The position numbers were made by a program, and so were the translations under genes. Source: Candidatus Omnitrophota bacterium (lineage in GTDB: Bacteria; Omnitrophota; Gorgyraeia; Zapsychrales; JAKLDJ01). From it: a DNA stretch of 64,000 nucleotides. The stretch is from NCBI GenBank assembly GCA_022703585.1, contig JAKLDJ010000002.1, forward strand, positions 155,413-219,412, written 5' to 3'. A model generated the notes under the pieces. The model did not search any database, was not told the origin of the DNA, and worked only from the letters and a program-made list of their open reading frames with translations. How positions within the stretch are numbered: the stretch's first letter is position 1; every line of letters starts with the position of its first letter. Of the stretch, positions 1-64,000 are shown piece after piece.

Positions 1-578
1 ATGATTCCGATGACGGGCCCTTGGGAAATTCCGAATTCCCGCCGCATTCTTAATTTTTCCGCATCATCTACAATCGGAAAATCGGCAAGATCAATACCGT
101 TATGAACGAGAGAAATCTTTCTACCGTCCACTCCAAAATCATTCATCAAATGTTTCCGGACCGGCTCGCTAATGGCAATAATCCCCTGGCCCCAGCAGGG
201 AAACATCTTTCTGGAAAGCCGTGGTTTAAAGAAACCGTGGCAGGTAGTAACAAAGGGCCGCCGGGAACTTCTGCTTAAGAATGCCGCCGCCACCTGGGTT
301 ACGCGCGTGTGAGTATGCAGGATATCAATATTCTCTTCACGAATAAAACGATTAAGGCGCGGCAAGGAAAGATAAATTTTTGGGCTAATCTCTGATTTGG
401 TGCGGATATCAACCGTAAAATGTTTAAAACCCAAGCCCTCTAATTCCTCGACTCTGTTGCCACCGCTGGTCGCCACCGATACATTGTGGCCGATTCTCTT
501 TAGCCCCTTTGCCAGCGTAAACAGATAGCTGGTAATTCCACCCGTATTTAAATGGTTCGCAAGAACAAGGATGTTCAT
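1..578 (-). CDS. Glycosyltransferase family 1 (GT4-like), C-terminally truncated by window start; its start codon overlaps the stop of the upstream gene (ATGA)
   Basis: Reverse translation from 576-578 reads MNILVLANHLNTGGITSYLFTLAKGLKRIGHNVSVATSGG..., a GT4 N-terminal Rossmann pattern; the frame stays open to position 1. Confidence 0.75.
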   Translation of the reverse strand, partial: MNILVLANHLNTGGITSYLFTLAKGLKRIGHNVSVATSGGNRVEELEGLGFKHFTVDIRTKSEISPKIYLSLPRLNRFIREENIDILHTHTRVTQVAAAFLSRSSRRPFVTTCHGFFKPRLSRKMFPCWGQGIIAISEPVRKHLMNDFGVDGRKISLVHNGIDLADFPIVDDAEKLRMRREFGISQGPVIGI

Positions 579-2677
579 TTCTTTATTCCGATCAGTTTAT
601 CTATCTCACGGGCAACCTGCTCGGGGGTAATTTCTTCCATGCAGGCGTATTTTGCCTTTTTGCAGCGAGAGCTATAGCAACCGGCACAGTCCATATCTTT
701 CTTTAAAACCGAATAATGATCCGACGGCGGCAGATGACGGACGGGATCCGTGGGACCAAAAATAGCCACAAAAGGAACTCCCATGGCCGCGGCAATATGC
801 ATCGGCGCCGAATCGGGAGTAATATACACCTTGGTACGCTTAATCAAAGCTGCAAGTTGCAAAATATCAGTTTTACCGACAAAATCCGCGGGCTTTGTTT
901 TTGTCATCGTCAAAAGTTGGCGCACCAGCTCCTTGTCTTTTTCCATGCCGGTAATCAGCACCCGGATATTCTGGTTGGAAAGTACGTCGCACAGCCGGGC
1001 AATGTGTTTAAGCGGCCAATTTTTAGTGGGCCACTTGGCCGACGCGGCAATGTTAATCCCGACGATGTTGGGGGCATTGCCCAGCCATTCCCCGTCTAAG
1101 AGTTTTTGCACGTAGAGCTCATCCTGGCTCGACGGCCAAAGCTCAAGAGAAACACGCCCCGCCGGAGTAACCCCCGCCATTTTCAGGACTTGGAATTGAT
1201 GCGCGACCGCCGGCATGGGGATCCCGTCATCTTCGATTGCGTGGGATAAAAGAAATCCCCACTTGCCGTTATCATAGCCGTAACTTTCCAAAGGAAAACT
1301 TAAAAACGCCAACAGATGGCTCTTGCGGTTATTCTGAAAATCAATAACCTTGTCAAAATGATAGCGCCTCAATTTCCGGGAGAATTTAAATAGGCCCATC
1401 CAGCCCTTATCTTTATCCTTGGGATCAAAAATCAGCAGCTCATCAATATACGGACAACGCTCTAAAACCTCCCGTGATTCTTTGCCCACCAAACAAAATA
1501 TTTTGGCATGCGGATATTTCTCGCGTAGCATCTTTAAAGACGGCGTTACCAAAACCACATCGCCGACAGAGCTTAATTTGATGACCAGGATATTTAAAGA
1601 ATTTAAAACTTCTTCGTAGACCTTCATTGTGGCATTGGCCATCTGATCAAGGGTAAAATGGGATTCGAGTTTCTTGCGTGCCTGCACTGTCAGGCTTAAG
1701 GCCAGTTTTGGATCCCGAAGAATCTTGATAACTGCCCGGGCCATTTCATCAGTATCTTTAGGCAAAACTAAAAGTCCGGTTTTACCATCCTCCACAATCT
1801 CGGTAACCCCTCCGACCTTTGTGGCGACTACCGGCACATCAGCGGCATTCGCCTCCAGGATAACACGCCCAAAAGCCTCTTCGGTCGTCGTCGATAAAAC
1901 AAGGACATCCGTTTTTGCCAAAAGCTGCGGGATGTCTTTGCGGTTACCAAGAAATTCTACGTAATCTTTTAAACCCAGCCGCTGCACCAGGACCTTAAGA
2001 TCCTGTTTGTATAATTCTTTTTTGGCCGGGGCATCGCCAATAATCCATATCTTGACATTGGGAACAGAGCGCACGACCTTAGCCATGCTTTTAAGAAAAT
2101 AGGTATGCCCTTTTAGCGGCGTGATCCTTCCGATCATGGAAATGACCCGTTGCGTCGGCGACTTTTGGGGAGATTCGGAAGAATTAAACTTTTCCAAATC
2201 AACGCTTCGGGCAATACGACGGATATTTTCGTGAGGCACGTGAAAATCATCAATCATGTGCCGGCCGATGACGTCGCTGGGGACAATGACCCTCTTGGCC
2301 CAGCCCATCACCCGGCTAAACAGATGCATGGAATAATAACCGTGACAGGTGGTCACAAATGCCGTTTTGGTCTTCCGGCAGGCAAAAAAGGCAATCCACG
2401 CCGGTACACGCGAACGGGCATGGACGATATCAATACGCTCATCTTCGATTATCTTCTTAAGCGCCTTGATGCACTTTAAAATATTCTTTAAGGACTTTTT
2501 GTGAACGGGAAGTTTATAGTGCTTTGCGCCGATTCGTTCTAAGTCAACGATTAACTCTCCTCCGTCGGAAACAACGACAACCCCGTGGCCCTGGGAAACC
2601 AGGTGTTTGGCAATGTCAACCGTCCCGGTCTCCACTCCACCCACGTTTAATTCCGGCAATATCTGCAAAACTCTCAT
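575..2677 (-). CDS. Bifunctional LPS-core glycosyltransferase: N-terminal GT4 domain fused to C-terminal GT9 (ADP-heptose:LPS heptosyltransferase-like) domain
   Basis: 700 aa; N-terminal half has the GT4 EX7E region (EAFGRVILEANAADVPVVATKVGGVTEIVEDGKTG); C-terminal half begins ILVIKLSSVGDVVLVTPSLKMLREKYPHAKI, the classic RfaF/RfaC GT9 N-terminus. Confidence 0.8.
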   Translation of the reverse strand: MRVLQILPELNVGGVETGTVDIAKHLVSQGHGVVVVSDGGELIVDLERIGAKHYKLPVHKKSLKNILKCIKALKKIIEDERIDIVHARSRVPAWIAFFACRKTKTAFVTTCHGYYSMHLFSRVMGWAKRVIVPSDVIGRHMIDDFHVPHENIRRIARSVDLEKFNSSESPQKSPTQRVISMIGRITPLKGHTYFLKSMAKVVRSVPNVKIWIIGDAPAKKELYKQDLKVLVQRLGLKDYVEFLGNRKDIPQLLAKTDVLVLSTTTEEAFGRVILEANAADVPVVATKVGGVTEIVEDGKTGLLVLPKDTDEMARAVIKILRDPKLALSLTVQARKKLESHFTLDQMANATMKVYEEVLNSLNILVIKLSSVGDVVLVTPSLKMLREKYPHAKIFCLVGKESREVLERCPYIDELLIFDPKDKDKGWMGLFKFSRKLRRYHFDKVIDFQNNRKSHLLAFLSFPLESYGYDNGKWGFLLSHAIEDDGIPMPAVAHQFQVLKMAGVTPAGRVSLELWPSSQDELYVQKLLDGEWLGNAPNIVGINIAASAKWPTKNWPLKHIARLCDVLSNQNIRVLITGMEKDKELVRQLLTMTKTKPADFVGKTDILQLAALIKRTKVYITPDSAPMHIAAAMGVPFVAIFGPTDPVRHLPPSDHYSVLKKDMDCAGCYSSRCKKAKYACMEEITPEQVAREIDKLIGIKK

Positions 2678-4647
2678 ATAACTTCTCTTGCTGCCTCCAG
2701 GATGACATCGTTGTCGTTCAGGATTTTGGTTTTAATTTTCTTGCGCGCCATGGAGGCGATAACCTCCCCCACGTCTTTTTCCTTCGATAAAACAATATAC
2801 CCACGGTTATGGAGATTCTCAATGAACAAATCGTGCTTGTCCTTCCTCCAGAATGATTTTCGCTTCTTTAAAGGAGGAAAAACAATGACGTCCTTGCCCG
2901 AAGTGGCAGCCTCGGAAACCATAGAGACGCTGTCCCCGGAAACAACAAGAATATCGCAAAGCCCTAGGATGCCTCCTACCGCCTCGGGGATATTGCTGCG
3001 GTTAGCCAGGATGAGCATACGGCAGCGGGGATGATTCTTTATCTCTCTCTGGAGAATATTTTCTATTTCCGGGGGCGTGCGCCGCGACGTCGTTATCAGA
3101 ATATCGGCATCATTTTGCTCGCAGGCATTTTTAACCTGGCCAATCAGCATCTTTATCTGTGCTTCGCCGATGAAATGTTTCTTGGTGTCGCCGCCCAGCA
3201 GAATGCCGACCTTGGTTTCTTTACCGCTTTGCAGATGAGAAAATCGATTTAAAAGAAGACGAACCTGCTCTTTAAGATACGCCTTGTTAATCAAATTCGG
3301 GGCCCCCTGGGCATAAATAACCCTGCCTCGTATTCTCTTATTCTTGGGATTGTCGTGCTGCGGCAAAACCACCAGGTCAAAACGCCGGAAACCCAAAATG
3401 CCGGGCTTTAGAATGCTGACGCTCTTAGCCCGATAGTCACGCGACAAAAAGAAATTGACCGGCGCCGCCGCCGACCCGCAGGAAACGACAAAATCCGCTT
3501 TGACACTTGCGATATCGAGGAATGATTTTCTGGTCAAGAACCACTTTAAATACCGTAAACGGCCCTGGCAGAAAAAAGGATGCGAAACGAAACTTAAAAA
3601 GGCGATCATTTTTTCCGATAAACGGCTCTTAAAACAGACATCAACCGTTTGCACGTCGCACTCGATGCCGCGCTCGGCCAGAGCGGTTTTAATCGTTTCC
3701 GCGACAGCCTGAGATTGCCTTAGATGCCCTGCCTTACCGTCATTAAGAATAACCGCCGTGGATTCCCGGGAATATTTCCAGATTTTATAAAACCACATAT
3801 ATTCGGAAGGATATTTCGTAATAAAATTTTCCATGAGGCTTATAACTTTATTTAAGTTGGAGATAACATCCCTTTCGAGATCTCCGGTCTTAATCAGTTC
3901 CAGGGCGGGATGAATAACCAGGCGGTGCTGAGAATTTTTATCCCGGATAATAATCGAAAAACATATCGGGACATCATACTTAATTCCCATCTTGATCGCC
4001 CCGACCGACATCGATGCCAGCCGCCCGAAGAATTTAACCAATGCGCCGTCGCGTCCGCCCTGGTCCACCACCATGCCGATGATTTCGTTTTTACGCAGGC
4101 TCTCGATAATTTCCCTGGTGCCGCGGCCGCGGGCGATAACCACCGAACCGCTATGGAGGCGAAGGGAATTGAGCAGTTCATCCAGCTTGGTAAATCTGGT
4201 CTGGGGCTTGGCCACAACCCGGTAAGGATGCCCGGTTAAAACACTCATCAAATTCGACATCTCCCAACTGCCAAAATGCATCGCTAAAAGAATCAGCCCC
4301 TTATTCTTTTTGAGGGCTTCATCGACATTCTCCCGGCCCTCAAGCTTAACGAATTTCTCTGCGCCGAGGCGCTTAATCACGGGAACCCGCAAAAGTTCGA
4401 TAATATTTTCCCCGTAATTCTGGAATATCTTTTTAACGATCCTTTTGATTTCGCTGGGTTTCTTGGTTTTGGCAAAGGCGATCTTTAAATTCGCATAAGC
4501 CATGGCCTTATGCTTTCGGTCCAAATAGTAGCCGATAAGCCCTATCGCACGGCCTAGCCCTAAGGCAGTGTCCACTGGAAGCCGGCACACGATAAAACCG
4601 ACAACCTGTGCTGCGCCATAGGCACAATAGTCCCTGATAGCTTTCAT
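2674..4647 (-). CDS. Lipid A late acyltransferase (LpxL/HtrB family) fused to a C-terminal ELM1/DUF1022-like GT-B-like domain
   Basis: 657 aa; N-terminal ~300 aa carries the LPLAT motif AMHFGSWEM (HX4E) as in LpxL/LpxM; C-terminal ~340 aa (GILLGGDTKKH...ITTSRRTPPEIE...) resembles the bacterial ELM1/DUF1022 family often found beside lpxK/waaA. Confidence 0.7.
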   Translation of the reverse strand: MKAIRDYCAYGAAQVVGFIVCRLPVDTALGLGRAIGLIGYYLDRKHKAMAYANLKIAFAKTKKPSEIKRIVKKIFQNYGENIIELLRVPVIKRLGAEKFVKLEGRENVDEALKKNKGLILLAMHFGSWEMSNLMSVLTGHPYRVVAKPQTRFTKLDELLNSLRLHSGSVVIARGRGTREIIESLRKNEIIGMVVDQGGRDGALVKFFGRLASMSVGAIKMGIKYDVPICFSIIIRDKNSQHRLVIHPALELIKTGDLERDVISNLNKVISLMENFITKYPSEYMWFYKIWKYSRESTAVILNDGKAGHLRQSQAVAETIKTALAERGIECDVQTVDVCFKSRLSEKMIAFLSFVSHPFFCQGRLRYLKWFLTRKSFLDIASVKADFVVSCGSAAAPVNFFLSRDYRAKSVSILKPGILGFRRFDLVVLPQHDNPKNKRIRGRVIYAQGAPNLINKAYLKEQVRLLLNRFSHLQSGKETKVGILLGGDTKKHFIGEAQIKMLIGQVKNACEQNDADILITTSRRTPPEIENILQREIKNHPRCRMLILANRSNIPEAVGGILGLCDILVVSGDSVSMVSEAATSGKDVIVFPPLKKRKSFWRKDKHDLFIENLHNRGYIVLSKEKDVGEVIASMARKKIKTKILNDNDVILEAAREVI

Positions 4648-5735
4648 TCCTGACCTTTTTTAGATGATGCCTCTAAAACTTTCTTAAGAAATTCTTCTTT
4701 GCCGCGGGTAATCTCAATCTTGATATTCAAACTTAGCAAAGCCAGGCCGCTGCCAAATTCCCCCAGGAACTTAGTCAGCTTAACCGCATCTTTTTGAGTG
4801 GTAAGAATCGTCCAGGCATTATTCTCTTTGCAGTAACGGATAATTTCTTTTATATCATGAAGGCGGTAGAGATGATGGTCCATAAAAGAAAAAGTTTTTC
4901 TCACCTCGGCCCCTAAATTAACAAGCAACGCTTCAAAAGACCGCGGATCGGCTATACTGCAGAAAGCGCCGATCGATCTTCCTTTCAGGATAGATAGCGG
5001 ATATTTGCGGCCCTCCACCCGCAGGTCGGTCAAATCGACAGGTCCATGGATCGCTTCAACAATAGGGCAATCAGGATTAACCGCCCGCAACTTGTCTCTG
5101 ATAAGTTCCAGATTTTGTTTGCCTAAATCGGTCTTAGTCAGAACGAACATATCCGCCCGGGACAAAGACGTGACGGATTCCCGTAAAATCCCGCGCGGAA
5201 TCAAGTATCCATTTCCGAAAGGATTGGTGGTATCGATCGCCACGATATCCAAATCTCTTCTTAAGCGCCAATGTTGAAAGCCGTCATCCATTAGGAAAAC
5301 ATCCATCGGATAATCATTCATTGCCTCGCGCGCTTTTTTGATCCGGTTCTTTCCCACCATGACCGGGATGCCCTTAAGGGCCCCGCTTAACAACTTGGCT
5401 TCATCACTGAACCTTCCCTCGGGACCCAAGGAAACAAGTTTTCCGGTCATATAACCACGCGTCAAGATCACCGGTTTTAAATTATTCTTTTTAAGAAACT
5501 CAGCGATAAATTCCACCAGAGGGGTTTTACCGACACCGCCGACAGTCATATTGCCGATAGAGATAACCGGTTTCGGCAATCTGTATCTGCGTAAAATACC
5601 GATCCTATAAAACCATAAGATAATACCGACCAGAAACCCGTAAATGAAAGACAATAATAAAAGCAAGGCCTTAAGGATAGATGCCGTAAAACCATTCACG
5701 CGATCAGTCATTAAGCGGAAAAAGTATTCTCTCAT
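4644..5735 (-). CDS. lpxK: Tetraacyldisaccharide 4'-kinase
   Basis: 363 aa; N-terminal TM followed by the P-loop GNMTVGGVGKTP typical of LpxK; lies within the lipid A cluster. Confidence 0.85.
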   Translation of the reverse strand: MREYFFRLMTDRVNGFTASILKALLLLLSFIYGFLVGIILWFYRIGILRRYRLPKPVISIGNMTVGGVGKTPLVEFIAEFLKKNNLKPVILTRGYMTGKLVSLGPEGRFSDEAKLLSGALKGIPVMVGKNRIKKAREAMNDYPMDVFLMDDGFQHWRLRRDLDIVAIDTTNPFGNGYLIPRGILRESVTSLSRADMFVLTKTDLGKQNLELIRDKLRAVNPDCPIVEAIHGPVDLTDLRVEGRKYPLSILKGRSIGAFCSIADPRSFEALLVNLGAEVRKTFSFMDHHLYRLHDIKEIIRYCKENNAWTILTTQKDAVKLTKFLGEFGSGLALLSLNIKIEITRGKEEFLKKVLEASSKKGQE

Positions 5736-5746
5736 AGCTTCTTCCT

Positions 5747-7045
5747 TTAACTTTTTTGAAAAAATTTTCTAATGATCGTAGCCGTACGATCCGTCGCCCC
5801 CGAATGTTTTTGGGCAACAGCCCTGGCTAGAGCGCCTAAATCTTCCATCTTTCGCGGATCCCTTAAAAGCTCCCTAACGTTTAACAACAACCCGTCGGCA
5901 TCTTTAGCCCGAATAACCGCGTTTTCCCGTAAAAAAAGATCGACAACATCTTTAAAATTCTCCGTATAGGGCCCAATCAGAATGGCCTTGCCTAAGGCAG
6001 CGGGCTCTATCATATTTTGCCCGCCGTGAGCCGACAGACTCTTACCCACAAAAACCAGCTTCGCCAATCCGTAAAGAGAGCGCAATTTGCCGATCGTATC
6101 AACAACGATAACCGTATCGCGCACTACCGTCGTGCTATTGACCTGCGAAAGCCTTAAGGGAGTCAGCCCCTTTGCCTCGATTAATCTAGCCACTTCACTT
6201 GTCCGTTCAATATGCCGCGGGGCAATCATTAGACGCAAATCTTTAAATTCGCCCGATAACGATTTAAAAATATTTAAAACAATCTCCTCTTCTCCGGGAT
6301 GAGTACTGCCGGCAATCCACAGAGTTTCGTTGCCAATAAACCCGAGACTCTTTAAATCTGCCGATCCCGCCGCCGGCAGATCGTCAAATTTAACGTTCCC
6401 GATCTGGTGCACTTTTTCCTTAGGAGCCCCCAACGTAATAATCCGGTCACAATCCGCACGGCTTTGCATGCAGAGAATATCAACGCCGCTTAGAATTCTT
6501 TTCATCAAATATTTAACCAAACGATAATTCTTAAAAGCCCTATCGGAAATCCGACCATTGACAACCGCAACCGGAATACGATTCTCCCTTAGGCATGAGA
6601 ATAAATTCGGCCATAGTTCGGTTTCCATGGCAATATACATTTTGGGCTTAATCCGGGCAACGTAACGCCGGACAATAAAACTAAAGTCCAGCGGCGCATA
6701 AATAAGAATATCATCGCCGGAGATAATCTTAGAGGCCACCTCGTAACCCGTTTTGGTAACCGTCGAAATAACCAAGCGATGCCCGGGAAAAACGCTCCTT
6801 AAATGCTGCGCCAATCTCGAAACGCCCTGGACTTCGCCCACGCTGACCGCATGGACCCAGATATTCTCTTTTTTCGCCAAAGCCGTTTTTAATTCTTCCG
6901 AAAACTTGCCAAAACGCATAGAAAAATCCGGATGCCATTTTCTTTTAACAATCAAATAGGGAAAATAGATAAGCGAGAAAATTGCAAAGATTAAATCGTA
7001 GATAACCGTCATAACTTTTTGTTTCCGTTCTTTAACAATTAACAA
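5747..7045 (-). CDS. waaA: 3-deoxy-D-manno-octulosonic acid (Kdo) transferase
   Basis: 432 aa; WVHAVSVGE motif and GT30 architecture. Confidence 0.85.
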   Translation of the reverse strand: MLIVKERKQKVMTVIYDLIFAIFSLIYFPYLIVKRKWHPDFSMRFGKFSEELKTALAKKENIWVHAVSVGEVQGVSRLAQHLRSVFPGHRLVISTVTKTGYEVASKIISGDDILIYAPLDFSFIVRRYVARIKPKMYIAMETELWPNLFSCLRENRIPVAVVNGRISDRAFKNYRLVKYLMKRILSGVDILCMQSRADCDRIITLGAPKEKVHQIGNVKFDDLPAAGSADLKSLGFIGNETLWIAGSTHPGEEEIVLNIFKSLSGEFKDLRLMIAPRHIERTSEVARLIEAKGLTPLRLSQVNSTTVVRDTVIVVDTIGKLRSLYGLAKLVFVGKSLSAHGGQNMIEPAALGKAILIGPYTENFKDVVDLFLRENAVIRAKDADGLLLNVRELLRDPRKMEDLGALARAVAQKHSGATDRTATIIRKFFQKS

Positions 7046-7083
7046 GCGCGTATCGATAACCTAAGATTCCCCAGCAAACCCTA

Positions 7084-7944
7084 TCAGGCGCGGGGATGGG
7101 CGCTTTCGTAGACACTCTTTAACTTTTCAGTCGTCATGTGAGTATAAATCTGGGTCGTCGAAAGATTGACGTGCCCGAGCAATTCCTGAACCGCCCTAAG
7201 ATCAGCGCCACGGTTAAGCAAATGCGTCGCAAATGAATGCCTTAAGGTATGCGGCGAAACGCTTTCCCTTAAAGCCGTCTGCCGAATATATTTATTGGTA
7301 ATATTTCGGATACTTCTATCCGAAAGCCGGGTTCCGTTTTTATTTAAAAATAACGCTCTCTCGGGCTTTTTTCTTTTATCCAGATATTCGCGAATAGCCC
7401 TAAGCGCCCTATCGCCGATGGGCACCAGCCGTTCTTTTTTTCCTTTGCCTAGAACTTTGACAATATTGCTAATAAAGTCAACGCTGTCCTCGTTTAATCC
7501 GACCAACTCGCTGACACGTATCCCTGTTGAGTAGAGCGTTTCTAGGATCGCCCGGTCACGAAAACCTGCCTCGTCATCGGCCAAGGGGGCCTCTAAGAAT
7601 TTCGTCACCTCGGCCTCGGTTAGAAATTGAGGTAATTTTTTATCCAGCTTCGGCGTCATCATCAGGCTCGACGGGTTATTCTTGACGTAGCCCTCCCGCT
7701 GCAGGAATTTAAAAAAACTTCGCAAGGATGAAAGTTTGCGCGCCAGGGTGCGCGGCTTATATTGCTTCTCGCGCATACTCGCCAAATAGCGCCGAAGGAC
7801 CAGGTAATCGACCTTTTCGACCGGCGTGTCTTTGGCAAAGACAGAGAACTCCCTAAGGTCCAACCCGTAATTAAGCCGTGTATGCGGAGAATAATTCTTT
7901 TCAATCTCCAGATACGACAGAAATTTGTCAATATACCGTTCCAT
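7084..7944 (-). CDS. xerC: Tyrosine site-specific recombinase XerC/XerD
   Basis: 286 aa; C-terminal R..HxxR..Y catalytic region (TLRHSFATHLL...TQIYTH); topA-xerC neighbourhood as in Firmicutes. Confidence 0.85.
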   Translation of the reverse strand: MERYIDKFLSYLEIEKNYSPHTRLNYGLDLREFSVFAKDTPVEKVDYLVLRRYLASMREKQYKPRTLARKLSSLRSFFKFLQREGYVKNNPSSLMMTPKLDKKLPQFLTEAEVTKFLEAPLADDEAGFRDRAILETLYSTGIRVSELVGLNEDSVDFISNIVKVLGKGKKERLVPIGDRALRAIREYLDKRKKPERALFLNKNGTRLSDRSIRNITNKYIRQTALRESVSPHTLRHSFATHLLNRGADLRAVQELLGHVNLSTTQIYTHMTTEKLKSVYESAHPRA

Positions 7945-7949
7945 GGCGG

Positions 7950-9929
7950 TTAAGCGGGTGGTTGAGTGCTCGGTTTCACTTCAGGAAGTTTACTGGCCAC
8001 AAAAGTGCATTTAGGGTAATTGCTACAGCCAAAAAATGCCCCCCGGCGGGAACGCCGTTCGACCAATTCCCCGCCGCAGCCTTCCTGCGGACATTTGACC
8101 CCGGTTAAAAAGGACTGTGCATATTTGCAAGCCGGAAATGCCGAACAGCTTAAAAATTTTCCCCGGCGGCCCCATTTGATGGCCAAGGGTTTGCCGCATT
8201 GCGGGCATATCTTATCGGTCAGCACTTGAGTTTTTTCGATATGCAGCATCGCATAATCCAGCTCTTCTTTAAACGGCTGATAAAATTCTTTTAACAGCTG
8301 CGGGTACTCGAGCTTTCCCTCTTCGACCAAATCCAAATGCTCTTCCATGGTCGCGGTAAAACCGATATCCATGATCTTCGGGAAATATTCCATCAGAAGA
8401 TCGCAGATCAGCATCCCCAACTCAGTCGCCCTAAAATAGCCGCGCTCACGGTTAACGTAATGACGTAACACAAGCGTCTGAACGATCGGTGAATAAGTGC
8501 TCGGCCTCCCGATGCCGTCTTCTTCCAAGGCCCTGACGAGCGTGGCTTCCGAATAGCGGGCCGGCGGTTTGGTAAAATGCTGTGACGGCTTAACGTCCAC
8601 CAAAACCAGAGGATCATCGATCCTGTAGTGCGAAAGATCAATGGGTTCCTCGGCCTCATCCCCTTGCCTGTACACGGTCAGGTATCCGTCAAAAACAATT
8701 GTCGAACCTGAAGCGCCGAATTGAAATCTTCCCGCCTTGATCTCGATTTTCTTTTGGCTAAAGACCGCCGGCATCATCTGGCAGGCCACAAACCTGCGCC
8801 AAATCAACTCGTAAAGTTCAAACTGATCACCGTCAAGATATTCCTTAACGTCCTCGGGCCTTCGCATGACGTCGCTGGGACGTATGGCCTCATGGGCCTC
8901 CTGCGCAGATTTTTTGGATTTGTAAACATTCGGTTTTTCGGGAAGATATTTCTTACCGTAGGATTTTCCAATAAGATCACGCACCTTATCGACGGCCTCA
9001 TTGGCGATATTAACCGAGTCCGTACGCATGTAGGTAATCAAACCCACCGTTTCTTTGCCGCCGAGTTCGATCCCTTCATAAAGCTGCTGGGCAATGATCA
9101 TAGTTTTAGCCGTATTAAACCCGAGCTTGTTAAAGGCCTCCTGCTGCAAAGTACTGGTAATAAACGGCGGTGCGGGATTGCGTTTGACCTCGCGCGCGGT
9201 AACATTGGAAACAGAGAAATTCTCTTTCTTTATCTGCGCAACAATATCCCCGGCTTCGGATTCTGTCTTAAGTTCATATTTCTTGTCATCAATCTTTTCT
9301 AAGGCCGCGGTCAAGGCCTCTTTGTAATCGGTTTTCTTTAAATCAACCGCGATTTGCCAGTATTCCTCGGGCTTAAAACTTAGGATTTCCCTTTCGCGCT
9401 CAACGATTAACCGAAGGGCCACCGACTGCACCCGGCCGGCGCTTAAGTGATACGAGCCTATCTTTTTCCACAATAACGGGCTCAACTGATAGCCGACAAT
9501 CCTGTCTAAGATCCTGCGGGCGATCTGGGCATCGACTTTCTTTAAATCAAACTCTCTGGGATTCTTAAGCGCCTTTAGGACGGCCTCTTTTGTGATCTCG
9601 TGAAAAGCAATTCTATAAATCTTTTTACCTTCACCGATATGGGTAATGATATTCCAGCCGATGGCTTCCCCTTCGCGGTCAGGGTCAGTGGCCACATAGA
9701 TCTCGGTTTTTGTTTTTGCCTCTTTTTTAAGCTGGGTTAAGACTTTCTGTTTCTTGCGCATGACAATCAGATGGGGCTTAAAATTATCTTCGACATCAAT
9801 GCCGAATTTTGAAATCGGCAGATCCACCAGATGCCCCATGGAAGAGACAACCTTGTATTTTGTCCCTAAGATCTTATTGATAGTCTTCACCTTCGCGGGA
9901 GACTCGACGATCACCATTGCCTTTGCCAT
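7950..9929 (-). CDS. topA: DNA topoisomerase I
   Basis: 659 aa; Toprim N-terminus (MVIVESPAKVKTI) and C-terminal Cys4 zinc ribbons. Confidence 0.9.
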   Translation of the reverse strand: MAKAMVIVESPAKVKTINKILGTKYKVVSSMGHLVDLPISKFGIDVEDNFKPHLIVMRKKQKVLTQLKKEAKTKTEIYVATDPDREGEAIGWNIITHIGEGKKIYRIAFHEITKEAVLKALKNPREFDLKKVDAQIARRILDRIVGYQLSPLLWKKIGSYHLSAGRVQSVALRLIVEREREILSFKPEEYWQIAVDLKKTDYKEALTAALEKIDDKKYELKTESEAGDIVAQIKKENFSVSNVTAREVKRNPAPPFITSTLQQEAFNKLGFNTAKTMIIAQQLYEGIELGGKETVGLITYMRTDSVNIANEAVDKVRDLIGKSYGKKYLPEKPNVYKSKKSAQEAHEAIRPSDVMRRPEDVKEYLDGDQFELYELIWRRFVACQMMPAVFSQKKIEIKAGRFQFGASGSTIVFDGYLTVYRQGDEAEEPIDLSHYRIDDPLVLVDVKPSQHFTKPPARYSEATLVRALEEDGIGRPSTYSPIVQTLVLRHYVNRERGYFRATELGMLICDLLMEYFPKIMDIGFTATMEEHLDLVEEGKLEYPQLLKEFYQPFKEELDYAMLHIEKTQVLTDKICPQCGKPLAIKWGRRGKFLSCSAFPACKYAQSFLTGVKCPQEGCGGELVERRSRRGAFFGCSNYPKCTFVASKLPEVKPSTQPPA

Positions 9930-9976
9930 TTTGACTTAATCCTTTTTTAAAAGTTAAACAAAGAAATTATTTTCTA

Positions 9977-11098
9977 TCAACTTGCCTTCACAAATAACTT
10001 TCCCGGCAATTGCTTGACCAGGTGCCTTAATTCTAGTTTAAGTAAAACATTCATCGCGCGCGGCGCGGAAAAACCGCTTGATTGCACCAACGTATCAACA
10101 TGAACCGCCTCGCTATTAAGATACCGATACAAAAGATTCTCTTCATCGCTAAGTCCGTCCGTAGCAGTCACGCGAGATGAAGACTCAGCAAAAACAGTTT
10201 TCTCTTTAAGGTAATGTTCAAATTGGGGCTTAAGCTCCTCAATGACATCCTCAACACCGCTGATAAGCTTGGCACCCTGTTTGATAAGATTGTGCACACC
10301 CTGCGCATTAGGATTATCAATTTTTCCCGGAACGGCAAAAACCTCTTTGCCCTGTTCGAGCGCAAATCGGCTGGTAATAAGCGCCCCGCTCTTATTCGAG
10401 GCCTCGACCACGACCACCCCTAAGGCCAAACCACTTATGATACGGTTGCGCCTGGGAAAGTTATACGCCAAAGGCAACGTATCCATCGAAAATTCCGAAA
10501 CAATGGCGCCACTGGCAGCAATTTCTTCAAAGAGCTTTTTATTCTCCGGCGGATAAACATGCGCCAGACCACTGCCTAAAACAGCGATTGTCGCACCCCT
10601 AGCCTTGAGCGCTCCCCGGTGCGCCGCCGTGTCAACGCCCCTGGCCATGCCGGAGACAATCACCACGCCCAATTCCGCAAGGCCGATAGCAATCTTTTCC
10701 GCCATGGCGACACCGTACAACGATGCCCGGCGAGAACCGACGACCGCAATGCCAACATCATCTTTCTTAACCGAGCCCTTCACGTAAAGCAGGACCGGGG
10801 CATCGGGAATTTCTTTTAAACTTTCAGGATAGTGCGCATCGTTAACAGCAATAACTTTAACGTGGTGCTTCTTGATAAGCTCAAGCTCTTTCTTTAAATA
10901 TTGATCGGCATCAAAGCATCTAATGTTGCCGATAACCGATCCGGGAATAATGTTTTTAGCCGCCAGCTCTTTGGCATCAGCGGACAAAACCTTGCTCGCC
11001 GAACCAAAAGCCTCCAATAAATTCTTGATGCGGGCGTTACCCAGCCCCGGAACCGCATTAAGAACCAAAAGACATTCCAGCTCAGTCATCGGAGGCAA
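9977..11098 (-). CDS. dprA: DNA processing protein DprA/Smf
   Basis: 373 aa; SAM-like N-domain plus Rossmann DprA core (GMARGVDTAAHRGAL). Confidence 0.85.
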   Translation of the reverse strand: MPPMTELECLLVLNAVPGLGNARIKNLLEAFGSASKVLSADAKELAAKNIIPGSVIGNIRCFDADQYLKKELELIKKHHVKVIAVNDAHYPESLKEIPDAPVLLYVKGSVKKDDVGIAVVGSRRASLYGVAMAEKIAIGLAELGVVIVSGMARGVDTAAHRGALKARGATIAVLGSGLAHVYPPENKKLFEEIAASGAIVSEFSMDTLPLAYNFPRRNRIISGLALGVVVVEASNKSGALITSRFALEQGKEVFAVPGKIDNPNAQGVHNLIKQGAKLISGVEDVIEELKPQFEHYLKEKTVFAESSSRVTATDGLSDEENLLYRYLNSEAVHVDTLVQSSGFSAPRAMNVLLKLELRHLVKQLPGKLFVKAS

Positions 11099-11591
11099 GC
11101 CTCATTATTTCTTCGGCAACCTGCCGCGGTGTTTTAGCGCAAGTATCAATCACGTGATCGGCCTTTTGATATCGGGGTTCCCGCGCTTGAAGCAACTTTT
11201 TGATTTCAGCTTCAGGATGAGAGACATTTAACAGCGGCCGATGCGTCTGGTCTTTTATCCTTTTGTAAATAACATCCGGCGTCGCCGAAAGATAGAAAAT
11301 CACGCCGCTTTTTTTTAGGTCAATAATATTGTTGTCGCTTAAAACAACGCCGCCGCCGCAGTCAATGACCAGGCCCTGCCGAGCGCTAAGTTCCCGGACA
11401 ATTGCGCTTTCAACCTTGCGGAAGTAGGGTTCTCCTGAATCGCTGAATATCTGCGTAATGGGCCGGCCCTCTTTCTGCTCAATCAGAAGGTCAGTCGAAA
11501 CTAAATCCCATTTTAGAATGCCAGACAATTCTTGAGCAACAACAGTCTTGCCTGCCCCCATAAATCCGACCAAAACAATATTCCTTTTCAT
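11082..11591 (-). CDS. aroK: Shikimate kinase
   Basis: 169 aa; Walker A GFMGAGKT; overlaps the dprA start by 17 nt. Confidence 0.85.
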   Translation of the reverse strand: MKRNIVLVGFMGAGKTVVAQELSGILKWDLVSTDLLIEQKEGRPITQIFSDSGEPYFRKVESAIVRELSARQGLVIDCGGGVVLSDNNIIDLKKSGVIFYLSATPDVIYKRIKDQTHRPLLNVSHPEAEIKKLLQAREPRYQKADHVIDTCAKTPRQVAEEIMRLASDD

Positions 11592-11814
11592 TATTCTAAC
11601 CTCTTGGCTGGCACTGATTTACCTCTTAAATATTAAAGAATACAGCCAAATATAAATTTGAAGATACGGCAGATTGTAACATAACAACTATAGGCTGTCA
11701 AACTCTTCGCCTAAAACCAGAAGAGAATGCCCCGACTACGTTACGCAGCAAGAGATTAATATTAATACTTATAGTAATTCTATATAAAGAGAATTATTTC
11801 GGGCAGGAAAATTA

Positions 11815-12624
11815 TTACCGGTAGAGGCCATAGCCGCTTAAAATCCAGTCAATCAGGGGCTTTGACCAGAATAAGCTGATAATAGCGGCTAAGGCAAGAA
11901 AAGGGCCGTAGGGAATCAGGCTGTCTTTGGTGCGAATCTTGACAATAATTCCAACCACTGCTCCAAAGAGAGGTGCAACAAAAAAAGTTAACAGGGCTAA
12001 CTTCCAGCCCAAAAATGCACCGATCATTGCCAGGAGCTTGACATCTCCTCCTCCCATCGATTCTTTTTTAAAAAGAAAATCACCTAAAAGTCCCATCGCA
12101 TAAATGCACCCGCCGCCGATTAAAACGCCTAAAAGCGATTTTCCTAATGACATAAAGTGAGATGACGTATCATGAAGCCCGGGAATAAGAAAGCTAAAAA
12201 TAAGCCCCACAACAATTCCTCCCAGGCTTATTTCATCAGGAATAATACGGTGCTCAATATCAATAAACGTGGAAATGATCAATCCGGAAAGTAAAATCAA
12301 ATACACCAACAATTTTCCCGTCAATCCGAAGACAAGATAAAATAAGACAAAGGCAATTCCGGTCAATAACTCGACGATAAAATAACGTATGGATATCTTC
12401 TCTTTGCAAAAACGGCACCGGCCCAACAAAAGCAAATAGCTGATCAAAGGAATATTGTCATACCAGGGGATGGGTTTCTGGCAGCGAACGCAATGCGAAC
12501 CGGGAAAGACCACCGATTTTTCCTGGGGCATGCGCACGATACATACGTTTAAGAAACTGCCGATAATCAGTCCGAACAAAAAGACAAAAAACGCGATTAA
12601 TGGATCATTCACAAGATTTACCAT
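11815..12624 (-). CDS. pilD: Type IV prepilin leader peptidase / N-methyltransferase (A24 family)
   Basis: 269 aa; CxxC...CxxC zinc motif (CVRCQKPIPWYDNIPLISYLLLLGRCRFC) and polytopic membrane core. Confidence 0.8.
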   Translation of the reverse strand: MVNLVNDPLIAFFVFLFGLIIGSFLNVCIVRMPQEKSVVFPGSHCVRCQKPIPWYDNIPLISYLLLLGRCRFCKEKISIRYFIVELLTGIAFVLFYLVFGLTGKLLVYLILLSGLIISTFIDIEHRIIPDEISLGGIVVGLIFSFLIPGLHDTSSHFMSLGKSLLGVLIGGGCIYAMGLLGDFLFKKESMGGGDVKLLAMIGAFLGWKLALLTFFVAPLFGAVVGIIVKIRTKDSLIPYGPFLALAAIISLFWSKPLIDWILSGYGLYR

Positions 12625-13490
12625 TCTTTAAGCCCGCCGGTTAAACTTTTCCACATTTTGTTTTTAACATCATCGTCTAATTCCGTATTGGTCCAGTGCT
12701 GAAAAGATAAAACACCCTGACAAAAAAGCATCCCCAGACCGTTAGATACTTTAGCCCCTTTGTTTCTTGCCATTTTAAGAAGTTTTGTTTGGGCAGGATT
12801 ATAAATCAGGTCATAGACCAGTAAATTCTTGTGAATAATGTCTTCTTCCATCAGGCACAGATCCGTTTCTTTCATCCCCACCGGCGTAGCGTTAATTAAT
12901 AAATCCGCGAGTTCAATATTCAGATCATCGACGCTGTCTACGGCCTCGACAATTGCCATGTCCAGACGAGTTTTAAGATCATCAATAAGATACTGGGCCT
13001 TGTCTTTATCAACATCATAGATCTTTATCGAGGCCGGCCGTTCGGGCAGCAGACAAAGGACGCTAACGATAGCCCGAGCCGCTCCGCCGGCGCCAAGAAT
13101 CGCAACCCTCTTGCCTTCGGTATTAAACCCAAGCTTGGCCAAATGCACCAGAAATCCCGGCCCATCGGTGTTAAACCCGCTTGTCTTTCGTTTTTCATTG
13201 ATGACAATGGTATTAACCGCCATCGTTTTCTGGGCATAAGGACTTAACACGTCTAAATATTTTATAACCTTCTCCTTGTAGGGAACCGTCACATTAAGGC
13301 CGGCAATCGGGCTGTCCTTGAGGCGAAGCTCTTTAAAAAATTTATCCAGCTCTTCTTCTTTGAGGGAAAAGAGTTTATACGTAGCATCGATCCCCAGCTC
13401 TTTAAAGGCAGTATTGTGCATCAAGGGCGAGAGGCTATGCTCGACGGGAAAGCCGATAAGACCAAAAATAAGATTTTCTTTGGATTTCAT
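12618..13490 (-). CDS. aroE: Shikimate 5-dehydrogenase
   Basis: 290 aa; GFPVEHSLSPLMHNTAF and GAGGAARA NAD(P)-binding motif. Confidence 0.85.
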   Translation of the reverse strand: MKSKENLIFGLIGFPVEHSLSPLMHNTAFKELGIDATYKLFSLKEEELDKFFKELRLKDSPIAGLNVTVPYKEKVIKYLDVLSPYAQKTMAVNTIVINEKRKTSGFNTDGPGFLVHLAKLGFNTEGKRVAILGAGGAARAIVSVLCLLPERPASIKIYDVDKDKAQYLIDDLKTRLDMAIVEAVDSVDDLNIELADLLINATPVGMKETDLCLMEEDIIHKNLLVYDLIYNPAQTKLLKMARNKGAKVSNGLGMLFCQGVLSFQHWTNTELDDDVKNKMWKSLTGGLKEW

Positions 13491-13513
13491 TAAAGAATCA
13501 GCTTGGTAGATAT

Positions 13514-15022
13514 TTAAGACAACGTCTTATTGATGGCATTGATATAGGCCTTGGCCGAGGCAACCAAAATATCTTCACTGGCCCCGCGTCCGATAACGTT
13601 TTGATCGGCAAAGCGCACCTTAACGGTAACCTCACCCAAGGCGTCTTTACCGCGGGTAACCGACTGGATGGAATAATCCAGAAGCTCGCCCTTAACCTTA
13701 ACAATAGCATCAATGGCCTTATAACAAGCGTCCACCGGGCCGTCTCCGGAAGAGGTCTTTTCAAACTTCTTGCCTTTGGATTTCATAACAATAGTGGCCT
13801 TAGGCGGCATGTTGGTGCCGCTAGCGGTCGTCATCTCTGCCAATTCCCACGTCGGAGAAACGGATTTCATTTCATCTTCGACAATCGCAATCAAGTCTTC
13901 GTCAAAAACCTGTTTTTTCTTATCGGCAACGACCTTAAAACGCTCAAAGGCCTTGTCGACATCAGATTCTTTCAACTCTATCCCCAAAGATTTAATCCGT
14001 GCCTTAAAGGCATGGCGGCCGGAATGCTTTCCCAAGACCAAGCCGATACCCGTAAAACCGACATCCTCGGGGCGTATGATCTCGTAGGTCGTCGGCTCTT
14101 TCAGCACACCGTCCTGATGAATCCCTGATTCATGGCGAAAGGCATTGGCACCCACAATCGCCTTATTGGGCGCGACCACAAAGCCTGTCAATTTGCTGAC
14201 CAACCGCGACACCCGGCATATCTCCTGTGTTTTGATGCCCGTATGACAACCGTAAATATCAAAGCGGGTTTTCAAAGCCATAACAATCTCTTCCATTGAG
14301 GCGTTACCAGCCCGTTCACCGATACCGTTAATGGTGCATTCAGCCTGACGCGCGCCGCTTCTGATTGCAGCCAAGGAGTTAGCAACAGCCAAACCCAGAT
14401 CATTATGGCAATGCACCGAAATAACGGCTTTTTCGATATTGGGAACATTATTTTTTATGTCGGTAATCAACTGCCCGAACTCCCACGGCGTCGTATATCC
14501 GACGGTATCGGGAATGTTGACCGTAGTCGCACCGGCCTTGATAACTGCCTCGATAATCCGGTAGAGAAAATCTTTTTCAGTGCGCGCGGCATCTTCGGGG
14601 GAAAATTCGACATCCTCCATTTTCTTGCGGGCATATTCAACCGACTCAACCCCCAGCCGCAGAATCTGCTCTTTGTCCATCTTGAGCTTAAATTGGCGAT
14701 GGATCTTGGAAGTCGCCAAGAAAACATGGATACGTCCGTGTTTGGCAATTTTCAAAGAATCTCCCGCCGCATCAATATCTTTCTTGATGCAACGCGCCAA
14801 ACCGCAGATAATGGAGTTTTTAATGCTCTTAGCAACATTTTTAACGGAATTGAAATCATCGGGTGAACTGATCGGGAAACCCGCCTCAATGACATCAACA
14901 CCCAAGCGTTCCAGGGTTTGAGCCACTTCCATCTTTTCTTTTGTATTCATGCTGGCGCCCGGCGCCTGTTCACCGTCGCGCAGTGTCGTATCAAATATCA
15001 AAACTTTATTTTTGTCATTCAT
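13514..15022 (-). CDS. leuA: 2-isopropylmalate synthase (or citramalate synthase; LeuA/CimA family)
   Basis: 502 aa; FDTTLRDGEQAPG TIM-barrel N-terminus and C-terminal LeuA dimerisation domain. Confidence 0.8.
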   Translation of the reverse strand: MNDKNKVLIFDTTLRDGEQAPGASMNTKEKMEVAQTLERLGVDVIEAGFPISSPDDFNSVKNVAKSIKNSIICGLARCIKKDIDAAGDSLKIAKHGRIHVFLATSKIHRQFKLKMDKEQILRLGVESVEYARKKMEDVEFSPEDAARTEKDFLYRIIEAVIKAGATTVNIPDTVGYTTPWEFGQLITDIKNNVPNIEKAVISVHCHNDLGLAVANSLAAIRSGARQAECTINGIGERAGNASMEEIVMALKTRFDIYGCHTGIKTQEICRVSRLVSKLTGFVVAPNKAIVGANAFRHESGIHQDGVLKEPTTYEIIRPEDVGFTGIGLVLGKHSGRHAFKARIKSLGIELKESDVDKAFERFKVVADKKKQVFDEDLIAIVEDEMKSVSPTWELAEMTTASGTNMPPKATIVMKSKGKKFEKTSSGDGPVDACYKAIDAIVKVKGELLDYSIQSVTRGKDALGEVTVKVRFADQNVIGRGASEDILVASAKAYINAINKTLS

Positions 15023-15034
15023 AGCGCACCGTTT

Positions 15035-15697
15035 TTAACTGTTATTCTTAAAGACTTTTATTTTTTCTCTTACCTGTCCCAGGGACATACGAGCCTGTCC
15101 GATGCCGTGGGCGTTAGCATGTGAGTATATCATAATTTTATCCAACTCTGCAACCGAAACATGCTGCCTTTTCTCGGCGACCAATCGCAAATTAAGGCCT
15201 TCTTTCTTGATAGACACCGGCTCCATGCCAAAATGCCGGACAAATTCACAAAGGCTTTTTTGCGAATATCCCCACTTGTGGTTGCCAAAGTGTCCAATGT
15301 ACACTTCTGAACGCAACATATTCTCGCCAAAAATAAAGTCGACAAAATTATCAAACCCGAACTTAAAGTACCGAAAAAGTATTTTCTCGAAATTCGGAAC
15401 CTGCACGGTCATGCGCCCCGACACCTTAAGAACCCGCGCCCACTCGCCGAACACTAAAAAACGCATATACTTGTCAAAATGTTCTAAAAGGTCCTCGGCC
15501 AAAATTTCATCGACGGATAAGTCTGCATACGGCAAGGGCTTACTAAGGTCATGCACAAGATCCGGCTGGCAGTTTGAGACCGAATCAATATTGACCCAGC
15601 CGGAAATCTTGTTAAGGCCGCAGCCTAAATGCAAACGTATCGCACCGCTCATAGAGTCTCTCCTGATTAATCGTGCCTTTAAAAAACAAAAACGCAA
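15035..15697 (-). CDS. Class I SAM-dependent methyltransferase-like protein; start codon uncertain (alternative M at residue 16)
   Basis: 220 aa; glycine-rich motif I LHLGCG and acidic motif II-like ILAEDLLEH. Confidence 0.5.
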   Translation of the reverse strand: MRFCFLKARLIRRDSMSGAIRLHLGCGLNKISGWVNIDSVSNCQPDLVHDLSKPLPYADLSVDEILAEDLLEHFDKYMRFLVFGEWARVLKVSGRMTVQVPNFEKILFRYFKFGFDNFVDFIFGENMLRSEVYIGHFGNHKWGYSQKSLCEFVRHFGMEPVSIKKEGLNLRLVAEKRQHVSVAELDKIMIYSHANAHGIGQARMSLGQVREKIKVFKNNS

Positions 15698-15745
15698 AGC
15701 GAAAAACTCAGAACCTTCCGAATTTCAGCTTTGCGTTTTTCGTTT

Positions 15746-16741
15746 TTAAGCTTTTTTCATCCAGGGCATCATCTCGCGCAGTTGCTTTCCAACCTGCTCG
15801 ACTTGATGGGTTTCGCCTTCCTGGCGCCACTTGTTAAAATTCGGCCTGCCTTTTTTATTCTCGCGGATCCATTCGCGGGCAAACTTTCCCGATTGGATTT
15901 CCTCGAGCATCTTGCGCATGATCTTGCGCGTCTTCTCGTTAATAATCTTCTTGCCGCGTGAATAATCGCCGTATTCGGCAGTATCGGAAACACGTTTGCG
16001 CATTCCCTGAATGCCGTGCTCATAAATAAGATCAACAATGAGCTTTAATTCATGGAGACATTCAAAATAGGCGATCTCCGGCTGATATCCTGCTTCAACC
16101 AAGGTTTCAAACCCTGCCTTAATAAGCTCGCTGGCGCCGCCGCACAAAACTGCCTGCTCGCCAAAGAGATCGGTCTCGGTTTCTTCCTTAAAAGTCGTCT
16201 CAATAACCCCGGCCCGTGTTCCGCCGATACCTTTGGCGTAGGCAAGAGCTGTTTTTAAGGCACTGCCGGAGGCATTCTGGAAAATCGCCACCAGGCAAGG
16301 AACGCCTTTGCCCTCTTCGTATTGACGGCGCACCAAAGCCCCGGGGCCTTTGGGGGCAATCATAAACACATCGATAAATTCCGGCGGCACGATTTGCTCA
16401 AAATGGATATTGAACCCGTGCGAAAAAACCAGCGATTTACCTTTCTTCAAATTCTTTTTAATGGCCTTTTTATAAATCTCCGCCTGGACATGATCTTGAG
16501 TCAAAACCTGAATAATGTCAGCTTCTTTAGCGGCAGTCACAGCATCGACGGGCGTAAAGCCATCTTTCTTTGCCTGCTCGTAATTGGGGTTACCTTCAAG
16601 TTCGCTGACGATGACATTTAAACCACTGTCGCGCAAATTTAAGGCCTGACCCCGCCCTTGAATTCCATACCCTAAGATAGCAATTTTCTTGCCCTCCAGG
16701 TCTTTTAAATCAGCATCTTTATCGTAATAGATCTTTGCCAT
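15746..16741 (-). CDS. ilvC: Ketol-acid reductoisomerase
   Basis: 331 aa; [23 protein letters not shown] Rossmann N-terminus; GGGAG SD 6 nt upstream of ATG. Confidence 0.9.
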
Positions 16742-16751
16742 AGAAACTCCC

Positions 16752-16900
16752 TTCTTTAATGAGGCCGCAACTTACGGAACGTCAGTGAACGTAAGTTGCG
16801 AGCCGAATTTAACCCCGCACCCTAGCACTTCAGGGAACCTAAACACTGGGTGCGGGGTAAGTTCAGCCAAATAACTTAGCTCGCTACCGCTCGCTAAGTT
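16752..16900. other. Cluster of three consecutive perfect-stem hairpins in the fba-ilvC intergenic region, none followed by a U-tract
   Basis: gcaacttacg...cgtaagttgc (10 bp stem), ccccgcaccc...gggtgcgggg (10 bp stem, 25 nt loop), aacttagc...gctaagtt (8 bp stem). Confidence 0.6.
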
Positions 16901-16914
16901 ATGGCTTCACTTAA

Positions 16915-18237
16915 TTAATCGTCACCCTGGCCGTCTAAAACCGCTTTGGTGGCTTTCCCTAACCCGAGTTTAACATCAACGGGCTTAATGTGTGTATCAA
17001 CCAACTTTTTGGTATCGCCTGCTTTTAGCTGTTTGAAGAGAAAATCAAATTTTGCCTCGATTTCGCGGGCAATGCCTTCTTTAGTCTCTTCGGGAAGACC
17101 CATGATCTCTTTCTTAAAAGGTCCCAGGGCCTTTTTGCGTGCCTTATAAACAAACTGATCCTCGGTCTGCCCCGGCTTCATTTCTTCGGTGCAATTTTTC
17201 TTGAGCCAATTATACATTTTATCCCTCAAATCTTTTGGGAACAAGGTGCTATCAAACATCATATTCTGAAACTGTGTCGCCAAATGAATTTCGGCGGCAT
17301 CGGTTTCGGGGAATTTATTAAAAGCCGCAGGAGGCAACGTCGACGCCCCGTGCTGAACCGCTCCTGCCATCTTGTATTGTTCGCGGGCGTAGCGGGAAAG
17401 ATTCTTAAGTGTTTCAAAATCAAGCTTGACCTGAGCAATCGATCCGTCGGGCAAAACCACCCCGCCGTGCGACGTCCCGGTCTGTATACTGATTTTGCTG
17501 ATCCCTTCCATTCCTTTAGGCAGCGTTTCAAGATAGCCGTCCATGAATGTCTTTAAATCTTCAGCCGTGCTATTTTTCCCGCCGACCTCGCCGATCTCAC
17601 CGCCCACCGAAACCATGACCCCCGCAGGCTGGATACCGCGGATAAATTTGGTCAATTCCGCACAGATCTCGAAATTCGCCCTCTGCTGCTCTTTTAATTC
17701 TTTCTTTTCAAGGTCAACCGTCGTCGAGGAATCAATATCAATATTAAAGAATCCCGCCGCAATGGCATCTTCAATCAAATGCTTGAGTGCATCGATTTCT
17801 TTCTGAGGATTAACCGCGTACATTTTAGCATTAACCTGGCAATGGTCTGCCTGGATAAAAACCGGCCCCGAATAACCTTCCTTAATTGCCGCAGCCAAAA
17901 TCACACCGGTGTATTCGATGGGCGGCTGCGCAGTATAACCCATTTCGGACTTGGCAATTTCAAAGATAAACGCGCCGGCATTATTTTTAAGCGCCACACG
18001 AAACAGCGCCCGAGCCAGATAATAGGTCAGGTTCCTTAAATTAATCGCCGGAACGGTAAATCCCCCCGGGCATTTGCCGAGCCCACGCGCCTTATAAAGA
18101 TCGTGGATAGAGCTTAAAAATATTTTCTTGGATTTGGCAATATCGATGATCTCACTGGCGACCTTTTTCTTAATCTCAATATCGTCGGTCATAATAAGAT
18201 CTCTTACTAAAACATCGATTTCTTTGTGACGACCCAT
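16915..18237 (-). CDS. fba: Class II fructose-bisphosphate aldolase, long form
   Basis: 440 aa; class II FBA pattern (VPAINLRN...IQADHCQ...HGASTLP); strong SD GGAGGAAG before ATG. Confidence 0.65.
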   Translation of the reverse strand: MGRHKEIDVLVRDLIMTDDIEIKKKVASEIIDIAKSKKIFLSSIHDLYKARGLGKCPGGFTVPAINLRNLTYYLARALFRVALKNNAGAFIFEIAKSEMGYTAQPPIEYTGVILAAAIKEGYSGPVFIQADHCQVNAKMYAVNPQKEIDALKHLIEDAIAAGFFNIDIDSSTTVDLEKKELKEQQRANFEICAELTKFIRGIQPAGVMVSVGGEIGEVGGKNSTAEDLKTFMDGYLETLPKGMEGISKISIQTGTSHGGVVLPDGSIAQVKLDFETLKNLSRYAREQYKMAGAVQHGASTLPPAAFNKFPETDAAEIHLATQFQNMMFDSTLFPKDLRDKMYNWLKKNCTEEMKPGQTEDQFVYKARKKALGPFKKEIMGLPEETKEGIAREIEAKFDFLFKQLKAGDTKKLVDTHIKPVDVKLGLGKATKAVLDGQGDD

Positions 18238-18267
18238 GATGCTTCCTCCGTTTCTTTGGTTAATCGA

Positions 18268-18385
18268 TTAAACCCGGATTTTGCCTGCCCGTCAAATGGC
18301 GTGGTTGTGCAAAATCCGCCCTCCGGGCCGCTACGGCGCAACCTTTTGCGCCTAGCGGGGTTAACCCCACCAAAGGTGGGGTTAA
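18268..18385 (+). repeat. Copy A of a ~100-120 bp multi-hairpin intergenic element; fills the pfkA-fba spacer
   Basis: aacccgGattttgc...gcaaaatCcgccctccgggccgctacggcgcaaccttttgcgcctagcggggttaaccccaccaaaggtgggg; about 85 percent identical to the reverse complement of 29866-29962, with a compensatory G-C to A-T change in the long stem. Confidence 0.7.
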
Positions 18386-18391
18386 AAAATC

Positions 18392-19366
18392 TTAGGTTAA
18401 AATTTTCATTAAACGATAATATTCTTCGACCGGCAGCTTCTTTTGGGAACAGGCATGGCTTAAATCAACAATGTTAATTTTTTCTTCAACAATGCCTACG
18501 GCCTTTCCGTAAATACCTTTTAAAAGCAATTCGACCGCTGCCGCTCCGGTGCGCGTGGCAAATATCCTATCTAAGGCTGTCGGAGTACCGCCGCGTTGGA
18601 CGTGGCCCAAGACAACAAACCGGGTTTCAAGACCCGTTGACTTGGTAATCTTCTCGGCGATTTCATTGGCCTTGCCCGCCCCTTCGGCAACAACAACAAT
18701 CCAGCTTATTTTTCCTTTTTTGTTGCCCGCGACCATATCTTTATACATCTGCTGGTAATCAAACTTGTGTTCGGGGATAACAACATCTTCGGCCCCCGCG
18801 CCTAAGGCCACCTGCATGGCAATGTATCCGGAATTCCGCCCCATGACCTCAATAACAAAAATCCTTTCCATGCTTTGAGCGGTATCGCGTATTTTGTCAA
18901 TTGCCCCAAGGGCAGTATCAACCGCCGTATGGCAACCGATGGTCTGGTCCGTACCGCATAGGTCATTATCGATGGTACCCGGCAGACCAACCGTCGGGAA
19001 ACCCCATGTCTTGTACAAGATATTAGCCCCGCGATAGCTGCCGTCCCCGCCCACAACCACTAACCCGTCAATCCTGTGTTTTTTAAGCGTTCGAAGTGCC
19101 TTTTTCTGGCCTTCGACAGTCATAAATCTCTTAGAGCGTGCGGTCTTTAGAATCGTCCCGCCGCGATTGATGATATTGGAAACAGAGCGGTGATTAAGCT
19201 CAATGGTCTCGTCATCAATCAGCCCTTCGTAGCCCTTCATGATGCCGTTAACCTTTAATCCATAGTGCAGGGCAGAACGTACAACGCTGCGGACAGCGGC
19301 ATTCATCCCCGGGCCATCTCCTCCGGAAGTCAAAATGCCGATTTTCTTAATCTTTGTTTTCTTCAT
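18392..19366 (-). CDS. pfkA: ATP-dependent 6-phosphofructokinase
   Basis: 324 aa; GILTSGGDGPGMNAAVRSVVR N-terminus. Confidence 0.9.
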   Translation of the reverse strand: MKKTKIKKIGILTSGGDGPGMNAAVRSVVRSALHYGLKVNGIMKGYEGLIDDETIELNHRSVSNIINRGGTILKTARSKRFMTVEGQKKALRTLKKHRIDGLVVVGGDGSYRGANILYKTWGFPTVGLPGTIDNDLCGTDQTIGCHTAVDTALGAIDKIRDTAQSMERIFVIEVMGRNSGYIAMQVALGAGAEDVVIPEHKFDYQQMYKDMVAGNKKGKISWIVVVAEGAGKANEIAEKITKSTGLETRFVVLGHVQRGGTPTALDRIFATRTGAAAVELLLKGIYGKAVGIVEEKINIVDLSHACSQKKLPVEEYYRLMKILT

Positions 19367-19412
19367 TTCTCCGTAATCCTCGATAGTGATTACCCGGCCA
19401 AAAAGGGGCTAC

Positions 19413-20669
19413 CTACGTCCCCATGTTCCAGCTTGACAAATATTTCTTCTGCTCTGCCGTTAGCGTATCGATTTTGATTCCCAATGCTCTTAATTTCAGT
19501 TTAGCGATCATGCGATCAATATTTTCCGGAACGCTGTAGACCTGTTTCTTTAGTTTCTTATAATTCTTGGCAACATATTCGGATGAAAGCGCCTGATTGG
19601 CAAAACTCATATCCATAACCGATGCCGGATGGCCTTCGGCCGCCGCTAGATTCACAAGCCTGCCTTCGCCAAGAAGGTAAATATTCTTTCCGTTTCTTAG
19701 CGCATATTCTTCCACGAAGTCACGGATAATCCTTTTCGCCTTGGTAATTCTTGTTAAGCCCTTTAAATCTAATTCGGCGTCAAAGTGACCCGAATTTGCC
19801 ATGATAGCGCCATCTTTCATCAGCAGCATATGTTCAGCGCGAATGACATTAATATCACCCGTCACCGTAACAAAGACATCGCCTATCTTGGCAGCATCAC
19901 GAATAGTCATCACCTGATAGCCGTCCATAACAGCCTCAAGCGCTCTTAAAGGGTCAACCTCGGTCACGATAACCTTAGCCCCCATGCCCTCGGCACGCAT
20001 CGCCAAACCCCGTCCGCACCAACCGTAACCGCAAACAACAAAATTAGCCCCAGCCATCAAACGGTTGGTGGCGCGAATAATGCCGTCCATCGTCGACTGG
20101 CCTGTGCCGTAACGATTATCAAAAAAGTGCTTGGTCATGGCATCGTTAACCGCAATAATCGGATACATTAATAATTTCTGCGCTTGAAGACTCTTAAGGC
20201 GGATAACGCCGGTCGTGGTTTCTTCGGTACCGGCGAAAATATTTTCCGCCAAATCCCGCCGTTTCTGATGGATTGTCGAAACCAAATCCGCCCCGTCATC
20301 CATGGTCAGATTGGGCCGGCTGTCTAAAGCCGCGTTAAGATGCTTGTAGTAGGTCTTGGTGTCTTCGCCCTTAATGGCAAAAACACTAATGCCGTAATCT
20401 TTGACCAGCGAGGCCGCCACATCGTCCTGAGTCGAAAGAGGATTCGAGGCACAGACATTGACTAAGGCGCCACCGCTTTTTAAAACCCGCACCAGGTTCG
20501 CCGTCTCGGTCGTCACATGCAGGCAGCAGCTGACGGTTAAATGCTTGAGCGGCTTTTCTTTCGCGAATCTCTCTTCGATCAAGCGCAAAACAGGCATGTC
20601 CTTACGGGCCCATTCAATACGCAGTTTTCCCTTCTTTGAAAGCGACAGATTTTTTACGTCGTATTTCAT
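19413..20669 (-). CDS. ahcY: Adenosylhomocysteinase
   Basis: 418 aa; NAD-binding and catalytic motifs of SAH hydrolase ([19 protein letters not shown]). Confidence 0.9.
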
Positions 20670-20672
20670 TTT

Positions 20673-21824
20673 TTAGGCGTCCTTTTTTAGTATCGCGGCT
20701 TTTGAGGTATCTTCCCAGGTAAATTCGTTTCTGCCAAAATGGCCGTAGGCTGCCGTCTGGCGGTAAATCGGCCGCAGCAACTTTAGTTCCTCGATAATCC
20801 CTCTTGGCCGTAAGTCAAAATGCTTGCGCACTAACTCAACCAAGCGCTGAACAGGAACTTTTCCTGTATCAAACGTATCAATGGTAACGCTCACCGGGTC
20901 GGCGCGGCCTATGGCATAGCCAAACTGAACCCAGCATTGTTTGGCCAATTGCGCCGCGACAATATTCTTAGCAACGCAGCGGGCCATGTACGCCGCGGAA
21001 CGGTCGACCTTGGTCGGATCTTTTCCGGAAAACGCCCCGCCGCCGTGAGAAACAACGCCGCCGTAGGTATCGACAACGATTTTGCGGCCAGTAACGCCGG
21101 TATCGGACTGCGGACCACCGACGACAAATTTTCCCGTCTCATTGATGAAATAAATCGTATTTTTATCGACCATTTTCCCCAAAACGGATTTGGCGACAAC
21201 ATTAATGATCTCCTGGCGTGCTTTATCAGTAATCTTCTTGCCCGTCTTATCCAGGATTTTTTCGGTATGCTGGCAGGCTAAAACCACCGTATCGATGCGA
21301 ATAGGTTTTCCGTCCTTGTATTCTATGGTGACCTGGCTCTTGCAATCCGGGCCCAGATAGTCTAGCTCTTTTGACTTGCGCACCTCTTCGACCCGCCTGA
21401 CCAATTTATGAGCTAAAACAATAGGTAACGGCATCAATTCGGGCGTCTCATCGCAGGCATAACCGATCATGATTCCCTGGTCACCGGCACCACCTGTGTC
21501 AACACCTTGCGCAATATCCGGCGACTGGCTGTTGATCGCGTTAAGAATCGCGCAAGTCCCGGCATCAAACCCGTATTTGTGATCATTGTAACCGATATCA
21601 TTAAGGACATTGCGGACCAGCTTTTGAACGTCGACGTAGGTCGTCGTCGTAATTTCACCGCCGACAATAACTAACCCGGCTGAAATAAAGCTCTCGCAGG
21701 CCACGCGCCCCTTAGGATCGTCTTTTAAGACATCGTCTAATACCGCATCCGAAATCTGATCGCACACCTTATCCGGATGACCCTTACCCACCGACTCCGA
21801 AGTTAAGAAATATTTACCCTTCAC
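20673..21824 (-). CDS. metK: S-adenosylmethionine synthetase
   Basis: 383 aa; [25 protein letters not shown]-terminus. Confidence 0.9.
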
Positions 21825-21850
21825 TGTAGCTACCTTCCTTTCTTATTTGT

Positions 21851-22591
21851 TTAAGATAGAAAATCCTTCTGCGCTTTTTCGTATTCTTCGATACTGCCGA
21901 TATCATACCACTTCCCACCGAACGTAAAACCATAAACCTCGTCTTCCTCGGAAAGCCAGCGGATATAATCCCCGGTGGCATCCGTTTTTTGCGAACGCGA
22001 AACGTAATCGGGAATAGACTGAAGCGACTCTTTCGGGAAGAAATACAGGCACATCGCAATCAAGCTCGATTTAGGAGTCTGAGGTTTTTCCTCGAAAGAG
22101 ATAACCTTATTGCCTTTATCCAGCTTCACCACGCCGAATTTCTTGGCACTCTCGACATTCTTTATATCGTAAACTCCGATACTAACATGCGGCCTGTTTT
22201 TATCGGCACACTCTATATACTGTCCCAGGCCCAAATCAAATAAATTGTCTCCGCCGATAACCAGCAAATCTTCTTTGATCGTTTTCTTTTTAAAGACAAA
22301 ATCAATATCCCCCACCGCCCCCAACCGCCCTTCGGGCGTTGTCGTCCCGTCATTAATAATCGCAATCGGAACAGGAAAACTCTTGTTCGCCTTAGCCCAA
22401 TCTTCAAAGGGGCCGTGAAACCGCTCGTTGGTGACAACGATAACCTCGGAGAGACTCTTCAAATGAACCGCCTTATCAATCAGGTGGTTCATGATCGGTT
22501 TACCGGCAAAGGATAAGAGCGGCTTTGGCTTATCCTTAGTCAGAGGGTAAAGCCTGGTTCCGTATCCGGCGGCTAAAACTAATACTTTCAT
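21851..22591 (-). CDS. Sugar-phosphate nucleotidyltransferase (NTP_transferase family)
   Basis: 246 aa; LAAGYGTRLYPLTKDKPKPLL motif. Confidence 0.7.
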   Translation of the reverse strand: MKVLVLAAGYGTRLYPLTKDKPKPLLSFAGKPIMNHLIDKAVHLKSLSEVIVVTNERFHGPFEDWAKANKSFPVPIAIINDGTTTPEGRLGAVGDIDFVFKKKTIKEDLLVIGGDNLFDLGLGQYIECADKNRPHVSIGVYDIKNVESAKKFGVVKLDKGNKVISFEEKPQTPKSSLIAMCLYFFPKESLQSIPDYVSRSQKTDATGDYIRWLSEEDEVYGFTFGGKWYDIGSIEEYEKAQKDFLS

Positions 22592-22603
22592 AGCGGGTTT
22601 CTT

Positions 22604-24376
22604 TTATATCCTGCTGTTACCGTCCGCGCTAAATATCTGCGGAGCCAATTCTTTAAGTTTCGACTTGCTAAATGCCTCTACCTCGGCCCCGGTCGAAAGG
22701 CTTAAGGCGGCCAGCGCCATCTCCTGCGCATCTTTATAGCTAACGCTACGGATCAATTTCTTGATCTGCAAAATATTAAGAGCTGACATACTGAATTCAT
22801 CTAGGCCTAAGCCCAACAAGAGAAACGCCAGAGTCGGCTCACCCGACATCTCTCCGCAAAGCCCTATGCTGATACCCCCGGCGTGTCCATCATCGATAAT
22901 TCTTTTGATCAAACGTAAAATCGCCGGGTGACCCGGATCGTAGAGATCCGCGGTCTGCTCGTTGGCACGGTCAACGGCCAGGGTATATTGAATCAAATCA
23001 TTGGTACCAATGCTAAAGAAATCCGTCTCTTTGGCCAAAATATCCGCTGTCAAAGCCGCAGAAGGAACCTCAATCATAACGCCGACTTTCATATGTTCAT
23101 CAAAACGAATTCCCTCTTCCTTCAAATCCTTCTTCACTTCCTCGAGGATCGCATTGGCCTGACGCAATTCTCCGGCACCGGAAATCATCGGGTACATGAG
23201 TTTTATCTTTCCGTGAGCCGAGGCCCTTAAAACCGCACGCAGCTGCGTTTTAAAGATATCCGGCCGCGCCAGACAAAAACGGATAGCCCGCCACCCCAAA
23301 AACGGATGCATGTCCCTGGGAATTTGTAAACTCGAAACAAATTTATCGCCTCCTAAGTCAAGGCTGCGTATCGTCACCGAATACGGCGCGATGGATTCGG
23401 CCACATGCTTGTAGGCTTCATACTGCTCGTCTTCGGAAGGAAGATCAATCCGGTTCATATAAAAATATTCAGTACGATAAAGCCCTACACCGCCGGCACC
23501 CTGTTTTAAAACGATAGGGATCTCCTCGGGCAAATCAAGATTTGCTAAGATGGTAACTTTGTGCCCGTCTGTTGTTTCGGCCGGTAAATCTTTAATGTCT
23601 GAAAACCGGTCCCGCAAGGCTTCGATCCTGCGCTGTTCGTTGCGGTAAATCTCCAAGGTGGCCTGCGAAGGATTAATGATCAAAAGCCCCATTCTTCCGT
23701 CGACAACAATAAAATCCTGGTTGCTGATCCGCAACGTCGCATCTTTTAAACCCACCACCGCCGGAATTCCCAGCGATTTGGCCATGATAGCCGTATGCGA
23801 CGTACGCCCGCCGATATCGGTGGCAAAGGCAATAATGTTTTTGTTGAACATGCTTGCCGTATCCGAAGGAGAGAGATCGTGCGAGATAATAATCATCTGC
23901 TCGCTTAAGTTTTCCAGGTCATGCCATTTCGATTCGCCGATCAGATTCTTTAACAGACGCCGGCCGACATCATTGATATCGCTGGTCCGTTCCCTTAAAT
24001 ATTCGTCCTGAATAGTCGAAAAAACTTTTATATAATTTTTAAGAACTTCCGAAAAGACAAATTCCACACACAGCGCCTCTTTTTTGATTCTTTTAATCAC
24101 CTGCTCAATAAGCATGCGGTCTTCGAGAACCAGGATATGGGCATCAAAAATCTGGGCATGCTGCATACCCATCTCGTCGGCAATCTTTCTTTGAACCGCA
24201 AGGATCTCGTCCCGGGTCTTAATAATCGCCTCTTCAAAGCGCGCAATCTCGATAGGGATTTCTTTTTCCATGACAGAGCGGGGTGGCACAATAAATTCCT
24301 GCTTATCCAGAATAAATGCCGGACCGCAGGCAACCCCCGGCGCCGCCGGAATTCCTTTTAAGACTATCTCAGCCAT
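22604..24376 (-). CDS. ptsI: Phosphoenolpyruvate-protein phosphotransferase (PTS Enzyme I)
   Basis: 590 aa; [21 protein letters not shown] phosphohistidine region and C-terminal PEP-utilising TIM barrel. Confidence 0.9.
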
Positions 24377-24632
24377 TTTTTATTAAAAACTCCTCTAATT
24401 CGGCAACCGCCTGCTGGGCATCATCCCCATCGGCCTCAATGGTAATTTTGCTTAGGCGCTGCGCTGCCAGCATCAAAATCCCCATGATCGACTTGCCGTT
24501 GACTTTTTCTTTGCCTTTCTTAACGGTAATTTTTGAATCGTATTTTGCGGCAATCTGCACAAATAACGCCGCCGGCCTGGCATGCAGGCCCTGCTCGCTA
24601 AGAATCGTTATCTCACGCTCTACCTTCGCCAT
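24369..24632 (-). CDS. ptsH: Phosphocarrier protein HPr; start taken at internal MAKVERE, whereas the ORF track extends to 24662
   Basis: ~88 aa; active-site GLHARPAA. Confidence 0.8.
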
Positions 24633-24668
24633 CGTAACACCCATTCCATCTCCGCCCTGCACAGAAAT

Positions 24669-25913
24669 TTAACGCTTAATAACCCTGCTGCGCTCAATCA
24701 GACGAATCAAGGCTTTGGTCAATTTGCGGGAATCATGACGCACATAATCATCAACCCCCAGCAAGTCTTCCTCAACAACTTCATAGCCCATCTTTTTTAT
24801 CGTTTCGGAATCAGCATCTACGGGATAAGAATTCTCCGTCTTGTAGCGCCCGAGCATTTCCTTGGAAGTAATGACAGCATTATTAACAAGGCAGGCATTC
24901 ACAATGCCCTCATTCGTGTGCTCGATAATGGCATTCAAATGTTCGCTGGCCTTGTACGCTTCCGTCTCGCCCTGTTGAGTCATTACATTACAAACATAAA
25001 CTTTAAACGCCGATGAATCCCGGATAGCTTCCGCCACTCCGGGAATAATCAGGTTTGGTATAACACTGGTATAGAGACTGCCCGGCCCCAGGATAATGAC
25101 TTCGGAAGCTGCAATGGCGGCAATAGCCTCCTCCGTCGGCTGCGCATCTTTCGGCTTAAGAAACAGCTGCTTAATCCGCAAATTAGGCTTGGGGATATCA
25201 GCTTCGCCCTCGGTGCGGGAACCGTCCATATATTCCGCTACCAGATGCACATTCGCGACAGTTGACGGGATAACCCTTCCCCGGATAGCCAAGACCTTAC
25301 TCGATTCCTTAACGGCTTTTTCAAAATCTCCGCCGGTCAGCTGAAACATCGCCGTTAAAAAAAGATTTCCGAAATTATGTCCCTGCAGCTGCGAATCCTT
25401 AGAAAAACGGAACTGAAAAAGCTGCCCCATCAAGGCCGGCGCATCGGCCAGAGCAACCAGGCAATTACGAATGTCCCCGGGAGCCACAATGTTAAATTCC
25501 TCGCGTAATCTCCCCGAGGAGCCGCCGCTATCGGCCACGGTAACAATGGCCGTAATATTCGATGAGTAATCTTTTAACCCTAACAGCAAATTAGAAAGCC
25601 CGTGGCCACCGCCGATGGCGACGATTTTCGGGCCCCGCTCCAGATACCGCCGCTGATAAAGGATGTTGACCAAATCCCGCTCGCGTTCGGGTAAGAACAA
25701 GGTAATCAGCGAAACAATCATCTTGCCCATTCCGTAAACCAGAAGCACGATACCGCAGATAATGATCACGGCGCCGCACATGCTGACTAACGGGTAAGGC
25801 TGGGCCATGGCAATGGCCCCGCCGCCGACAACAATAACTCCGAACAGCGAGGTAAATGCCCACCGCTTGATCCTCATGCCGGGATAAAGCCATTTAAAAA
25901 GATTTTTAGGCAC
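24669..25913 (-). CDS. yvcK: YvcK/CofD-like (UPF0052) protein with N-terminal membrane helices
   Basis: 414 aa; KIVAIGGGHGLSNLL and VTVADSGGSSGRLR motifs; two N-terminal TM segments. Confidence 0.75.
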   Translation of the reverse strand: MPKNLFKWLYPGMRIKRWAFTSLFGVIVVGGGAIAMAQPYPLVSMCGAVIIICGIVLLVYGMGKMIVSLITLFLPERERDLVNILYQRRYLERGPKIVAIGGGHGLSNLLLGLKDYSSNITAIVTVADSGGSSGRLREEFNIVAPGDIRNCLVALADAPALMGQLFQFRFSKDSQLQGHNFGNLFLTAMFQLTGGDFEKAVKESSKVLAIRGRVIPSTVANVHLVAEYMDGSRTEGEADIPKPNLRIKQLFLKPKDAQPTEEAIAAIAASEVIILGPGSLYTSVIPNLIIPGVAEAIRDSSAFKVYVCNVMTQQGETEAYKASEHLNAIIEHTNEGIVNACLVNNAVITSKEMLGRYKTENSYPVDADSETIKKMGYEVVEEDLLGVDDYVRHDSRKLTKALIRLIERSRVIKR

Positions 25914-25994
25914 AGATTTTTACCGATTATACCGATTTGTTTCTACAAAAAACTTAAATGAATCCGATTCTTAAGCGTACAGTCCGGGGTGGAT

Positions 25995-26465
25995 TTATGG
26001 TGTACGTTCGTCTTCCTGGGCAATCAACTTTAGAATGAGCTTGTCGTCTTTCATTTGCTTGATGTTCTCTCTAAAGTATTTGTCTTTTAACAAATGCGAG
26101 ATTTTCGCCAGGGCTTTTAAATGCGGGCCGGCGGAATCGGTAGGTGCCACCAACAAAAAGAAAATATAGGCAGGCTCACCGTCCAAGGAATCAAAATCAA
26201 CGCCTTTGCGGCTAACCCCCAGTGCCGCCGTCATCTTACCGACAAAATCACATTTCCCGTGCGGAATAGCGACCCCTTGTCCGATGGCGGTTGATCCTAA
26301 GGCCTCTCGGGCTAGAAGGGTTTCAACAAGCTTGAGCTTGTTTTTCTTTTCAATCGTACCGGCGCTAACCAAAAGGCCAACCATCTCCTGGATAACCTCT
26401 TTTTTATTAGCACCTTTAAGGTCTGTCGTGACTGCCTTCGGACAAAGAAACTCTCCGATTTTCAT
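25995..26465 (-). CDS. ptsN: PTS EIIA-Ntr-type regulatory protein
   Basis: 156 aa; IIA-fructose/nitrogen fold with GVAIPHGK active-site histidine region. Confidence 0.8.
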   Translation of the reverse strand: MKIGEFLCPKAVTTDLKGANKKEVIQEMVGLLVSAGTIEKKNKLKLVETLLAREALGSTAIGQGVAIPHGKCDFVGKMTAALGVSRKGVDFDSLDGEPAYIFFLLVAPTDSAGPHLKALAKISHLLKDKYFRENIKQMKDDKLILKLIAQEDERTP

Positions 26466-26541
26466 TAGATTTTCCTCCTAACGTTTGCGTTCAGACGCTA
26501 AACGATATTGAGTGTTTGAGTAGATGTGATAAAAAAGAAAA

Positions 26542-26613
26542 AGCGGCGGATGGGACTTGAACCCACGCCATCCTGCTTGGCAAGCAGGCATTCTACCACT
26601 GAATTACCGCCGC
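26542..26613 (-). tRNA. tRNA-Gly (anticodon GCC)
   Basis: Reverse complement folds as a cloverleaf: acceptor GCGGCGG/CCGCCGC, anticodon loop TTGCCAA, T-loop TTCAAGT. Confidence 0.85.
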
Positions 26614-26696
26614 ATAAACTTTCTGGATCGCACATGAGCCTTTATGTCTTTTACAAAGAACACGTATCCTATTCCGATGCGGGTGCTAAAAATTCA

Positions 26697-26778
26697 TGGG
26701 CGGAAGAGGATTTGAACCTCCAAGGGTTGCCCCACATGCTCCTAAGGCATGCGCGTCTGCCAATTCCGCCACCCGCCC
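26697..26778 (-). tRNA. tRNA-Leu (anticodon TAG), long variable arm
   Basis: Reverse complement GGGCGGGTGGCGGAATTGGCAGACGCG...CTTAGGA...GGTTCAAATCC; 82 nt with an extended variable arm. Confidence 0.85.
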
Positions 26779-26866
26779 GAATAGACTCATTCGGCCAAAA
26801 AAATCCCAAAAAGAATAACTGATAACTAAGAGCCTTCAAAAGCCGGGCCGGATTTCTTATAAATAA

Positions 26867-26942
26867 TGGTGACCCACCCGCGGCTCGAACGCGGCACCCC
26901 TGCCTTAAAAGGGCAGTGCTCTACCAGATGAGCTAGTGGGTC
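26867..26942 (-). tRNA. tRNA-Lys (anticodon TTT) with encoded CCA
   Basis: Reverse complement GACCCACTAGCTCATCTGGTAGAGCACTGCCCTTTTAAGGCAGGGGTGCCGCGTTCGAGCCGCGGGTGGGTCACCA. Confidence 0.9.
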
Positions 26943-27007
26943 ATTTATTTTATAAATTTTCAAAGAAATGCTACCGCGCAATGCACAATCACAAAATCAT
27001 CGCGCAT

Positions 27008-27577
27008 CTATTTATTATCAAATTCCGTCAATTCCTTATTCTTCATTTCCAAAATCTTATCGACTTCTTTAATATATTTATCCGTCAACTTCTGGACTTC
27101 TTCTTGCCCTTTAAAATTATCATCCTCGGCGATAAGCTTGTCCGTTTCCATCTTTTTAATCTTTTCATTCGCTTCGCGGCGTATCGTCCGGAGAGAAACC
27201 CTTCCGTTCTCGGCCATATCCCTGACCACCTTGGTCATTTCCTGGCGACGCTCTTTTGAAAGAGGCGGAATAGACAGGCGCATGACCTTTCCGTCGTTCG
27301 AGGGCATGATCCCGAGATTGGATTTTAAAATAGCTTTTTCAATCTCCGGAATAGCCGAGATATCCCAGGGCTGAACCATAATCGTCTTGGAATCGGGAAT
27401 AGAAATAGACGCAATCTGCTTAACCATGGTCGGTGTCCCGTAATAATCGATATGCATGCCTTCGATTAAACCCGGATGGGCCCGCCCGGTACGCACTTCC
27501 GAGAATTCACGAGCGACGGATTCAACGGTCTTTTTCATTCTTGTTTCTGTTTGCACAATAGTCTCTTTAAGATTCAT
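27008..27577 (-). CDS. frr: Ribosome recycling factor
   Basis: 189 aa; full-length RRF similarity. Confidence 0.9.
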   Translation of the reverse strand: MNLKETIVQTETRMKKTVESVAREFSEVRTGRAHPGLIEGMHIDYYGTPTMVKQIASISIPDSKTIMVQPWDISAIPEIEKAILKSNLGIMPSNDGKVMRLSIPPLSKERRQEMTKVVRDMAENGRVSLRTIRREANEKIKKMETDKLIAEDDNFKGQEEVQKLTDKYIKEVDKILEMKNKELTEFDNK

Positions 27578-27592
27578 AACGCACCACCCTTT

Positions 27593-28348
27593 TTAACGCA
27601 CGACAGTTCCGATTTTTTCTCCCAGGACAACCCGCTTGATATTGCCTTCTTTGAGGAGATTAAAGACCACGATGGGCAAATCATTATCCATGCACAGGCT
27701 GATGGCAGTCGCATCCATAACCTTCAAATTTTTCTTTAGGACATCAATAAATTTAAGCTGAGAAAACTTTTTGGCATTGCGGTTCTTGACCGGATCCGCA
27801 GAATAGATGCCGTCGACTTTGGTGGCCTTTAAAATAACATCGGCATCAATTTCTTTGGCGCGCAGTGCCGCCGCCGTATCGGTCGTAAAAAAGGGATTCC
27901 CCGTACCGGCAACAAAAATGATAACTCGGTCTTTTTCCAAATGACGCATGGCACGCCGGCGGATATAGGATTCGGCAACGGCACGCATTTCGATGGCTGT
28001 TATCACGCGCGTCGGGACATCGAGTTTTTCCAAGGCATTCTGAAGGGCTAGGCCGTTTAAGACGGTGGCCAGCATACCCATGTAATCACCGACCGCCCGG
28101 TCAAGGCCGAACCGCTTGGATTCCAGCTGGCCGCGAAAGATATTTCCGCCGCCTACCACCAAAGCAATTTTAACCCCCAAATCCAGAACTTCTTTAACCT
28201 GACGGGCCAAAGACGCGCAGACATCAGCGTCAATACCGTGATTCTGTCGGCCCTGCAAGGCCTCGCCGCTTAGCTTTAAAAGAATGCGTTTATAAACCGG
28301 TTTTTTATTCAACTTCGCCCACCTTATAGCGAATGAAACGACTGACAA
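27593..28348 (-). CDS. pyrH: Uridylate kinase; 5' end uncertain because the predicted start is a TTG overlapping tsf by 44 nt
   Basis: 251 aa; [12 protein letters not shown] motif. Confidence 0.85.
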
Positions 28349-28853
28349 TAATGTTCTCGCCCGTCTTGGAAATAAGGGAATTAAGATAATCCCTGACCGT
28401 TAGCTTCGGGTCTTTGACAAAGGCCTGGTCTAAAAGACAATTTTGCTTTACATATTCTTCGGCATTTTTTTCCTGCTTTAAAACATCCGCCGGGACATCT
28501 TCTTGTTTGATATATTTCGGCGACATGGCCGCAATGTGCATGGCAACATCCTTGGAAAACTGGCAGAAATCCGCGTTTTTTGCTACAAAATCTGTTTCGC
28601 AATTCACCTCGAGCAAAACGGCGATCTTAGAACCAAGGTGGACATAGGCCTCAACCTTCCCCTCTTTGGCCGTACGGCTCCCTTTTTTGGCCGCGAGCTC
28701 AACGCCCCTTTTCTTTAAAATTTCTTTGGCCTTCTCGACATTGCCCTTGGCTTCTTCCAGCGCTTTTTTGCATTCAATGACACCGCACGATGTCATCTCG
28801 CGTAATTCCCTGATTTCGTCTACAGAAACTCCCATTTTAATAGTTCCCTTCAT
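28305..28853 (-). CDS. tsf: Elongation factor Ts (short form)
   Basis: 182 aa; UBA-like N-terminus ([37 protein letters not shown]). Confidence 0.85.
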
Positions 28854-28883
28854 TTATTGATTTTAGTTTGATTTTCTCCAGAA

Positions 28884-29747
28884 CTACTTCTTATCTCTGG
28901 TCAGCCGCACCTTGGTGGGCCCGCGTTTATCCGGCTCTTTCAAGACAACGGCAGAGGCTTCGATAGATTCGCTCTCTTCTTTGATAATTTCCTCTTCCTC
29001 GGCGGAAATACCGGCCTCTTGTTCGGCCTCGAGTCTTTCCCGAACGCTCTCGCTGGCTAAAAATGCCTTTTTCCCCTCGATAATACTATCCGTAATAATT
29101 GATGTAATCAGCTTGATGGATTTAAGTGCATCATCATTGCCGGGAATAGGAAAAGTGATCAAATCGGGATTGCAATTGGTGTCGATCAAACCAACGATAG
29201 GAATACCGAGTTTGGTGGCTTCTTTTACAGCGTTTTCTTCCTTGTTGGAATCAACGATAAAAATCGCCTGGGGCAGACGGCCCCCCATATCCCGAATACC
29301 GTTAAGATCGCGAGCAAGCTTATCTTTTTCCTTGGTCAAAAGGGCAACTTCTTTTTTGGTTAGCTTCTCAAAGGTACCGTCTTCGCCCATCCTTTCGATC
29401 GATTTCATCCGCTCGACTGATTTCTTGACCGTCTGGTAATTGGTCATGAGCCCCCCTAACCAGCGGTAGCGGACATAAAAAATGCCGGCCCTTTTGGCCT
29501 GCTCTTCCATTACTTCCTGGGCCTGTTTTTTGGTGCCCGCAAAAAGAATATTACCTCCCTTAGCAGCCACATCATGGAGAAAATCGCATGCCGCATTAAG
29601 GCATTCGACTGTCTTTTCCAAGTCAATAATGTAAATGCCGCTGCGATCGCCAAAGATGAACCTCTTCATCTTGGGATTCCAGCGTTTTGTCTGGTGCCCA
29701 AAGTGGACACCCGCTTCCAGCAATTTCTTGATTAATTCCTCAGCCAT
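28884..29747 (-). CDS. rpsB: 30S ribosomal protein S2 with acidic C-terminal extension
   Basis: 287 aa; [20 protein letters not shown]-terminus. Confidence 0.9.
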
Positions 29748-29865
29748 TTCTCCTCCATAGTTTCAACGTGAATTTTTAGTTGACCCCGATTTTGCATTAC
29801 ACTTTTATTTCTCAATTATCAATGAAAATCAAAATATAATTCAAAATCTACCTCCGATCACCTTC

Positions 29866-29962
29866 GTCGGGGTTAACCCCACTAGGCGCAACACGTTGCG
29901 CCGCAGCGGCCCAGAGGGCGAATTTTGTCCAGCCATCGGCTGGACAAAATTCGGGTTGAAGT
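29866..29962 (-). repeat. Copy B of the multi-hairpin intergenic element, inverted relative to copy A, ~120 bp upstream of rpsB
   Basis: Reverse complement reads caacccgaattttgtccagccgatggctggacaaaattcgccctctgggccgctgcggcgcaacgtgttgcgcctagtggggttaaccccgac; 15 bp perfect long stem. Confidence 0.7.
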
Positions 29963-29974
29963 AGTATACCCAAT

Positions 29975-30140
29975 AATCGATTTCTTTGCAACTTTTTATT
30001 TCAGATCGGGTTGATTTTCAAAATCGGTTTTTTTGCGAAAAATCACCCCAATTCTACCCAAAAATGCTATTTTTCCCAAATTTCACCCCTAAATCATACC
30101 CAAAATACCCCACTGAGTATAAGTATTATATAAAAGGGGG
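29975..30140 (-). repeat. Degenerate tandem repeat with regularly spaced G3-4 tracts on the minus strand (C-tracts on plus), in the msbA 3' region
   Basis: Minus strand reads GGGGTATTTTG GGTATGATTTAG GGGTGAAATTTG GG...TTTTTG GGTAGAATTG GGGTGATTTTT: six units of ~11-13 nt. Confidence 0.5.
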
Positions 30141-30141
30141 A

Positions 30142-31971
30142 TTACATCTTAAACTGGGTCTCATACAGACGCTGGTAAAGGCTGCAGGAAGCCATCAAAT
30201 CCTCATGCTTGCCTAACCCGACTATTTTACCTCCTTCAAGCACTACGATTTTTGTGGCTTTTTTGATAGTAGATAACCGATGGGCGATGCAGATAACCGT
30301 CCTGCCCTCCATAAGTTCATCCAGAGCCTCCTGGACAAAACGCTCCGACTCAGAGTCAAGCTGCGAAGTCGCCTCATCCAAAATAAGGATGGGCGGATTC
30401 TTTAATATTGCCCGGGCAATGGCAATGCGCTGCTTTTCTCCTCCTGAAAGCCGAAAACCCCTGTCGCCGATACGGGTATTGTATCCGTCAGGCATGTTCA
30501 TGATAAATAAGTGAGCAAAGGCCTTTTGGGCGGCTGACTCAATTTCTGTCATTGAGGCCTCTAAATTCCCGTAGGCGATATTGGCTCTTACCGTGTCATT
30601 AAACAGAATAGTTTCTTGGGTCACTAACCCCATCTGGCCGCGCAGCGATTTAAACGAGACCTCTTTTAAATCAATGCCGTCGATTGCAACACTACCGACT
30701 GACGGATCATAAAAACGGGGGACAAGATTAACTAACGTAGACTTTCCCGCTCCCGTGGGCCCGACAATAGCAACGAGATCGCCGACCTTAATTTCAAGAT
30801 TAATATCTTTGAGGACCTGGCCGGATTCGGTGTCATAGCCAAAATTCACCCCGCGGATGTCAATATTCTGACTGATAACCGGCAAATCCTGGGCATTCAC
30901 TTTCTCGACGACGCTTGGGCGAGAATCCAGGACTTCGTAAATCCTCTCGCTGGCCGCCAGGGCCTGCTGGTTAATCACGTGGACATTGGCTAATTTCTTT
31001 AGGGGGCTAATCAACGACATGGTGGAACCGAAGAAAAGCACAAAAACGCCGAACGAAATACGGCCGTTAATAACCTCGCTACCCATCCAATAACAGATGG
31101 CAACGCCGAAAAAAGCACCGATCAATTCGGTAATGGGCCCCAAGGCCAGATTGCGCTTGATGGATTTCATTTTCAGTTTATAAAAATCCTGGTTTTGTGA
31201 TTTAAACCGGTTCGATTCATATTTTTCCATGCAAAAAGCCTTAACGATGCGCACGCCCGAAATCGTCTCGATCAAAAGCGAATTGATATCGGCCATTTTT
31301 TCCTGGGAGCTGCGTGATATTTTCTTTAATCTCCTGCCAATGTATTTCATGGGAAGGGCAACGACAGGAAATAAGATAAGAACAACAATGGCCATTTTGG
31401 GAAGGGACATCTTAAAACAAACAAACATCACAAAAGAGGCAAATATAACGATTCGAAATGACTGATAGACAAGGTCCGTGACGCCATAGGAAACGGCATT
31501 TTCAACCACCTGCACATCATTGGTAATGCGGGCAATGAGCTCGCCGCTGCGCTTCTTGCTGAAGTAATCTAAGGAAAGGTTTTGTATGGTCTCATAAAGC
31601 CGGGAACGCATATCCCGCATAATGCGCTGGGAGGCATCGTTCATCAAATACCCGTACCAAAAACCGAAAAACCCTTTTAAAATAAACATAATGATAACAC
31701 CGACGATCATCCACTTTAAAAGGGTCATGGAATCGGTAGCGTTAATTTTCTCGATAATGGACGCCAAAAAGGCAGGGATTTTCCCGGGAACAATGATTTT
31801 ATTGTTGCTGAGGATTTTATCAGTCATCGGCACCAGCAAAGACAGCTGGAAACCGTCAAAGACAGCCGAGAGGAACATGCATAAAGTAGCCAGCCCCAGG
31901 ACTTTGGTATTACCCTTTAAAAACCGTAAAAGCTTGAGATAATTTTTCATGGATGCGGTGCATATTACCAT
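30142..31971 (-). CDS. msbA: ABC transporter, fused permease/ATPase (MsbA-like lipid A/lipid exporter)
   Basis: 609 aa; six N-terminal TM helices; Walker A GPTGAGKST and signature LSGGEKQRIAIARAIL. Confidence 0.8.
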   Translation of the reverse strand: MVICTASMKNYLKLLRFLKGNTKVLGLATLCMFLSAVFDGFQLSLLVPMTDKILSNNKIIVPGKIPAFLASIIEKINATDSMTLLKWMIVGVIIMFILKGFFGFWYGYLMNDASQRIMRDMRSRLYETIQNLSLDYFSKKRSGELIARITNDVQVVENAVSYGVTDLVYQSFRIVIFASFVMFVCFKMSLPKMAIVVLILFPVVALPMKYIGRRLKKISRSSQEKMADINSLLIETISGVRIVKAFCMEKYESNRFKSQNQDFYKLKMKSIKRNLALGPITELIGAFFGVAICYWMGSEVINGRISFGVFVLFFGSTMSLISPLKKLANVHVINQQALAASERIYEVLDSRPSVVEKVNAQDLPVISQNIDIRGVNFGYDTESGQVLKDINLEIKVGDLVAIVGPTGAGKSTLVNLVPRFYDPSVGSVAIDGIDLKEVSFKSLRGQMGLVTQETILFNDTVRANIAYGNLEASMTEIESAAQKAFAHLFIMNMPDGYNTRIGDRGFRLSGGEKQRIAIARAILKNPPILILDEATSQLDSESERFVQEALDELMEGRTVICIAHRLSTIKKATKIVVLEGGKIVGLGKHEDLMASCSLYQRLYETQFKM

Positions 31972-31976
31972 ACCGG

Positions 31977-32005
31977 TTGACTTTTGTCGAGCGATTTGTT
32001 ATAGT
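31977..32005 (+). promoter_or_regulatory. Candidate sigma70-type promoter for the Gfo/Idh/MocA-lpxB operon, divergent from msbA
   Basis: TTGACT, 17 nt spacer, TATAGT, ~45 nt upstream of the 32050 ATG. Confidence 0.4.
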
Positions 32006-32049
32006 GCACAACAAGTGTCATAAAATCATTAACCCAAAATTTAACAACT

Positions 32050-32982
32050 ATGGACAAAGTTAACGTCGCCGTCATCGGCATAGGCCACTTAGGTTCACGG
32101 CACCTTAAGGTTTACAGTGAACTAACCGACAAAGTCAATATTGCCGGTATCTGCGATATTAATCTGGAACGGACCGGGCACTTTATCCACCACTATAAGG
32201 TAAGCTTATTGAATGATTACCGGCACCTTTTAGGCAAGGTGGATGCTGTAAGTATCTGCGTACCTACGGTTAATCATTTCTCGGTGGCAAAGGAATTTTT
32301 AGAGCACGGCGCGCATGTCCTGGTTGAAAAACCCATTACCACCACCCTGAAAGAAGCCGACCAGCTCATTGCCATCGCCAAAAGAAAGAAACTCAAACTT
32401 CAGGTCGGGCATGTCGAGCGATTTAATTCCGCCTTCCAGGCCATCCAAGACACGGCTAAAAATCCGCTTTTTATCGAGTGTCACCGGCTGAATCTATTTC
32501 CCAACCGTTCTTTGGATATCGGGGTCGTCATGGACTTGATGATTCATGATATCGATATTGTCCTGGGGCTGGTGAATTCAAAAATCAGGGATATCAGCGC
32601 CGTTGGAGTCAAGGTGTTGACCAACCTAGAAGATATTGCCAATGTCCGGCTGGTATTTAAAAACGGCTGCGTCTGCAATCTTACCGCCAGCCGCGTTTCC
32701 GACGATGTCATGCGCAAAATCCGGATTTTCCTCAACGATACCTACATTTCTTTGGATTACGTCAAACAGGAGGCCTTCGTTTACAAAAAGAACGGACTCG
32801 CTATTTCCAAGAACGCCCTCCCTATCGAAAAAGAAGAGCCCCTAAAGAAAGAGCTTGAATCGTTTATCGATTGTATCCGCGAAGACAAGAAACCCATCGT
32901 CTCCGGAGTCGAAGGCAGACAAGCCCTCGAAATTGCCTTACAGATCAGCAAGAAAATATGGAAAAATCCCGCAAACATTTAA
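32050..32982 (+). CDS. Gfo/Idh/MocA family NAD(P)-dependent oxidoreductase; possible UDP-GlcNAc 3-dehydrogenase (GnnA-like) given its position directly upstream of lpxB
   Basis: 310 aa; N-terminal Rossmann VAVIGIGHLGSRHL. Confidence 0.8.
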   Translation: MDKVNVAVIGIGHLGSRHLKVYSELTDKVNIAGICDINLERTGHFIHHYKVSLLNDYRHLLGKVDAVSICVPTVNHFSVAKEFLEHGAHVLVEKPITTTLKEADQLIAIAKRKKLKLQVGHVERFNSAFQAIQDTAKNPLFIECHRLNLFPNRSLDIGVVMDLMIHDIDIVLGLVNSKIRDISAVGVKVLTNLEDIANVRLVFKNGCVCNLTASRVSDDVMRKIRIFLNDTYISLDYVKQEAFVYKKNGLAISKNALPIEKEEPLKKELESFIDCIREDKKPIVSGVEGRQALEIALQISKKIWKNPANI

Positions 32983-34097
32983 TCATCGTTGCCGGAGAAG
33001 CCTCCGGCGATATGCACGCCGCTTGCCTCGTACAAGAAATCAAATCTATCAATCCAAATATCCGTTTCTCGGGGTTAGGCGGCAAAAAGATGCAGGCTGC
33101 CGGCGTCGAGCTTTATGAAGATTTGACTAATCTGGCAGTCGTCGGATTCGTGGAAGTCTTTAAGCATATACGAGAGTTTAGAAGACTTTTTTATCTGATC
33201 CTTAAGAAAGCGCAAGAAACAAAAGCCGATGCCGTCATTTTAGTCGATTATCCCGGATTTAATTTAAGGCTGGCTCGGGAATTAAAAAAGCTCGGCATCA
33301 AGGTCATTTATTACATCAGCCCCCAGGTCTGGGCATGGAAAGAAAGCCGGGTTACGCTCATCAAGCAATGCACGGATAAAATGCTCGTCTTTTTTGAATT
33401 CGAGAAAGAATTTTATGCGCGCCGCGGTTTAAATGTGGATTTTGTGGGTCACCCGCTACTCGATTCCATCAAGGTCGAAACTTCGAGAGAAAACTTTTTA
33501 CAGTCAATCGGATTCTCTAAAGATAAACGAACAATCGCCGTTTTGGCCGGTTCGCGCCGCAAAGAAGTCGAACAACTCCTTCCTGTCATGCTGGCAGCCA
33601 GCCAAATCCTTTACACCAAAAACAATCAAATACAATTCCTGGTCTTAAAATCGCCGACAACCGATAAGAAAACCGTCGAAAAATTCGTCAATCAAAGTCG
33701 ATTGCCGGTAAAAATCATCGATGGCCAAACGTATGATGGAATTAACGCTTCGGATTTTTGTATGGTAGCGTCGGGAACAGCCACCTTGGAGACAGCCATT
33801 TTACAGAAACCGATGGTGGTGGTTTACAAAACTTCTTTTTTAACCTGGGTTTTAGCCAAGCTTTTCGTCAAGATACCCTGTATCGGATTGGTCAATGTGG
33901 TCGCAGGAAGAAAAATCGTTCCCGAATGCGTGCAGTTTGATGCGACAGCTGAAAAAATAGCCGAAAATGTAAGGGCCATTTTTGACGTCCCGTCAAAAAT
34001 GGCCCAGGTCAAATCCGACCTCGCCCGCGTTAAATCTTCCCTTGGCGCCCCCGGCGCCTCAGCCCGTGCCGCCGAGATTATTTCTCAAATAATATAA
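32958..34097 (+). CDS. lpxB: Lipid-A-disaccharide synthase
   Basis: 380 aa from the MEKSRKHLIIVAGEASGDMHAA start (the ORF track begins at an upstream in-frame ATG); GT19 N-terminal signature; overlaps the Gfo gene by 25 nt. Confidence 0.85.
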   Translation: MEKSRKHLIIVAGEASGDMHAACLVQEIKSINPNIRFSGLGGKKMQAAGVELYEDLTNLAVVGFVEVFKHIREFRRLFYLILKKAQETKADAVILVDYPGFNLRLARELKKLGIKVIYYISPQVWAWKESRVTLIKQCTDKMLVFFEFEKEFYARRGLNVDFVGHPLLDSIKVETSRENFLQSIGFSKDKRTIAVLAGSRRKEVEQLLPVMLAASQILYTKNNQIQFLVLKSPTTDKKTVEKFVNQSRLPVKIIDGQTYDGINASDFCMVASGTATLETAILQKPMVVVYKTSFLTWVLAKLFVKIPCIGLVNVVAGRKIVPECVQFDATAEKIAENVRAIFDVPSKMAQVKSDLARVKSSLGAPGASARAAEIISQII

Positions 34098-34122
34098 GCA
34101 ATAAAAAAATATATGGTATCCG

Positions 34123-37100
34123 TTAAGCCAAAAACACATCCATCCGCGAGGCTTTATTACTGCGAATGTTTTCGGCATGTTCCGAGAGAATAACAGCTGC
34201 GGAAATCGTGATTTCTTTCTGGTGCGGATAATGGATAACGATTCTTTCAATCACTGCCTTGCGAGCGCCAAAGGTATCCAGGCGCTTGGGATTATGGTAA
34301 ACCACTAAGGTCGAGCCTAAAAAGTTAAAGGCATAGGTATTTTTCGGTAAAACAATTTGTTGCCAACGGTTATTTTTATCGAAATACGCTGCGGCGGTTT
34401 CTTTTTTGGTAAATAACCATCCCGGCAAAACCGGCTTGAGGCTTAAAACAAGTTTCCCTTCTTTGTCCAGGTAAAAGGGGCGCTCGCCTGTGTTCATCAT
34501 CAGCCACAGGTGCACAAGTTCGGCGGTCGTTCCGCTTAATCGCGCCACAAAACCGCGCCCATGCAAATGAGAATCTTCATAAGCGCTGCTGACGAGAAAA
34601 GAAGAATTTTCCAGGATGCTGCGTCCGTAAGAATCCGCGTTCAAAAAAGGCACAAGCGTGGTCTTAAAATTCTCGTAAAACTCCTTATGAAGCCCGCAGC
34701 GCAAAAGCTCCAGGAGAAATTTGTATTCCATGTGGCTCCATATCGATTCATTCTCCAGCCACCCCGGCGGAAATATGCGTGCGCGTCCGATTTCTTCCGT
34801 CTCTTTTGACAGCGAAGCATTCACCTTGTACATTTTAAGCTTCTTATCAAAAATCGCACTTTTCTTAACGCCCTCATAAATCTTTGCGGCCTCGTTATGG
34901 CTTTTAGCAACCTTGAGCGCGTGGACAAACCCTTCCAAGAATAACGGCAAGGCGCGGCGCCTGAAATTGAGCGGCCGGATATACGGCAAACCCTGGGGAT
35001 TAACCCCCTCGAGCATTTCGTATTGCGTAACCTCGTGAACAAAATAGGTCACGTATAAACCGTTTTTGTCCTTCGCATGCGCGATGGCCTTGTCGGTTCG
35101 GTTGATCACTTCTTTAAGGAAATTTCTGACATTCGAAAGCGCTATAGTTTTTTCCCGGCCGCTGATCCCTTCTCTTATGCGAGAACGATAATTTTCCTTA
35201 AGGTCGTTAGATTTCTTCCAGAAAGAAACCGCATCATATTCGGCTGCGACGATTTCGCTTAAATCCAGGATAAAATCAAAAAGCTCTTCAAAAATCTTAA
35301 ATTCAAAATTATCGCTTAAGCCCAATTCTTCAAGCGCCTGCAATAAAAACACGCACAGCCTTTTAAGTTCAAATGTTTCCGCGGTCGAGGAACCGGTTAG
35401 GCCCGGCAGGCCGTTTAAGGCATCATACCAGCCCGGCTTGCCGGCCTCCATTTCAATCCCGATACCGCCGGGATCAAAAGAGGCGGCTTTGTTAGCGATG
35501 ATACAAAGAATCTTTCCGAAAAGATTCGTATAATAGACAGAACCGCTGCCACCTTCAGTTTTTAATTTGTTATTTTCGCCGTCTTTCCCGGCAGAAATCT
35601 TTCCTTTGGCAATAGAATGATACTGCCGCGGGCCATAGGAAGTCAAAACATACCGCTGGTCTCTCGGCAAAACATAATGAGCATTGTGATAAAAACTAAA
35701 AGCATTATTTTCCAGCAAAACCCGTCGTTTTTCTTCGGGATAGATACTAAAGAAACTCTCCAAAAGATCAAGATTATACGTCCAGTGGTCCACCCAGAAA
35801 CCATGGTCGTGCTCGGCCAGTTGATGTTTGCGGCAAAATGCCAGCACATGACACAGAAAATCTTTAGGTGATGCCGTCAGCTGAATTCCTTTTTGTTCAA
35901 TGTCCGACAGCAACTCTCCCGGAGAAAAATTGCCGGTTAGCAATTCACGCAGCTGTTCCAGATGTGCGGATTTAACGTAACCTTTTAATAATTCGCTAAG
36001 CTTCTGCGGTTCATCAAGACAAAACATCGTGCCTTTAGTCACCAAAGGATTGTATCCGTCGGCTTGAATAAGGCTGAAGAAATCGACTATGCTACTGTCC
36101 TTGACATCCTGGTTAAACCAGATATCGTTTCTCCGGTTTTGATTAACATCCCGATAGTTGCCATTGCCTTGAGAAAGATAGGTGGGCGCAAGGACAAAAT
36201 AATTGTAGTCTCTTTCCGGATCCCCATGCTTACGGCTGAAGACATTAAAGACAATTTTTCCGTCCCGGGTCTCCATCGAAATAGGCAGGCCGCCGCGCAA
36301 AACATTATCCAAGAATGTCTGCCCGCAGTACAAATCAAATTCCCGCGAGGAACTCGCCGTAAACACAAAATTCTTTATCTCATCGATAATTTCTTTATTG
36401 CGTTGCGCCTTTCCTTGAATGTACCCTTCTGCCAAACTATGATGAACGATGCTGTTCAAATGCTTTAGGCTGCGGATATTGCCGATCAGCGAGGTAATTT
36501 CTTTTTGTGCTCCGGCCTTTAAGCTAAACGCGGCAAGGCTCATCGCGCAGGGTGTTTTTTTACTGCTCGTCTGCTTTAAGGGGACTTTAAAATTCCTTTG
36601 CTCCAAGAAACCTTCCGGCAAGACAAGGTCGGAAGAACTGCCAAAAATACATGTCGGCCTCACAATAGGATCCAATAACTTTAGTTTCTTCCCCTCACGG
36701 CTAAAACTAAAATAGAAATTCCCTTCCGTAACATGCTCTACCCGGGGCGTATCGGAAATAGCAACTTTTAAATTATAATACGGCGCTTTATTTTCCAAAT
36801 TACTGACTTGATTCCACGCCTCCGCTGTTCGTGACATGTTTTTAAGCAGCCAGTCATTGTGCCCAAAAGGAATGATAGCCGGCATACCGTCAATGAGCTC
36901 ACAATTTAAGGATTTAGAGCGGGAAATATTTTTGACGGTAACGCACCGTACCAGCGCCGCATAGGATTCCTCGGGGAGCGTAAAATAGTTAACCCGCACC
37001 GAAATCCCCAGCGTTAAATTCGTCTCCTCTAAGGTGAGATCGTGCGAGGTAATGATCATTTTTTGCTGCAGCTTAAAGGCCTTATTGGGTAAATTATTCT

Positions 37101-37407
37101 GGAAGGGTTCGTAAAAGATTGTCTTGGCTCCCTGCTTAACCTTAATAAAAGTCCTAAAGCCGTGCAGCGAAGTCATCCGGTAGGCCTTGTTGGCCGGCTG
37201 AAACTCCATGATCGCTTTGTTTTTGCCTTCGATACCAAAACTGGTAATACCCTGGCCCCGATTGACATAAAAAACCCACATCGGGATGCCCCAAACCCCC
37301 GCGATGCCGGGAAAGAAATTGGTAAACAGCTTGGCGTGATTGTAGTTTTCGATAACAAACTCGCCCTCACTGCCTAAGGAATATTTGATAGTTTTATTCA
37401 CGTTCAT
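34123..37407 (-). CDS. Large soluble protein of unknown function; possibly glycoside hydrolase/phosphorylase-like
   Basis: 1094 aa uninterrupted ORF convergent with lpxB; no signal peptide; vague resemblance to GH94-type N-terminal beta-sandwich, not confirmed. Confidence 0.6.
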   Translation of the reverse strand: MNVNKTIKYSLGSEGEFVIENYNHAKLFTNFFPGIAGVWGIPMWVFYVNRGQGITSFGIEGKNKAIMEFQPANKAYRMTSLHGFRTFIKVKQGAKTIFYEPFQNNLPNKAFKLQQKMIITSHDLTLEETNLTLGISVRVNYFTLPEESYAALVRCVTVKNISRSKSLNCELIDGMPAIIPFGHNDWLLKNMSRTAEAWNQVSNLENKAPYYNLKVAISDTPRVEHVTEGNFYFSFSREGKKLKLLDPIVRPTCIFGSSSDLVLPEGFLEQRNFKVPLKQTSSKKTPCAMSLAAFSLKAGAQKEITSLIGNIRSLKHLNSIVHHSLAEGYIQGKAQRNKEIIDEIKNFVFTASSSREFDLYCGQTFLDNVLRGGLPISMETRDGKIVFNVFSRKHGDPERDYNYFVLAPTYLSQGNGNYRDVNQNRRNDIWFNQDVKDSSIVDFFSLIQADGYNPLVTKGTMFCLDEPQKLSELLKGYVKSAHLEQLRELLTGNFSPGELLSDIEQKGIQLTASPKDFLCHVLAFCRKHQLAEHDHGFWVDHWTYNLDLLESFFSIYPEEKRRVLLENNAFSFYHNAHYVLPRDQRYVLTSYGPRQYHSIAKGKISAGKDGENNKLKTEGGSGSVYYTNLFGKILCIIANKAASFDPGGIGIEMEAGKPGWYDALNGLPGLTGSSTAETFELKRLCVFLLQALEELGLSDNFEFKIFEELFDFILDLSEIVAAEYDAVSFWKKSNDLKENYRSRIREGISGREKTIALSNVRNFLKEVINRTDKAIAHAKDKNGLYVTYFVHEVTQYEMLEGVNPQGLPYIRPLNFRRRALPLFLEGFVHALKVAKSHNEAAKIYEGVKKSAIFDKKLKMYKVNASLSKETEEIGRARIFPPGWLENESIWSHMEYKFLLELLRCGLHKEFYENFKTTLVPFLNADSYGRSILENSSFLVSSAYEDSHLHGRGFVARLSGTTAELVHLWLMMNTGERPFYLDKEGKLVLSLKPVLPGWLFTKKETAAAYFDKNNRWQQIVLPKNTYAFNFLGSTLVVYHNPKRLDTFGARKAVIERIVIHYPHQKEITISAAVILSEHAENIRSNKASRMDVFLA

Positions 37408-37418
37408 AGAGACCTGTA

Positions 37419-38198
37419 TCAGTGGGAATTTTTCGACGCCCTTAAGATATTATAATACCCGGACAGCTTCAGCCAAAGCGATTCGTCATATTCTTTGTTG
37501 GTAAAACGGATGCGCTTAATCGCATAAAGATCGTCATTGAGCACATGAAGCCCACGGTTTGTGGTGCAGGCAGCCTTGTAGCCGGCATCACGCACAATAT
37601 TCTTTATTTCTTCGCTGAAGCCGCCGCTGGGATACGCGATATAATCAACCGCATGCCCTAATTTTTGCTCCATCAACTTCTTACTTTCGATAATCTGACG
37701 CCGCCCCATAACCTCCGATACTCCCGGCAAATAAGTATGATCGAGGGTATGACTACCGGCAGTAACGCCATGTTGTTCCATTTCTTTAAGCTGCTCCCAG
37801 GTCACATATCCCTGATCGCCGACTTCATCGGCAATAACAAAAATGGTGGCCGGAAAACTATATTCTTTTAAAACCGGAAAGGCATTGAGGTAATTATCGT
37901 CAAATCCGTCATCAAAGGTTATAACAACGCTCCGCGGAGGAGTTTTCTTTTTTTCGCGGATAGAGACGACCAGCTCATCAAGGCTAATAACATTATATCC
38001 GTGCTTTTTTAAATAATCCATGTGCTTGCGGAAATTCTTAAGGGTAACCGCCACCGTCCTATCGGGACGGGGATCGCCAACACTATGATACACCATGATC
38101 GGGGCAACATACCTGCCGGAAACCCAAAAGAAGAAATAGCCGAAGAAAACCGCAGCGGCCAGCGCTATAACCAGAAATATTCTTTTAAAACGTATCAT
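37419..38198 (-). CDS. Polysaccharide deacetylase (NodB-homology, CE4), membrane-anchored
   Basis: 259 aa; N-terminal TM; VITFDDGFDDNY and HTLDH motifs. Confidence 0.8.
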   Translation of the reverse strand: MIRFKRIFLVIALAAAVFFGYFFFWVSGRYVAPIMVYHSVGDPRPDRTVAVTLKNFRKHMDYLKKHGYNVISLDELVVSIREKKKTPPRSVVITFDDGFDDNYLNAFPVLKEYSFPATIFVIADEVGDQGYVTWEQLKEMEQHGVTAGSHTLDHTYLPGVSEVMGRRQIIESKKLMEQKLGHAVDYIAYPSGGFSEEIKNIVRDAGYKAACTTNRGLHVLNDDLYAIKRIRFTNKEYDESLWLKLSGYYNILRASKNSH

Positions 38199-38228
38199 TT
38201 GTTAACCCCAAAGAAATCAACCGCCAAC

Positions 38229-38681
38229 TCACATCTTCGACAGCGCCTCTTTGACCAAATTGCTGACCATAGTGTTATCTGCCTTGCCGGCCACCTGCGA
38301 CAGAATAACCTTCATCACCTTCCCCATATCCTTGATACCGGTTGCCCCCGCCTCTTTAACTGCCGCTTCAACAATAGTTTTCAATTCCCCCTCAGACATC
38401 TCTGAAGGTAAATAACTTTTAAGGATAGCCAATTCAGTTTTTTCTTTTTCGACCAGATCGCTCCGGCCGCCTTTTTCGAATTGCGCGATAGAATCCTGAC
38501 GCTGCTTGACCTGTTTCTTGACCACGGTGACAACGTCCGCATCAGCTAACTTCTCAGCCTTCTTCTCGATAGCCGCATATTTAAGCTGGGCACGCAAGAA
38601 ACTTAACGCGGAGACCTTTGCGGCCTCTTTACTTTTCATCGCTTCCTTATAATCCGCCGCTATTCTTTCTTCTAATAACAT
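38229..38681 (-). CDS. GatB/YqeY domain protein
   Basis: 150 aa; full-length YqeY similarity. Confidence 0.8.
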   Translation of the reverse strand: MLLEERIAADYKEAMKSKEAAKVSALSFLRAQLKYAAIEKKAEKLADADVVTVVKKQVKQRQDSIAQFEKGGRSDLVEKEKTELAILKSYLPSEMSEGELKTIVEAAVKEAGATGIKDMGKVMKVILSQVAGKADNTMVSNLVKEALSKM

Positions 38682-38701
38682 ACGGTCTCCTTTTTTAATC
38701 G

Positions 38702-38923
38702 CTAAATCCCTTCCACTGAGATTGTTTTATGTCTTGATTTCATTCCCCGGATAATCGCGATCCGGTTTTTAGAAACATTAAAATACTCCGACAGGAACTC
38801 AATCAATGCCTTGTTGGCCTTACCTTCCACGGGAGGAGCAGTCAAATAAACCTTGAACAACCCTTGCTCGTTTTTAAGAAAATTCTTCCTGGCGCCCGGA
38901 ATCACCTTTAGGTCGATTTGCAT
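38702..38923 (-). CDS. DUF167/YggU family protein (UPF0235)
   Basis: 73 aa; YggU-like pattern [16 protein letters not shown]...[13 protein letters not shown]. Confidence 0.75.
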
Positions 38924-39072
38924 ATCATGCGTTTTATTTATTATGATAGATTATAACAAAACTTATCGAAAATAAAGAAAAAAAGCGAGGATTTGGCTAG
39001 ATTGAACTATTCTTTTAAATACTGCGGGATGGAGAACTCTCGGAAAGGCTTCAAGAAAGCGTTCCCCAAAAA

Positions 39073-40092
39073 CTATTCAACCAGAGAAACGTCAATCTTG
39101 AATTTCTTTTGAGGCTGAATCGGCGCTGCTGAAGAATTTACAATTTGCGAATCCTTGACAAGATAGCCGCGGTTTCCTTGCTCCAGCGCAATGCGGTCAC
39201 GTTCTTTTTGGGCGGCAACCATCGCCTCATGCGCCTTGCGTTTCAGGCTACTCATGTTGATCTTAATTTCACGCAGACGCTTACGGACGATTTTATTAAA
39301 AGACTTTCCCTCGTCTAAATTTGCCGCTTCGTTTTCGAAAGGCTTAAGCCTGTCCTTGAGGCGGCCAAGCTCCTGGGAAAGTTTTGTATTCTCATCCTGC
39401 AGCAGAACAATCTGGTTATCCAGGACCTGTTGGCGGGTATTTAAGGCCGTCACTTCATCCTGGAGCAGGGCATTTTGTTTCTGGGCTTCCTCTAATATTG
39501 TCTGTGTCTGCGCAAGGACAGTCCTGGTTTCAGTTAAATCCTTAGAAACTTTTGTATATAAACCGGCCTGGGTAGTAAAAGCAGCGGATAGCAAATTGCT
39601 GGACTTTTCGTAATTTTCACGGATCACGGTTTGTTGGATTAAGATAAAAGAGGTAACGGCTACCATCACAACGATTAAAATAATTCCGAATATGCTTTTC
39701 ATTTTTTCAATACCTTCTAATTTTATAATTGTACTTTGAACCTTTTCACGGAGTTTAACCAAGACATCTTGGGCGGGTTCGATAAATGCGATGCCGCACA
39801 GAAGCCGCGAGCCGTTTCGCCTAGACCAGACAATCCTTCCTAAAGACGGCAAGAAATCACAGGGGCTTGACAGGGCGGATTCGAAAGTCAGAACACCATT
39901 ATCGGAAAGCGTCGCATCCGTTCTCGATTCCAGCAGCATCCCGGAATCGCTGATATTGCGAATCTTGCCGGAACCGCTTATCCCCTGATCCTTAATATGC
40001 CAACTGATGGGTAATGATTCTTTGATGCGGAGGCTTTGCCTTTTTTCACAACGAACGGCGGGTTTCAAGCCTGATAGTGCTGCGATTGCCAT
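39073..40092 (-). CDS. PilZ-domain (c-di-GMP receptor-type) protein with central TM helix and long C-terminal coiled coil
   Basis: 339 aa; PilZ motifs RQSLR (RxxxR) and NISDSG (D/NxSxxG) in the first 60 aa; TM IFGIILIVVMVAVTSFILI; heptad-rich Q/L/E region. Confidence 0.7.
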   Translation of the reverse strand: MAIAALSGLKPAVRCEKRQSLRIKESLPISWHIKDQGISGSGKIRNISDSGMLLESRTDATLSDNGVLTFESALSSPCDFLPSLGRIVWSRRNGSRLLCGIAFIEPAQDVLVKLREKVQSTIIKLEGIEKMKSIFGIILIVVMVAVTSFILIQQTVIRENYEKSSNLLSAAFTTQAGLYTKVSKDLTETRTVLAQTQTILEEAQKQNALLQDEVTALNTRQQVLDNQIVLLQDENTKLSQELGRLKDRLKPFENEAANLDEGKSFNKIVRKRLREIKINMSSLKRKAHEAMVAAQKERDRIALEQGNRGYLVKDSQIVNSSAAPIQPQKKFKIDVSLVE

Positions 40093-40317
40093 TATTTCTC
40101 CTGATAATTCCTTGCTGAATTTCTAAAATAAAGATTTTACGACCCAAAAACCAAGGTAAGTATACTATGGCGATTTAAGAAAGACAAGGAAATTTTGACG
40201 GGGCGGACATCATCCCAAAAGCCCTTTGGGGAGCCTTGCGCTCCCTTCTTCTTGTTAACAAACAGTCTTCGGGAAGAAATTATCTTTAAATTCTTCAGAA
40301 ACAGATACAGCCGGACA

Positions 40318-40491
40318 CTACCAGCGGATATTGAGCCGATCTTGTTTCTCTGCCTCCTCCTGCTGGTGCTGTTTTTCATAGGCTTTCTTCTGTAACTCAT
40401 AATCGCGCTCGGTAAATCTCATGCAACCGGTATTGGCACAAGCCAGAACAGCAAGAAAAGAGATCCGGCAAATCATTTTCTTAAAAATCAT
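40318..40491 (-). CDS. Small putative lipoprotein (57 aa), not in the ORF track; starts 2 nt after the stop of the nuclease gene
   Basis: MIFKKMICRISFLAVLACANTGCMRF...: signal peptide plus lipobox-like VLAC; weak SD GAAAGG. Confidence 0.4.
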   Translation of the reverse strand: MIFKKMICRISFLAVLACANTGCMRFTERDYELQKKAYEKQHQQEEAEKQDRLNIRW

Positions 40492-40493
40492 CG

Positions 40494-41309
40494 CTAAAAC
40501 CTTTCAAAGAGCTCCCCCTGCGGCTTAGGACGAGCAGAATCTTTCTTGGGCGGCTCTCCAATCGTGCGGGCCGTCTTAAGATACGCGCAATATTCACAGT
40601 TTTCGGAATAATCCGGTATTGCCTCATTATCCAAGCACCGGCGTGCTTCCATAATCTTAGGCTCAATCCAATCGTCCTTGCCTTGGTGCGCCACAATTTC
40701 AATGTTAAAATTCAGCCTCCCCTCAAAGGCTGATTTATTTTTATCGGCATTGCAAAAAACAAAATAACCCGTATCCGAAACGGTAAAATTTTGCCTGCGC
40801 AAAAGCCACTGATAGATCTCTATCTGGCGTTTAAATCCCTGACGGTATTCACTCTCCAGCGTGATTTTCTCAGCCGTGCTGGTGGCCTTGTAATCGACGA
40901 CATAAAGTCTTTGCTGTTCATCGACCCAGATATCGTCAACGGCCCCAAACATGAGAAAGTTGCTGGGCAAATGATGATATTGAATGCCTTTAAAATTTTC
41001 CCGCCATTCGTCAATCAGGGGATGGGCAAAAGGAACGGCCTTAACACCGCCTGCTGTCATTAAAGGATGCGGCTCTTGCTTGCGACGGTAACTATCAAAT
41101 TCTTTCTTTAAAAGTTCATCGACTGCCGAATTAAGAGTAAACGGCGGCGTGCCCGGCGGCTCTAAGCCTAGCCGCCTGTCCAGATAAAAACAACGCGGGC
41201 ATTTGATAAAGTTTTCCAGGCGCGATCGGCTCAGTTTAAACGGCGCCTTTGATTGCGGGTCAAAGAGGTTGCGTGTCCGTTTATATGATTTACTGCCCGA
41301 AAATGCCAA
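40494..41309 (-). CDS. Cas4-like PD-(D/E)XK nuclease with Cys cluster (stand-alone, no CRISPR context)
   Basis: 271 aa; N-terminal CPRC, GAVDD...VVDYK (D/EXK), QIEIY (QhxxY), C-terminal C..CEYC. Confidence 0.65.
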   Translation of the reverse strand: MAFSGSKSYKRTRNLFDPQSKAPFKLSRSRLENFIKCPRCFYLDRRLGLEPPGTPPFTLNSAVDELLKKEFDSYRRKQEPHPLMTAGGVKAVPFAHPLIDEWRENFKGIQYHHLPSNFLMFGAVDDIWVDEQQRLYVVDYKATSTAEKITLESEYRQGFKRQIEIYQWLLRRQNFTVSDTGYFVFCNADKNKSAFEGRLNFNIEIVAHQGKDDWIEPKIMEARRCLDNEAIPDYSENCEYCAYLKTARTIGEPPKKDSARPKPQGELFERF

Positions 41310-41326
41310 TTCTTCTGCTCCGTTTA

Positions 41327-44300
41327 TTAAAGTTTTTTTGCCCGAAAGGCGAGAAAAAGTACACCGGCCAAGAAGATCATAAGGCCAAGAAGGCTGACCG
41401 CGCGGCTAAAGAAATAGAGCTCAGGCTTAAATTCAAACTTTACCTGATGAATTCCGGGATCAATCGCACAGGCCATAAAATTATAATTAGCGATATAAAT
41501 CGGAACTTGCTTGCCGTCGACATATGCCCTCCATCCCTTCGCGTAAGAATCGCCGAACAATAAGATAGCCGGTGCCCGCGCACTTACTTGCGCCTCCACC
41601 CTATCGCTGTCGGAGTTTTTAATTGAAACAAATTCCGATTTTGGCAATGACATCATCCATTGATCTGGCTGTATCCCGTTAGTCTTGGGCGCTTGATTCA
41701 ATAAAACTTTCTCTCGAAAGTTAAAAGACGGGTCTTTCAACAAGTCCAGCGTTTTCCTCTCATCCTCAATGACTTTATAAGAATAAAAAAGCGTCAGACG
41801 CGATAAGGCGCTCGGCCTTTCCATAGGCAAGCCGGCATCATTAAATAAATAGCGCACTGCCGATAAGTCGAGAAATCGTTCGCTATCAGGCACATCGCCC
41901 GGATAAATCAAAATCGTTTCCGGAGAGTAGCCAAAGTTGCTGATAAAGCGTGTAAACCGTTTAGGCATGTACCCAAAGGCGCCGGTGTAACCGGACACCT
42001 TAAAGACCATATTCTTGTTTTTGTTCAAGCCCGCCTTGTGTAATAAATCTGCCCGGTAATTCACTAAATCCATCTTGGATTTTAGATTCTGGTCTATATC
42101 GCCGTAAGGAAAACGTGCCCGATAAAAGACTTCCCTGGTCGGAGGCGGAGCAGAAATATAATCAAAGCGTGCGTTAAATACCATCAAATCAAAAGCCGTG
42201 ACCGCAATAAAAACATACACCAGGTAATTTCTGGGCAAGGCCCTGATTTTATGAAGCGCGACCGCAATGATTCCCAACGCCACGACAGAAAAGAAAATGA
42301 TCTGGTCAAAAAACATATTGATGAAATAGGCCCGGTCAAAATCCGGCACATCCAAGAATTTCCGTAATAACGGAGCGATGAGAGCCAAGCCAATCATAAT
42401 CGCCATGCCCATGAGAGCACCATGCAATACAACAGGATTGCAGGCTGCCGTTTTTATTTTTTGGGAACGCATATAAATAGATATTTGTGCCGCTGTAAAG
42501 ACAACAGCCAGCAACAGCATAAAAGGAACGGTCAAGAATTCCGTCGTGCCTTCTTTTTTTGCTATCGGCCCTGCCAATGACACCGCGCTGATAAAGAAAA
42601 TAGCAACCCATAAAAGAATTAAGAAAATCCCTCTGCCCCATAACAGCAAGATATCGTAAAGTTTTCGTCCGCACTGTTTGAGGATAGCTCGAACCACCAG
42701 CCAGAAAATAACAAAAATAAGAATCAGCCGGACATACGGCGTTAAAGACGGAAAAAGATAGACAACGATAACCGCAACAAGAGCTTGGATTGCTGCAAGA
42801 ACGGCAAAAAAACTGTTTCCCGTCTTATTAAGATTCAGCTTATTTTTCTCCAGATAAATTCCCGTATAGCCGGCCAGCATGACAATCCCGATAGGCAAGA
42901 TAACAATTTGATACATATGGTGATTGAACGGGAAAAATAAAATACTTAAGACCCCCCAGAACGGCTGGAATAAAAGCCCGATAGCCAGGGCAGTAAAAGT
43001 ATAAATTTTCCAAAACCGGTGACATCCTTTTGTTTTTATAAAAAGATTCAACAGCAAAAGCAAGGCCGGTAATATCCCGAAATAGACAAAGAATGTATTG
43101 TGGTCATTGGCCGCGATGGTGGCCTGCTTATAGACAAAATTCAGGTTGTCCGAGGCCAGCGCATTAAGCCCGTACTGGCCGGCGATGGAAGGGGAAAAAA
43201 GCCGTACCAGCATAAAGAAACGGTCATGGATACTAAAGAAATTCCCGGCGATACGGTTGCTGTCCGCGATCCCGAACGCACAAGGGATAATGCGCACCGC
43301 GGCAATCAGGAATCCGGTTAAAATACTTGCCCCCACCAAAGAAAAATTGCGCAGGCGGGATTTTATTTCTTTATTAACGCTTAAAATTCTGTAAACCGAA
43401 ATCACGAGAATAGAAACAAAGGCATAAAATATAAAAGCAACATTGGCCGACGTGAGGATAAAAGTGGCGGCCGCGGCCAGCAGAAGAAAATTCCAACTCA
43501 TGCGGCGGCCCGGCATCGACCATACCAGATATAAAAACAGTGTCATCGAAAAAAACAAGGAAATGGTCGGAAAGATCGTAAAACTAAAAATCAGAAAAGA
43601 ACACAGCTGATAAGTAATCGAACAAAAAAGTGCCCACGAGCGTGATCCTAATTCACGAACAAATAAGCCATAGGCACAAAGCCCCAAGAACAATACCTCC
43701 AGAAATACCCGAAACGTCATCGCCGGCAACACATGCTTATCGGAAAATAAAAAGACAACCCAATTCAGCGGATAATAAATCATGTTCCAGTGATTGGAGA
43801 AAAACGGCATGCCGTCGAGATTATACGGATTCCAGAGGCAAAGCGATTGCCCCATGATAATATTCCAGAAATTATGTTTGGAAAAAAGAAACAGCGGCAA
43901 GATCTCGCCAAAATTATCCGTGCTCGAGACCAAAATATTGCCGCGGGTCACAAAAGGATAAAAGATAAAAACCGTAAGCAAAAGATGGGCAAGCACGGCA
44001 GCATAGGCAGGAAGGGAATTTCTTTGTGTTGATACAACATCTGATTTTGGCCGGTTTCTGTTTAAAAAAAGATTGAAGACAAGGGCGAGATAAAAACAAA
44101 ATACCATAAGCGAGAAATAAAGAATAACAACCGCCGCCAAGACCGGATATAGCCGAGCAGAATCTTTGTATGCGGAATCAACCGCCCTTCCGCTGGCGAT
44201 ATGACCGCTGATGATAACATCCCCAAAATAGGTCTTGGGCTCCGAAGAGTCCCTCAAAAGAAGGCCGACATTTCCCCCTGCGGACAATAGCGGAACCTCA

Positions 44301-44800
44301 AAAACCGGTTTACCGTTTATAACAAGGGCTGCGGATTTATGATTAACCTTAATCAAATAGGAATCCGAAGCGTTATAACTTAGCGGCGCTCGCTCTAAAG
44401 GCTGGGCTGCCCCCTCCTTAATTTGAAGAAGGCCCAGGGATTGGCTTTCGCTATTAAGAAAAATAAGGCAATAATTCTTTTCGTTGCGGTAGTTAAAAAC
44501 AAAACCGCAGTTGCGGGGATTGACAAGCGCAAAAGAGATTTCAAAGTCCCTCCAGGCGTCTTTTGATAAAAGCAGAATTTCAAAATCGCCCTTGGAATCA
44601 ACCCGGAAAATACCTTTTTGCGATTTCTCCCAGGAAACCGTTTTGCCCAAGTCAAAAATTTCATAATCGATTCTTTTAACCTCCTGGGCATAAAACGAGT
44701 AGCTCGCAAACAAAGCAAAGATTAAAACTGCGCCGATGAGAAATAAAACCGGAGAGCTTTTTTTGACTTTAAGCAAATCTAATATGGAAACATTAAACAT
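41327..44800 (-). CDS. YfhO-family (GT-C-like) polytopic membrane protein with an extra N-terminal ~200 aa extracytoplasmic concanavalin/DUF1080-like domain
   Basis: 1157 aa; N-terminal TM, beta-rich domain, >12 TM helices, ~270 aa C-terminal soluble domain and a final TM, matching the YfhO topology. Confidence 0.65.
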   Translation of the reverse strand: MFNVSILDLLKVKKSSPVLFLIGAVLIFALFASYSFYAQEVKRIDYEIFDLGKTVSWEKSQKGIFRVDSKGDFEILLLSKDAWRDFEISFALVNPRNCGFVFNYRNEKNYCLIFLNSESQSLGLLQIKEGAAQPLERAPLSYNASDSYLIKVNHKSAALVINGKPVFEVPLLSAGGNVGLLLRDSSEPKTYFGDVIISGHIASGRAVDSAYKDSARLYPVLAAVVILYFSLMVFCFYLALVFNLFLNRNRPKSDVVSTQRNSLPAYAAVLAHLLLTVFIFYPFVTRGNILVSSTDNFGEILPLFLFSKHNFWNIIMGQSLCLWNPYNLDGMPFFSNHWNMIYYPLNWVVFLFSDKHVLPAMTFRVFLEVLFLGLCAYGLFVRELGSRSWALFCSITYQLCSFLIFSFTIFPTISLFFSMTLFLYLVWSMPGRRMSWNFLLLAAAATFILTSANVAFIFYAFVSILVISVYRILSVNKEIKSRLRNFSLVGASILTGFLIAAVRIIPCAFGIADSNRIAGNFFSIHDRFFMLVRLFSPSIAGQYGLNALASDNLNFVYKQATIAANDHNTFFVYFGILPALLLLLNLFIKTKGCHRFWKIYTFTALAIGLLFQPFWGVLSILFFPFNHHMYQIVILPIGIVMLAGYTGIYLEKNKLNLNKTGNSFFAVLAAIQALVAVIVVYLFPSLTPYVRLILIFVIFWLVVRAILKQCGRKLYDILLLWGRGIFLILLWVAIFFISAVSLAGPIAKKEGTTEFLTVPFMLLLAVVFTAAQISIYMRSQKIKTAACNPVVLHGALMGMAIMIGLALIAPLLRKFLDVPDFDRAYFINMFFDQIIFFSVVALGIIAVALHKIRALPRNYLVYVFIAVTAFDLMVFNARFDYISAPPPTREVFYRARFPYGDIDQNLKSKMDLVNYRADLLHKAGLNKNKNMVFKVSGYTGAFGYMPKRFTRFISNFGYSPETILIYPGDVPDSERFLDLSAVRYLFNDAGLPMERPSALSRLTLFYSYKVIEDERKTLDLLKDPSFNFREKVLLNQAPKTNGIQPDQWMMSLPKSEFVSIKNSDSDRVEAQVSARAPAILLFGDSYAKGWRAYVDGKQVPIYIANYNFMACAIDPGIHQVKFEFKPELYFFSRAVSLLGLMIFLAGVLFLAFRAKKL

Positions 44801-44848
44801 CGTTTAATTACCGGTAGCGATACAATACCACCCGCACTTTTAGGATGA

Positions 44849-45478
44849 TTACGAAATAACCTCTAAGACAAAAACGACATGAGAATAAAATCCCGGAAAA
44901 GTAACAAAGTGATCCGCGCCCAATAGCCGGACATTACCCAAAGAAATTAAAATCTCCCGCATTTCTTTTTGATAACGGTAATGCCCGCCGCGGTCGAGAT
45001 TATACAAAAAAGCACTGAACCTCCCTTGCCCCTCAGTCTTAACCGCGTCATCGATAATCAGGTAGCGCTTGGTCACGCGTTTCATTTCTAAAAGCGTTTC
45101 GCGAAAATCCTTATCATTAAGATGATGCGACGTATTCGCCAACAACGAGGAGTCGAAACAACGGTCTTTAAAAGGCAAATTAAAGGCATTGCCGCATATA
45201 AAATACCTTTGCCGGTAACATCGGGACGCATAGAGCACACGGCTAAAGCTGTTATCCAAACCTAAGTAACGGATCTCTCTTTTTATTACTGAATTTTCCC
45301 CCAGGCCGCAACCGACATCAAGGAGATCGGCAAGGTCATATTTCTTTAACACCCTGGCTAAAGCATCCACCTTTCCCCCATCCAGGCATGCCCGGTGAAT
45401 CCTCGAAACAACGGGGATTTCCAAAAGTCCTCCCCAGCGCATTTTGTAGTCTGAAGTTGCCGATTTTTCTTGAGGCAT
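44849..45478 (-). CDS. Class I SAM-dependent methyltransferase (Methyltransf_11-like)
   Basis: 209 aa; LLDVGCGLGEN motif I. Confidence 0.75.
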   Translation of the reverse strand: MPQEKSATSDYKMRWGGLLEIPVVSRIHRACLDGGKVDALARVLKKYDLADLLDVGCGLGENSVIKREIRYLGLDNSFSRVLYASRCYRQRYFICGNAFNLPFKDRCFDSSLLANTSHHLNDKDFRETLLEMKRVTKRYLIIDDAVKTEGQGRFSAFLYNLDRGGHYRYQKEMREILISLGNVRLLGADHFVTFPGFYSHVVFVLEVIS

Positions 45479-45479
45479 A

Positions 45480-46424
45480 TTATTCCAGATATTCGCTTAC
45501 CGTATACAGAGGCCGGCGTTTGACATCATCCCCTATACGGGCGACATACTCGCCGATCAGGCCGACGGACAAAAGCTGGATACCCCCTAGGAAAAGCACC
45601 ACCACCATAAGCGAAGACCAGCCGGTAATCGTCCTATCCGTAAAAAGCTTCTCGTAAAAGATCACTAAGATACCCAGAAATGCAACGACCGAAAAAAACG
45701 CCCCCATCATCGAAATAACCCTTAGCGGTGTAAACGAAAAAGAAGTTGCCGCATCAAAGGAAAATTTCACCATTTTCCACAAAGTATATTTTGTCTGCCC
45801 GGAAAAACGAGGCTCGCGCACATACTCGACACCGGTGCGTTTAAATCCGAGCCAAGCAACCATCCCCCGCAAAAAACGGTGGCGCTCATCCATCGCGTTT
45901 AAGGCGGTGACCACTTTTCTATCCAGGAGATAAAAATCACCGACATTTTCAGGGATACCGATGTTGGTCACCGTCCGGATCAATTTATAAAATATTTTAG
46001 CCGTAAATTTCTTAAAGAAAGTTTCCCCTTGGCGCTCTTTACGCACGCCATAAACAATATCATAACCGCTTTCCCACTTGCGGATAAACTCGGGGATAAC
46101 TTCCGGCGGATCCTGAAGGTCGCCGTCCATAACGATGACGCCTTTACCCTGCGCTACCCTTAATCCTGCGGTAATCGCCAGCTGATGGCCAAAATTACGG
46201 GACAGCCTTAAGACCTTAACGCTGGTCATATTTTGCTCATGAAGTTCCTTGAGCACCTCAAACGAACCATCGCTGCTGGCATCGTCGATAAAAATAATTT
46301 CGTAAGGGCCGGCATTGACTTTTAACGCTTGCGTCAGACGTTTGTATAATTCCGGGATACCGGATTTTTCATTGTAGATAGGGACAACAATGGAAACATC
46401 GTAATTTTCTTTTGGCATATTCAT
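45480..46424 (-). CDS. GT2 polyprenyl-phosphate glycosyltransferase (GtrB/ArnC/CsbB-like) with C-terminal TM pair
   Basis: 314 aa; VSIVVPIYNE, IFIDDASSDGS, DGDLQDPPE (DXD) motifs; two C-terminal TM helices. Confidence 0.8.
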   Translation of the reverse strand: MNMPKENYDVSIVVPIYNEKSGIPELYKRLTQALKVNAGPYEIIFIDDASSDGSFEVLKELHEQNMTSVKVLRLSRNFGHQLAITAGLRVAQGKGVIVMDGDLQDPPEVIPEFIRKWESGYDIVYGVRKERQGETFFKKFTAKIFYKLIRTVTNIGIPENVGDFYLLDRKVVTALNAMDERHRFLRGMVAWLGFKRTGVEYVREPRFSGQTKYTLWKMVKFSFDAATSFSFTPLRVISMMGAFFSVVAFLGILVIFYEKLFTDRTITGWSSLMVVVLFLGGIQLLSVGLIGEYVARIGDDVKRRPLYTVSEYLE

Positions 46425-46455
46425 CCTCTCTTGTCAGCAGCGCTTTTTAAGAAAT

Positions 46456-48270
46456 CTATTTTGTATATGATTTTCTAAGCATGCCCTGATCCTGCAGATA
46501 GGCCCTAATTCTAAGCATCTTCTCGACGGCAAAACCGCCCATGAATAACGTTATTTTCTTATTGCCGGAAATGATTTCTTTTAAGATCCGGTCTTGGGGG
46601 TCAACCGGATAGACAAAAGGACGCGGCACTTCCGTGACCACGCCGACCCAAACCGTTTTTGCAATATCCAGATATCTTAGCCCTTGAAAATTCTTTATAT
46701 TCCCGTAGGTACAACGCATCGAATATATCATAACATCCAACGCCTTATGGACATAGCCTAATTCAGGCAAGGCCAGAAGCTGGGCAACGGTAAACGGGGC
46801 CGCAATCAGATAATTGGAGTAATTATTCTCGATTTCTTTCGCCATTCGGATGTGGACATTAAGATCATTGCGGTATTCCAGGCTTCTTTCCAGAAGAACA
46901 TGATCATTGGTCTTTAACGGCGTATAAAATGCACCGTAAGAAATCACGAGCATAAAAACAATCACTGCCACCAAAACCCTTTTAATAATCGTTTTACTTC
47001 TTATAAACTCGTTCAAAACAAATAAAACGCAGAATATTAAAAAAGGTACCAGCAATAAACGGTATCGCGGTGATACGGCGTAAAAGTTGACAAACAGCAC
47101 AAACCACATCCCTGCGCACACGAACATCACGAAGGTAACATAGCGTTTATCCAGGAAATCCCGAAAGGCCTCTACCCAGCCTTTCTTAGCCTGAAACTTG
47201 CCCTTGGCGTACAGGCCAACCAATATTAAAAGGCTTATCGAATAAAGAATAAGAATAATCGACCACCGCAAAGAAGGCCAACCGGCGAGAAAATTAATCA
47301 ACCCTTCAACCACATGCTGATCTTTGGCGACAAACTTCACGAAGACTTTGATAAACGCAAAACCAAGCGCCAATGAACTCCCTAAAAGAATTCTCCAATT
47401 AAACTTAAGCTCTTTATCAAAAAGAAAAAGAGTCATACCGACCACAAAGACCGTCCCGCAGGCAATGCCTCCCGTCTCTTTAACCAGCATGGCCACCAGC
47501 CCCATCGCTGCAGCCCGCATCACTTTTTTATCGGCTAAAAAAGAGATCGAAATTATCACGCAGAGAAGGGTCGGCATTTCCATGTTGATCGCTTCCAGCT
47601 GGCTTAGAAACAGCGGAACCGAAGCCGCCAGAATCGATGCCGTCAGGGAAATCTCTTCGTCAAAAACTTTTAAGAATATCTTCCGGCTAAGGGCAACAAC
47701 CGCCGCTCCCATCATAAAAACGGCCAGATGGTTGACAAAGAGAAACAATTTGACCGACGGAATAATTTTTATCAAAAGAGCCAGAAATCCCGGATACATC
47801 GAAAACAAATAGACCTTGGGCCCGCCAAAGGCATAGCCGGGTTCATGGTAAAGCCCGACGTAATCGAACGAATGACGCGCCAGCCATATCGCCTCGGCGA
47901 AAGGCCCGCCGATGGCATCGCCATACGGAGGAAAAAATAAGACCTCAAACCGTGTTATTAAAAAATATATAAAAACGACCAGGCCAAAAACCTTGGCGCT
48001 TGATTTCCTTAAATAGACAAAAGCAAAACTTAAAAAAAGCAGACCGGAAATAATCTCGCCTAAGGGCCCCCAGAAAGCTTCCTGAGCGGCTCCGATATAA
48101 AAATCAAGAGATTGCGTTTCTTTTGAGTGCGCAATAATATTAAGGAGGTTAAATTGATTCTGCTGATAAAGTATTTTGGTTAAGGCAGAGCTTTGCAGCT
48201 TAATCAAGAAGAAGCAGAGTGAAAAAACGGAAAGAAAAATCCAGAATAATTTTTTTTGTTTTGGGGACAT
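46456..48270 (-). CDS. Polytopic membrane protein, putative GT-C-type glycosyltransferase (ArnT/PMT-like topology) with C-terminal soluble domain
   Basis: 604 aa; ~11 predicted TM helices then a ~170 aa soluble tail; no canonical DE motif seen. Confidence 0.5.
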   Translation of the reverse strand: MSPKQKKLFWIFLSVFSLCFFLIKLQSSALTKILYQQNQFNLLNIIAHSKETQSLDFYIGAAQEAFWGPLGEIISGLLFLSFAFVYLRKSSAKVFGLVVFIYFLITRFEVLFFPPYGDAIGGPFAEAIWLARHSFDYVGLYHEPGYAFGGPKVYLFSMYPGFLALLIKIIPSVKLFLFVNHLAVFMMGAAVVALSRKIFLKVFDEEISLTASILAASVPLFLSQLEAINMEMPTLLCVIISISFLADKKVMRAAAMGLVAMLVKETGGIACGTVFVVGMTLFLFDKELKFNWRILLGSSLALGFAFIKVFVKFVAKDQHVVEGLINFLAGWPSLRWSIILILYSISLLILVGLYAKGKFQAKKGWVEAFRDFLDKRYVTFVMFVCAGMWFVLFVNFYAVSPRYRLLLVPFLIFCVLFVLNEFIRSKTIIKRVLVAVIVFMLVISYGAFYTPLKTNDHVLLERSLEYRNDLNVHIRMAKEIENNYSNYLIAAPFTVAQLLALPELGYVHKALDVMIYSMRCTYGNIKNFQGLRYLDIAKTVWVGVVTEVPRPFVYPVDPQDRILKEIISGNKKITLFMGGFAVEKMLRIRAYLQDQGMLRKSYTK

Positions 48271-48490
48271 TCTTTGGAGGATATTTTTCCCAACTCATTT
48301 ATTAGTAAATACTTGTGCCGATTATTATACTAAAGGGAGCACTATTAGGCAAATTTAAAAAAGGAAGAACGTATCCCTCCCTTGTTCGGATGGGGCACCG
48401 GCAATACTAAGATTTGATTTTAAGCAGGGGAATTTGCCCCGGAAAGCGAGCGTCTTTGCTATTACCAAAAGAAGGAATTAGCTTATTTAT

Positions 48491-50386
48491 CTAATCGTCG
48501 GATTTCTTTAAAAACTTGTCCAACAGGTCTTCAATAATCTGCCGTTCGGGCGGTTTTTGATTTTGCCCGTCAGGCGTCGTTGTCTGGCCTTCGGTGCCGG
48601 AAGGAGCGGACTGGTTATCCTCGGAACTCTTAAACACCTTATCCAAGACTTTATCCAGCTCCTGCCTTCCTTTATTCACCATGATTCTCTTGCCCAGATA
48701 TTCCAGGTCGGGATAAAATGCCAAATTAGGGATCTTGCCGCTAACACGCACCGGGATAGAGACCCGGCCGTTTTCATCCAAAAGATATTCCAGGCCCTGC
48801 GCCGAAGCCGCCATGCTTTTCGACAAATCAGCCGGCACGGCAATCAGCGTCTCCATCCCTAACTCTTGATTAAATTTAATTTGTCCGTTTCCCGAAAGTT
48901 CGAAAGCATCGGCTAAAACTTCGGCACTATCAACAGCAAGGGCATGACCAGCAATCGTCGTATTTAACCGGATCTTGTTAAAGGCAGTATCCTTTTCGTT
49001 GAGTTTAGCCTTATATTTCTCAGGAAGGTTAGCCTCGATTTCCTCGCTTAAATGCGGCAGCATCGAGATCTTGCTTAACACCAGTTTAAGGACATTGATC
49101 CCGACGAGCTTGCCTTCTTTAACCTCAAGCGTCCCGTTTCCTTTCAGGGAATCTAAAATAGCCGGGCCGGCGCTTAAACCGCTCCCCGCGGTATCAAACT
49201 TCCCGAAAAGTTTACCTTCAAACTGAACCGACGGGTCTTTCTGGGCAATGATTTCTTTTAAATCAAGGTCATCGGCCTGAATGTTAAATTTAAAATCCTG
49301 GGCCTTCATATAATCATCAATCCGGCCCTGAATCACGATGCTGCCCTTGCCTAAATCCAGGGAAGAATCTGTTACCTCGAGGGCTTTTTCGGTCATGCGG
49401 ATATTCACCGCAATATTTTCAAGCGGCAATTCGATATATTTGGTCTTCATCTTCCCGGCAGCGAGTTTTCCTTCCAGGGCGAGCGCCATCAACCCCTTCG
49501 CGCCAACAACCATTTCCTTAATATTCGCCTGGATTTGTCCTTCAAGGTTTTTTTGTAATCCCGCCGTTTGAAGCATCGGCAAAGAGCGCAGTAATTGTTC
49601 AAGCGATATATCCGACAAGTCGGAAATAACTTTAGTATCCGTTAACCGTAAGGCGTTATTAGTTATATCGGCCTGTCCACGGCCCTGGGCAGTAATATTC
49701 TTGCGTGCGCTTAACCATGAACCATCAATAAAGAACTCAAACGGTTTATCCAAAGAAAAATCATCAACCCTTAACCCCAGCTGATTTATTTCAAGAGAAA
49801 TCGCCGGATCAAAAGAGTCGTCCTTGTAAACAACAATCCCGCTATTGAGACGAATCGATTTTATCAAAAGAGCGGGCAGTGGGCCCTTCTCCGCCGTAGA
49901 GCCGTCGGCAGCGAAGGCTTCACGGACAAATAGACCGCCTGCTCCGGCAGCAGAATCATTGCGGCTTACCTTGTCTTTGGTAATTTCAAATGTTTGGACA
50001 TTGAACTTTCCGTCCTTATCCCGAATAAGAATGACCTTGGGCGATTGAATTTGCAGGCTGGAGACAATAATCTGGCGGGTGGTCACATAGGAATAAAAAT
50101 TAATGCCGAGATTGATATTTTCGACAGTCAGAAAATTCTCTTTGGAAAATTCCGGATTATCGGCGATGCTAAGGCCCTTAATATTCAAGATAACCCCCTG
50201 GCCCGGTAAGAATTCAAGGCCGAGCGATTGTATGTCGGCGCTGCGGCCTATGGCCTTGGTTATTTGCTGCAAGATTTTAGGTTTGTATTTATTAACGTCA
50301 AAAGTTTTTAAAAAAATAAAAACGGCAACTCCGAAAATAACAATGACCGCCAAGAAAATAATAAAAATAGTTTTTAGGGCTTTCAT
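48491..50386 (-). CDS. AsmA-family outer-membrane biogenesis protein
   Basis: 631 aa; N-terminal TM anchor and AsmA-like beta-rich periplasmic domain. Confidence 0.7.
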   Translation of the reverse strand: MKALKTIFIIFLAVIVIFGVAVFIFLKTFDVNKYKPKILQQITKAIGRSADIQSLGLEFLPGQGVILNIKGLSIADNPEFSKENFLTVENINLGINFYSYVTTRQIIVSSLQIQSPKVILIRDKDGKFNVQTFEITKDKVSRNDSAAGAGGLFVREAFAADGSTAEKGPLPALLIKSIRLNSGIVVYKDDSFDPAISLEINQLGLRVDDFSLDKPFEFFIDGSWLSARKNITAQGRGQADITNNALRLTDTKVISDLSDISLEQLLRSLPMLQTAGLQKNLEGQIQANIKEMVVGAKGLMALALEGKLAAGKMKTKYIELPLENIAVNIRMTEKALEVTDSSLDLGKGSIVIQGRIDDYMKAQDFKFNIQADDLDLKEIIAQKDPSVQFEGKLFGKFDTAGSGLSAGPAILDSLKGNGTLEVKEGKLVGINVLKLVLSKISMLPHLSEEIEANLPEKYKAKLNEKDTAFNKIRLNTTIAGHALAVDSAEVLADAFELSGNGQIKFNQELGMETLIAVPADLSKSMAASAQGLEYLLDENGRVSIPVRVSGKIPNLAFYPDLEYLGKRIMVNKGRQELDKVLDKVFKSSEDNQSAPSGTEGQTTTPDGQNQKPPERQIIEDLLDKFLKKSDD

Positions 50387-50451
50387 TTTAATCCCTCCCT
50401 GAAGATTTACTCAAAAAATATTTTGCTTGCCGCGCCGTCTTGGAGAATAAA

Positions 50452-50946
50452 TCAGCGGTAATTGTTAAAACTCAGATGCAGGGGAAAATCAATGCCGCGT
50501 AAATGCGCAATAACAGCCTGCAGGTCATCTTTCTTGGCCGAAGAAACCTTGATTTTTTCTCCTTCGATTTGCGCCTGCACTTTAAGATTCAGATCTTTAA
50601 TAATTTTCACCAGATCTTTTGCTTTTTCTTTCGGAATACCAGTAGATATCTCGATAATCTGGCGCAACGTACCTTCAAAAGCCGCCTCGGGCGTTTTAAA
50701 AGTAAGCGATTTATGGGAAATACCACGCTTGGACATCTTTGAAATCAAGATATCATTGAGGGCGCGCAGCTTGTAGTCATCGTCGCCGACCAAGGTAATC
50801 TTTTTTTCCTCGCGGTTATAGGCAATCGAGGCTTTGCTGTCCTTAAAGTCGTACCGCTGGCTTAATTCTTTCCTGGCCTGATTAACGGCATTATCGACCT
50901 CCTGGAGATCGACTTCGGAAACAATATCGAAAGAAAAATTGGGCAT
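50452..50946 (-). CDS. yajQ: YajQ family (UPF0234) nucleotide/c-di-GMP-binding protein
   Basis: 164 aa; full-length YajQ similarity. Confidence 0.8.
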   Translation of the reverse strand: MPNFSFDIVSEVDLQEVDNAVNQARKELSQRYDFKDSKASIAYNREEKKITLVGDDDYKLRALNDILISKMSKRGISHKSLTFKTPEAAFEGTLRQIIEISTGIPKEKAKDLVKIIKDLNLKVQAQIEGEKIKVSSAKKDDLQAVIAHLRGIDFPLHLSFNNYR

Positions 50947-50964
50947 ATCTATCTTCCTGTTCTT

Positions 50965-51150
50965 TTAACGGGCCGAATAAAACATCCACGCCGCCAGCAA
51001 AGCCGTTGTCACAAACGCTCCCCAGCTGAACCATTGCGGCACTGTAAAATTACCGATAGTAATTTCAACTCTTGATAGCATCCTAAGCAAATGAACCAAT
51101 GCGATCAAAAGAAAAACTATCCCCGAAACCAATAACGGCCATTTATACAT
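50965..51150 (-). CDS. Small two-TM membrane protein, unknown function
   Basis: 61 aa; two hydrophobic helices. Confidence 0.45.
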   Translation of the reverse strand: MYKWPLLVSGIVFLLIALVHLLRMLSRVEITIGNFTVPQWFSWGAFVTTALLAAWMFYSAR

Positions 51151-51206
51151 AAAACCTCCCTTGCCTATTTTTTAACAGCCGTAACAATATACCTCAATAT
51201 CCCGCT

Positions 51207-51590
51207 TTATTTGGTAGTATCTTGATCCGTGTCTGCGGCAGGGACAACAATCGTTTGTTCTCCTATGCCGCCTTCGCTGCAGATAGCCTTGACCCGAATG
51301 GTATCACCGGCCACGGCACTTAAGGGAATGCTCTTGGTCATGCTATGGGCGGAAGTTTGCTGGACAATCGTCGAGTCTAAAACCATTTCATCATTCTTAA
51401 ATATCTGGATTTTTCGAATATGATGCCTAATCATGTTACTGCCGGTTACGTGAGTCATGGCGATGTGAAGCACCCCTTCGGCGGGATCATAGTTTACCCT
51501 TAAGTCAGATGGCGGATGAGCAAAAAGAGGCACAGCAGTACAGAACAAAAGAAAAGCGGCAAGAAAAGAGATTCTATTAAAAATCTTCAT
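51207..51590 (-). CDS. Secreted protein of unknown function (Sec signal peptide, His-rich)
   Basis: 127 aa; signal peptide MKIFNRISFLAAFLLFCTAVPLFA; start overlaps the stop of the upstream gene (ATGA). Confidence 0.6.
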   Translation of the reverse strand: MKIFNRISFLAAFLLFCTAVPLFAHPPSDLRVNYDPAEGVLHIAMTHVTGSNMIRHHIRKIQIFKNDEMVLDSTIVQQTSAHSMTKSIPLSAVAGDTIRVKAICSEGGIGEQTIVVPAADTDQDTTK

Positions 51591-52000
51591 TTGGCAGCCC
51601 TATCAATAAGGACATTGACGCGAGTCAAGAGTTCTTCGGCCAGATGATCGCCTTTTCTGGCCTTTAGATGCCTCTTTTCGTTCTTTCCAATAACCTCATC
51701 CAGTTCTTTTAAAATCCTTTCAAAAGCCCCAACCAGATGATTAGAGACACGATAAGCCCAAATAATGATAAAAAGAAAAACGACAGGCATAATCATCAAG
51801 CCGAGGAGAATCGCAATCTTGATAGTCGGGATTTTGGCGTCCGTGGCCATAAGTGCATTCGTCATATCATAGCACAAATAAGATGCAGCTAAAGAAAGCG
51901 CCGCCACAACCGCCAGGGCGGAAAACACAAAGATATGCAGAATCGGTCTCTGGAATTTGCTGGTTCTCAAAAACACTCTCCGCTTGGCAGCTTCCGTCAT
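51587..52000 (-). CDS. Two-TM membrane protein with C-terminal amphipathic helix, unknown function
   Basis: 137 aa; translationally coupled to the 127 aa secreted protein. Confidence 0.6.
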   Translation of the reverse strand: MTEAAKRRVFLRTSKFQRPILHIFVFSALAVVAALSLAASYLCYDMTNALMATDAKIPTIKIAILLGLMIMPVVFLFIIIWAYRVSNHLVGAFERILKELDEVIGKNEKRHLKARKGDHLAEELLTRVNVLIDRAAK

Positions 52001-52154
52001 ATTTACTCCTTTTGCTCTAGAGATACATCTTCCGAATCGGGAATTCTTTTCTTTCGACTCAGTTTACGCCCAAACTCAAAAGACTGCAACTTAAATCTAA
52101 ACGCGTAAAAACGCAAATCCCCGCGAGCGTTTTTCTGCTTGCTGCGCTCTTCTT

Positions 52155-53735
52155 TTATTTCACGTCTTTCTGTGAAAACACCTGTGCGGTAAATATCTCA
52201 ATCGTGGTTTGGGGATCTTTCCAAGCATCGGGAGGCAAGCCAGCTTTATGCGCGCATAGATTGGAGAGAAATTCCTCTCGGCTCCAACCGGTTTCAGTCG
52301 CCACCTGCGGTAAAAATACACCCCGGTTAAAAAGACCTCGTCCAACAATAACGCCGTGAACTCCCATCTGGATTTCGCCGACGTCCTTTATACGTCGGGG
52401 CCTGGATAATACAGAAATTTCGATATCGATATCCTTTAACTCATCCGCCGCAACCGGATGAAATCGGGGATCCTCTGTTGCCGCCGCAATCGCCATATTT
52501 CTTACGGTTTTATACAGTGGCCCGCTTCCTAAAATATTACCGATGCAACCGCGTAACTCTCCGTGCTTGTGGATAGTCACAAAAGCTCCCTCTTCCGCAG
52601 AAAGACGAGGATCGGACTCACTAGGTTCAAACGTCTCTTTCTTCTGGATGTAGGCAAAAATGGTTTTTTGGGCAATGTCGATTAATTTCTTTCTTTGTTC
52701 CGCATTAAGCAATGCTGTTTTTTCTTCTTTCTTCGCCATAGTCTCACCATCAGTCTCTTTCTTCAAGTTATCCTGCACAGGTCGATCCTTTTCTGAATTC
52801 TCCCGCTCTTTGTCTTGAGCCGCCTGTTGGGCAGAATCGTTTGAATCCTTTTTATAAAACACAGCGGCACCATAACCGACAACAGCACTCTTGTCTCCGG
52901 TGATATCTCCTGAATTCGCATATCTTAAGATATCGACACCGTCTAACCCTTTTAATCCCGCGTACAAAAGAGCCGTGACTGTGCCCGAAAACCCGCACAA
53001 TTCAACATCGCGTAAAAGACAATGGGTCCAAAGCTGCTGCGCCTTAAAGTTTTTAATAAGTGAAAGTGTGGCAGCATCCATTCGCCGGGCTGTTGCGTCA
53101 TTATGGTAATGGGACATATCCGTGCTAACGACAACGAGAATATCCTCTCTCTTTCCGGTGACCCGGATAAGCGCATCGGCTAAATTCCTGCAATTATCCA
53201 AGCTCGGTTTCCCTGTCAATATAGGGATAATCTTGAAATTTTTCAACGTCTTCTGCAAAAACGGAATCTGCACCTCGAGAGAATGTTCTTTGTCAAAAGC
53301 CTGCGGAAAGGATTTTATTTTATCGGTTGCCGAAAGAAGTTCTTGGGCTAATTGGGCATCCACTTCGACTTTTCCCAAAGGAGTTTCAAAGCTCCCTTGG
53401 GGCCAAATTGCAAAACCCTCAAAATCCGAGAAATGGCTCACCGCGATAATGATAACGGTTGTGTATTTCTGGTTGCTGATAGCCTTATAGGCGTACGCGG
53501 CCACCGGCCCCGAATAAACATAGCCGGCATGGGGCACGATAATCAGTTCGACTTTTTTTTGGTAGGGTTGAACCCGGGCAAGTTCAAAGAAGGCATCGAT
53601 GCTTTTTGACAACTTCGTTGTGTCACCGGAATAGAATTGGCCACTGACATTCGGCTTTTTGATATCGGACTGGCTGAAGGCTGACGGCAATAATATCGCC
53701 GTCAAAAACATTATCGTTAAAATAATCTTGGTCAC
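52155..53735 (-). CDS. Secreted fusion of a Memo-like (AmmeMemoRadiSam protein B) domain and an AMMECR1 (protein A) domain
   Basis: 526 aa; signal peptide MTKIILTIMFLTAILLPSAFSQ; Memo-like IIVPHAGYVYSGPVAAYAY; C-terminal AMMECR1 core GAFVTIHKHGELRGCIGN. Confidence 0.7.
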   Translation of the reverse strand: MTKIILTIMFLTAILLPSAFSQSDIKKPNVSGQFYSGDTTKLSKSIDAFFELARVQPYQKKVELIIVPHAGYVYSGPVAAYAYKAISNQKYTTVIIIAVSHFSDFEGFAIWPQGSFETPLGKVEVDAQLAQELLSATDKIKSFPQAFDKEHSLEVQIPFLQKTLKNFKIIPILTGKPSLDNCRNLADALIRVTGKREDILVVVSTDMSHYHNDATARRMDAATLSLIKNFKAQQLWTHCLLRDVELCGFSGTVTALLYAGLKGLDGVDILRYANSGDITGDKSAVVGYGAAVFYKKDSNDSAQQAAQDKERENSEKDRPVQDNLKKETDGETMAKKEEKTALLNAEQRKKLIDIAQKTIFAYIQKKETFEPSESDPRLSAEEGAFVTIHKHGELRGCIGNILGSGPLYKTVRNMAIAAATEDPRFHPVAADELKDIDIEISVLSRPRRIKDVGEIQMGVHGVIVGRGLFNRGVFLPQVATETGWSREEFLSNLCAHKAGLPPDAWKDPQTTIEIFTAQVFSQKDVK

Positions 53736-53787
53736 GTCATGCCCCTTGGAAGAAAGTTAAAGGAGGCGGGGGAAGCGCCGCACGTTT

Positions 53788-54231
53788 TTATTGTTTGCTT
53801 AGGAAATAACGGTCGAGACTCAGAAGAGAAGTTTTTTGGATGAAGGCTCGCAAGAAAGTGACGGTAATTAAAAGAACCGTATCCATCGCCACCGTCACCG
53901 CCAGCGGAAGAGGCAGCAGATCGCCAAAGCATCCGCACTCGGTAATGGGCAGGTTCCTTAAGATGGCTTGTCCGAGAACAAAAATAAAGATAATCAACAA
54001 GGCCCACATTCCCCTTAGCGTGATTTTAAGCCAAAGCCCCAGAATCATAAAAACGCCTAGGATAAATTCTATCCAGGGCATAAACCAGGCCGTTAGCAAA
54101 TCCAGCGGTTTTCCGACCAGTTCATAGCTCTGAACGACATAAAGGAAATTCTCGTACGGGTTAATCAGTTTTTCAAACCCAGAAACTACAAAAAAGATTC
54201 CAATTAAGATTCTAATAATCGCTAAGGCCAT
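53788..54231 (-). CDS. MauE/DoxX-like membrane protein
   Basis: 147 aa; four TM helices and CGCFG motif. Confidence 0.65.
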   Translation of the reverse strand: MALAIIRILIGIFFVVSGFEKLINPYENFLYVVQSYELVGKPLDLLTAWFMPWIEFILGVFMILGLWLKITLRGMWALLIIFIFVLGQAILRNLPITECGCFGDLLPLPLAVTVAMDTVLLITVTFLRAFIQKTSLLSLDRYFLSKQ

Positions 54232-54860
54232 TAGAGACTATCTCCTTTAAAGAACTTCTCCAGCTCTTCCCGTAAAGGTTTAGGGCCGGTAAGCATTTTC
54301 CCGTTTAAAAAATATGTCGGCGTCGATTGGACCCCCCGAGCCCTGCCTTCAGCTTTCTCATTTAAAACATCCGTTTTCGTTTTTTCATTTTCAGCGCAGC
54401 TTTGAAATTTAGGGATATTAAGACGGAGCTGTTTGGCAATATCAATAAACAGCGAATCGGGATTGATCATTCTTTCCCACACCGAACGCTTTTCAAGCAT
54501 TGTGTAGAAAAACGGCCAGAAATTATTCTGCCGGGCCGCGCATTCGCTGTACACGGCGGTCTTTAGGGCATGGCGGTGAATTTGACTTAACGGGTAATAT
54601 TTTAATTCGAGATAAATCTGGGCAGGATACTTTTCAATGTATTCCTTCAGGAGCAGGGAACCGCTAATACACCCGGGGCATTGAAAATCGATGTATTCAA
54701 CAATACGGATAGGCGCCCTGGGATTACCCTTGGTCCGGGCAGCAGAGACTTGGCTGGGAGAGAGGCGACGGGCCCTGTCCATCAAAAGACGCACTGCATT
54801 AATAAATACGACACTCGCAACAATAACGAGAGCAGTCACCGCAGGTTTTGATATTTTCAT
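54231..54860 (-). CDS. DsbA/MauD-like thioredoxin-fold thiol:disulfide oxidoreductase, membrane-anchored
   Basis: 209 aa; N-terminal TM; CPGC active site; stop overlaps the MauE-like start. Confidence 0.7.
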   Translation of the reverse strand: MKISKPAVTALVIVASVVFINAVRLLMDRARRLSPSQVSAARTKGNPRAPIRIVEYIDFQCPGCISGSLLLKEYIEKYPAQIYLELKYYPLSQIHRHALKTAVYSECAARQNNFWPFFYTMLEKRSVWERMINPDSLFIDIAKQLRLNIPKFQSCAENEKTKTDVLNEKAEGRARGVQSTPTYFLNGKMLTGPKPLREELEKFFKGDSL

Positions 54861-54980
54861 AGAAATCTCTTCTTGAATTTAAAGGAAGCCGGGACATTGC
54901 GCCTGAGTCCCCTCATATCAAGAGAGGATTTTACTCTTTGATGCTGATAAAATCAAGATTTTTAAGGGAAATACTCAAAG

Positions 54981-55029
54981 ATTGAAAAAGCTTGGGGGCC
55001 GTTCGACCTTTAGTCGAACGGCCCCCAAG
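54981..55029 (-). terminator. Rho-independent terminator (17 bp perfect stem) downstream of the glycine-zipper lipoprotein gene; T-tracts on both sides
   Basis: cttgggggccgttcgac-cttta-gtcgaacggcccccaag followed by CTTTTTCAATCTTT on the minus strand and CACATTTTTCT on the plus strand. Confidence 0.75.
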
Positions 55030-55075
55030 CACATTTTTCTCCGGGCACCTCAAGCCAAAAAGCCCGTCATAACAA

Positions 55076-55378
55076 TTACTTTTTCTCGATAAGCTCTAAC
55101 GGTGTACCATCCTTAGGACAAGTCTCAACCCCGCTGGTATAACGCGCCCCGCATTTCGGACAAAACTTTTTATCCATCTTCTCGCCGATAATGGCACCAG
55201 CCACGGCACCCGCACCCGCACCAATCAACGCACCGCCGACACCATGCCCTGACTGATGACCGATGATCCCCCCGAGCACGGCACCCGTACCGCCACCAAT
55301 AGCCGCACCTTTCTCAGTCGTGGTACAACCGACGATAAATGCCGCCACAAAAATTAAAGAAATACATAACCGGCGCAT
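55076..55378 (-). CDS. Small lipoprotein with a glycine-zipper segment and C-terminal CxxC...C..D zinc-ribbon-like motif
   Basis: ~100 aa from MRRLCISLIFVAAFIVGC (lipobox); GAAIGGGTGAVLGGIIGHQSGHGVGGALIGAGAGAVAGAIIG; CPKCG...CPKDG; SD GGGAG. Confidence 0.65.
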   Translation of the reverse strand: MRRLCISLIFVAAFIVGCTTTEKGAAIGGGTGAVLGGIIGHQSGHGVGGALIGAGAGAVAGAIIGEKMDKKFCPKCGARYTSGVETCPKDGTPLELIEKK

Positions 55379-55424
55379 ACACCCATCTCCCAGCATGAGC
55401 AACTAGCTTGGTTGTTTCCTTAAA

Positions 55425-55838
55425 TTATTTTAAATACGTGCCTAACTTCATCCAGGTTTGCTGGCCAACCACGCCGTCAGCTTTTAAACCATTAGCTTTT
55501 TGAAAATCTTTAATCGCCGTCTTGGTTTTGGTGCCGATTTTCCCGTCTACAGGGCCGTCATAAAGACCGGCGTTTTTAAGCGCGGTCTGCACGCTTTTCG
55601 TATCCGGTTTGACAAAATCCCCTTTAGGGACAAGGGTAATATTGCGGATTTGGGCCTCTTTCACTTCCTGCAATTGAAACTGAAGATTCTCAATCTCGCT
55701 ATCTCTTTCCTGCAATTTAGACTCCAATTCGGAAACCCTCATTTCCATCTGATCTGTTGTAGCAACATTTTTCTTTGTCGTCGCACAACCCGCCAAACCT
55801 ACCGCCAAGATAATAGTTAACAATATCCTTAAAAGCAT
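55425..55838 (-). CDS. Lipoprotein with coiled-coil and C-terminal peptidoglycan-binding (PG_binding_1-like) domain
   Basis: 137 aa; lipobox LAGC; C-terminal TKTAIKDFQKANGLKADGVVGQQTW. Confidence 0.7.
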   Translation of the reverse strand: MLLRILLTIILAVGLAGCATTKKNVATTDQMEMRVSELESKLQERDSEIENLQFQLQEVKEAQIRNITLVPKGDFVKPDTKSVQTALKNAGLYDGPVDGKIGTKTKTAIKDFQKANGLKADGVVGQQTWMKLGTYLK

Positions 55839-56013
55839 CCTTCTCCTCCTTTATAATTAAATAATTATTCCGAAACTTAAGACCTGCCTATTTGGACATT
55901 TTAATATTTTTTATTCGGGATGCTATGATTATACAACAAAAAACAAGAAATCAAATAAAATCTCGATTAAATTTCGATTGTCAATCAGCAAAAAGGGGCA
56001 TACGCCCACATCC

Positions 56014-56901
56014 CTAAAGCTCTACCCCCAAGAATCTTCTAATCATCCAGCCCATGGCAAAACTGATCGCTGCAACCGTCAAGGAAAGAATAGCCATTTC
56101 CAAGAATCGCCGCCAGAATTTAAGACTTTTGGCCGTAGTAATATAAAAGGTATAACCGAATATAATCAAAATGCTAGAAGTAAGCATGACGGCCAAGGCC
56201 AGATATAAATTAGAGATAAAAAAATACGGGATAATGAGCACGGCAACCGTTAGAAGATAGGTAATGCCCGTATAAATAGCCGATTTAAACGGATTTTTCT
56301 TAAGATTCTGGTCCGCCTCTTCTTTAGAGGACAGGTAGCTTGAAGCCGCCATCGACAGAGAGGCGGCAAAACCTGTGATGAGACCGGTGATGCCGATAAT
56401 CTTGCCATTCTGCAAGGCAAAGGTAAGGCCGGTTAAGGCCCCGGTTAATTCTACCAGCGCATCGTTAAGCCCCAGAACCATCGAACCGGCATACTCAACT
56501 CGCTCTTCCTTTAAAATATCTAACAACTCTTTCTCATGCCTCTGCTCATCGACCATAATTTTCGTCGTTTCGGAAAACTGGTCTTTAAGTTTCAAGTATG
56601 CCCGTATAGCGACGGCCTCGCCTTTTTCCATCAGTTTCAGACCAAATGACAGCCCAAAAATACGCGAAACGAGGATATACCAAAAGACCATCAAGCGATC
56701 AGGCTTTATTTCTACCTGAGTAATCGATTTCCAATATTCGTAGTGCCTTAATTCATCCTTGGCAATCGTCTCGAGAATTTGACGGTTGTGAATATCCCGG
56801 GTATTTCTTGCCAAGCCGGAGTAAATAAAATGCTCGGCAATCTCGTTCCTTTGCGCGGTTTTAATCACGGCCAACGTTTGCGGGTCAATGGTTTTTGCCA
56901 T
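56014..56901 (-). CDS. Ferritin/rubrerythrin-like domain fused to VIT1/CCC1-family iron transporter
   Basis: 295 aa; N-terminal E..H diiron-like helices (EHFIYSG...ELRHYEYW) and a C-terminal 5-TM VIT1 domain. Confidence 0.7.
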   Translation of the reverse strand: MAKTIDPQTLAVIKTAQRNEIAEHFIYSGLARNTRDIHNRQILETIAKDELRHYEYWKSITQVEIKPDRLMVFWYILVSRIFGLSFGLKLMEKGEAVAIRAYLKLKDQFSETTKIMVDEQRHEKELLDILKEERVEYAGSMVLGLNDALVELTGALTGLTFALQNGKIIGITGLITGFAASLSMAASSYLSSKEEADQNLKKNPFKSAIYTGITYLLTVAVLIIPYFFISNLYLALAVMLTSSILIIFGYTFYITTAKSLKFWRRFLEMAILSLTVAAISFAMGWMIRRFLGVEL

Positions 56902-56989
56902 ATTTATCCTCTTAAGATAGCGTCCGGGCGCCCCGCCTTTAAGGCGGGGCGCCCGGAGTCAGTCCCTCTACTATTAAACTTATTTTTTC

Positions 56990-59206
56990 CTAACTGCTCT
57001 TCGCCTTTCTTTTCTTAACCATTATAAAAATCCGGACAACAAGCACAAGAATAGCTAGCCATATAATAACTTTAACCGGCTTCTTAACTTTCTCTACGAC
57101 AGAAGTATAGCTGACCTTCAGCCAAGGACTTTCCCCTTCAACCACCAGCAGCTTGGAGAATCGGAACAATTTTCCCTGTCGGGGAATGCTAATTTCAATC
57201 GGCAACACCCCTTTGGTAAGCGCTCCTTCTGCTTGGGGCATTTGCATAGATTGCTGGCCTTCTTTTCCCCCTCGGCCAACTGAAAATTGCGTGCTTAAAT
57301 AACCCGGCTCATACTGCTCTCCGATATTGTCAGCTGAGTCCTTAAAGCGTCCTTGCACCCCACGGCTCGCAAACGACCCCACGGCTCCCCCTAATCCGCC
57401 TGAATGACTTTGGGTATAGGGGACATCTGCTATGTTCTGCACATCGCCGCCAAAACTAAAATAGCTGTATTCGTAAGGCAAATAAACCGACCAATGGCAT
57501 TCGCTGATCGGCACGTCGGTTGTAGGGAGACTCAGCTTCATTGAGCCAAACCATTTCATGCTCTCGCCCTTGTCCAAATAAACAATTTCAACCGGGAACG
57601 TGGTTAAGGTTTTCCCTTTAAGCTCTGATTTCTGTAAAGGAATCAGGATATTGCCCTTATCATCTTTGGCGGGTTTAACCGGTGCGCCCGACACAAACGA
57701 GCTCCAGATAGATACATCTTTGGGGAGATTCAATCTTAAATACTGCTTAACATTGTTTCTAATGTGATAAGTAACTTTGGTGAGAATTTTCCCTTCTTTC
57801 GTGCGCAGCATGATATGATCCGCCGAATCAATGGTCGCAATTAAGACCGGCAATTCTTCGTGCCTGGTAATCTCCAGGTCAATCTTAAAACCGTCATTGA
57901 GATATTTAAATGCCAGCAGGATCGGATTGGATGATGTGCTCCAAACAGAGGAAGGGAGTTGTTTGGTATCGATTTCCGTAACCTTATCCTTACTTTTAAC
58001 CGCAAGCTCGACATTGGTGCTGGCAGCTATGCCATAAAATCCGTTTTCACGCTCAACCCCGGCTGCCTTGATCCAGGGCATTTCGACAACTTGAGAACCT
58101 TCTCCGATGTTACGCTCATAAACGACATTAAGAACATATTTTCCTTTAACGCCGTAATTTAAAAAGACATCAACATACTGCACGCCGTCTTTCTTTGAAG
58201 GTTTCCAGTCGCGCAGATTATCCGCGGAAACATTTAATACGCTCACATCCTCCGGTAAAGCAACCCTTAAAGAAGCCACTTCAGACTGCAATATAGAATA
58301 TTCTATACGCGATTGATTTTTTATAACCCCGCCGCCGACCGAGGAAGTCGTTGACGTTTCCGCGTATAATTTCGGCTCTAATTTCTCGGTAACGGTAATT
58401 TGCTGCTTAGGAAGTGCCGTCGTCCAACGGACATCTGCGGAAGAAGTATTAGGCATAATCGCCCAAGCCATGGTTTTATCGTTTTCTTGTGTGGTCTCGA
58501 CTTTAATAGCCGGCTCAATAAAAACTTGGATATCCTTGCCCGGAATGGTGAATTCAAATTGTGACAGCGGAGCCGGTATCATTTCCGCTTTGAAATTTCC
58601 CGGGCCCCCTTCACGCTCACGATTTGCCTTAATCAAGAATTCAATATTCAAATTGTAGCGGCCGGGCTTATCGATCATGAGGTAGTATTTACCGTCTTGG
58701 TTGATAACGAAAGATTTGCCTTTATTAACCTTGACATCCACCAACCCCACCGAATCACCTACCAAAGGAATCTGTGTCCAGCCCTCTTTCTTAAAAACCT
58801 CAAAAATAACTTCACCGGTTACGGTAACGACATTTTCGTCAATTTCCGACTTATACACGACATTGTAAATCGCATAAGAAGAAAGAATAGCAGGGCTTAA
58901 AACAGTATCAGCTCTTAGCGAGGAAACCTTCTTGGGAGAAAATTCATCGGCTGGAGCTGATGTTGCAGGCCTGTCATAGTCCTTTTTATCGGTCTCCAAA
59001 CTTGTCTTTAATTCTTCCTTGCCGCCGGAAAAATCAGAGCCACTATATTGAAAAGTCTGGGAACCGGACTGATACTGCATACTGTTTCCGACATTTATTC
59101 TTTGCTGCATCTTGCCCTTAATAGATCCGGCTAATAGAATTTCCGGTGCAGTTAAAAGAAAACAGACAGCTGATACATAAACAAGCAATCTTTTAAAAGC
59201 GTTCAT
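56990..59206 (-). CDS. Large secreted protein with C-terminal TM anchor, unknown function (possibly DUF4139-like)
   Basis: 738 aa; signal peptide; beta-rich; C-terminal KVIIWLAILVLVVRIFIMVKKRK; strong SD AGGAGG. Confidence 0.6.
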   Translation of the reverse strand: MNAFKRLLVYVSAVCFLLTAPEILLAGSIKGKMQQRINVGNSMQYQSGSQTFQYSGSDFSGGKEELKTSLETDKKDYDRPATSAPADEFSPKKVSSLRADTVLSPAILSSYAIYNVVYKSEIDENVVTVTGEVIFEVFKKEGWTQIPLVGDSVGLVDVKVNKGKSFVINQDGKYYLMIDKPGRYNLNIEFLIKANREREGGPGNFKAEMIPAPLSQFEFTIPGKDIQVFIEPAIKVETTQENDKTMAWAIMPNTSSADVRWTTALPKQQITVTEKLEPKLYAETSTTSSVGGGVIKNQSRIEYSILQSEVASLRVALPEDVSVLNVSADNLRDWKPSKKDGVQYVDVFLNYGVKGKYVLNVVYERNIGEGSQVVEMPWIKAAGVERENGFYGIAASTNVELAVKSKDKVTEIDTKQLPSSVWSTSSNPILLAFKYLNDGFKIDLEITRHEELPVLIATIDSADHIMLRTKEGKILTKVTYHIRNNVKQYLRLNLPKDVSIWSSFVSGAPVKPAKDDKGNILIPLQKSELKGKTLTTFPVEIVYLDKGESMKWFGSMKLSLPTTDVPISECHWSVYLPYEYSYFSFGGDVQNIADVPYTQSHSGGLGGAVGSFASRGVQGRFKDSADNIGEQYEPGYLSTQFSVGRGGKEGQQSMQMPQAEGALTKGVLPIEISIPRQGKLFRFSKLLVVEGESPWLKVSYTSVVEKVKKPVKVIIWLAILVLVVRIFIMVKKRKAKSS

Positions 59207-59238
59207 TTTCGTAGCCTCCTTTTATAAGTTAAAATGCA

Positions 59239-59282
59239 GGAAATAAAAGCATGGGGGCAATCCGCTTTTGCGGATTGCCCCC
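59239..59282 (-). terminator. Rho-independent terminator downstream of the aldehyde dehydrogenase gene
   Basis: gggggcaatccgc-tttt-gcggattgccccc (13 bp stem) followed by ATGCTTTTATTT on the minus strand. Confidence 0.75.
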
Positions 59283-59379
59283 TTGGATTAAAATTTATAA
59301 GTTCATACCGTCAAATAACATACGGTAATTTTAACGTTAATTATCAAACAGGGCAAGAAAAATAATCCCGGCCTTATAA

Positions 59380-60906
59380 TCACTCCTTTAAGAAAGGTTT
59401 TTTGCCTAAACCAGCCGGCTCTAAGTTAAAGATAAGCGTCTTATGCCGCGTCATCTCTTCAATGCTGTATCCTATGCCTTCCCGGCCGATACCGGAATCG
59501 CGAATTCCTCCGAACGGAAAATACCCTACCCCGTGCCGCGGCAAGTCGTTGACGGTAACACCGCCAACCTGAAGCTGTTTGGCTAATTTCCAGATACGAT
59601 AAAAATTATTCGTAAAGATACAGGAATCGAGCCCAAAACGCGGCCGCGAGGCCGTCTTAAGCGCTTCAGCTTCATCCTTGATGCGGATAACCGTAACCAC
59701 CGGGCCAAAGGTTTCTTCGCAGGCAATTCTAGCATCAAGCGGAACTTGGTCTAAAAGTGTCGGCTCGACATAGCAATCCTTAACCGACCCGCCATACAAT
59801 AATCTCGCCCCCTTAGCCTTAGCATCATCAATAAGCACCTTTATCTGTTGGGCTGCCTGCCGGCTGATGACGGGACCGACCTTAGTTTTTGCATCCGCAG
59901 GATTCCCTAAGGGCCAGCGCTCCATTTCTCCGTGCATTTTCTTGATTAACAGTTCAGCTATCGAATCGACCACCAAAATAGCACTAATGGCATCACAGCG
60001 CTGCCCGGCATTCTTCAAAGAACCTTCCACGCACTTTTTTGCTGCCAAATCAAGATCGGCATCATCTAAAACAATCGCCACTCCCTTGCCGCCTAATTCC
60101 AAGTGAAGTTTCTTAAGCCCGGCGATACCGGCGATATGCTTACCCACCTGAGTCGAGCCGGTAAAACTGATCATGTCGATACGCGGGTCGCTGACGATTG
60201 CATCCCCCACCTCGCTTGATCCGGTAATAATATTCACAACCCCTTTAGGAAATCCGGCTTCTTCCAAAAGACGCACAAAACACAACAGCGTCAAAGGCAC
60301 AGCACTCGCAGGTTTAATAACCATGCTATTTCCCGCTAAAAGCGCCGGAATAATCTTTGCCGCAGGAATATAGAGCGGATAATTAAAAGAAGTAATTGCC
60401 GCCACCACGCCCACAGGTTCGTGAATAACCACGGCGATCTTTCCCGACGTGTCATTCGACCAGTCGCCGGGAATATATTCACCCGTGATCTTTTTAACCT
60501 CCTGCATCGTCATGCGCAGGCGTTCTTTGACGGCTGAAATTTCTCCCGCAGCTTCATGATGAGGCTTGCCGGCCTCAAGCAAAAGCAACTCACGAAATAA
60601 CTCCTCGTTTTTCTCAAGTAAGGCCAGGACACGGTTAAAGATCGTGATCCTGTCAATGGCCGGAATTTCCCGGATACTGGATTTAGCTGCCTCAGCGCAG
60701 AAAATAGCCTCCTTCACTTCGGCCACGGAGGCCTTAGGAACCCGGGCGATGGCTTGACCATCCACCGGGCTTATAACGGGAAAATACCCGCCGCTGGACT
60801 CAACCCACCGGCCATCGATCAAATTCCGCGCCTGCCATACCCCGTCGGTACCTGTCTTCATAACCGCATCGAATAAAGGAGAAATCATTTTTTGCGTGAT
60901 CGCCAT
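59380..60906 (-). CDS. Aldehyde dehydrogenase, GapN-like (non-phosphorylating NADP-dependent glyceraldehyde-3-phosphate dehydrogenase family)
   Basis: 508 aa; ITSFNYP, FTGSTQVG, LELGGK, EETFGPV and FPFGG motifs, closest in pattern to GapN. Confidence 0.7.
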   Translation of the reverse strand: MAITQKMISPLFDAVMKTGTDGVWQARNLIDGRWVESSGGYFPVISPVDGQAIARVPKASVAEVKEAIFCAEAAKSSIREIPAIDRITIFNRVLALLEKNEELFRELLLLEAGKPHHEAAGEISAVKERLRMTMQEVKKITGEYIPGDWSNDTSGKIAVVIHEPVGVVAAITSFNYPLYIPAAKIIPALLAGNSMVIKPASAVPLTLLCFVRLLEEAGFPKGVVNIITGSSEVGDAIVSDPRIDMISFTGSTQVGKHIAGIAGLKKLHLELGGKGVAIVLDDADLDLAAKKCVEGSLKNAGQRCDAISAILVVDSIAELLIKKMHGEMERWPLGNPADAKTKVGPVISRQAAQQIKVLIDDAKAKGARLLYGGSVKDCYVEPTLLDQVPLDARIACEETFGPVVTVIRIKDEAEALKTASRPRFGLDSCIFTNNFYRIWKLAKQLQVGGVTVNDLPRHGVGYFPFGGIRDSGIGREGIGYSIEEMTRHKTLIFNLEPAGLGKKPFLKE

Positions 60907-60959
60907 AAAACCTCCTGCATATTGCCCAAATGAGAATTTGTTTTAGTGCTCCCAACCCG

Positions 60960-61904
60960 TTAAGGCGTAGGGCTTGGCGCTAACATCTTGTCCGAAGAAG
61001 ATACGACAGGCAAACGTATCTTCTGGCCCGTGTAGATTTTTGAGTCACTTAGCCCGTTTAATCGCATCAATTCTGCAACCAAAGTGCGCGATCTTTTCGC
61101 AATGCCAAAAAGGGTATCACCTGACTGAACAATATAAACCTTGGCGGAATTGTTTTCCTTTAAAGAATCATCCGATTGTTTGAGCCCGGGTGGCGGAACA
61201 TTGCGAATCAATTTAGCACCTAAAGACTTTTTAAGATAACGGGCATAGCTTGTTTTTCTTAAAAGCGGCTTAACCGCGTTAATGGGCACGGCAAAATTAA
61301 GATTTTGCCCTTTAGGGTGGCTGGCGACCGTAACCCCAACCACTTCGCCTGCCAGATTAAACAACGGACCTCCACTGCTACCCGGCGATAGCGGTACGCT
61401 GATCTGTAAAAGCCCAACACCTTTTGAGGTATTACGCAACGAACTGATCAATCCGTCGCTAACCGTCTCTGCAAGACCCAGGGGATTACCAATCGTCACC
61501 ACCCGCTGGCCCACCTTAACCGAATCGCTGTCGCCTAATTTAACCGTGGATAGATTTTTCCCGCTGATCTTAATCAGGGCAATGTCATTAATCGTATCAA
61601 TGGCAACAATTTTTACCTTAAGATAGCCGGTGTTATTCTTTAATTTAATCACAATCCTTTTCGCCTTATCCAAAAGATGGTAATTCGTTACAATAAATCC
61701 ATCGGGTGTAATGACAAAGCCCGTTCCGGCTCTACTGTTCTTTCCGGATCGGTCAGCCGCCCCTATCAAAACAACCGCATCGGCATTTTGGGAAAAAAGA
61801 TTGGAGATTGCCCGGTCGTCCGTCTGGGCGAGCCCCGGCGCGGCGCTGCCAAGCAGCGCCGCGCCAAAACTCATAAGAATAAAAACTTTAATAAGTCGAT
61901 CCAT
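60960..61904 (-). CDS. Secreted trypsin-like serine protease (S1C/DegP-like, no PDZ) with C-terminal LysM domain; start taken at internal MDRLIK
   Basis: Signal peptide MDRLIKVFILMSFGAALLGSAAPGLA; GNPLG and GSSGGPL catalytic motifs; LysM YIVQSGDTLFGIA. The longer ORF to 62042 would overlap the next gene. Confidence 0.75.
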   Translation of the reverse strand: MDRLIKVFILMSFGAALLGSAAPGLAQTDDRAISNLFSQNADAVVLIGAADRSGKNSRAGTGFVITPDGFIVTNYHLLDKAKRIVIKLKNNTGYLKVKIVAIDTINDIALIKISGKNLSTVKLGDSDSVKVGQRVVTIGNPLGLAETVSDGLISSLRNTSKGVGLLQISVPLSPGSSGGPLFNLAGEVVGVTVASHPKGQNLNFAVPINAVKPLLRKTSYARYLKKSLGAKLIRNVPPPGLKQSDDSLKENNSAKVYIVQSGDTLFGIAKRSRTLVAELMRLNGLSDSKIYTGQKIRLPVVSSSDKMLAPSPTP

Positions 61905-61926
61905 GGGTTGTTTAGTCTTATTTATT

Positions 61927-62532
61927 CTAAGCCAAAGTCCTGCCGGCGGATTGCGCGAGAGAGATTTGTCTTTGATTAAGCTTCTGTTGTTCGCTCTGAT
62001 TGACCATACCGAAATAAATATTTTTAACAACCTTGGCTCCAAACGTTTCCGCGGACACTTTAAGTATCGTTAAAGCGCTGGGCATTAAGAATCTGCCCAC
62101 GATCGCAGGACAAGCGCTGGAGGTAACCACAATCGCTCTTTTGTCCGGACTTTTCTTAACCCTTGGTTTGGGCGCGGCCTGTTCCCAGGGCCAATAAGCA
62201 TAGACAATAAGCCGTTCGACAAAACGTTTCATGAGAGCAGTGATAGTGTAAAAGTTTATGGGAGAAGCCAGAATAACCCCGTCGGCTGCATCAATCTTGT
62301 CCAATAATTCCCCCATATCGTCTTTTATGATGCAGGCAGCACGTTTGGCGGCCAAATTTTCCTTGCAGCAACTGCGGCAATTGGTGCAAAATTCAATATG
62401 CTTATCCAAAAGATACACTTTTTCTATTTGGGCACCTTTTTCCCGCGCGCCTTCTAAAACCGCATCCGCAATCTGCTCGGTAATACCATTTTTTCTGTAA
62501 CTGCCGATAATGGCGATGATTTTCTTTGTCAT
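61927..62532 (-). CDS. Flavodoxin-fold NAD(P)H-dependent FMN reductase / iron-sulfur flavoprotein-like
   Basis: 201 aa; IAIIGSYRKNG and CTNCRSCC cysteine cluster. Confidence 0.7.
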   Translation of the reverse strand: MTKKIIAIIGSYRKNGITEQIADAVLEGAREKGAQIEKVYLLDKHIEFCTNCRSCCKENLAAKRAACIIKDDMGELLDKIDAADGVILASPINFYTITALMKRFVERLIVYAYWPWEQAAPKPRVKKSPDKRAIVVTSSACPAIVGRFLMPSALTILKVSAETFGAKVVKNIYFGMVNQSEQQKLNQRQISLAQSAGRTLA

Positions 62533-62586
62533 TGGATAATCCTCATTTTAAAAGTGAATCAGATCTTACATCCGGGAACTTTTCTG

Positions 62587-62748
62587 TCAATAACGACTCA
62601 GCATATGCTTAAAAACAACTTCTGCCAGAAGCTTGTAGGTAAAGACGATAAACGCCAAGGCGATAATAGTAACGACTACGCCGACCCAGAACAGAACCTG
62701 GTCTCTTGCATTTTCCCGCTTAAACATCCAGAAAAGGGCTTTACGCAT
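62587..62748 (-). CDS. Possible small single-TM protein (53 aa), not in the ORF track
   Basis: MRKALFWMFKRENARDQVLFWVGVVVTIIALAFIVFTYKLL...; lies between the nrdJ terminator and the flavoprotein gene; no clear SD. Confidence 0.3.
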   Translation of the reverse strand: MRKALFWMFKRENARDQVLFWVGVVVTIIALAFIVFTYKLLAEVVFKHMLSRY

Positions 62749-62764
62749 ATGATTTTTATTTTTC

Positions 62765-62805
62765 GAGAAATTGAAAAGGGCCCCGCCGAAATCCGGCGGG
62801 GCCCC
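62765..62805 (-). terminator. Rho-independent terminator of the ribonucleotide reductase gene
   Basis: gggccccgccg-gattt-cggcggggccc followed by TTTTCAATTTCTC on the minus strand. Confidence 0.8.
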
Positions 62806-62835
62806 TCCTATACATTCTACGCTATACGCTCACTG

Positions 62836-64000
62836 CTAGCATTTGGAAAACCCGCACCCGTAACACTTTAAGCACCCTTCCTCGTGATGTAAGGGGCTGC
62901 CGCAATCAGGGCACACGCCAACCATATTGGCTTTAACATTGTGTTTTTCGGATGGCTTTAATTCGTTAGTAATCGCAACCGCTGCCATCGGCGCTCTTTG
63001 CACAACCGCCTGTTTTTCGGCGAGCCTCTTTTCCAAAACCCGTGATATGGCATCCGCACAGGAAAATATTCTCGTCCCCTTGTCCCATGACGGGGCCGGG
63101 CAACGAATACCGCGCAACTGCTCAATAATCGTCTTTTTATCGACCCCCGAGCGAAGTGCCAGGGAGGCCAACCGGCCTATTGCTTCCAGCTGGCTGGCTG
63201 CGCAACCGCCCGCCTTGCCCATTTGCATAAATACCTCAAAAGGCTTTTCGTCTTCGTCATCGTTAATCGTAATATACAAATTTCCGCAGCCGGTCAGCAC
63301 CTTAGAGGTTGTTCCGTGCGTTACCTCCGGCCTAGGCCGGGGCTCAATCTTGCCGGTAGCATTGACATTGATTTCTGCCGAAGCAGGCTGTTGTTTGATG
63401 CCTTCCTCGCACTTGGGAGTACATGCCACCTGCCCTTGGGTAATCGCCTCCGCCTTAGCAACAAGGGCTTCGTCTTTCTTAAGCGTTTCGGCGTCCTTTT
63501 TCTCGGGCATCTGGGTATCTTCTTTCTTGGTGATGTTTAAAACCTGCTCGTCACGGCTTCCGTCGCGGTAAACCGTTATCCCTTTGCAATTAAGTTCGTA
63601 CGCCAAAACATAAGCCTTCCTGACGTCTTCTTCGCTGGCAGAATGAGAGAAATTAATCGTCTTGGAAACGGCATTGTCGGTATATTTCTGAAACTCCGCC
63701 TGCATCTTGATATGCCACTCCGGAGTAATCTCGTGCGCTGTAACAAAAGCCCTCTTCACGTCATCCGGCACCTCGGCAATATGCTGGATAGAACCTTCTT
63801 CGGCAATTTGACGCATCAGTTTATCGCTGTAGAATCCCCGTTCTTGGGCCACCGTCTCAAAGACCGGATCTATCTCAACCAGCTTAGTTTTATCCATAAC
63901 ATTACGGTAATAACAAATGGCAAAAATCGGTTCGATGCCCGAGGAACAAGGCCCGCCGATAATGCTGATAGTTCCTGTAGGTGCAATCGTTGTCAGTGTG
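62836..64000 (-). CDS. nrdJ: Ribonucleotide reductase, class II (adenosylcobalamin-dependent, NrdJ-like), 5'-truncated by window end
   Basis: Frame stays open to 64000 (TLTTIAPTGTISIIGGPCSSGIEPIF, the RNR active-site loop); C-terminal zinc ribbon CPDCG...CLKCYGCGFSKC. Confidence 0.8.
   Translation of the reverse strand, partial: TLTTIAPTGTISIIGGPCSSGIEPIFAICYYRNVMDKTKLVEIDPVFETVAQERGFYSDKLMRQIAEEGSIQHIAEVPDDVKRAFVTAHEITPEWHIKMQAEFQKYTDNAVSKTINFSHSASEEDVRKAYVLAYELNCKGITVYRDGSRDEQVLNITKKEDTQMPEKKDAETLKKDEALVAKAEAITQGQVACTPKCEEGIKQQPASAEINVNATGKIEPRPRPEVTHGTTSKVLTGCGNLYITINDDEDEKPFEVFMQMGKAGGCAASQLEAIGRLASLALRSGVDKKTIIEQLRGIRCPAPSWDKGTRIFSCADAISRVLEKRLAEKQAVVQRAPMAAVAITNELKPSEKHNVKANMVGVCPDCGSPLHHEEGCLKCYGCGFSKC

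Follow-up and report, generated by a model that had tools for sequence, protein, structure and literature searches.

An LpxL-type acyltransferase fused to a KdoT-like ELM1/GtrOC1 glycosyltransferase domain in Omnitrophota

The ELM1 protein family is named after a plant mitochondrial fission protein that is known as an adaptor and recruits a dynamin. This namesake, which has its Pfam family (PF06258) in common with the protein described here, is a eukaryotic adaptor for a dynamin-related protein, without a demonstrated enzymatic role (PMC10936431). A bacterial member, A1S_2903 or GtrOC1 of Acinetobacter baumannii, was linked to the addition of KdoIII in 2024 (PMC10936431) and identified in vitro in December 2025 as KdoT, a CMP-Kdo:Kdo2-lipid IVA KdoIII transferase (PMC12856342). 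KdoT is membrane-associated without transmembrane helices, is catalytically active alone in vitro, prefers tetra-acylated over hexa-acylated substrate and does not use lipid IVA (PMC12856342). Its activity depends on the positive charge of R180 in an SRRT motif; the D8A, H13A, H109A and D110A variants are all active, and a single catalytic base was not found (PMC12856342). In vivo, KdoT requires GnaT, the acceptor of which in A. baumannii is the Kdo that KdoT adds, and a distant homologue from Rickettsia complements a kdoT deletion (PMC12856342). The PF06258 paralogues GtrOC14, GtrOC19 and GtrOC22 are found in variable outer-core loci of Acinetobacter (PMC4172580).

Here we analysed a window of 64,000 nucleotides (the whole stretch of DNA under study) from a Candidatus Omnitrophota bacterium and characterized an open reading frame that joins an LpxL-type late acyltransferase to an ELM1/GtrOC1 domain (Table 1). 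The first-pass annotation had placed a single reading frame of 657 amino acids (aa) here, with limits that our analysis reproduced exactly; it gave no strand, which is minus. On balance, we favour the interpretation that the product is a bifunctional, membrane-anchored enzyme for which Kdo-lipid IVA is the substrate of both acylation and further glycosylation, the latter probably by addition of Kdo.

Table 1 Features of the fusion gene and its surroundings in the window
Feature	Position	Strand	Basis or remark
Following GT4 gene of the operon, truncated at the window edge	1..578	-	GT4 gene also there in loci L001 and L002 and in most of 80 loci
GT9 (heptosyltransferase-family) domain of the GT4::GT9 gene	575..1597	-	PF01075, E = 1.6e-35; TIGR02195, 139 bits versus cut-off of 134.6
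GnaT/LpsB-like GT4 domain, aa 1–360 of the GT4::GT9 gene	1598..2677	-	BLASTP to GnaT/LpsB; PLSDB search
lpxL::ELM1 (KdoT-like) fusion open reading frame, 657 aa	2674..4647	-	ATG start; AF2 model pLDDT 91, pTM 0.85
ELM1/GtrOC1 GT-B glycosyltransferase domain, aa 306–646	2710..3732	-	PF06258 Mito_fiss_Elm1
SRRT motif, S521–T524, in the C-terminal Rossmann domain	3076..3087	-	Alignment to KdoT TTSRRTP
Domain junction, aa 285–305	3733..3795	-	AF2 model and alignment of 64 homologues
LpxL/LpxM-type late acyltransferase domain, aa 15–291	3775..4605	-	PF03279 Lip_A_acyltrans
HX4E catalytic motif HFGSWE, H124...E129 (aa 124–129)	4261..4278	-	Motif and alignment
lpxK (tetraacyldisaccharide 4'-kinase)	4644..5735	-	PF02606, E = 2.5e-78; TIGR00682, 179 bits versus cut-off of 92
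waaA (Kdo transferase, GT30)	5747..7045	-	PF04413, E = 1e-57; NF004388, E = 4e-101
Canonical lpxB	32871..34097	+	PF02684, E = 8.6e-101

The fusion is genuine, and its conservation spans the Omnitrophota phylum. The first-pass annotation had raised the concern that a sequencing frameshift might join two genes, and one locus among the 80 that we surveyed from GTDB species representatives (L033) does carry the two domains as separate open reading frames. That an assembly or sequencing artefact merged two genes is nevertheless a reading with next to no probability, and the frameshift concern is refuted: the complete fusion occurs, with the same synteny, in 71 of these 80 loci, all from Omnitrophota genomes, and more than 120 independent clusters of full-length homologues (around 655 aa, 50–91% identity), drawn from NCBI, JGI, ENA and Logan assemblies, contain both domains. 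The junction itself has no indels across 64 aligned homologues; W285, Y287, K288, W290, K291 and Y292 are invariant, the motif WFYKIWKYS is nearly so, and the window DNA inspected at the junction contains no long homopolymer. In the AF2 model, the last helix of the LpxL domain leads directly into the first β-strand of the GT-B domain, so that the two are essentially linker-less.

Profile searches placed both halves far above their cut-offs, and both domain assignments made at first pass hold: a late acyltransferase with an HX4E motif (PF03279, E = 1.6e-46, 159.3 bits versus a gathering threshold of 22.3; profile positions 21–294 of 295) and an ELM1/DUF1022 GT-B-like C-terminal half (PF06258, E = 2e-52, 178.7 bits versus 27; profile positions 1–293 of 304). 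In the acyltransferase domain, H124, G126, S127, W128 and E129 are invariant in the 64 homologues, and HFGSWE aligns with HFGTWE of LpxM (PDB 5KN7), in which E127 is the catalytic residue. The domain matches this LpxM structure by phmmer (E = 2e-13), 5KNK (E = 5.6e-14, TMt 0.69) and PatA (E of around 1e-11, TMt of around 0.8) by Foldseek, and A. baumannii LpxL at 24% identity (E = 2e-16). All 17 NCBIfam matches were below their cut-offs (best, NF006270, 146.7 bits versus 248), so that the equivalog level of LpxL, LpxM or LpxP was not reached and the chain length, acylation position and identity among these three enzymes are not assignable. The domain resembles LpxL, LpxM and LpxP (PF03279; for example, A. 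baumannii LpxM, PDB 5KN7) in its HX4E motif, fold and length, and also in two long N-terminal helices, predicted by AF2 at aa 2–22 and 25–42 in a moderately hydrophobic stretch, which may serve as a membrane anchor; the fusion alone adds a C-terminal glycosyltransferase of 360 aa.

The ELM1 domain, whose family PF06258 belongs to the GT-B clan CL0113, is modelled as a GT-B two-Rossmann fold (pLDDT 91.5), and Foldseek matched it with a probability of 1.00 to MGD1, MshA, TreT and UDP-GlcNAc 2-epimerases; a sequence search found no solved structure of the PF06258 family. The published KdoT activity (PMC10936431, PMC12856342) supersedes the view taken at first pass that this family has no known function. 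The KdoT sequence used for comparison was confirmed as such by the adjacent ilvE gene and by D8, H13, H109–D110 and S178–T181, the positions of which fit the published numbering. BLASTP aligns the ELM1 domain with KdoT at 29% identity over 290 aa (E = 3e-18), bringing the motifs DGKAGH, PxHD, GG, TTSRRTP and DSVSMVxEA into register and placing R523 of the fusion, which is invariant in the 64 homologues, opposite R180 of KdoT. S521, R522, T524, G485, G486 and E579 are likewise invariant, as are the donor-site motifs SRRT, GG and SxSMxSE, and SRRT is nearly invariant among 150 cluster representatives. Motifs of the SRRT type occur throughout PF06258, with SRRS, SPRT and SHRT in other members, and the motif is therefore no proof of Kdo use. 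DGKAGH, including H13, is common to the fusion, Acinetobacter KdoT and a KdoT-like domain from Methylophaga, and is absent from five other aligned PF06258 members. Among PF06258 members in PLSDB, the closest to the ELM1 domain is an uncharacterized Tistrella protein, which scores better by phmmer (E = 3.5e-24) than KdoT (E = 8.8e-15) or the Methylophaga domain (E = 4.3e-7), so that KdoT is at most a candidate orthologue.

The gene lies between the GT4–GT9 gene (575–2677) and lpxK–waaA, as described at first pass, with all of these genes on the minus strand. The stop codon of lpxK overlaps the start of the fusion gene by ATGA, and the same overlap links the stop of the fusion gene to the start of the GT4::GT9 gene. 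The best PLSDB matches of the GT4 domain are to A. baumannii LpsB (35% identity over 99% of the query, E = 9e-62); BLASTP against A. baumannii GnaT/LpsB gave 36% identity (E = 5e-80), with an intact EX7E motif, in which E267 and E275 align with GnaT E283 and E291. Where the 80 loci continue beyond the fusion gene, its pairing with a GnaT-like GT4 is kept in nearly every case. The lpsB/gnaT gene of A. baumannii is immediately preceded by lpxL in the same orientation. kdsB, kdsA and kdsD occur at the end of the L001 cluster, and kdsB alone is visible, at the locus edge, in L002. The further claim that ELM1-family genes frequently lie beside lpxK and waaA holds within Omnitrophota and fails for the proteobacterial members that we inspected: the Acinetobacter gene is by ilvE, and those of Roseomonas, Microbulbifer, Pseudomonas, Tistrella and Methylobacterium are elsewhere, with the Microbulbifer, Roseomonas and Pseudomonas genes in other glycan, polysaccharide or lipid clusters.

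We propose that, once LpxK and WaaA have acted, the two catalytic domains of this single polypeptide would work on one and the same lipid intermediate on the cytoplasmic side of the inner membrane. The LpxL-type domain, with its H124/E129 dyad, would use acyl-ACP to attach a secondary acyl chain to Kdo-lipid IVA, and the ELM1/GtrOC1 domain would glycosylate the Kdo region, most probably, by analogy with KdoT, by adding a further Kdo from CMP-Kdo. The translationally coupled downstream GnaT-like GT4 domain would then extend the added Kdo. In this proposal, the CMP-Kdo donor, the position of the acceptor, the order of the two reactions, the N-terminal membrane anchor and any channelling of substrate are inferred. 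Through the fusion, a glycosyltransferase that would otherwise be peripheral would be tethered both to the membrane and to an enzyme that shares its substrate, at a fixed stoichiometry of 1:1. The suggestion made at first pass that the ELM1 domain acts on Kdo2-lipid A stands for a GT-B-type transferase, and is strengthened by the profile, fold, KdoT and GnaT comparisons; its alternative form, a phosphoryl transferase, found no support.

The same two-domain architecture could operate with a sugar other than Kdo, such as a hexose, a hexuronic acid or a different ulosonic acid, transferred by the ELM1 domain to the Kdo or lipid A region. The contexts of PF06258 genes are diverse, including the variable outer-core loci of GtrOC14, GtrOC19 and GtrOC22 (PMC4172580) and the other glycan and lipid clusters noted above, and the family-wide SRRT-type motif, the modest identity with KdoT and the closer Tistrella relative all leave room for such a specificity. 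We nonetheless consider it rather unlikely, given that the immediately downstream partner resembles an enzyme that in A. baumannii builds on the Kdo added by KdoT, that DGKAGH is restricted to the fusion and the two KdoT-type sequences among the members aligned, that a homologue as distant as that of Rickettsia can replace KdoT (PMC12856342), and that analogous fusions, described below, join LpxL specifically to a Kdo transferase.

A non-catalytic role for the ELM1 domain, which would bring other lipopolysaccharide enzymes to LpxL as a scaffold or regulator in the way that plant ELM1 recruits a dynamin, would fit the adaptor function of the namesake (PMC10936431) and the activity of all four KdoT variants altered at candidate catalytic residues (PMC12856342). 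The invariance of the donor-site motifs, a GT-B cleft predicted at high confidence and the activity of KdoT by itself in vitro (PMC12856342) make this very unlikely. Replacement of a canonical Raetz-pathway glycosyltransferase of the lineage, LpxB or WaaA, is suggested by the GT-B fold that the domain has in common with both and by the location of the gene among lpx genes; it is less credible still, and effectively refuted, as a canonical waaA lies two genes upstream, a canonical lpxB is present in the window, and KdoT is inactive on lipid IVA (PMC12856342).

Returning to the bifunctional Kdo-adding enzyme, this reading is supported by independent parallel fusions elsewhere. WP_226069883.1 of Methylophaga pinxianii (plasmid pWTT2411; 674 aa), annotated as an 'ELM1/GtrOC1 family putative glycosyltransferase', has the same N-to-C order of PF03279 and PF06258, with a GnaT-like GT4 and a GT9 likewise encoded downstream. 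It differs in being plasmid-borne and in having a linker of around 75 aa, whereas the Omnitrophota fusion has none, and the two proteins are only 23% identical overall; it is probably an independent fusion event. Its LpxL and KdoT-like domains and the accompanying GT4 are 34%, 35% and 46% identical to A. baumannii LpxL, KdoT and GnaT, respectively, and are much closer to them than their Omnitrophota counterparts. In sister Omnitrophota lineages, the ELM1 domain is instead fused to LpxK, with the downstream genes unchanged. Among the best 120 matches to the Methylophaga protein, 86 are LpxL::WaaA fusions (around 730 aa, PF03279 and PF04413) from gammaproteobacterial metagenome-assembled genomes, with a parallel layout of N-terminal LpxL and C-terminal Kdo transferase; their glycosyltransferase is a canonical GT30 WaaA, which is not a family-level homologue of PF06258, whereas in the Omnitrophota locus WaaA stays a separate gene.

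More speculatively, the linker-less and indel-free fusion might be a rigid machine with two active sites, in which acylation and addition of the extra Kdo are obligatorily coupled on one Kdo2-lipid IVA molecule by channelling or a checkpoint; we regard this as doubtful. The same logic would recur in the independent fusions described above and in the adjacency of lpxL and gnaT in Acinetobacter. If true, the building of late lipid A and of the inner core would generally take place, in Gram-negative bacteria, within a physical LpxK–WaaA–LpxL–KdoT–GnaT complex, which could explain the dependence of KdoT on GnaT in vivo.

Compared with KdoT, the ELM1 domain has the Pfam family, the GT-B fold and the pairing with a GnaT-like GT4 in common. 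KdoT is a standalone peripheral protein of around 296 aa encoded in an outer-core locus that adjoins ilvE, whereas the Omnitrophota domain is joined to LpxL without a linker, is encoded between lpxK and a gnaT-like gene, and is around 60 aa longer, with an insertion of around 25 aa after the first β–α unit in the BLASTP alignment. The fusion extends a known pathway and is not a new kind of system; it corroborates the published function of PF06258 rather than opening a new question.

The first-pass annotation had proposed a single reading frame that joins an LpxL-family acyltransferase to an ELM1/DUF1022-like domain, between lpxK-waaA and a gene encoding GT4 and GT9 domains. This arrangement was borne out: the ORF begins with ATG, its N-terminal and C-terminal halves match PF03279 and PF06258, respectively, the HX4E motif (HFGSWE) lies at amino acids 124-129, and waaA, lpxK, the fusion gene and the GT4+GT9 gene follow one another in that order on one strand. 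ATGA overlaps at both borders of the fusion gene (lpxK/fusion and fusion/GT4::GT9) suggest that the three genes are translationally coupled. We found no second LpxL or ELM1 gene within the 64-kb window, and the acyltransferase domain is not assignable to LpxL, LpxM or LpxP specifically.

Features of the window and domains of the fusion protein
Feature	Position	Strand	Remarks
LpxL::ELM1 fusion, 657 aa	2674-4647	-	ATG start
PF03279 (bacterial lipid A biosynthesis acyltransferase)	aa 15-291 of fusion		Pfam E 1.6e-46, far over gathering score
PF06258 (Mito_fiss_Elm1)	aa 306-646 of fusion		Pfam E 2e-52, far over gathering score
waaA	5747-7045	-	upstream neighbour
lpxK	4644-5735	-	directly upstream of fusion
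GT4+GT9 protein, 700 aa	575-2677	-	directly downstream of fusion
Further GT4 gene	clipped by window edge	-	downstream of GT4+GT9 gene
MsbA-like ABC transporter	30142-31971	opposite to lpxB	divergent
GFO/IDH/MocA oxidoreductase	32050-32982	+	precedes and overlaps lpxB
lpxB	32871-34097	+	
ORF, 1094 aa	34123-37407	-	no Pfam match at E<=1e-5
ORF, 1157 aa	41327-44800		weak C-terminal YfhO match; adjoins GT2 and methyltransferase
ORF, 604 aa	46456-48270	-	no Pfam match at E<=1e-5
Memo-like + AMMECR1 fusion protein, 526 aa	52155-53735	-	
ORF, 738 aa	56990-59206	-	no Pfam match at E<=1e-5

The possibility that the ORF is two genes joined by a sequencing frameshift is excluded by its homologues, by conservation across the domain junction and by the recurrence of both the fusion and its gene order across GTDB loci. 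Searching 5.8 billion proteins with a word index yielded over 120 distinct full-length clusters (~655 amino acids) that contain the two Pfam domains and are 50-91% identical to the fusion. They originate from NCBI, JGI, ENA and Logan assemblies, and wherever an organism is named it is Candidatus Omnitrophota, an uncultured phylum of the PVC group. In an alignment of 64 homologues, the catalytic residues H124 and E129, the SRRT motif (S521-T524), G485-G486 and E579 are invariant, as are W285, Y287, K288, W290, K291 and Y292 at the junction, and no alignment column between amino acids 285 and 305 contains an indel.

A scan of GTDB species representatives, built on a 7-sequence alignment, confirmed 566 relatives, of which the best 80, a set that is not informative on other phyla, are all Omnitrophota (some TPA metagenome-assembled genomes among them are labelled 'uncultured Planctomycetales'). 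The complete fusion is present in 71 of these 80 loci; the remaining nine comprise four cut at contig ends, three that begin at a contig edge, one in which the fusion is split between two ORFs (L033) and one LpxK::ELM1 fusion (L075). Across the best 80 of 566 loci the order xerC-waaA-lpxK-fusion-GT4::GT9-GT4-GT9-GT9(-GT9) is near-universal. At locus L001, genes for a PfkB kinase, kdsB, kdsA and kdsD continue the gene cluster, and PfkB and kdsB are visible up to the end of locus L002. We conclude that the LpxL::ELM1 fusion is ancient and phylum-wide in Omnitrophota. The neighbouring GT4::GT9 gene is itself a conserved fusion, combining a GnaT/LpsB-like GT4 domain with a heptosyltransferase-II-like GT9 domain, and is kept in almost all of the 80 loci that reach beyond the lpxL::ELM1 gene. 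At several loci (L040, L043, L046, L048-L050, L052, L058, L064 and L077), a single ORF of ~2 kb matches the GT9 query two to three times in succession; here heptosyltransferase-family genes further downstream are apparently fused too.

An AlphaFold2 model of the whole fusion, with the 64-sequence alignment as input, has a mean pLDDT of 91 and a pTM of 0.85, and the final LpxL helix passes straight into the beta-strand with which the GT-B domain begins. [quoted passage not shown]

The ELM1/DUF1022 family had been described as being of unknown function, a view that is now out of date. A literature search under 'DUF1022' returned no match. The A. baumannii member GtrOC1, assigned to Mito_fiss_Elm1 since 2014 (PMC4172580), was found in 2024 to be needed if the LOS core is to carry a third Kdo (PMC10936431). 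Work on the purified protein, published in December 2025, identified it as a Kdo transferase, KdoT (PMC12856342). KdoT is membrane-associated without transmembrane helices, prefers a tetra-acylated substrate, depends on R180 in its conserved SRRT motif and in vivo needs the GT4 enzyme GnaT (LpsB), which puts GlcNAcA on KdoIII (PMC12856342). We took the KdoT sequence from a piece of A. baumannii chromosome that PLSDB lists as a plasmid; this sequence adjoins ilvE, and its D8, H13, H109-D110 and S178-T181 agree with the published numbering. Five A. baumannii PLSDB records of 'plasmids' (NZ_CP077849.1, NZ_CP064203.1, NZ_CP104448.1, CP040041.1 and CP035931.1), 0.56-4.1 Mb in size, carry the chromosomal loci ilvE-gtrOC1 and lpxL-lpsB and appear to be mislabelled chromosomes or chromosome fragments.

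By BLASTP, the C-terminal domain of the fusion is 29% identical to KdoT over 290 amino acids (E 3e-18), with the DGKAGH, PxHD, GG, TTSRRTP and DSVSMVxEA motifs all aligned. In phmmer, however, a Tistrella protein that is uncharacterised scores better against it than KdoT does. PF06258 also has paralogues in variable outer-core loci (GtrOC14, 19 and 22; PMC4172580), and other members are located in unrelated glycan or lipid clusters. We considered the SRRT motif as a sign of Kdo specificity but gave this reading less weight, because SRRT-type motifs occur across PF06258 members from other contexts and so mark the family, not the use of Kdo. A standalone Omnitrophota paralogue of 369 amino acids (P0213, L004:10001-11110), encoded in an unrelated context with radical SAM and ResB-like genes, has SLRT in place of SRRT and may have diverged in function. 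Plasmid pPNP1 of Pseudomonas sp. JS425 (L088:3585-5927) encodes an ELM1 fusion of yet another kind, again among lipid-related genes: this 780-amino-acid protein matches PF06258 only at amino acids 441-723, with an unannotated N terminus of 440 amino acids, and its neighbours encode a CDP-alcohol phosphatidyltransferase, a phosphocholine cytidylyltransferase and an aspartyl beta-hydroxylase-domain protein.

The gene downstream of the fusion lends support, at the level of sequence, to a KdoT-type pathway. The four best PLSDB matches to its GT4 domain are A. baumannii LpsB/GnaT (35% identity over 99% of the query, E 9e-62; next organism 4e-40), and in a BLASTP comparison with GnaT (36% identity, E 5e-80) E267 and E275 align with the EX7E residues E283 and E291. 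In A. baumannii, the gene immediately upstream of lpsB, in the same orientation, is lpxL (annotated as 'lauroyl acyltransferase'); the other acyltransferase paralogues of this species that were inspected had no GT4 neighbour. Thus, lpxL and gnaT are adjacent in Acinetobacter and kdoT is elsewhere, whereas in Omnitrophota an lpxL::kdoT-like gene is followed by gnaT-like::GT9.

Related fusions occur in other lineages. Plasmid pWTT2411 of the cultured gammaproteobacterium Methylophaga pinxianii encodes a 674-amino-acid PF03279+PF06258 protein with a linker of ~75 amino acids, followed by genes for GT4, GT4, GT9 and an O-antigen ligase. Its LpxL module, its ELM1 module and the GT4 resemble A. baumannii LpxL (34% identity, E 4e-59), KdoT (35%, E 5e-55) and GnaT (46%, E 5e-118), respectively. 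The fusion shares no more than 23% identity with the window protein, which points to an independent origin. The plasmid carries a complete island for LPS-core synthesis and lipid A modification (L091, NZ_CP095734.1 151372-168097), in which these genes, including lpxL::kdoT and a gnaT-like GT4, are accompanied by those for EptA, a PAP2 phosphatase, a DAG kinase and an LTA-synthase-family protein.

When the C-terminal domain was used as the query in an exhaustive HMMER search, 2560 cluster representatives matched at E<=1e-3, 259 of them at E<=1e-30; the best 150 are mostly LpxL fusions, with some standalone proteins (~360 amino acids) and some LpxK::ELM1 fusions (P0167 and P0197). Pfam-confirmed LpxK::ELM1 proteins of about 700 amino acids are found in sister lineages (L003:3438-5543, L075:4919-7147 and P0167); at least one has the same GT4::GT9 gene downstream as in the window, and LpxL is absent from these loci. 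Among the best 120 matches to the Methylophaga protein, 86 (within P0280-P0391) are LpxL::WaaA fusions of ~730 amino acids (PF03279 then PF04413) from gammaproteobacterial metagenomes, and others are LpxL::GT9 (P0281), tandem LpxL::LpxL (P0275 and P0276) and LpxL::EptA (P0393); literature searches returned no description of any of these four types. Given these proteins, LpxL is a recurrent N-terminal module fused to enzymes whose substrate is the same lipid, the commonest partner being a Kdo transferase. This pattern agrees with the well-established requirement of E. coli LpxL for Kdo.

A role for the ELM1 domain as a replacement for LpxB or WaaA was rejected, because canonical lpxB and waaA are both present in the window. 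The oxidoreductase gene that overlaps lpxB is a candidate GnnA-like gene, which, if so, might indicate a GlcN3N-type lipid A. The best-supported reading is that the fusion is a bifunctional enzyme anchored through its LpxL N terminus. After LpxK and WaaA have acted, the GT-B domain would place a further sugar, most likely Kdo, on Kdo-lipid IVA, with CMP-Kdo as the presumed donor, the LpxL domain would add a secondary acyl chain, and the co-translated GnaT-like::GT9 protein would extend the core. The preference of KdoT for a tetra-acylated substrate suggests that glycosylation may precede or accompany acylation. The M. pinxianii strain that carries the fusion is cultured, which makes the predicted dual activity, and whether acylation or Kdo addition comes first, directly testable.

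Public databases already contain fusion proteins of this type under names that reflect a single domain ('ELM1/GtrOC1 family putative glycosyltransferase' or 'lauroyltransferase'), which conceals the late acyltransferase in reconstructions of Omnitrophota pathways. In full-text literature searches, neither LpxL-ELM1 fusions nor the assembly of LPS in Omnitrophota turned up. Plant mitochondria have a lipid A-like pathway and, if plant ELM1 descends from such an enzyme, a link to that pathway is possible, although this is speculation. The 'split Kdo' inner-core pathway of KdoT and GnaT was published in December 2025 for Acinetobacter, with Rickettsia homologues (PMC12856342), and neither KdoT paper refers to any fusion (PMC10936431, PMC12856342). 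Our results extend this pathway to Omnitrophota and Methylophaga, and the gene fusions provide independent 'Rosetta-stone' evidence that ELM1-family enzymes share an intermediate with LpxL and LpxK. The fusion is a new domain architecture of two known enzyme families, which corroborates and extends a recently described pathway and is not a new kind of system.

Follow-up and report, generated by a model that had tools for sequence, protein, structure and literature searches.

MITEs and the ERIC/IRU, Correia/NEMIS, RUP and BOX repeats are non-coding sequences of about 100-150 nt that are dispersed, in either orientation, over co-transcribed intergenic positions. They are present or absent among close relatives and have stable RNA folds. 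MITEs as a class measure less than about 600 bp, carry terminal inverted repeats and target-site duplications, and are dispersed in multiple copies alongside an autonomous element that shares their ends. Elements of the ERIC/Correia type are essentially one long imperfect palindrome with terminal inverted repeats of 20-30 nt. BIMEs are assembled from REP units of alternating orientation and are present in hundreds of copies, and elements of the IS200/IS605 type show a strong orientation bias relative to replication. PATEs are protein-less IS200/IS605 derivatives that are mobilised in trans and carry a target-adjacent motif beside one end (PMC10055086). We analyzed a 64-kb stretch of DNA (the window) that holds two copies, A and B, of a non-coding block measuring 106-114 nt. 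We think that A and B are probably copies of a non-autonomous mobile element of about 110 nt, found in an uncultivated Candidatus Omnitrophota bacterium and resembling MITEs, REPs and PATEs.

The copies lie as follows:

18271..18384, plus strand: copy A, a net insertion of 114 nt, boundaries ±3 nt

29850..29957, minus strand: copy B

The original prediction had put two copies at these places with about 85% identity outside one variable loop, and both statements held. Copies A and B form the longest inverted repeat of the window (18302-18378 versus 29859-29935, 77 nt, 84% complementary), the runner-up measuring 40 nt, and a MAFFT alignment gave a mean column identity of 86% over 107 aligned columns. 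The copies are poorly alignable solely in the distal half of their first hairpin. All the ordered modules that had been listed were found in both, and two of these, the hairpin GGCGCAA-N4-TTGCGCC and the perfect 12-nt palindrome GGGGTTAACCCC, have exact matches nowhere else in the window. A covariance model (CM) built from the two sequences scored copy A at 127.9 bits and copy B at 114.4 bits, and everything else in the window at less than 19 bits. The third-best match in the window (61821-61938, 18.7 bits) falls on the start of a gene, where a signal peptide is encoded, and a match in locus L114 (15.8 bits) falls within a radical-SAM gene; we discarded both as chance. The organism is represented in ENA ERZ761563 (by a contig of 1.17 Mb), JGI 3300010429 and an NCBI TPA MAG, and copies A and B are unchanged in three other assemblies of it. 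A contig of 1855 nt from the same organism in another sample (L004, JGI 3300019247) starts at window position 29842, some 8 nt beyond the point where copy B ends on its 3' side; this resembles an assembly break at a repeat or a strain-polymorphic insertion and is weak evidence.

All genes near the two copies are encoded on the minus strand. Copy A lies between the stop of pfk (18392) and the start of the class II fructose-bisphosphate aldolase gene fba (18237); it begins a few bases past the pfk stop, ends 34 nt ahead of the fba start and has an orientation antisense to transcription. The spacer that contains copy B is 394 nt long and separates the stop of an ABC-exporter gene (30142) from the rpsB start (29747); copy B is in sense to rpsB, the first gene of the downstream operon rpsB-tsf-pyrH-frr. 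With respect to their downstream genes fba and rpsB, the two copies thus point in opposite directions, as had been described. A promoter scan identified one site close to copy B:

29963..29991, minus strand: sigma-70-like promoter TTGCAA-17-TATACT, kept in relatives without the element

This promoter (29991-29963 in reading direction) ends six bases ahead of copy B. From the usual distance between -10 and +1, the transcript would start at about 29956-29957, which is the first base of the copy B closing helix described below. The same scan gave no promoter-like site near copy A. Neither copy carries a terminator-like hairpin with a T-run, in agreement with the earlier statement that they lack a U-tract and are not intrinsic terminators; at copy A, an A-run follows the terminal hairpin on the sense strand and a T-run precedes it on the other strand. 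Further upstream of the rpsB promoter, at about 30040-30115 (minus strand), the A/T-rich spacer contains a run of periodically spaced GGGGT/GGGTA/GGGGTGA motifs. Most of the run is kept in the close relative, and it might represent an UP-like region or a series of protein-binding sites. An ordinary tRNA cluster, tRNA-Gly(GCC), tRNA-Leu(TAG) and tRNA-Lys(TTT), occupies 26542-26942 (minus strand) between frr and a PTS EIIA gene.

We located the corresponding loci of three relatives (L090/L097, L091/L098 and L094) via homologues of FBA and S2. The closest one, L090/L097 (Logan SRR32119625_9457), has amino acid identities of 97% in FBA and 96% in S2, about 87% nucleotide identity over 21.8 kb, and an unchanged arrangement of genes that runs from the ABC exporter over rpsB to pfk-fba-ilvC. 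The pfk-fba spacer measures 154 nt in the window compared to 40 nt in L090, and to 32 nt (L091) and 35 nt (L094) in the more distant relatives, whose FBA identities are 81% and 75%. When the window was aligned with L090, the flanks of this spacer matched and the difference was one clean block of 114 nt with BLAST breakpoints at window positions 18272 and 18384. The rpsB promoter is identical in L097 and conserved in L098 (S2 identity 70%), and the element follows it only in the window genome: in L098 the rpsB leader is short and plain, and at the exact point of copy B, L097 carries a structured, GC-rich and unrelated block of about 105-115 nt. Both sites are empty or different in all three relatives, and the absence of the element from their orthologous spacers marks A and B as lineage-specific insertions. 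These comparisons show that one and the same sequence entered two unrelated spacers, in opposite orientations, once the lineage had separated from its closest sampled relative. Lineage-specific insertion into unrelated transcribed spacers in opposite orientations is the behaviour of a MITE-, REP- or PATE-like mobile element.

The block of the closest relative deserves a separate remark. It spans positions 7446-7560 of locus L097, has a folding z-score of -3.1, stands right after the conserved rpsB promoter and supplants the ancestral leader. It has a short AAGGTG..GTAGA motif in common with the 3' ends of A and B and otherwise no detectable homology to them. The site next to the rpsB promoter may be an insertion hot spot.

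The gene order bears on the idea that A and B bound, as terminal repeats, a composite transposon or invertible segment of 11.7 kb (18271-29957). Such a structure would suit copies that are inverted, with their 5' ends (AACCCGRATTTTG) pointing outward, 11,480 nt apart. However, the interior consists of the housekeeping genes pfk, ahcY, metK, ptsI, HPr, tRNAs, frr, pyrH, tsf and rpsB, and relatives that lack both repeats have these genes, as well as fba and the ABC exporter outside, in the same order and on the same strand. As the genes across both junctions all lie on the same strand, no inversion occurred. Synteny thus excludes the composite transposon, and we give this idea next to no probability.

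Minimum free energy (MFE) folding of the sense strands (plus for A, minus for B) gave one architecture for both copies. Three adjacent hairpins are enclosed by a closing helix of 4-5 bp, AACCC/GGGTT, into a cloverleaf-like four-way junction, and a terminal hairpin follows. Since zero bases are left unpaired between the helices, the predicted four-way junction is a perfect one. The parts of the fold are:

18276..18317, plus strand: copy A arm 1, a long imperfect hairpin (MFE fold, alifold)

18318..18328, plus strand: copy A arm 2, GCCC-TCC-GGGC, 4 bp with a 3-nt loop (MFE fold, alifold)

18329..18357, plus strand: copy A arm 3, CGCTA-C-GGCGCAA-CCTT-TTGCGCC-TAGCG, 5+7 bp with one bulged C (exact pattern, MFE fold, alifold)

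18358..18362, plus strand: copy A closing helix, 3' half GGGTT, pairing with AACCC at 18271-18275 (RNA MFE, alifold)

18362..18384, plus strand: copy A terminal hairpin, TAACCCCACC-AAA-GGTGGGGTTA, followed by an A-run and no T-run (fold)

29957-29953 with 29879-29875, minus strand: copy B closing helix (fold)

29952-29920, minus strand: copy B arm 1 (fold)

29919-29909, minus strand: copy B arm 2 (fold)

29908-29880, minus strand: copy B arm 3 (fold)

29873-29850, minus strand: copy B degenerate terminal hairpin (fold)

The base of arm 1, GGATTTTG/CAAAATCC in copy A, is conserved (consensus of both copies GRATTTTG/CAAAATYC) and its distal part is variable. Arm 2 (GCCC-TCY-GGGC) has the same stem in A and B and a loop that reads C or T; arm 3 follows the consensus CGCTR-C-GGCGCAA-N4-TTGCGCC-TAGYG. 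The GGGTT of the closing helix (18358-18362) belongs to the palindrome GGGGTTAACCCC, and the terminal hairpin is perfect in A and degenerate in B. The folds are far more stable than those of shuffled sequences, the RNA z-scores for the sense strand being -7.6 (A) and -6.0 (B), and those for the complementary strand -5.2 (A) and -6.3 (B); in each case 0 of 200 shuffles were equally stable. With DNA parameters the sense strands reached z-scores of -6.1 (A) and -6.7 (B), and the hairpins were predicted again, the closing helix for B only and not for A. We consider the hairpins themselves solid. The cloverleaf is a reasonable prediction that rests on 4-5 pairs, and as these are invariant, the closing helix lacks support from covariation.

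Substitutions between the copies were counted over 29 modelled stem pairs in two sequences (58 cells). All 58 cells are standard pairs and 0 pairs are broken between A and B. The stem substitutions keep pairing in four of four cases, comprising one compensatory pair and two single-side changes to G·U. The compensatory pair is the double change from G-C to A-T (A-U) in the long stem that the original prediction had described; it is real (alignment columns 12/51 in arm 1), and RNAalifold adds a second pair, C-G to U-A, higher in the same arm (columns 19/44). The loops of arms 2 and 3 vary between A and B. A shuffle control, which is uninformative with two sequences, matched the observed pairing value in 269 of 500 shuffles. 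The further claim that pairing is under selection thus stands in weakened form: with two sequences, intact pairing next to varying loops is suggestive of selection on single-strand pairing. RNAalifold, run in both orientations, gave a consensus of 35 pairs and -43.4 kcal/mol for the sense strand versus 26 pairs and -36.6 kcal/mol for the antisense strand, which lacks the closing helix as well as the outer pairs of arm 3. The G·U pairs of copy B exist on the sense strand only, the strand that is transcribed with rpsB, and this is why the sense consensus retains the whole junction.

Such a pattern would also be left by a functional structured RNA, be it a cis-acting 5' or intercistronic stabiliser, a processing signal or a small RNA, whose fold is selected and whose module was duplicated to a second locus. 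The very stable fold (z down to -7.6), stem substitutions that all keep pairing while loops vary, G·U pairs of copy B confined to the strand transcribed with rpsB and the better consensus fold on the sense strand agree with this, as does the position of copy B at the predicted +1 of a conserved promoter, where known 5' stabilisers sit. Nevertheless, we consider a functional RNA rather unlikely. Copy A lacks its own promoter and runs antisense to its operon, so that A and B would yield complementary RNAs and not the same RNA. Every relative examined lacks the element at both loci, it is also absent from 1.24 Mb of rpsB loci, and Rfam has no match. Both hairpin loops differ between the copies, with no loop sequence conserved, and the covariation comes from two sequences. 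The proposal of an sRNA family is weakened, given the lack of conservation in relatives, the opposite orientation of the copies relative to transcription, the missing promoter at A, and a promoter at B that is simply the ancestral one of rpsB.

The mobile element reading makes the ends of the copies the next point of interest. Copy A is bordered by a repeated pentamer:

18268..18272, plus strand: TTAAA at the left junction of copy A, read from the sequence

18382..18386, plus strand: TTAAA at the right junction of copy A, read from the sequence

This repeat may reflect a target-site duplication, or else a target motif together with an element end that matches it. The empty pfk-fba site of L090 reads ..caatGAAAAgatt.. 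and has TGAAA. The left junctions of the two copies, TTAA|ACCCGG for A and TTCAA|CCCGAA for B, both contain TYAA, and the target may supply the AA of the closing helix. At copy A the terminal inverted repeat, TTAA(A)CCC versus GGGGTTAA, is only about 7-8 nt long; the right end of copy B is degenerate and shows no recognisable target duplication. Hairpins lie near both ends, arm 1 on the left and arm 3 with the terminal hairpin on the right, and there are no long inverted repeats. GC skew is uniformly negative across the region and hence places A and B in opposite orientations on one replichore (n=2). A clean block with hairpin ends of its own and a possible short A/T-rich target repeat bears the signature of a small non-autonomous mobile element.

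The 8-mer GGGGTTAA occurs ten times in the window compared to 2.7 expected occurrences, a number that 0 of 100 shuffles reached, and six of the ten occurrences are accounted for by copies A and B. Its sites are 16809, 18357-18385, 28170, 29869-29880, 35000, 38202 and 49771, one of them being the foot of the middle hairpin of the fba-ilvC spacer. Together with the perfect palindrome GGGGTTAACCCC, which is exclusive to the two copies, and with the promoter that adjoins copy B, this enrichment might point to a protein-binding module in double-stranded DNA, for example an operator on the 12-bp palindrome and its neighbouring palindromes. We regard such a module as very improbable. Most of the enrichment stems from A and B themselves, and the compensatory and wobble changes keep intrastrand pairing and not a fixed duplex sequence. 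Moreover, the relatives retain promoter and operon without the module, and fba/pfk and rpsB have no obvious regulatory logic in common.

A one-off ectopic duplication would explain the two copies with no mobile family at all. A cluster of hairpins would have been copied from one spacer to another by templated repair insertion or gene conversion, in a lineage whose hairpin-rich spacers evolve fast. Only two copies are present in 81 kb, and hairpins nearby show rapid turnover compared to L090/L097 (gain of nested hairpins, the inversion of a loop in the fba-ilvC spacer, the different block at the rpsB site). In addition, the divergence of about 14% between A and B is not above that from the relative which lacks both (about 13% overall), and older source copies are therefore not needed. 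We had read the 14% as a trace of such source copies and dropped this, as the closest relative itself has about 87% nucleotide identity. Ectopic duplication still requires one original insertion, since the outgroups have neither site filled. At A the insertion is clean, is bordered by a 5-nt direct repeat and is complete with its terminal hairpin, and the left junctions share TYAA|CCCG, which suits defined ends and not a random patch. We therefore consider an ectopic duplication rather unlikely and a mobile element the better reading.

No third copy was detected by the CM in the 64-kb window (filters off) or in the adjacent 10 kb on the left and 7 kb on the right, which together make up 81 kb of a genome of 1.2-1.6 Mb. 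The search of about 72 kb from the three nearest relatives (L090/L097, L091/L098, L094) was equally negative, and the element was not found in 1.24 Mb around rpsB of 80 GTDB genomes from Omnitrophota and others. Exact scans of viral contigs with three patterns gave no match or unrelated chance matches. The scan of genome contigs with an exact pattern gave 0 matches, and metagenome contigs gave 0 and then 13 chance matches in high-GC contigs, of which the CM matched 0 of 13. The public collections behind these pattern scans are without this species (the pattern is present in L003 and the metagenome scan was empty), and exact patterns miss diverged copies. At the gathering score, Rfam reported nothing at A or B, and the only matches that passed in the window were three tRNAs elsewhere; under permissive settings, no Rfam match at the two loci went below E=0.5. 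Neither copy was called as a tRNA or tmRNA by ARAGORN, and blastn against plasmids and phages gave no match.

The open reading frames that cross the element are short ones only. Further copies might appear in protein libraries as spurious translated ORFs, but a joined translation of four open reading frames per copy had no match among 5.8 billion proteins, and a profile of the open frame, searched against 1.84 billion representatives, gave four weak matches, all to unrelated tandem-repeat proteins. In the annotated parts of the window and the added flanks we saw no transposase of the Y1 or another type, no TnpB or omega-RNA, and no autonomous element with the same ends. The one tyrosine recombinase gene has topA and dprA as neighbours, and L091 carries a corresponding gene in the same place; from these neighbours and this counterpart we infer that it probably encodes a housekeeping Xer protein.

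How does the element compare to the described families? With MITEs, ERIC/IRU, Correia/NEMIS, RUP and BOX it shares its length, lack of coding capacity, position in co-transcribed spacers in either orientation, presence or absence among close relatives, stable RNA folds and perhaps a short A/T-rich target duplication (TTAAA at A). It has no sequence similarity to ERIC/IRU, Correia/NEMIS, RUP or BOX, as judged from the Rfam, phage and plasmid searches. Unlike the ERIC/Correia type, it consists of three separate hairpins plus a terminal hairpin, has a terminal inverted repeat of about 7-8 nt, and is represented by two copies with no known parent insertion sequence. BIMEs resemble it as mosaics of adjacent palindromic units in intercistronic spacers that carry no U-tract and plausibly stabilise mRNA; in contrast to BIMEs, its hairpins are mutually unrelated and the whole block moves as one unit. 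REPs are imperfect palindromes of 20-40 nt that start with a conserved GTAG-type tetranucleotide, are present in many copies and go together with a RAYT gene. From REPs it differs in having no GTAG-headed unit of 20-40 nt and in the two copies found in 81 kb, and the annotated parts of the window and its flanks showed no Y1 transposase. The original prediction of a REP/BIME- or MITE-like structured repeat is accordingly supported as far as a mobile repeat is concerned, both sites being empty in the nearest relatives, and not as a strict REP/BIME, for which we saw neither a GTAG-headed palindrome nor a high copy number.

The IS200/IS605-derived PATEs and REP/REPIN elements have in common with our element the hairpin ends, a structure that is kept on one strand with G·T pairs, a bulged base in one stem and the absence of a protein. 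Different from the IS200/IS605 type, the copies point in opposite directions on one replichore and thus show no orientation bias, a weak observation with n=2. To our knowledge, a four-way junction has not been described as a feature of the PATE or REP families. Both insertions lie directly 3' of TYAA, as with the transposon-adjacent motif of PATEs (PMC10055086), and the right end of A repeats the motif, although n=2 and the junction of A is equally readable as a duplication.

If the element is mobile, a transposase encoded elsewhere in the genome would move it. The enzyme might recognise the folded single strand, as is the case with IS200/IS605 TnpA or the REP-associated Y1 transposases. We slightly favour this over DDE cut-and-paste with a TTAAA duplication in view of the weak terminal inverted repeat, the hairpin ends, the wobble pairs on one strand and the TYAA junction common to both copies. 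The preference is only slight given the opposite orientations on one replichore, the two copies, and annotated parts in which no transposase was seen.

Once inserted, the element would be co-transcribed. Copy B would set a very stable paired structure at the 5' end of the rpsB mRNA, and in pfk-fba the complement of copy A would form a stable intercistronic structure. Such structures are presumably tolerated and may serve as RNA stabilisers, as REP, ERIC and Correia elements do. Judged from its predicted fold and position, copy B could well stabilise the rpsB transcript as a side effect.

The kind of element is already known, and the family itself is undescribed: neither Rfam nor BLAST gave a match, and we found no description in the literature on Omnitrophota mobile elements, non-coding repeats or cloverleaf MITEs. 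Most likely we are dealing with an ordinary kind of small parasitic repeat in a little-studied phylum. It is quite improbable that A and B represent a new class of mobile element. In such a class the cloverleaf would be recognised, the closing helix would be formed by the target TYAA plus CCC paired with the internal GGGTT as a 'guide', and movement would depend on an Omnitrophota enzyme not yet linked to transposition; the same low probability covers a co-opted 5'-end or intercistronic RNA stabiliser of highly expressed genes. A defined element with filled and empty sites provides a starting point for strain typing and for tracing the transposase. It would further allow one to study how insertions alter the expression of core genes, at the first nucleotide of the rpsB-tsf leader and inside the pfk-fba operon. 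Its practical importance is limited unless the family is large or the mechanism of mobilisation unusual.

Several other spacers of the window are structured as well. The fba-ilvC spacer (16742-16914) contains three stacked hairpins with -83 kcal/mol and corresponds to L090 11324-11532; its most notable stretch is 16812-16858 (minus strand). The loop of the middle hairpin, about 25 nt long, is inverted compared to the closest relative, scoring 7 as the reverse complement and -4 directly, which indicates a tiny inversion between the 11-bp stem arms. In the third hairpin the closest relative has about 36 nt of extra nested hairpins. As the fba-ilvC spacers of distant relatives measure 0-24 nt, this whole hairpin block is lineage-specific too. 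Very long and perfect G+C-rich hairpins of 13-19 bp were found in the spacers at 56902-56989, ~54950-55000 and ~59260-59300. The hairpin at ~56923-56957 has no T-run after it, and those at ~54950-55000 and ~59260-59300 look like ordinary intrinsic terminators.

Follow-up and report, generated by a model that had tools for sequence, protein, structure and literature searches.

The region studied here lies in a 64,000-nt stretch of Omnitrophota DNA (the window), in the spacer between the 3' end of an msbA-like ABC transporter gene and the operon rpsB-tsf-pyrH-frr. According to the list of open reading frames and to homologues, all genes around this spacer are encoded on the minus strand, and those homologues of RpsB and Fba that carry names belong to Omnitrophota, with identical Fba sequences on contigs of 1.2-1.6 Mb from several samples. 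With the start of rpsB at 29747 and the stop of the msbA-like gene at 30142 the spacer comprises 394 bp, and both the size of about 400 bp and the distances to rpsB and msbA given in an earlier sequence-only reading of this DNA are correct. The spacer harbors a structured, MITE-like element (copy B) next to a conserved rpsB promoter, and a second copy (copy A) is located between pfk and fba (Table 1).

Table 1. Features at the msbA-rpsB and pfk-fba spacers (window positions)
Feature	Positions	Strand	Remark
Copy A, 109 nt	18273..18381	-	small hairpin and right unit, without left terminal hairpin
Copy A target-site duplication TTTAA	18268..18272	-	minus-strand reading
Copy A target-site duplication TTTAA	18382..18386	-	minus-strand reading
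rpsB (ribosomal protein S2)	28884..29747	-	first gene of rpsB-tsf-pyrH-frr
Copy B left target-site duplication GTTGA	29779..29783	+	direct repeat of 29955-29959
Full-length copy B, MITE-like, 171 nt	29784..29954	+	family orientation corresponds to window plus strand
Left unit	29784..29872	-	inverted and degenerate; terminal hairpin CCCCGATTTTG...CAAAATC with expanded AT-rich tip
Promoter-like TTGAAT-18-GATAAT	29815..29844	-	directed toward rpsB, in AT-rich expansion of left hairpin; 9/12 matches, consensus only
Small hairpin of left unit	29852..29872	-	from folds
Central palindrome GGGGTTAACCCC	29869..29880	.	links both units
Right unit	29873..29960	+	four-way junction of P1, P2 (GGCGCAA/TTGCGCC), P3 (GCCC-AGA-GGGC) and P4 (16-bp stem)
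Terminal-repeat hairpin (P4)	29919..29953	.	perfect 16-bp stem
Copy B right target-site duplication GTTGA	29955..29959	+	minus strand reads TCAAC
rpsB promoter TTGCAA-17-TATACT	29963..29991	-	promoter scan; conserved in L002, L003, L052, L053, L054
G-run/A-T-tract segment	30026..30135	-	outside element; Tandem Repeats Finder, period 40 x 2.1 copies
msbA-like ABC transporter	30142..31971	-	

Orthologous loci were retrieved via RpsB and Fba homologues. In four relatives whose RpsB is 70-71% identical (L003, L052, L053, L054) the gene order is kept and the site is empty; the promoter, reading TTGCAA-17-TATACT-ACTTCAAC, is directly followed by a leader of 25-70 nt. In the window, 176 extra bases come after the rpsB promoter before the common leader picks up again, and copy B makes up the entire block that is additional to these four empty sites. 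Copy B begins with CCCCGATTTTGC and ends with CAAAATTCGG, and taking it out together with one of the flanking repeats restores TATACTACTTCAACTAAAAAT, which corresponds to the flanks of the sites in L002 and L003. Once the block and one repeat are taken away, the spacer reads exactly as the relatives would predict, and the element therefore extends over 29784-29954; the coordinates 29866-29962 proposed in the sequence-only reading thus describe its right half and fall short of the whole. The G at 29955 can alternatively be taken as the last base of the element, in which case the duplication would be 4 bp long (TTGA). No open reading frame of at least 50 amino acids was found inside copy B, the only one nearby (29986-30216, plus strand) being outside the element. 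The same reading had interpreted the element as a possible insertion and had named a comparison of orthologous spacers as a check, with the same sequence in all relatives as the refuting outcome. This comparison was run, and since empty alleles were found at the exact point of insertion in the four relatives, the interpretation as an insertion holds.

Contigs of this species from several samples carry both window copies without any change. Copy B is fixed in every sample examined of the species and is therefore tolerated. A short contig of the same species (L051; JGI Ga0179937_1202463) stops within the element, 95 nt upstream of rpsB, as is common for assemblies at repeats. The rpsB promoter next to the insertion site reads GTTGCAAA-N-AAAA-N-GATTATTGGGTATACTACTTCAAC in the relatives. 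Together with its A-rich upstream stretch (GAAATAAAAAGTTGCAAA...GATTATTGGGTATACTACTTCAAC) it is near-invariant in L002, L003 and L052-L054 although RpsB is only about 70% identical, a conservation that is unusually strong for non-coding DNA.

The existence of a second copy in the window, also noted in the sequence-only reading, was confirmed by a 77-nt match to copy B at 18302-18378 (84% identical, inverted orientation); for the 39-nt core pattern no occurrence is expected by chance. Copy A reaches a covariance-model score of 93.5 bits. The pfk-fba spacer that contains it measures 154 bp in the window, compared with 40 bp in L042 (a 97% relative) and 32 bp in L046 (81%). The site is empty in both, and the element plus one TTTAA accounts for the exact length difference. 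In three further samples of this species copy A has the same sequence (100% identity). Its termini consist of CCC/GGG only, instead of the full terminal repeat, and it appears to be an internally deleted derivative. A clean duplication around a copy that lacks one terminal repeat requires either that the deletion took place after insertion or that a partial terminal repeat is sufficient. Intrinsic terminators were predicted neither in the msbA-rpsB nor in the pfk-fba spacer.

Further members of the family were recovered from metagenomes. Our first search pattern (GGGGTTAACCCCNCTAGGCG) had zero matches; the second one yielded 38 loci, 31 of which are chance matches in GC-rich or coding DNA and seven of which are real relatives (four from Ga0247727, two from Ga0208373, one from OBEQ011786701). 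The four Ga0247727 copies are located on four contigs, with mutual identities of 92-94% over 119-125 nt. Beside one of the copies an Mdh protein is encoded, and all of its homologues that carry names are from Omnitrophica. All nine copies were retrieved with a pattern located within the element, which entails an ascertainment bias in the conservation of P3 and its flanks; the conservation of GCGGCCC..AGGGCG.ATTTT was imposed by the search and has no value as evidence. The pattern has no influence on the covariation seen in P2 and at the RR/YY positions of the terminal hairpins. A scan of genome contigs with TTGCGCCGNAGCGGCCCNGAGGGC produced one chance match only, in a coding region of Solirubrobacterales, and no matches were obtained by BLAST against plasmid and phage collections or in viral contigs. 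In Rfam (Rfam 15) the window copies had no match at the gathering threshold or at E<=10, and the seven relatives had none at E<=0.1. The lack of Rfam matches also argues against tRNA-like RNAs, known ribozymes, riboswitches and ribosomal protein leaders. An integron attC site, considered in view of its core-site consensus, was rejected because the neighbors are housekeeping genes and not cassettes.

All seven relatives reach further 5' than the part of the element that was described first (29866-29962), and a common plan emerges from the full-length copies. It starts with a target 5-mer and CCCRRATTTTG-hairpin-CAAAATYY, a small GC hairpin, GGGGTTAACCCC and a variable hairpin, and continues with GCCC-NNN-GGGC, RRATTTTG-hairpin-CAAAATYYGGG and the same 5-mer again. 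The nine copies are 109-202 nt in size and have no coding capacity. Terminal inverted repeats of 11-12 nt (CCCRRATTTTGC) are present at both ends of all eight full-length copies, with 12 of 12 positions identical in L038, and each of them forms the foot of a hairpin; these ends seem not to resemble Tn3-type ends. Direct repeats of 5 bp flank six of the nine copies perfectly and the other three, including L032 and L038, with a 1-nt ambiguity. The flanking 5-mers are TTAAA (L009, L026, L034), TTCAA (L019), TTTAT (L036), TTTAA (copy A) and GTTGA (copy B), and since several of these pairs (TTCAA, TTTAT, GTTGA) are non-palindromic, they represent direct duplications rather than the arms of a stem. 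The CN_hydrolase-mdh spacer supplies another empty site, the third, with 17 and 29 bp in two relatives versus 150 bp in L009. Genes next to the copies include fba, mdh, leuB, greA and a ferredoxin gene; with respect to these neighbors the copies take both orientations, four of them being sense, four antisense and one located between convergent genes.

One family copy (L034, 3086-3757, minus strand) lies within the 3' end of leuD. The leuD reading frame runs through the entire element and thereby gains a foreign tail of about 70 amino acids; without the element it would end in ...NYIKERKMK*, with the stop overlapping the leuB start. Such an insertion, tolerated in frame, resembles the Rickettsia palindromic elements.

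On either strand the region of copy B folds into a closed four-helix junction (-58 to -60 kcal/mol; z = -5.9 and -5.2), and none of 200 shuffled sequences was as stable. The long perfect stem that had been noticed in this copy is real and slightly longer than reported, with 16 bp at 100% complementarity (29919-29934 and 29938-29953) around a 3-nt loop. From the right halves of the nine copies RNAalifold again derived the four-way junction, in which 7 of 27 pairs show compensatory changes; 92% of the cells of the consensus structure are paired versus 23-50% with slid partners, and the covariation score of 0.195 (0.077 in shuffles) was reached by none of 500 shuffles. A covariance model (R1) was built from the right half and the window was searched with filters off, which gave 91.8 bits (E 3e-25) for the right unit of copy B and no third copy in the window; a weak match at 16809-16910 is a different structured insert. 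R1 also matches the left halves of L009, L019, L026, L032, L034 and L038 in inverted orientation (25-42 bits, E 5e-10 to 7e-5), with only 14-15 bits (E about 0.1) for the left half of L036 and no report at E<=10 for that of copy B. As the left halves match the model of the right unit in inverted orientation, the element is an inverted doublet of one unit of about 80 nt, which folds as a four-helix junction with perfect stacking. The palindrome GGGGTTAACCCC between the units occurs in two exact copies in the window, or three when one mismatch is allowed (0.09 expected by chance), and pairs with both outer ends in the folds; it looks like a TTAA target with a right end directly before it and a left end directly after it. 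The strongly conserved bases of the family are all helical, loops and tips vary freely, and the junction is devoid of unpaired bases, which speaks against an RNA that binds a ligand or acts as a catalyst and in favor of recognition at the DNA level, either as duplex or folded.

MITEs are small, lack open reading frames, carry terminal inverted repeats, duplicate their AT-rich intergenic targets and are present in multiple copies (PMC10969869, PMC9330008, PMC4133298). Because the element shows the first four of these defining features and is probably multicopy as well (two copies in the 64-kb window, four on four contigs of Ga0247727), we file it as a MITE in the sense of PMC10969869 and PMC9330008: all nine copies stay far below 500 bp and are free of a transposase gene, and flanking duplications combined with empty sites were found for copy B, copy A and the L009 copy. 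Taken together, the evidence makes it very probable that the element represents a new MITE family, one member of which was transposed next to the rpsB promoter, where its effect is likely passive and not that of a dedicated S2 regulator. According to this model the non-coding element would insert into AT-rich 5-mers such as TTAAA and duplicate them, and its mobilization would be brought about in trans by a DDE-type transposase encoded elsewhere. A pair of the terminal repeats at IS-like spacing was found in none of the retrieved loci. The IS1380 family generates duplications of 4-5 bp and has CC ends, which for the transposase is a lead only.

The element shares with bacterial MITEs (Correia/CREE of Neisseria, ERIC, RUP, QMITE) a length below 500 bp, the lack of coding capacity, terminal inverted repeats and target duplications, and likewise AT-rich intergenic targets, a probable presence in multiple copies, stable folds when transcribed and a frequent location beside promoters or within operons (PMC10969869). 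Unlike these it duplicates 5 bp rather than TA, its fold consists of two inverted four-way junctions and not of one long hairpin, it has no sequence similarity in plasmid and phage collections or in Rfam, and its host belongs to the Omnitrophota. Tn3-derived TIMEs are also non-autonomous and are flanked by 5-6-bp AT-rich target duplications, but by their description they are set apart by inverted repeats of 38 bp related to the ends of the Tn3 family (PMC4133298), whereas those of our element comprise about 12 nt, with a CCC start and a GGG end.

The inverted doublet of a hairpin-bearing unit is shared with REPINs and BIMEs, which fold as a long hairpin or as a 'clover' of local hairpins and whose singlets and partial copies persist as remnants, comparable to copy A (PMC3116915). 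The element could thus be REP/REPIN-like or a palindromic element of the IS200/IS605 type, which moves as folded single-stranded DNA and whose hairpins are recognized by a tyrosine (HUH) transposase such as RAYT. Compensatory changes that keep the hairpins, better folding of one strand in seven of the nine copies and the extragenic location of both window copies are in agreement with such an origin. We nevertheless consider it very unlikely, because HUH chemistry gives no target-site duplication and inserts beside a fixed tetra- or pentanucleotide, while our element is bordered on both flanks by the same 5-mer, this 5-mer varies between copies, and the empty sites hold a single copy of it. In addition, REPINs are tied to RAYT transposases, and no RAYT gene was found in the annotated parts of the window; a GTAG or CGTC head or tag is not visible at the feet of the hairpins; and the four-helix units of about 80 nt are much larger than those of REPINs. 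The prospects are poorer still for a cis-regulatory RNA (an S2-binding autoregulatory leader or a riboswitch) that controls rpsB-tsf, and this reading seems to us extremely improbable. Like autoregulatory leaders of ribosomal proteins (that of rpsB in Gammaproteobacteria, for instance), the element would be a structured RNA located downstream of the rpsB promoter and upstream of the ribosome-binding site and start codon, its fold on the mRNA strand is very stable, and in three relatives a ribosome-binding site and an ATG follow 10-25 nt after the element. Unlike such leaders it does not accompany the gene: five relatives with the same promoter and gene order lack it, and the empty sites largely refute this reading. 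It also occurs beside unrelated genes, in antisense orientation in half of the cases; the helical conservation and the fully paired junction leave no conserved unpaired nucleotides as a candidate binding pocket; and Rfam provides no matching leader. For the same reasons the regulatory platform for ribosomal protein genes envisaged in the sequence-only reading is not supported, and the element is not a dedicated S2 regulator.

A MITE may have been co-opted after its arrival, such that its fold is selected as an mRNA stabilizer, processing site or insulator, or its junction as a transposition substrate. Co-option of the fold in either form would be compatible with a MITE, and we give it a limited but appreciable chance. 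Between lineages hairpin sequences were replaced wholesale with their pairing kept, both copies are fixed and unchanged in every examined sample of the species, and the rpsB leader of the sister species carries a different hairpin-rich insert at the corresponding 5' position. It is further known that transcripts of MITEs form stable stem-loops that affect expression (PMC10969869). On the other hand, there is no orientation bias relative to transcription among the nine copies, processes at the DNA level can also keep or regenerate palindromes, and the sample is small. The full replacement of hairpin sequences with retained pairing goes beyond what neutral decay of a MITE would lead one to expect and suggests that a single strand may be selected in its folded form. 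The minus strand of the family folds better in seven of nine copies, which is not explained by a purely double-stranded mechanism; fold energies and G-U counts give a weak and inconsistent bias with respect to the strand of action. More far-reaching, and in our view unlikely, is the idea that the four-way junction is the working part and that the element depends on its structure, either for movement as folded single-stranded DNA or for selection as folded RNA. The units of about 80 nt would then be perfectly stacked and Holliday-junction-like, with GGGGTTAACCCC as an internal splint that unites both ends and the duplicated target. If true, this would be a mode of mobilization or regulation that has not been described for bacterial MITEs.

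To return to the MITE at rpsB, one copy would have inserted just downstream of the conserved rpsB promoter, 5-9 nt from its -10 hexamer, and judging from the position of this promoter the whole element would constitute the 5' end of the rpsB-tsf-pyrH-frr leader. With the junction at this distance from the -10 hexamer, transcripts should start with the element and carry a leader of about 290 nt. The first 170 nt of this leader have a predicted fold of about -78 kcal/mol on the mRNA strand, the mRNA-strand fold at rpsB amounts to -87.5 kcal/mol (z -6.9), and the rpsB ribosome-binding site is unpaired in the predicted fold. The likely passive consequence would be a long and very stable 5' structure, which may stabilize the mRNA. 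The AT-rich expansion of the left hairpin is unique to copy B, and with its promoter-like sequence it possibly supplies a new internal promoter, which we regard as a candidate.

In the closest relative (L002; RpsB 96%) the element is absent, and an unrelated GC-rich insert of 106 nt is located 2-3 nt from the site of copy B. Two different inserts within 3 nt of each other in sister lineages fit a local hotspot at the rpsB leader, and the insertion hotspot suspected in the sequence-only reading is supported in this respect; we speculate that AT-rich, often melted promoter-proximal DNA is its cause. The insert in L002 (7448-7553) is hairpin-rich, lies between ACTT and CAAC of the rpsB leader, is not bordered by a target duplication and includes GAAGTAG, which repeats the flank CTACTTC in inverted form. 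Repeats of it were not detected among the sequences retrieved.

In kind the element is an ordinary one, a MITE; what sets it apart is that it forms a new family with an unusual fold. It traces the odd, excessive length of one spacer in a compact Omnitrophota genome to recent transposon activity, offers a clean example of a filled and an empty site at the start of an essential ribosomal operon, and adds a MITE family to an uncultured phylum for which our literature searches found no report of MITEs. It also serves as a warning that an intergenic motif with a strong and covarying fold can, in genomes of this type, be mobile DNA and not a riboswitch or leader. The architecture, a doublet of junctions, is mildly unusual and could help to identify the transposase that moves it.

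The low-complexity G-tract segment that adjoins copy B is real. Six G-runs, with spacings of 10, 12, 12, 18 and 10 nt and alternating with A/T tracts, are located between the msbA stop and the rpsB promoter. This segment is common to L002 only and is absent from the four more distant relatives. The sequence-only reading had regarded the proximity of the segment and the element as meaningful; it looks coincidental, because L002 has the segment without the element. The segment is helically phased, as is curved DNA upstream of promoters, and the minus-strand RNA is capable of forming G-quadruplexes. At its start a strong promoter-like TTAAGA-16-TATAAT (10/12; 30125-30152) overlaps the msbA stop.

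Other structured sequences are scattered over the window. Several perfect or near-perfect hairpins of 13-18 bp (54990-55030, 56923-56957, 33973-34005, 59250-59285, 61837-61865) are unrelated in sequence to the element and may be terminators or other small inserts. The fba-ilvC spacer (16742-16914, 173 nt) contains three further hairpins, including TTACCCCGCACCC...GGGTGCGGGGTTAA, which echoes the theme of TTAACCCC...GGGGTTAA. This spacer sequence is also present, with an extra insert of about 50 nt, in the 97% relative, whereas the 81% relative has a spacer of only 24 nt; it probably goes back to an additional, older insertion event, by either a related element or a different one.

Follow-up and report, generated by a model that had tools for sequence, protein, structure and literature searches.

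The gene at 52155..53735 on the minus strand of the window, here meaning the whole 64,000-nt stretch of Omnitrophota DNA that was analysed, probably encodes a Sec-exported Memo–linker–AMMECR1 enzyme. This gene would be the third of an operon ordered DsbA-like – MauE – fusion, and its product an extracytoplasmic version of the AmmeMemoRadiSam system acting by the mechanism proposed below. Judging from its sequence, the fusion appears to belong to a widespread extracytoplasmic version of this system, in which the radical SAM protein AmrS encoded beside the fusion in sister lineages also seems to carry an export or anchor signal. No description of an exported Memo, AMMECR1 or AmrS was found in the literature searched.

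Both Memo and AMMECR1 occur as conserved proteins in organisms ranging from archaea to humans, and both are linked to disease. For the AmmeMemoRadiSam system, Burroughs and colleagues reportedly proposed a nucleotide-base or isoprenoid modification (in 2019, in J Biol Chem). AMMECR1 was listed as uncharacterised in 2019 (PMC6393860), and a recent model built on metagenomes ranked it first among the Pfam markers of anaerobes (PMC13386939).

The Memo–AMMECR1 fusion and its domains

The earlier note had read a Memo-like domain and an AMMECR1 domain in a single ORF, and this reading held. An ORF of 526 aa with a GTG start was found at exactly the position given there (52155..53735, minus strand), with Pfam and NCBIfam matches identifying it as a fusion of the AmrB–AmrA type. 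A Shine-Dalgarno-like AAGGGG (53742..53747, minus strand) was read from the sequence 6 nt upstream of the GTG. An identical protein (P0001) is present in the public data, where the gene is called with 526 aa in L089 and L091 and from M9, giving 518 aa, in L090.

The Memo domain spans residues 28–292 (52860..53654, minus strand; PF01875, E 1.5e-61, 208 bits) and matches TIGR04336 with 276.9 bits against a cut-off of 26, covering model positions 1–270 of 270. Its metal ligands H69, H101, D206, H209 and C247 are invariant in an alignment of 79 fusions of both classes, exported and cytoplasmic. The AMMECR1 domain spans residues 353–520 (52176..52679, minus strand; PF01871, E 7.9e-56) and matches TIGR04335 with 182.3 bits against a cut-off of 99. 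It contains the motif R395-G-C397-I-G399, invariant in the 79 fusions except for one Lys in place of Arg at 395, together with R424, Q477 and C494, and it aligns to the archaeal proteins PH0010, MM0484 and ST0229, C494 included. The two domains are joined by a low-complexity linker rich in K, E and Q (residues 293–345; 52701..52859, minus strand), which varies in sequence and length among homologues and has a pLDDT below 50 over residues 317–338; from the model it is predicted to be disordered and flexible.

The AlphaFold model of the fusion has a pLDDT of 87.5, with a pTM of 0.62 that leaves the relative arrangement of the domains undefined. A Foldseek comparison gave a TM score of 0.81 and 22% identity to human MEMO1 (3bcz), and TM scores of 0.71–0.79 to the AMMECR1 structures 1vaj and 1zq7. 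Of 75 alignment columns with 90% conservation or more among AmrS-linked fusions, 68 are equally conserved in the clade of the window, and all the predicted catalytic residues are kept there. The conserved cysteines in the homologue alignments were the three ancestral ones, with no clade-specific addition. The idea that the exported forms have a disulfide of their own was rejected, as C494 is ancestral and found also in the cytoplasmic archaeal proteins.

The predicted signal peptide

The clear Sec signal peptide that had been described ahead of the Memo domain was recovered. It comprises residues 1–21, MTKIILTIMFLTAILLPSAFS (53673..53735, minus strand), with cleavage predicted before Q22. The sequence MTKIILTIMFLTAILLPSAFS-QS comprises a charged n-region (K3), a hydrophobic core (IILTIMFLTAILL) and A19-F-S21 ahead of the glutamine, so that small residues occupy positions −3 and −1 of the predicted site. 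This agrees with the heuristic rules for Sec export and signal peptidase I, which call for a core of 7–15 residues or more. Residues 2–19 are modelled as a helix by AlphaFold. Of the 120 closest homologues, 83 share this three-part N-terminus; K or R occurs in the n-region of 79 of them, and 78 have small residues at both −3 and −1. In the remaining 37 the N-terminus is short, and several of these begin inside the c-region of the signal and look like truncated gene calls. The three-part N-terminus was also present in every related locus that was read at the DNA level.

The fusion is thus very probably exported, a call made from heuristics and conservation. The sequence would be just as compatible with an N-terminal anchor that is not cleaved. 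The cytoplasmic location that has been assumed for the AmmeMemoRadiSam system does not describe this fusion, as judged by the heuristic prediction and the conserved Sec-type signal.

Search for the radical SAM partner

As the earlier note had stated, the window was found to contain no radical SAM gene. No CxxxCxxC motif occurs in its ORFs of at least 80 aa, and a profile HMM of 41 AmrS sequences gave no match in the window ORFs or in the six-frame translation. The note had left room for a partner lying nearby outside the window; none was found over a further 10 kb on its right side, and AmrS (TIGR04337) is accordingly missing from about 74 kb of continuous sequence. It is also absent from 10 of 10 loci of the clade. 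The T2SS, RsmE and MiaB-like genes of the ancestral operon site were not found in the window, which therefore offers no site at which a clean deletion would show. Beside cytoplasmic fusions, too, AmrS is mostly unlinked (15 of 21 loci), and failing to find it within about 20 kb is thus poor evidence on the remainder of the genome.

A 271-aa radical SAM gene about 1.5 kb past the right end of the window and 11.7 kb upstream of the fusion, the only radical SAM gene among those called in the outer 10 kb, was rejected as the partner. It does not match TIGR04337; the highest-scoring model, a MoaA-like one, gives 51 bits, which reaches none of the cut-offs. It carries no signal, and it accompanies HypFCDE and class II ribonucleotide reductase genes both in the genome of the window and in L084. 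A possible AmrS on a 6862-bp contig listed for both P0034 and P0169 was also rejected, as the gene at the end of that contig proved to be an ATPase.

There is about an even chance that the system is complete and merely dispersed, with an AmrS, probably bearing an N-terminal signal or anchor, encoded elsewhere in the 1.2–1.6 Mb genome and working with the fusion in the manner of the AmrS–fusion–CcdA-like operons of related lineages; the DsbA-like and MauE proteins would then be additional or simply neighbours. AmrS is abundant in Omnitrophota: among the best 120 of at least 8000 matches to an Omnitrophota AmrS, all but one of the named ones were labelled Omnitrophota or Omnitrophica, and the N-terminus is hydrophobic in 118 of these 120. 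Many phyla have unlinked arrangements, and the unchanged catalytic residues of the clade also point to a dispersed system. The lack of AmrS in about 74 kb around the gene and in the 10 clade loci argues against it, as does the finding that none of the best 120 of at least 8000 AmrS matches could be assigned to the megabase contigs of the organism.

Falling a little short of this in probability is the loss of AmrS from the clade, in which case the exported enzyme would work without a radical SAM protein, as the earlier note had suggested, and the thiol relay of the DsbA-like and MauE proteins would be its new redox partner. The absence of AmrS, or of a six-frame remnant of it, from the window, together with its absence from the 10 kb beyond and from the 10 clade loci, speaks for loss, and in sister Omnitrophota AmrS overlaps the fusion start. 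Two loci (L005 and L008) retain the ancestral downstream RsmE and MiaB-like genes but lack AmrS and the CcdA-like gene, although the upstream sequence of L005 amounts to only 1.5 kb. Among the best 120 of at least 8000 AmrS matches, none was assignable to the large contigs bearing the fusion of the clade or the MauE gene of the window, a comparison of little power. To our knowledge, eukaryotes possess Memo and AMMECR1 and lack AmrS, which would also suit this explanation. However, the residues conserved in AmrS-linked fusions are all kept in the clade, and a local absence is weak evidence where AmrS is so frequently unlinked.

The predicted DsbA-like – MauE – fusion operon

The first gene of the predicted operon encodes a membrane-anchored DsbA-like thioredoxin-fold protein of 209 aa with a CPGC motif (54231..54860, minus strand; PF13462, 75.7 bits; PF01323, 40.5 bits). 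In the alignment of its orthologues CP[AG]C is invariant and an N-terminal hydrophobic anchor is present, and by these sequence features it would be an extracytoplasmic CxxC protein of the thioredoxin fold. The second gene encodes a MauE/DoxX-family membrane protein of 147 aa (53788..54231, minus strand; PF07291, 73.5 bits against a cut-off of 27), with a CGC[FY]G motif invariant in seven orthologues or loci. The stop codon of the DsbA-like gene overlaps the start of the MauE gene in the window (TAATG), and in L085 and L086 the stop of the MauE gene overlaps the start of the fusion. The three genes are adjacent in seven of nine informative clade loci (the window, L001, L003, L083, L084, L085 and L086), and seven further MauE homologues are suggested to lie on the same contigs as fusion homologues. 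The fusion is therefore taken, on gene order and overlaps, as the predicted third gene of a conserved operon specific to the clade of the window. As nearly all genes of the window lie on one strand, the shared orientation of the three is uninformative.

Upstream, a 41-nt G+C-rich perfect hairpin (54990..55030), terminator-like on both strands and with a stem of 19 pairs of which 13 are G-C, separates the operon from a glycine-zipper gene. Between this hairpin and the DsbA-like start lies a promoter-like TTGATT-17-TAAAAT (54928..54956, minus strand), a consensus match only in a region where the number of promoter-like sites is not above the shuffled expectation. Downstream of the fusion, across a 154-nt gap with weak hairpins, lie two overlapping small genes of 137 aa and 127 aa (51207..52000, minus strand), which gave no family hits. 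By eye, the 137-aa protein has two predicted transmembrane segments and the 127-aa protein a signal-like N-terminus. Both may be associated with the fusion, and homologues in the same position were found only in L001. DCC1-like, HTTM and DsbH-like genes were also found downstream of the fusion in the clade of the window.

The earlier note had tentatively tied the fusion both to a disulfide-forming pair and to a neighbouring secreted/membrane operon. The first link stood, through the synteny in seven of nine loci and the overlapping starts and stops; the second is weak, being conserved only in L001.

The DsbA-like and MauE proteins could also be the general disulfide-forming system of the clade, placed beside the fusion through inherited gene order and with no functional coupling to it. 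The fusion has only its three ancestral conserved cysteines, none of them clade-specific, and thus gives no sign of structural disulfides that the pair might form; the genes are all co-oriented, and the wider synteny is partly kept too (PEPCK upstream; AsmA, NUDIX and PDDEXK downstream). We nevertheless consider this explanation doubtful. The three genes stay together between variable flanks: PEPCK, RNR, a peptidase or a glycine-zipper gene precedes them, and five different genes were seen on the downstream side. In L085 and L086 the end of the MauE gene runs into the start of the fusion, and thiol-redox membrane proteins (CcdA-like, DCC1-like, HTTM) recur beside exported fusions in other contexts.

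Probably exported fusions and AmrS in other phyla

Fusions with a signal peptide or lipobox were detected in Omnitrophota, Planctomycetota, Acidobacteriota, Bacteroidota, Latescibacterota, KSB1 and other phyla. An exported fusion and AmrS were found in the same locus in 33 cases from several phyla. The AmrS proteins tested all pass TIGR04337 (355–395 bits against a cut-off of 220), and the conserved AmrS motifs are common to all phyla. An export-type N-terminus was present in 27 of the 33 AmrS proteins beside exported fusions and in none of the six beside cytoplasmic fusions; the loci compared are not phylogenetically independent, and Fisher tests on them are only indicative. These 27 N-termini consist of either a twin-arginine motif, followed in three cases by CxxCH, or a hydrophobic signal. 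The Tat calls were made by reading the motif by eye and with a pattern, and no TAT-signal family model was among the NCBIfam scan matches of the AmrS proteins.

The earlier note had held a periplasmic location to be incompatible with a radical SAM partner. This claim has to be abandoned: since the AmrS beside exported fusions is itself mostly of the export type (27 of 33), the location of the fusion is no argument against such a partner. The pattern suggests that the AmmeMemoRadiSam system, its radical SAM enzyme included, may often work outside the cytoplasm.

It is very improbable that the N-terminus of the fusion is a wrong-start artefact or an anchor leaving the domains in the cytoplasm, as in an ordinary cytoplasmic AmrB–AmrA fusion: the public M9 start, the short N-termini called in 37 of 120 homologues and the hydrophobic, non-Tat N-termini of the iron-sulfur AmrS of Omnitrophota, hard to reconcile with Sec export, might suggest as much, but the signal survives an M9 start, which keeps the hydrophobic core and the AFS/Q site, the closest homologue (P0002, 82% identical) has its own start, MKRVILTLMFLTAIMVPSAFSQ, in the matching place, the positive charges before the core place the rest of the protein outside by the positive-inside rule, and the lipobox fusions and the AmrS with Tat and CxxCH motifs in other phyla indicate genuine export.

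Proposed mechanism and its implications

In the preferred reading of an exported enzyme encoded with DsbA-like and MauE proteins, Sec would carry the fusion across the membrane and cleavage would follow AFS21, as its sequence and conservation suggest. As the Memo site and the AMMECR1 RGCIG motif (C397) are intact, the same chemistry as in the cytoplasmic relatives is proposed, a proposal drawn from conservation. The existence of both topologies suggests that the substrate may lie in the envelope or be embedded in the membrane. The DsbA-like and MauE proteins may serve as the thiol-redox partner, keeping or recycling the conserved cysteines of the fusion or exchanging electrons with it, as conservation of the operon would suggest.

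A broader version of this proposal is put forward tentatively and seems rather unlikely as a whole. In it, the complete extracytoplasmic form would consist of a fusion exported by Sec or as a lipoprotein, a [4Fe-4S] AmrS exported by Tat (sometimes with CxxCH) and either a spermidine synthase-like membrane protein or a CcdA-like protein; the clade of the window would be a derived one which dropped the radical SAM protein and uses the DsbA-like/MauE relay instead.

If the system is routinely extracytoplasmic in bacteria with two membranes, its candidate substrates narrow to envelope or membrane-embedded molecules. Two natural comparisons are also offered for assigning roles to its components, namely exported against cytoplasmic fusions and AmrS-linked against DsbA-like/MauE-linked fusions. 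We know of no periplasmic radical SAM enzyme so far, and a twin-arginine AmrS would be the first if its export were confirmed; the supply of S-adenosylmethionine and low-potential electrons to it would then become a question.

Comparison with known systems

The closest known system is AmmeMemoRadiSam itself (TIGR04335/TIGR04336/TIGR04337). Both halves of the fusion score far above the curated cut-offs and keep the Memo ligands and RGCIG, and close homologues are named 'AmmeMemoRadiSam system protein B' in public annotation. The proteins of the window differ from that system in being fused, in carrying a signal peptide, in having no AmrS within about 74 kb and in having DsbA-like and MauE proteins as operon partners.

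With human MEMO1 (PDB 3bcz, 7kq8 and 7l5c), matched in its metal-bound form, the Memo half shares its fold, and the equivalents of the metal-site residues, which we take to be His49, His81, Asp189, His192 and Cys244, are kept in the fusion. Unlike the fusion, MEMO1 is a cytosolic, single-domain eukaryotic protein without AMMECR1 or a signal peptide. The AMMECR1 half is 35–37% identical to the archaeal PH0010, MM0484 and ST0229 (1vaj, 1zq7 and 1wsc), with LRGCIG and C494 in common; these proteins, by contrast, are stand-alone and cytoplasmic.

The AmrS–fusion–CcdA-like operons of other Omnitrophota and of MAGs labelled Planctomycetes (L006, L007, L009, L087 and L088) encode fusions with signal peptides that are 41–45% identical, and like the window they include a thiol-redox membrane protein. 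They differ in that an AmrS with a hydrophobic N-terminus overlaps the fusion start, and in that the redox partner, DsbD_2/CcdA-like, lies downstream, whereas the DsbA-like and MauE genes of the window lie upstream.

In the MauD/MauE and DsbA/DsbB-type systems, too, a periplasmic CxxC protein of the thioredoxin fold goes together with a MauE-family membrane protein that is small and polytopic. MauD and MauE are needed to mature the disulfide-rich periplasmic subunit of methylamine dehydrogenase. The window differs from this system in having no mau gene context and in that its thioredoxin-fold protein matches the Thioredoxin_4/DsbA models.

Finally, a precedent for a radical SAM enzyme serving an exported one is found in the anaerobic sulfatase-maturating enzyme, which acts on exported sulfatases while itself remaining in the cytoplasm and modifying its client before export. 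The AmrS proteins of the related loci differ from it in carrying Tat or signal sequences of their own.

The fusion gene and its predicted export

The ORF listing bore out the earlier note in placing a gene at 52155..53735; it lies on the minus strand and encodes a Memo–AMMECR1 fusion of 526 amino acids from a GTG start with the sequence AAGGGG six bases 5' of it. Pfam assigned residues 28–292 to Memo (1.5e-61) and residues 353–520 to AMMECR1 (7.9e-56), and the identity proposed for each half was upheld by the NCBIfam models TIGR04336 (Memo; 276.9 bits, cut-off 26) and TIGR04335 (AMMECR1; 182.3 bits, cut-off 99). Public automatic annotation of homologues of the fusion already reads 'AmmeMemoRadiSam system protein B'. 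An AlphaFold2 model built with 30 homologues (mean pLDDT 87.5; pTM 0.62) contained a helix at residues 2–19 and two well-folded domains, with confidence falling past approximately residue 300 and below 50 at residues 317–338 of the linker; given the pTM of 0.62, the interdomain orientation is undefined. In Foldseek comparisons the first domain resembled human MEMO1 (3bcz, 7kq8; TM 0.81) and the second archaeal AMMECR1 structures (1vaj, 1zq7, 1wsc; TM 0.68–0.79).

The N-terminus of the fusion reads MTKIILTIMFLTAILLPSAFS and then QSDIKKPNVSGQFY, and the NCBIfam models begin no earlier than residue 26. Named entries among the closest homologues all come from MAGs of Candidatus Omnitrophota or Omnitrophica. 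Of the 120 closest in the database (49–100% identical), a complete three-part N-terminus is seen in 83, with K or R ahead of the hydrophobic core in 79 of these and small residues at −3 and −1, immediately before a conserved K-x-P-N-V-S-G, in 78. In the remaining 37 the N-terminus is short, and several of these begin within the c-region (e.g., MPSAFSDQKIK) and so resemble truncated gene calls. The GTG start is supported by the closest homologue (P0002, 82% identical), which begins with MKRVILTLMFLTAIMVPSAFSQ at the same position. One public gene call starts instead at M9, giving 518 amino acids; the signal peptide proposed in the earlier note survives this later start, as the hydrophobic core and cleavage site are retained. 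Export of the fusion is thus a well-supported prediction from sequence rather than a measurement.

Distribution and active-site conservation

A survey of one genome per GTDB species yielded 80 loci with Memo–AMMECR1 fusions, labelled as Omnitrophota, Planctomycetes, Deltaproteobacteria/Smithella, Nitrospiraceae, Acidobacteriota, Bacteroidota (including Prevotella and Paludibacter), Latescibacterota, Zixibacteria, KSB1, Ignavibacteriales, Calditrichaeota, Elusimicrobia, Spirochaetia and Cloacimonadota. When the upstream DNA was read, a hydrophobic signal or lipobox was found ahead of Memo in about 60 loci, the protein beginning right at the Memo domain in about 20; this sorting into exported and cytoplasmic fusions was a crude heuristic, with a few assignments corrected by eye.

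Residues H69, H101, E150, E154, D206, H209 and C247, together with G396, C397, G399 and R424, did not vary across 79 fusions (63 exported, 16 cytoplasmic), and R395 showed a single Lys substitution in the same set. C494 is ancestral and is also found in archaeal AMMECR1. Of 75 columns at least 90% conserved in 40 fusions linked to the radical SAM enzyme of the system (AmrS), 68 were equally conserved in 130 sequences of the window's clade and the remaining seven showed conservative changes. As far as these alignments go, the fusion enzyme of the clade is unchanged relative to AmrS-linked fusions.

AmrS and other partners of exported fusions

One compared locus (L071:8978-11383, complete MAG chromosome OY763407.1) encodes a signal-less polypeptide in which radical SAM, Memo and AMMECR1 are all fused (801–815 aa), the first 340 residues of which score 350 bits on TIGR04337, the AmrS model. 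With this radical SAM part as seed, AmrS was detected in 41 loci: 33 with exported fusions, where it is immediately adjacent or at most about 3.3 kb away, six with cytoplasmic fusions and two left unclassified (L029, L058).

Among the 33 AmrS paired with exported fusions (L022 and L062 having been corrected by eye), 20 bear a twin-arginine-type motif with a hydrophobic stretch behind it (e.g., MDRRTFIKISS, NNRRDFIKKG, LDRRGFLKAAA, SRRDMLKLG and LERRYFLKCA), the Bacteroidota proteins having KR variants such as NKREFLKQG (KRxFLK as against RRxFLK elsewhere). Such genes include L076:8857-9957 and L043:4447-5586 and those of L033, L022, L027, L030, L068, L040, L047, L050, L037, L082, L073, L065, L054, L062 and L056. 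In three others (L046:8624-9901, Latescibacterota; L055:4657-5901, unclassified bacterium; L059:8482-9720, Acidobacteriota) a conserved CxxCH-containing segment comes after the Tat motif and ahead of the radical SAM domain; CxxCH is a signature for covalent heme c attachment, and the segment might serve as the enzyme's own electron donor in the periplasm. Seven further AmrS have a Sec-like hydrophobic N-terminus (five Omnitrophota, L007, labelled Planctomycetales, and L024, an unclassified bacterium), and six lack an extension (three Prevotella loci, L064, L070 and L018). As exceptions to the pairing pattern, in L074, L078 and L081 (Prevotella/Prevotellaceae), L064 and L070 a lipoprotein- or anchor-type fusion adjoins the short (287–341 aa), unextended AmrS.

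The extension was absent from all six AmrS paired with cytoplasmic fusions (Fisher's p 2.8e-4, only indicative since the loci are related). The AmrS proteins tested all exceeded the TIGR04337 cut-off (355–395 bits), their extensions of 34–100 residues lying N-terminal of model positions 1–11, and a hydrophobic N-terminus is shared by 118 of the top 120 homologues retrieved for one Omnitrophota AmrS from the database. The earlier note had held a periplasmic location to be incompatible with a radical SAM enzyme; this view fails against 33 exported-fusion loci with AmrS, 27 of these AmrS carrying a Tat-type or Sec-like N-terminus. With extended AmrS beside exported fusions, a radical SAM partner is therefore compatible with a periplasmic fusion, and on the comparative data the system as a whole comes in two predicted forms, one cytoplasmic and one exported or anchored.

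A polytopic, spermidine-synthase-like membrane protein (about 750 aa; range about 700–850), with a SAM or decarboxylated-SAM binding fold, is the neighbour of the fusion at 24 of the roughly 63 loci with exported fusions (L022:4571-6817, L043:1969-4446 and 22 others) and in none of 21 cytoplasmic loci (p 4.6e-4, indicative); none was found in the window. It matches PF01564, weakly resembles the 'fused MFS/spermidine synthase' model and, in Bacteroidota, lies between the fusion and AmrS, in that order. One possible task for it in the exported system is to handle SAM or polyamines. In AmrS-linked Omnitrophota operons the order is AmrS, fusion, DsbD_2/CcdA-like gene, with reading frames that overlap, and RsmE and a MiaB-like gene come next. 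The gene for the CcdA-like membrane protein (motifs GPCxASCGP and PC(A/G)PL) likewise follows the fusion with an overlap in AmrS-linked, Planctomycetes-labelled operons (L007:6625-7272, L087:8549-9223, L088:8580-9230 across both groups).

Search for AmrS around the window's fusion

As the earlier note had stated, no AmrS was found in the window, where CxxxCxxC is absent from all ORFs of at least 80 aa and a profile HMM of 41 AmrS sequences had no match in ORFs or the six-frame translation at E up to 10. The organism has been assembled repeatedly (19 contigs, eight of them above 1 Mb), and one of these contigs extended the reading 10 kb past the right end of the window, through HypF, HypC, HypD, HypE, a 271-aa radical SAM protein, class II ribonucleotide reductase, a flavodoxin-like gene and a protease. 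The radical SAM gene (259–271 aa, CNFNCVYCQ; L091:4625-5440, about 1.5–2.3 kb beyond the window, and L084:5270-6049) fits no NCBIfam family, its best match being MoaA-like at 51 bits, under every cut-off; the 271-aa protein has neither a TIGR04337 match nor a signal. It lies between HypE and the reductase both in the window's genome and in L084, and was rejected as a partner of the fusion, not being TIGR04337 and travelling with the Hyp and reductase genes.

Neither AmrS genes nor six-frame remnants were detected in the ten loci of the window's clade. Loss of AmrS from the clade, rather than mere unlinking, is conceivable on these grounds and falls somewhat short of probable, local absence being weak evidence for loss because AmrS is also unlinked in 15 of 21 cytoplasmic-fusion loci.

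The DsbA-like–MauE–fusion triad

In seven of the ten clade loci (the window, L001–L005 and L083–L086; fusions 50–100% identical to the window's), DsbA-like and MauE genes lie directly 5' of the fusion. The pair is missing there in L002 and L005, and L004 is uninformative, its contig beginning about 220 bp upstream. The DsbA-like stop overlaps the MauE start in the window (TAATG), where MauE and the fusion are 52 nt apart, and in L085 and L086 it is the MauE stop and the start of the fusion that overlap. What flanks the triad varies from genome to genome. An N-terminal anchor is present in the DsbA-like protein, whose CP[AG]C motif is invariant, as is CGC[FY]G in MauE. Seven further MauE homologues lie on contigs equal in size to those of fusion homologues. 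The pair was not found in any AmrS-linked locus.

Thiol-redox genes (DCC1-like, HTTM, DsbH-like) recur 3' of the triad, with DCC1-like thiol-disulfide oxidoreductase genes just 3' of the fusion at L085:12136-13416 (also matching HTTM), L086:12071-13360 and L083:5565-6002. In the window this position holds other genes, and the stretch 50965-52000 encodes small proteins of 137 aa (two predicted transmembrane segments), 127 aa (signal-like N-terminus) and 61 aa (membrane protein) with no family assignment, their topology being judged by eye; the first two genes overlap by 4 nt and are kept only in L001.

Between the glycine-zipper and DsbA-like genes lies a hairpin (54990-55030), a 41-nt G+C-rich perfect palindrome with a 19-bp stem and 13 G-C pairs, which reads as a putative terminator-like element on both strands, and a promoter-like site also precedes the DsbA-like gene. 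A 295-aa VIT1 (iron/manganese transporter) protein with weak N-terminal ferritin-like/rubrerythrin matches is encoded at 56014-56901 and is conserved upstream in L001 also; a connection with the metal of the Memo domain is conceivable. Across positions 1-64000 the minus strand carries nearly all long ORFs, and GC skew stays below zero, with a cumulative value that falls monotonically; this places the window within a single replichore and makes the shared orientation of genes uninformative on operons.

Interpretation and relation to known systems

The best-supported reading is that the fusion would be an exported enzyme with the chemistry of its family, acting on an envelope or membrane-embedded substrate, and that in the window's clade a thiol-redox pair, probably dedicated to it or at least in tight linkage, is encoded alongside. 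Two predicted topologies with identical active sites fit a substrate reachable from either membrane face. Isoprenoid or base modification was reportedly proposed by Burroughs et al. in 2019.

The most surprising element, AmrS with a Tat signal, belongs to related loci and not to the window. A Tat-exported radical SAM enzyme, if real, would be highly unusual, since the periplasm is not known to offer either S-adenosylmethionine or a low-potential reductant. No account of an exported Memo, AMMECR1 or AmrS, or of a periplasmic radical SAM enzyme, was found in a full-text corpus of 8 million papers. In 2019 AMMECR1 still figured among uncharacterised proteins (PMC6393860), and it is the strongest Pfam indicator of anaerobes in one recent metagenome-based model (PMC13386939).
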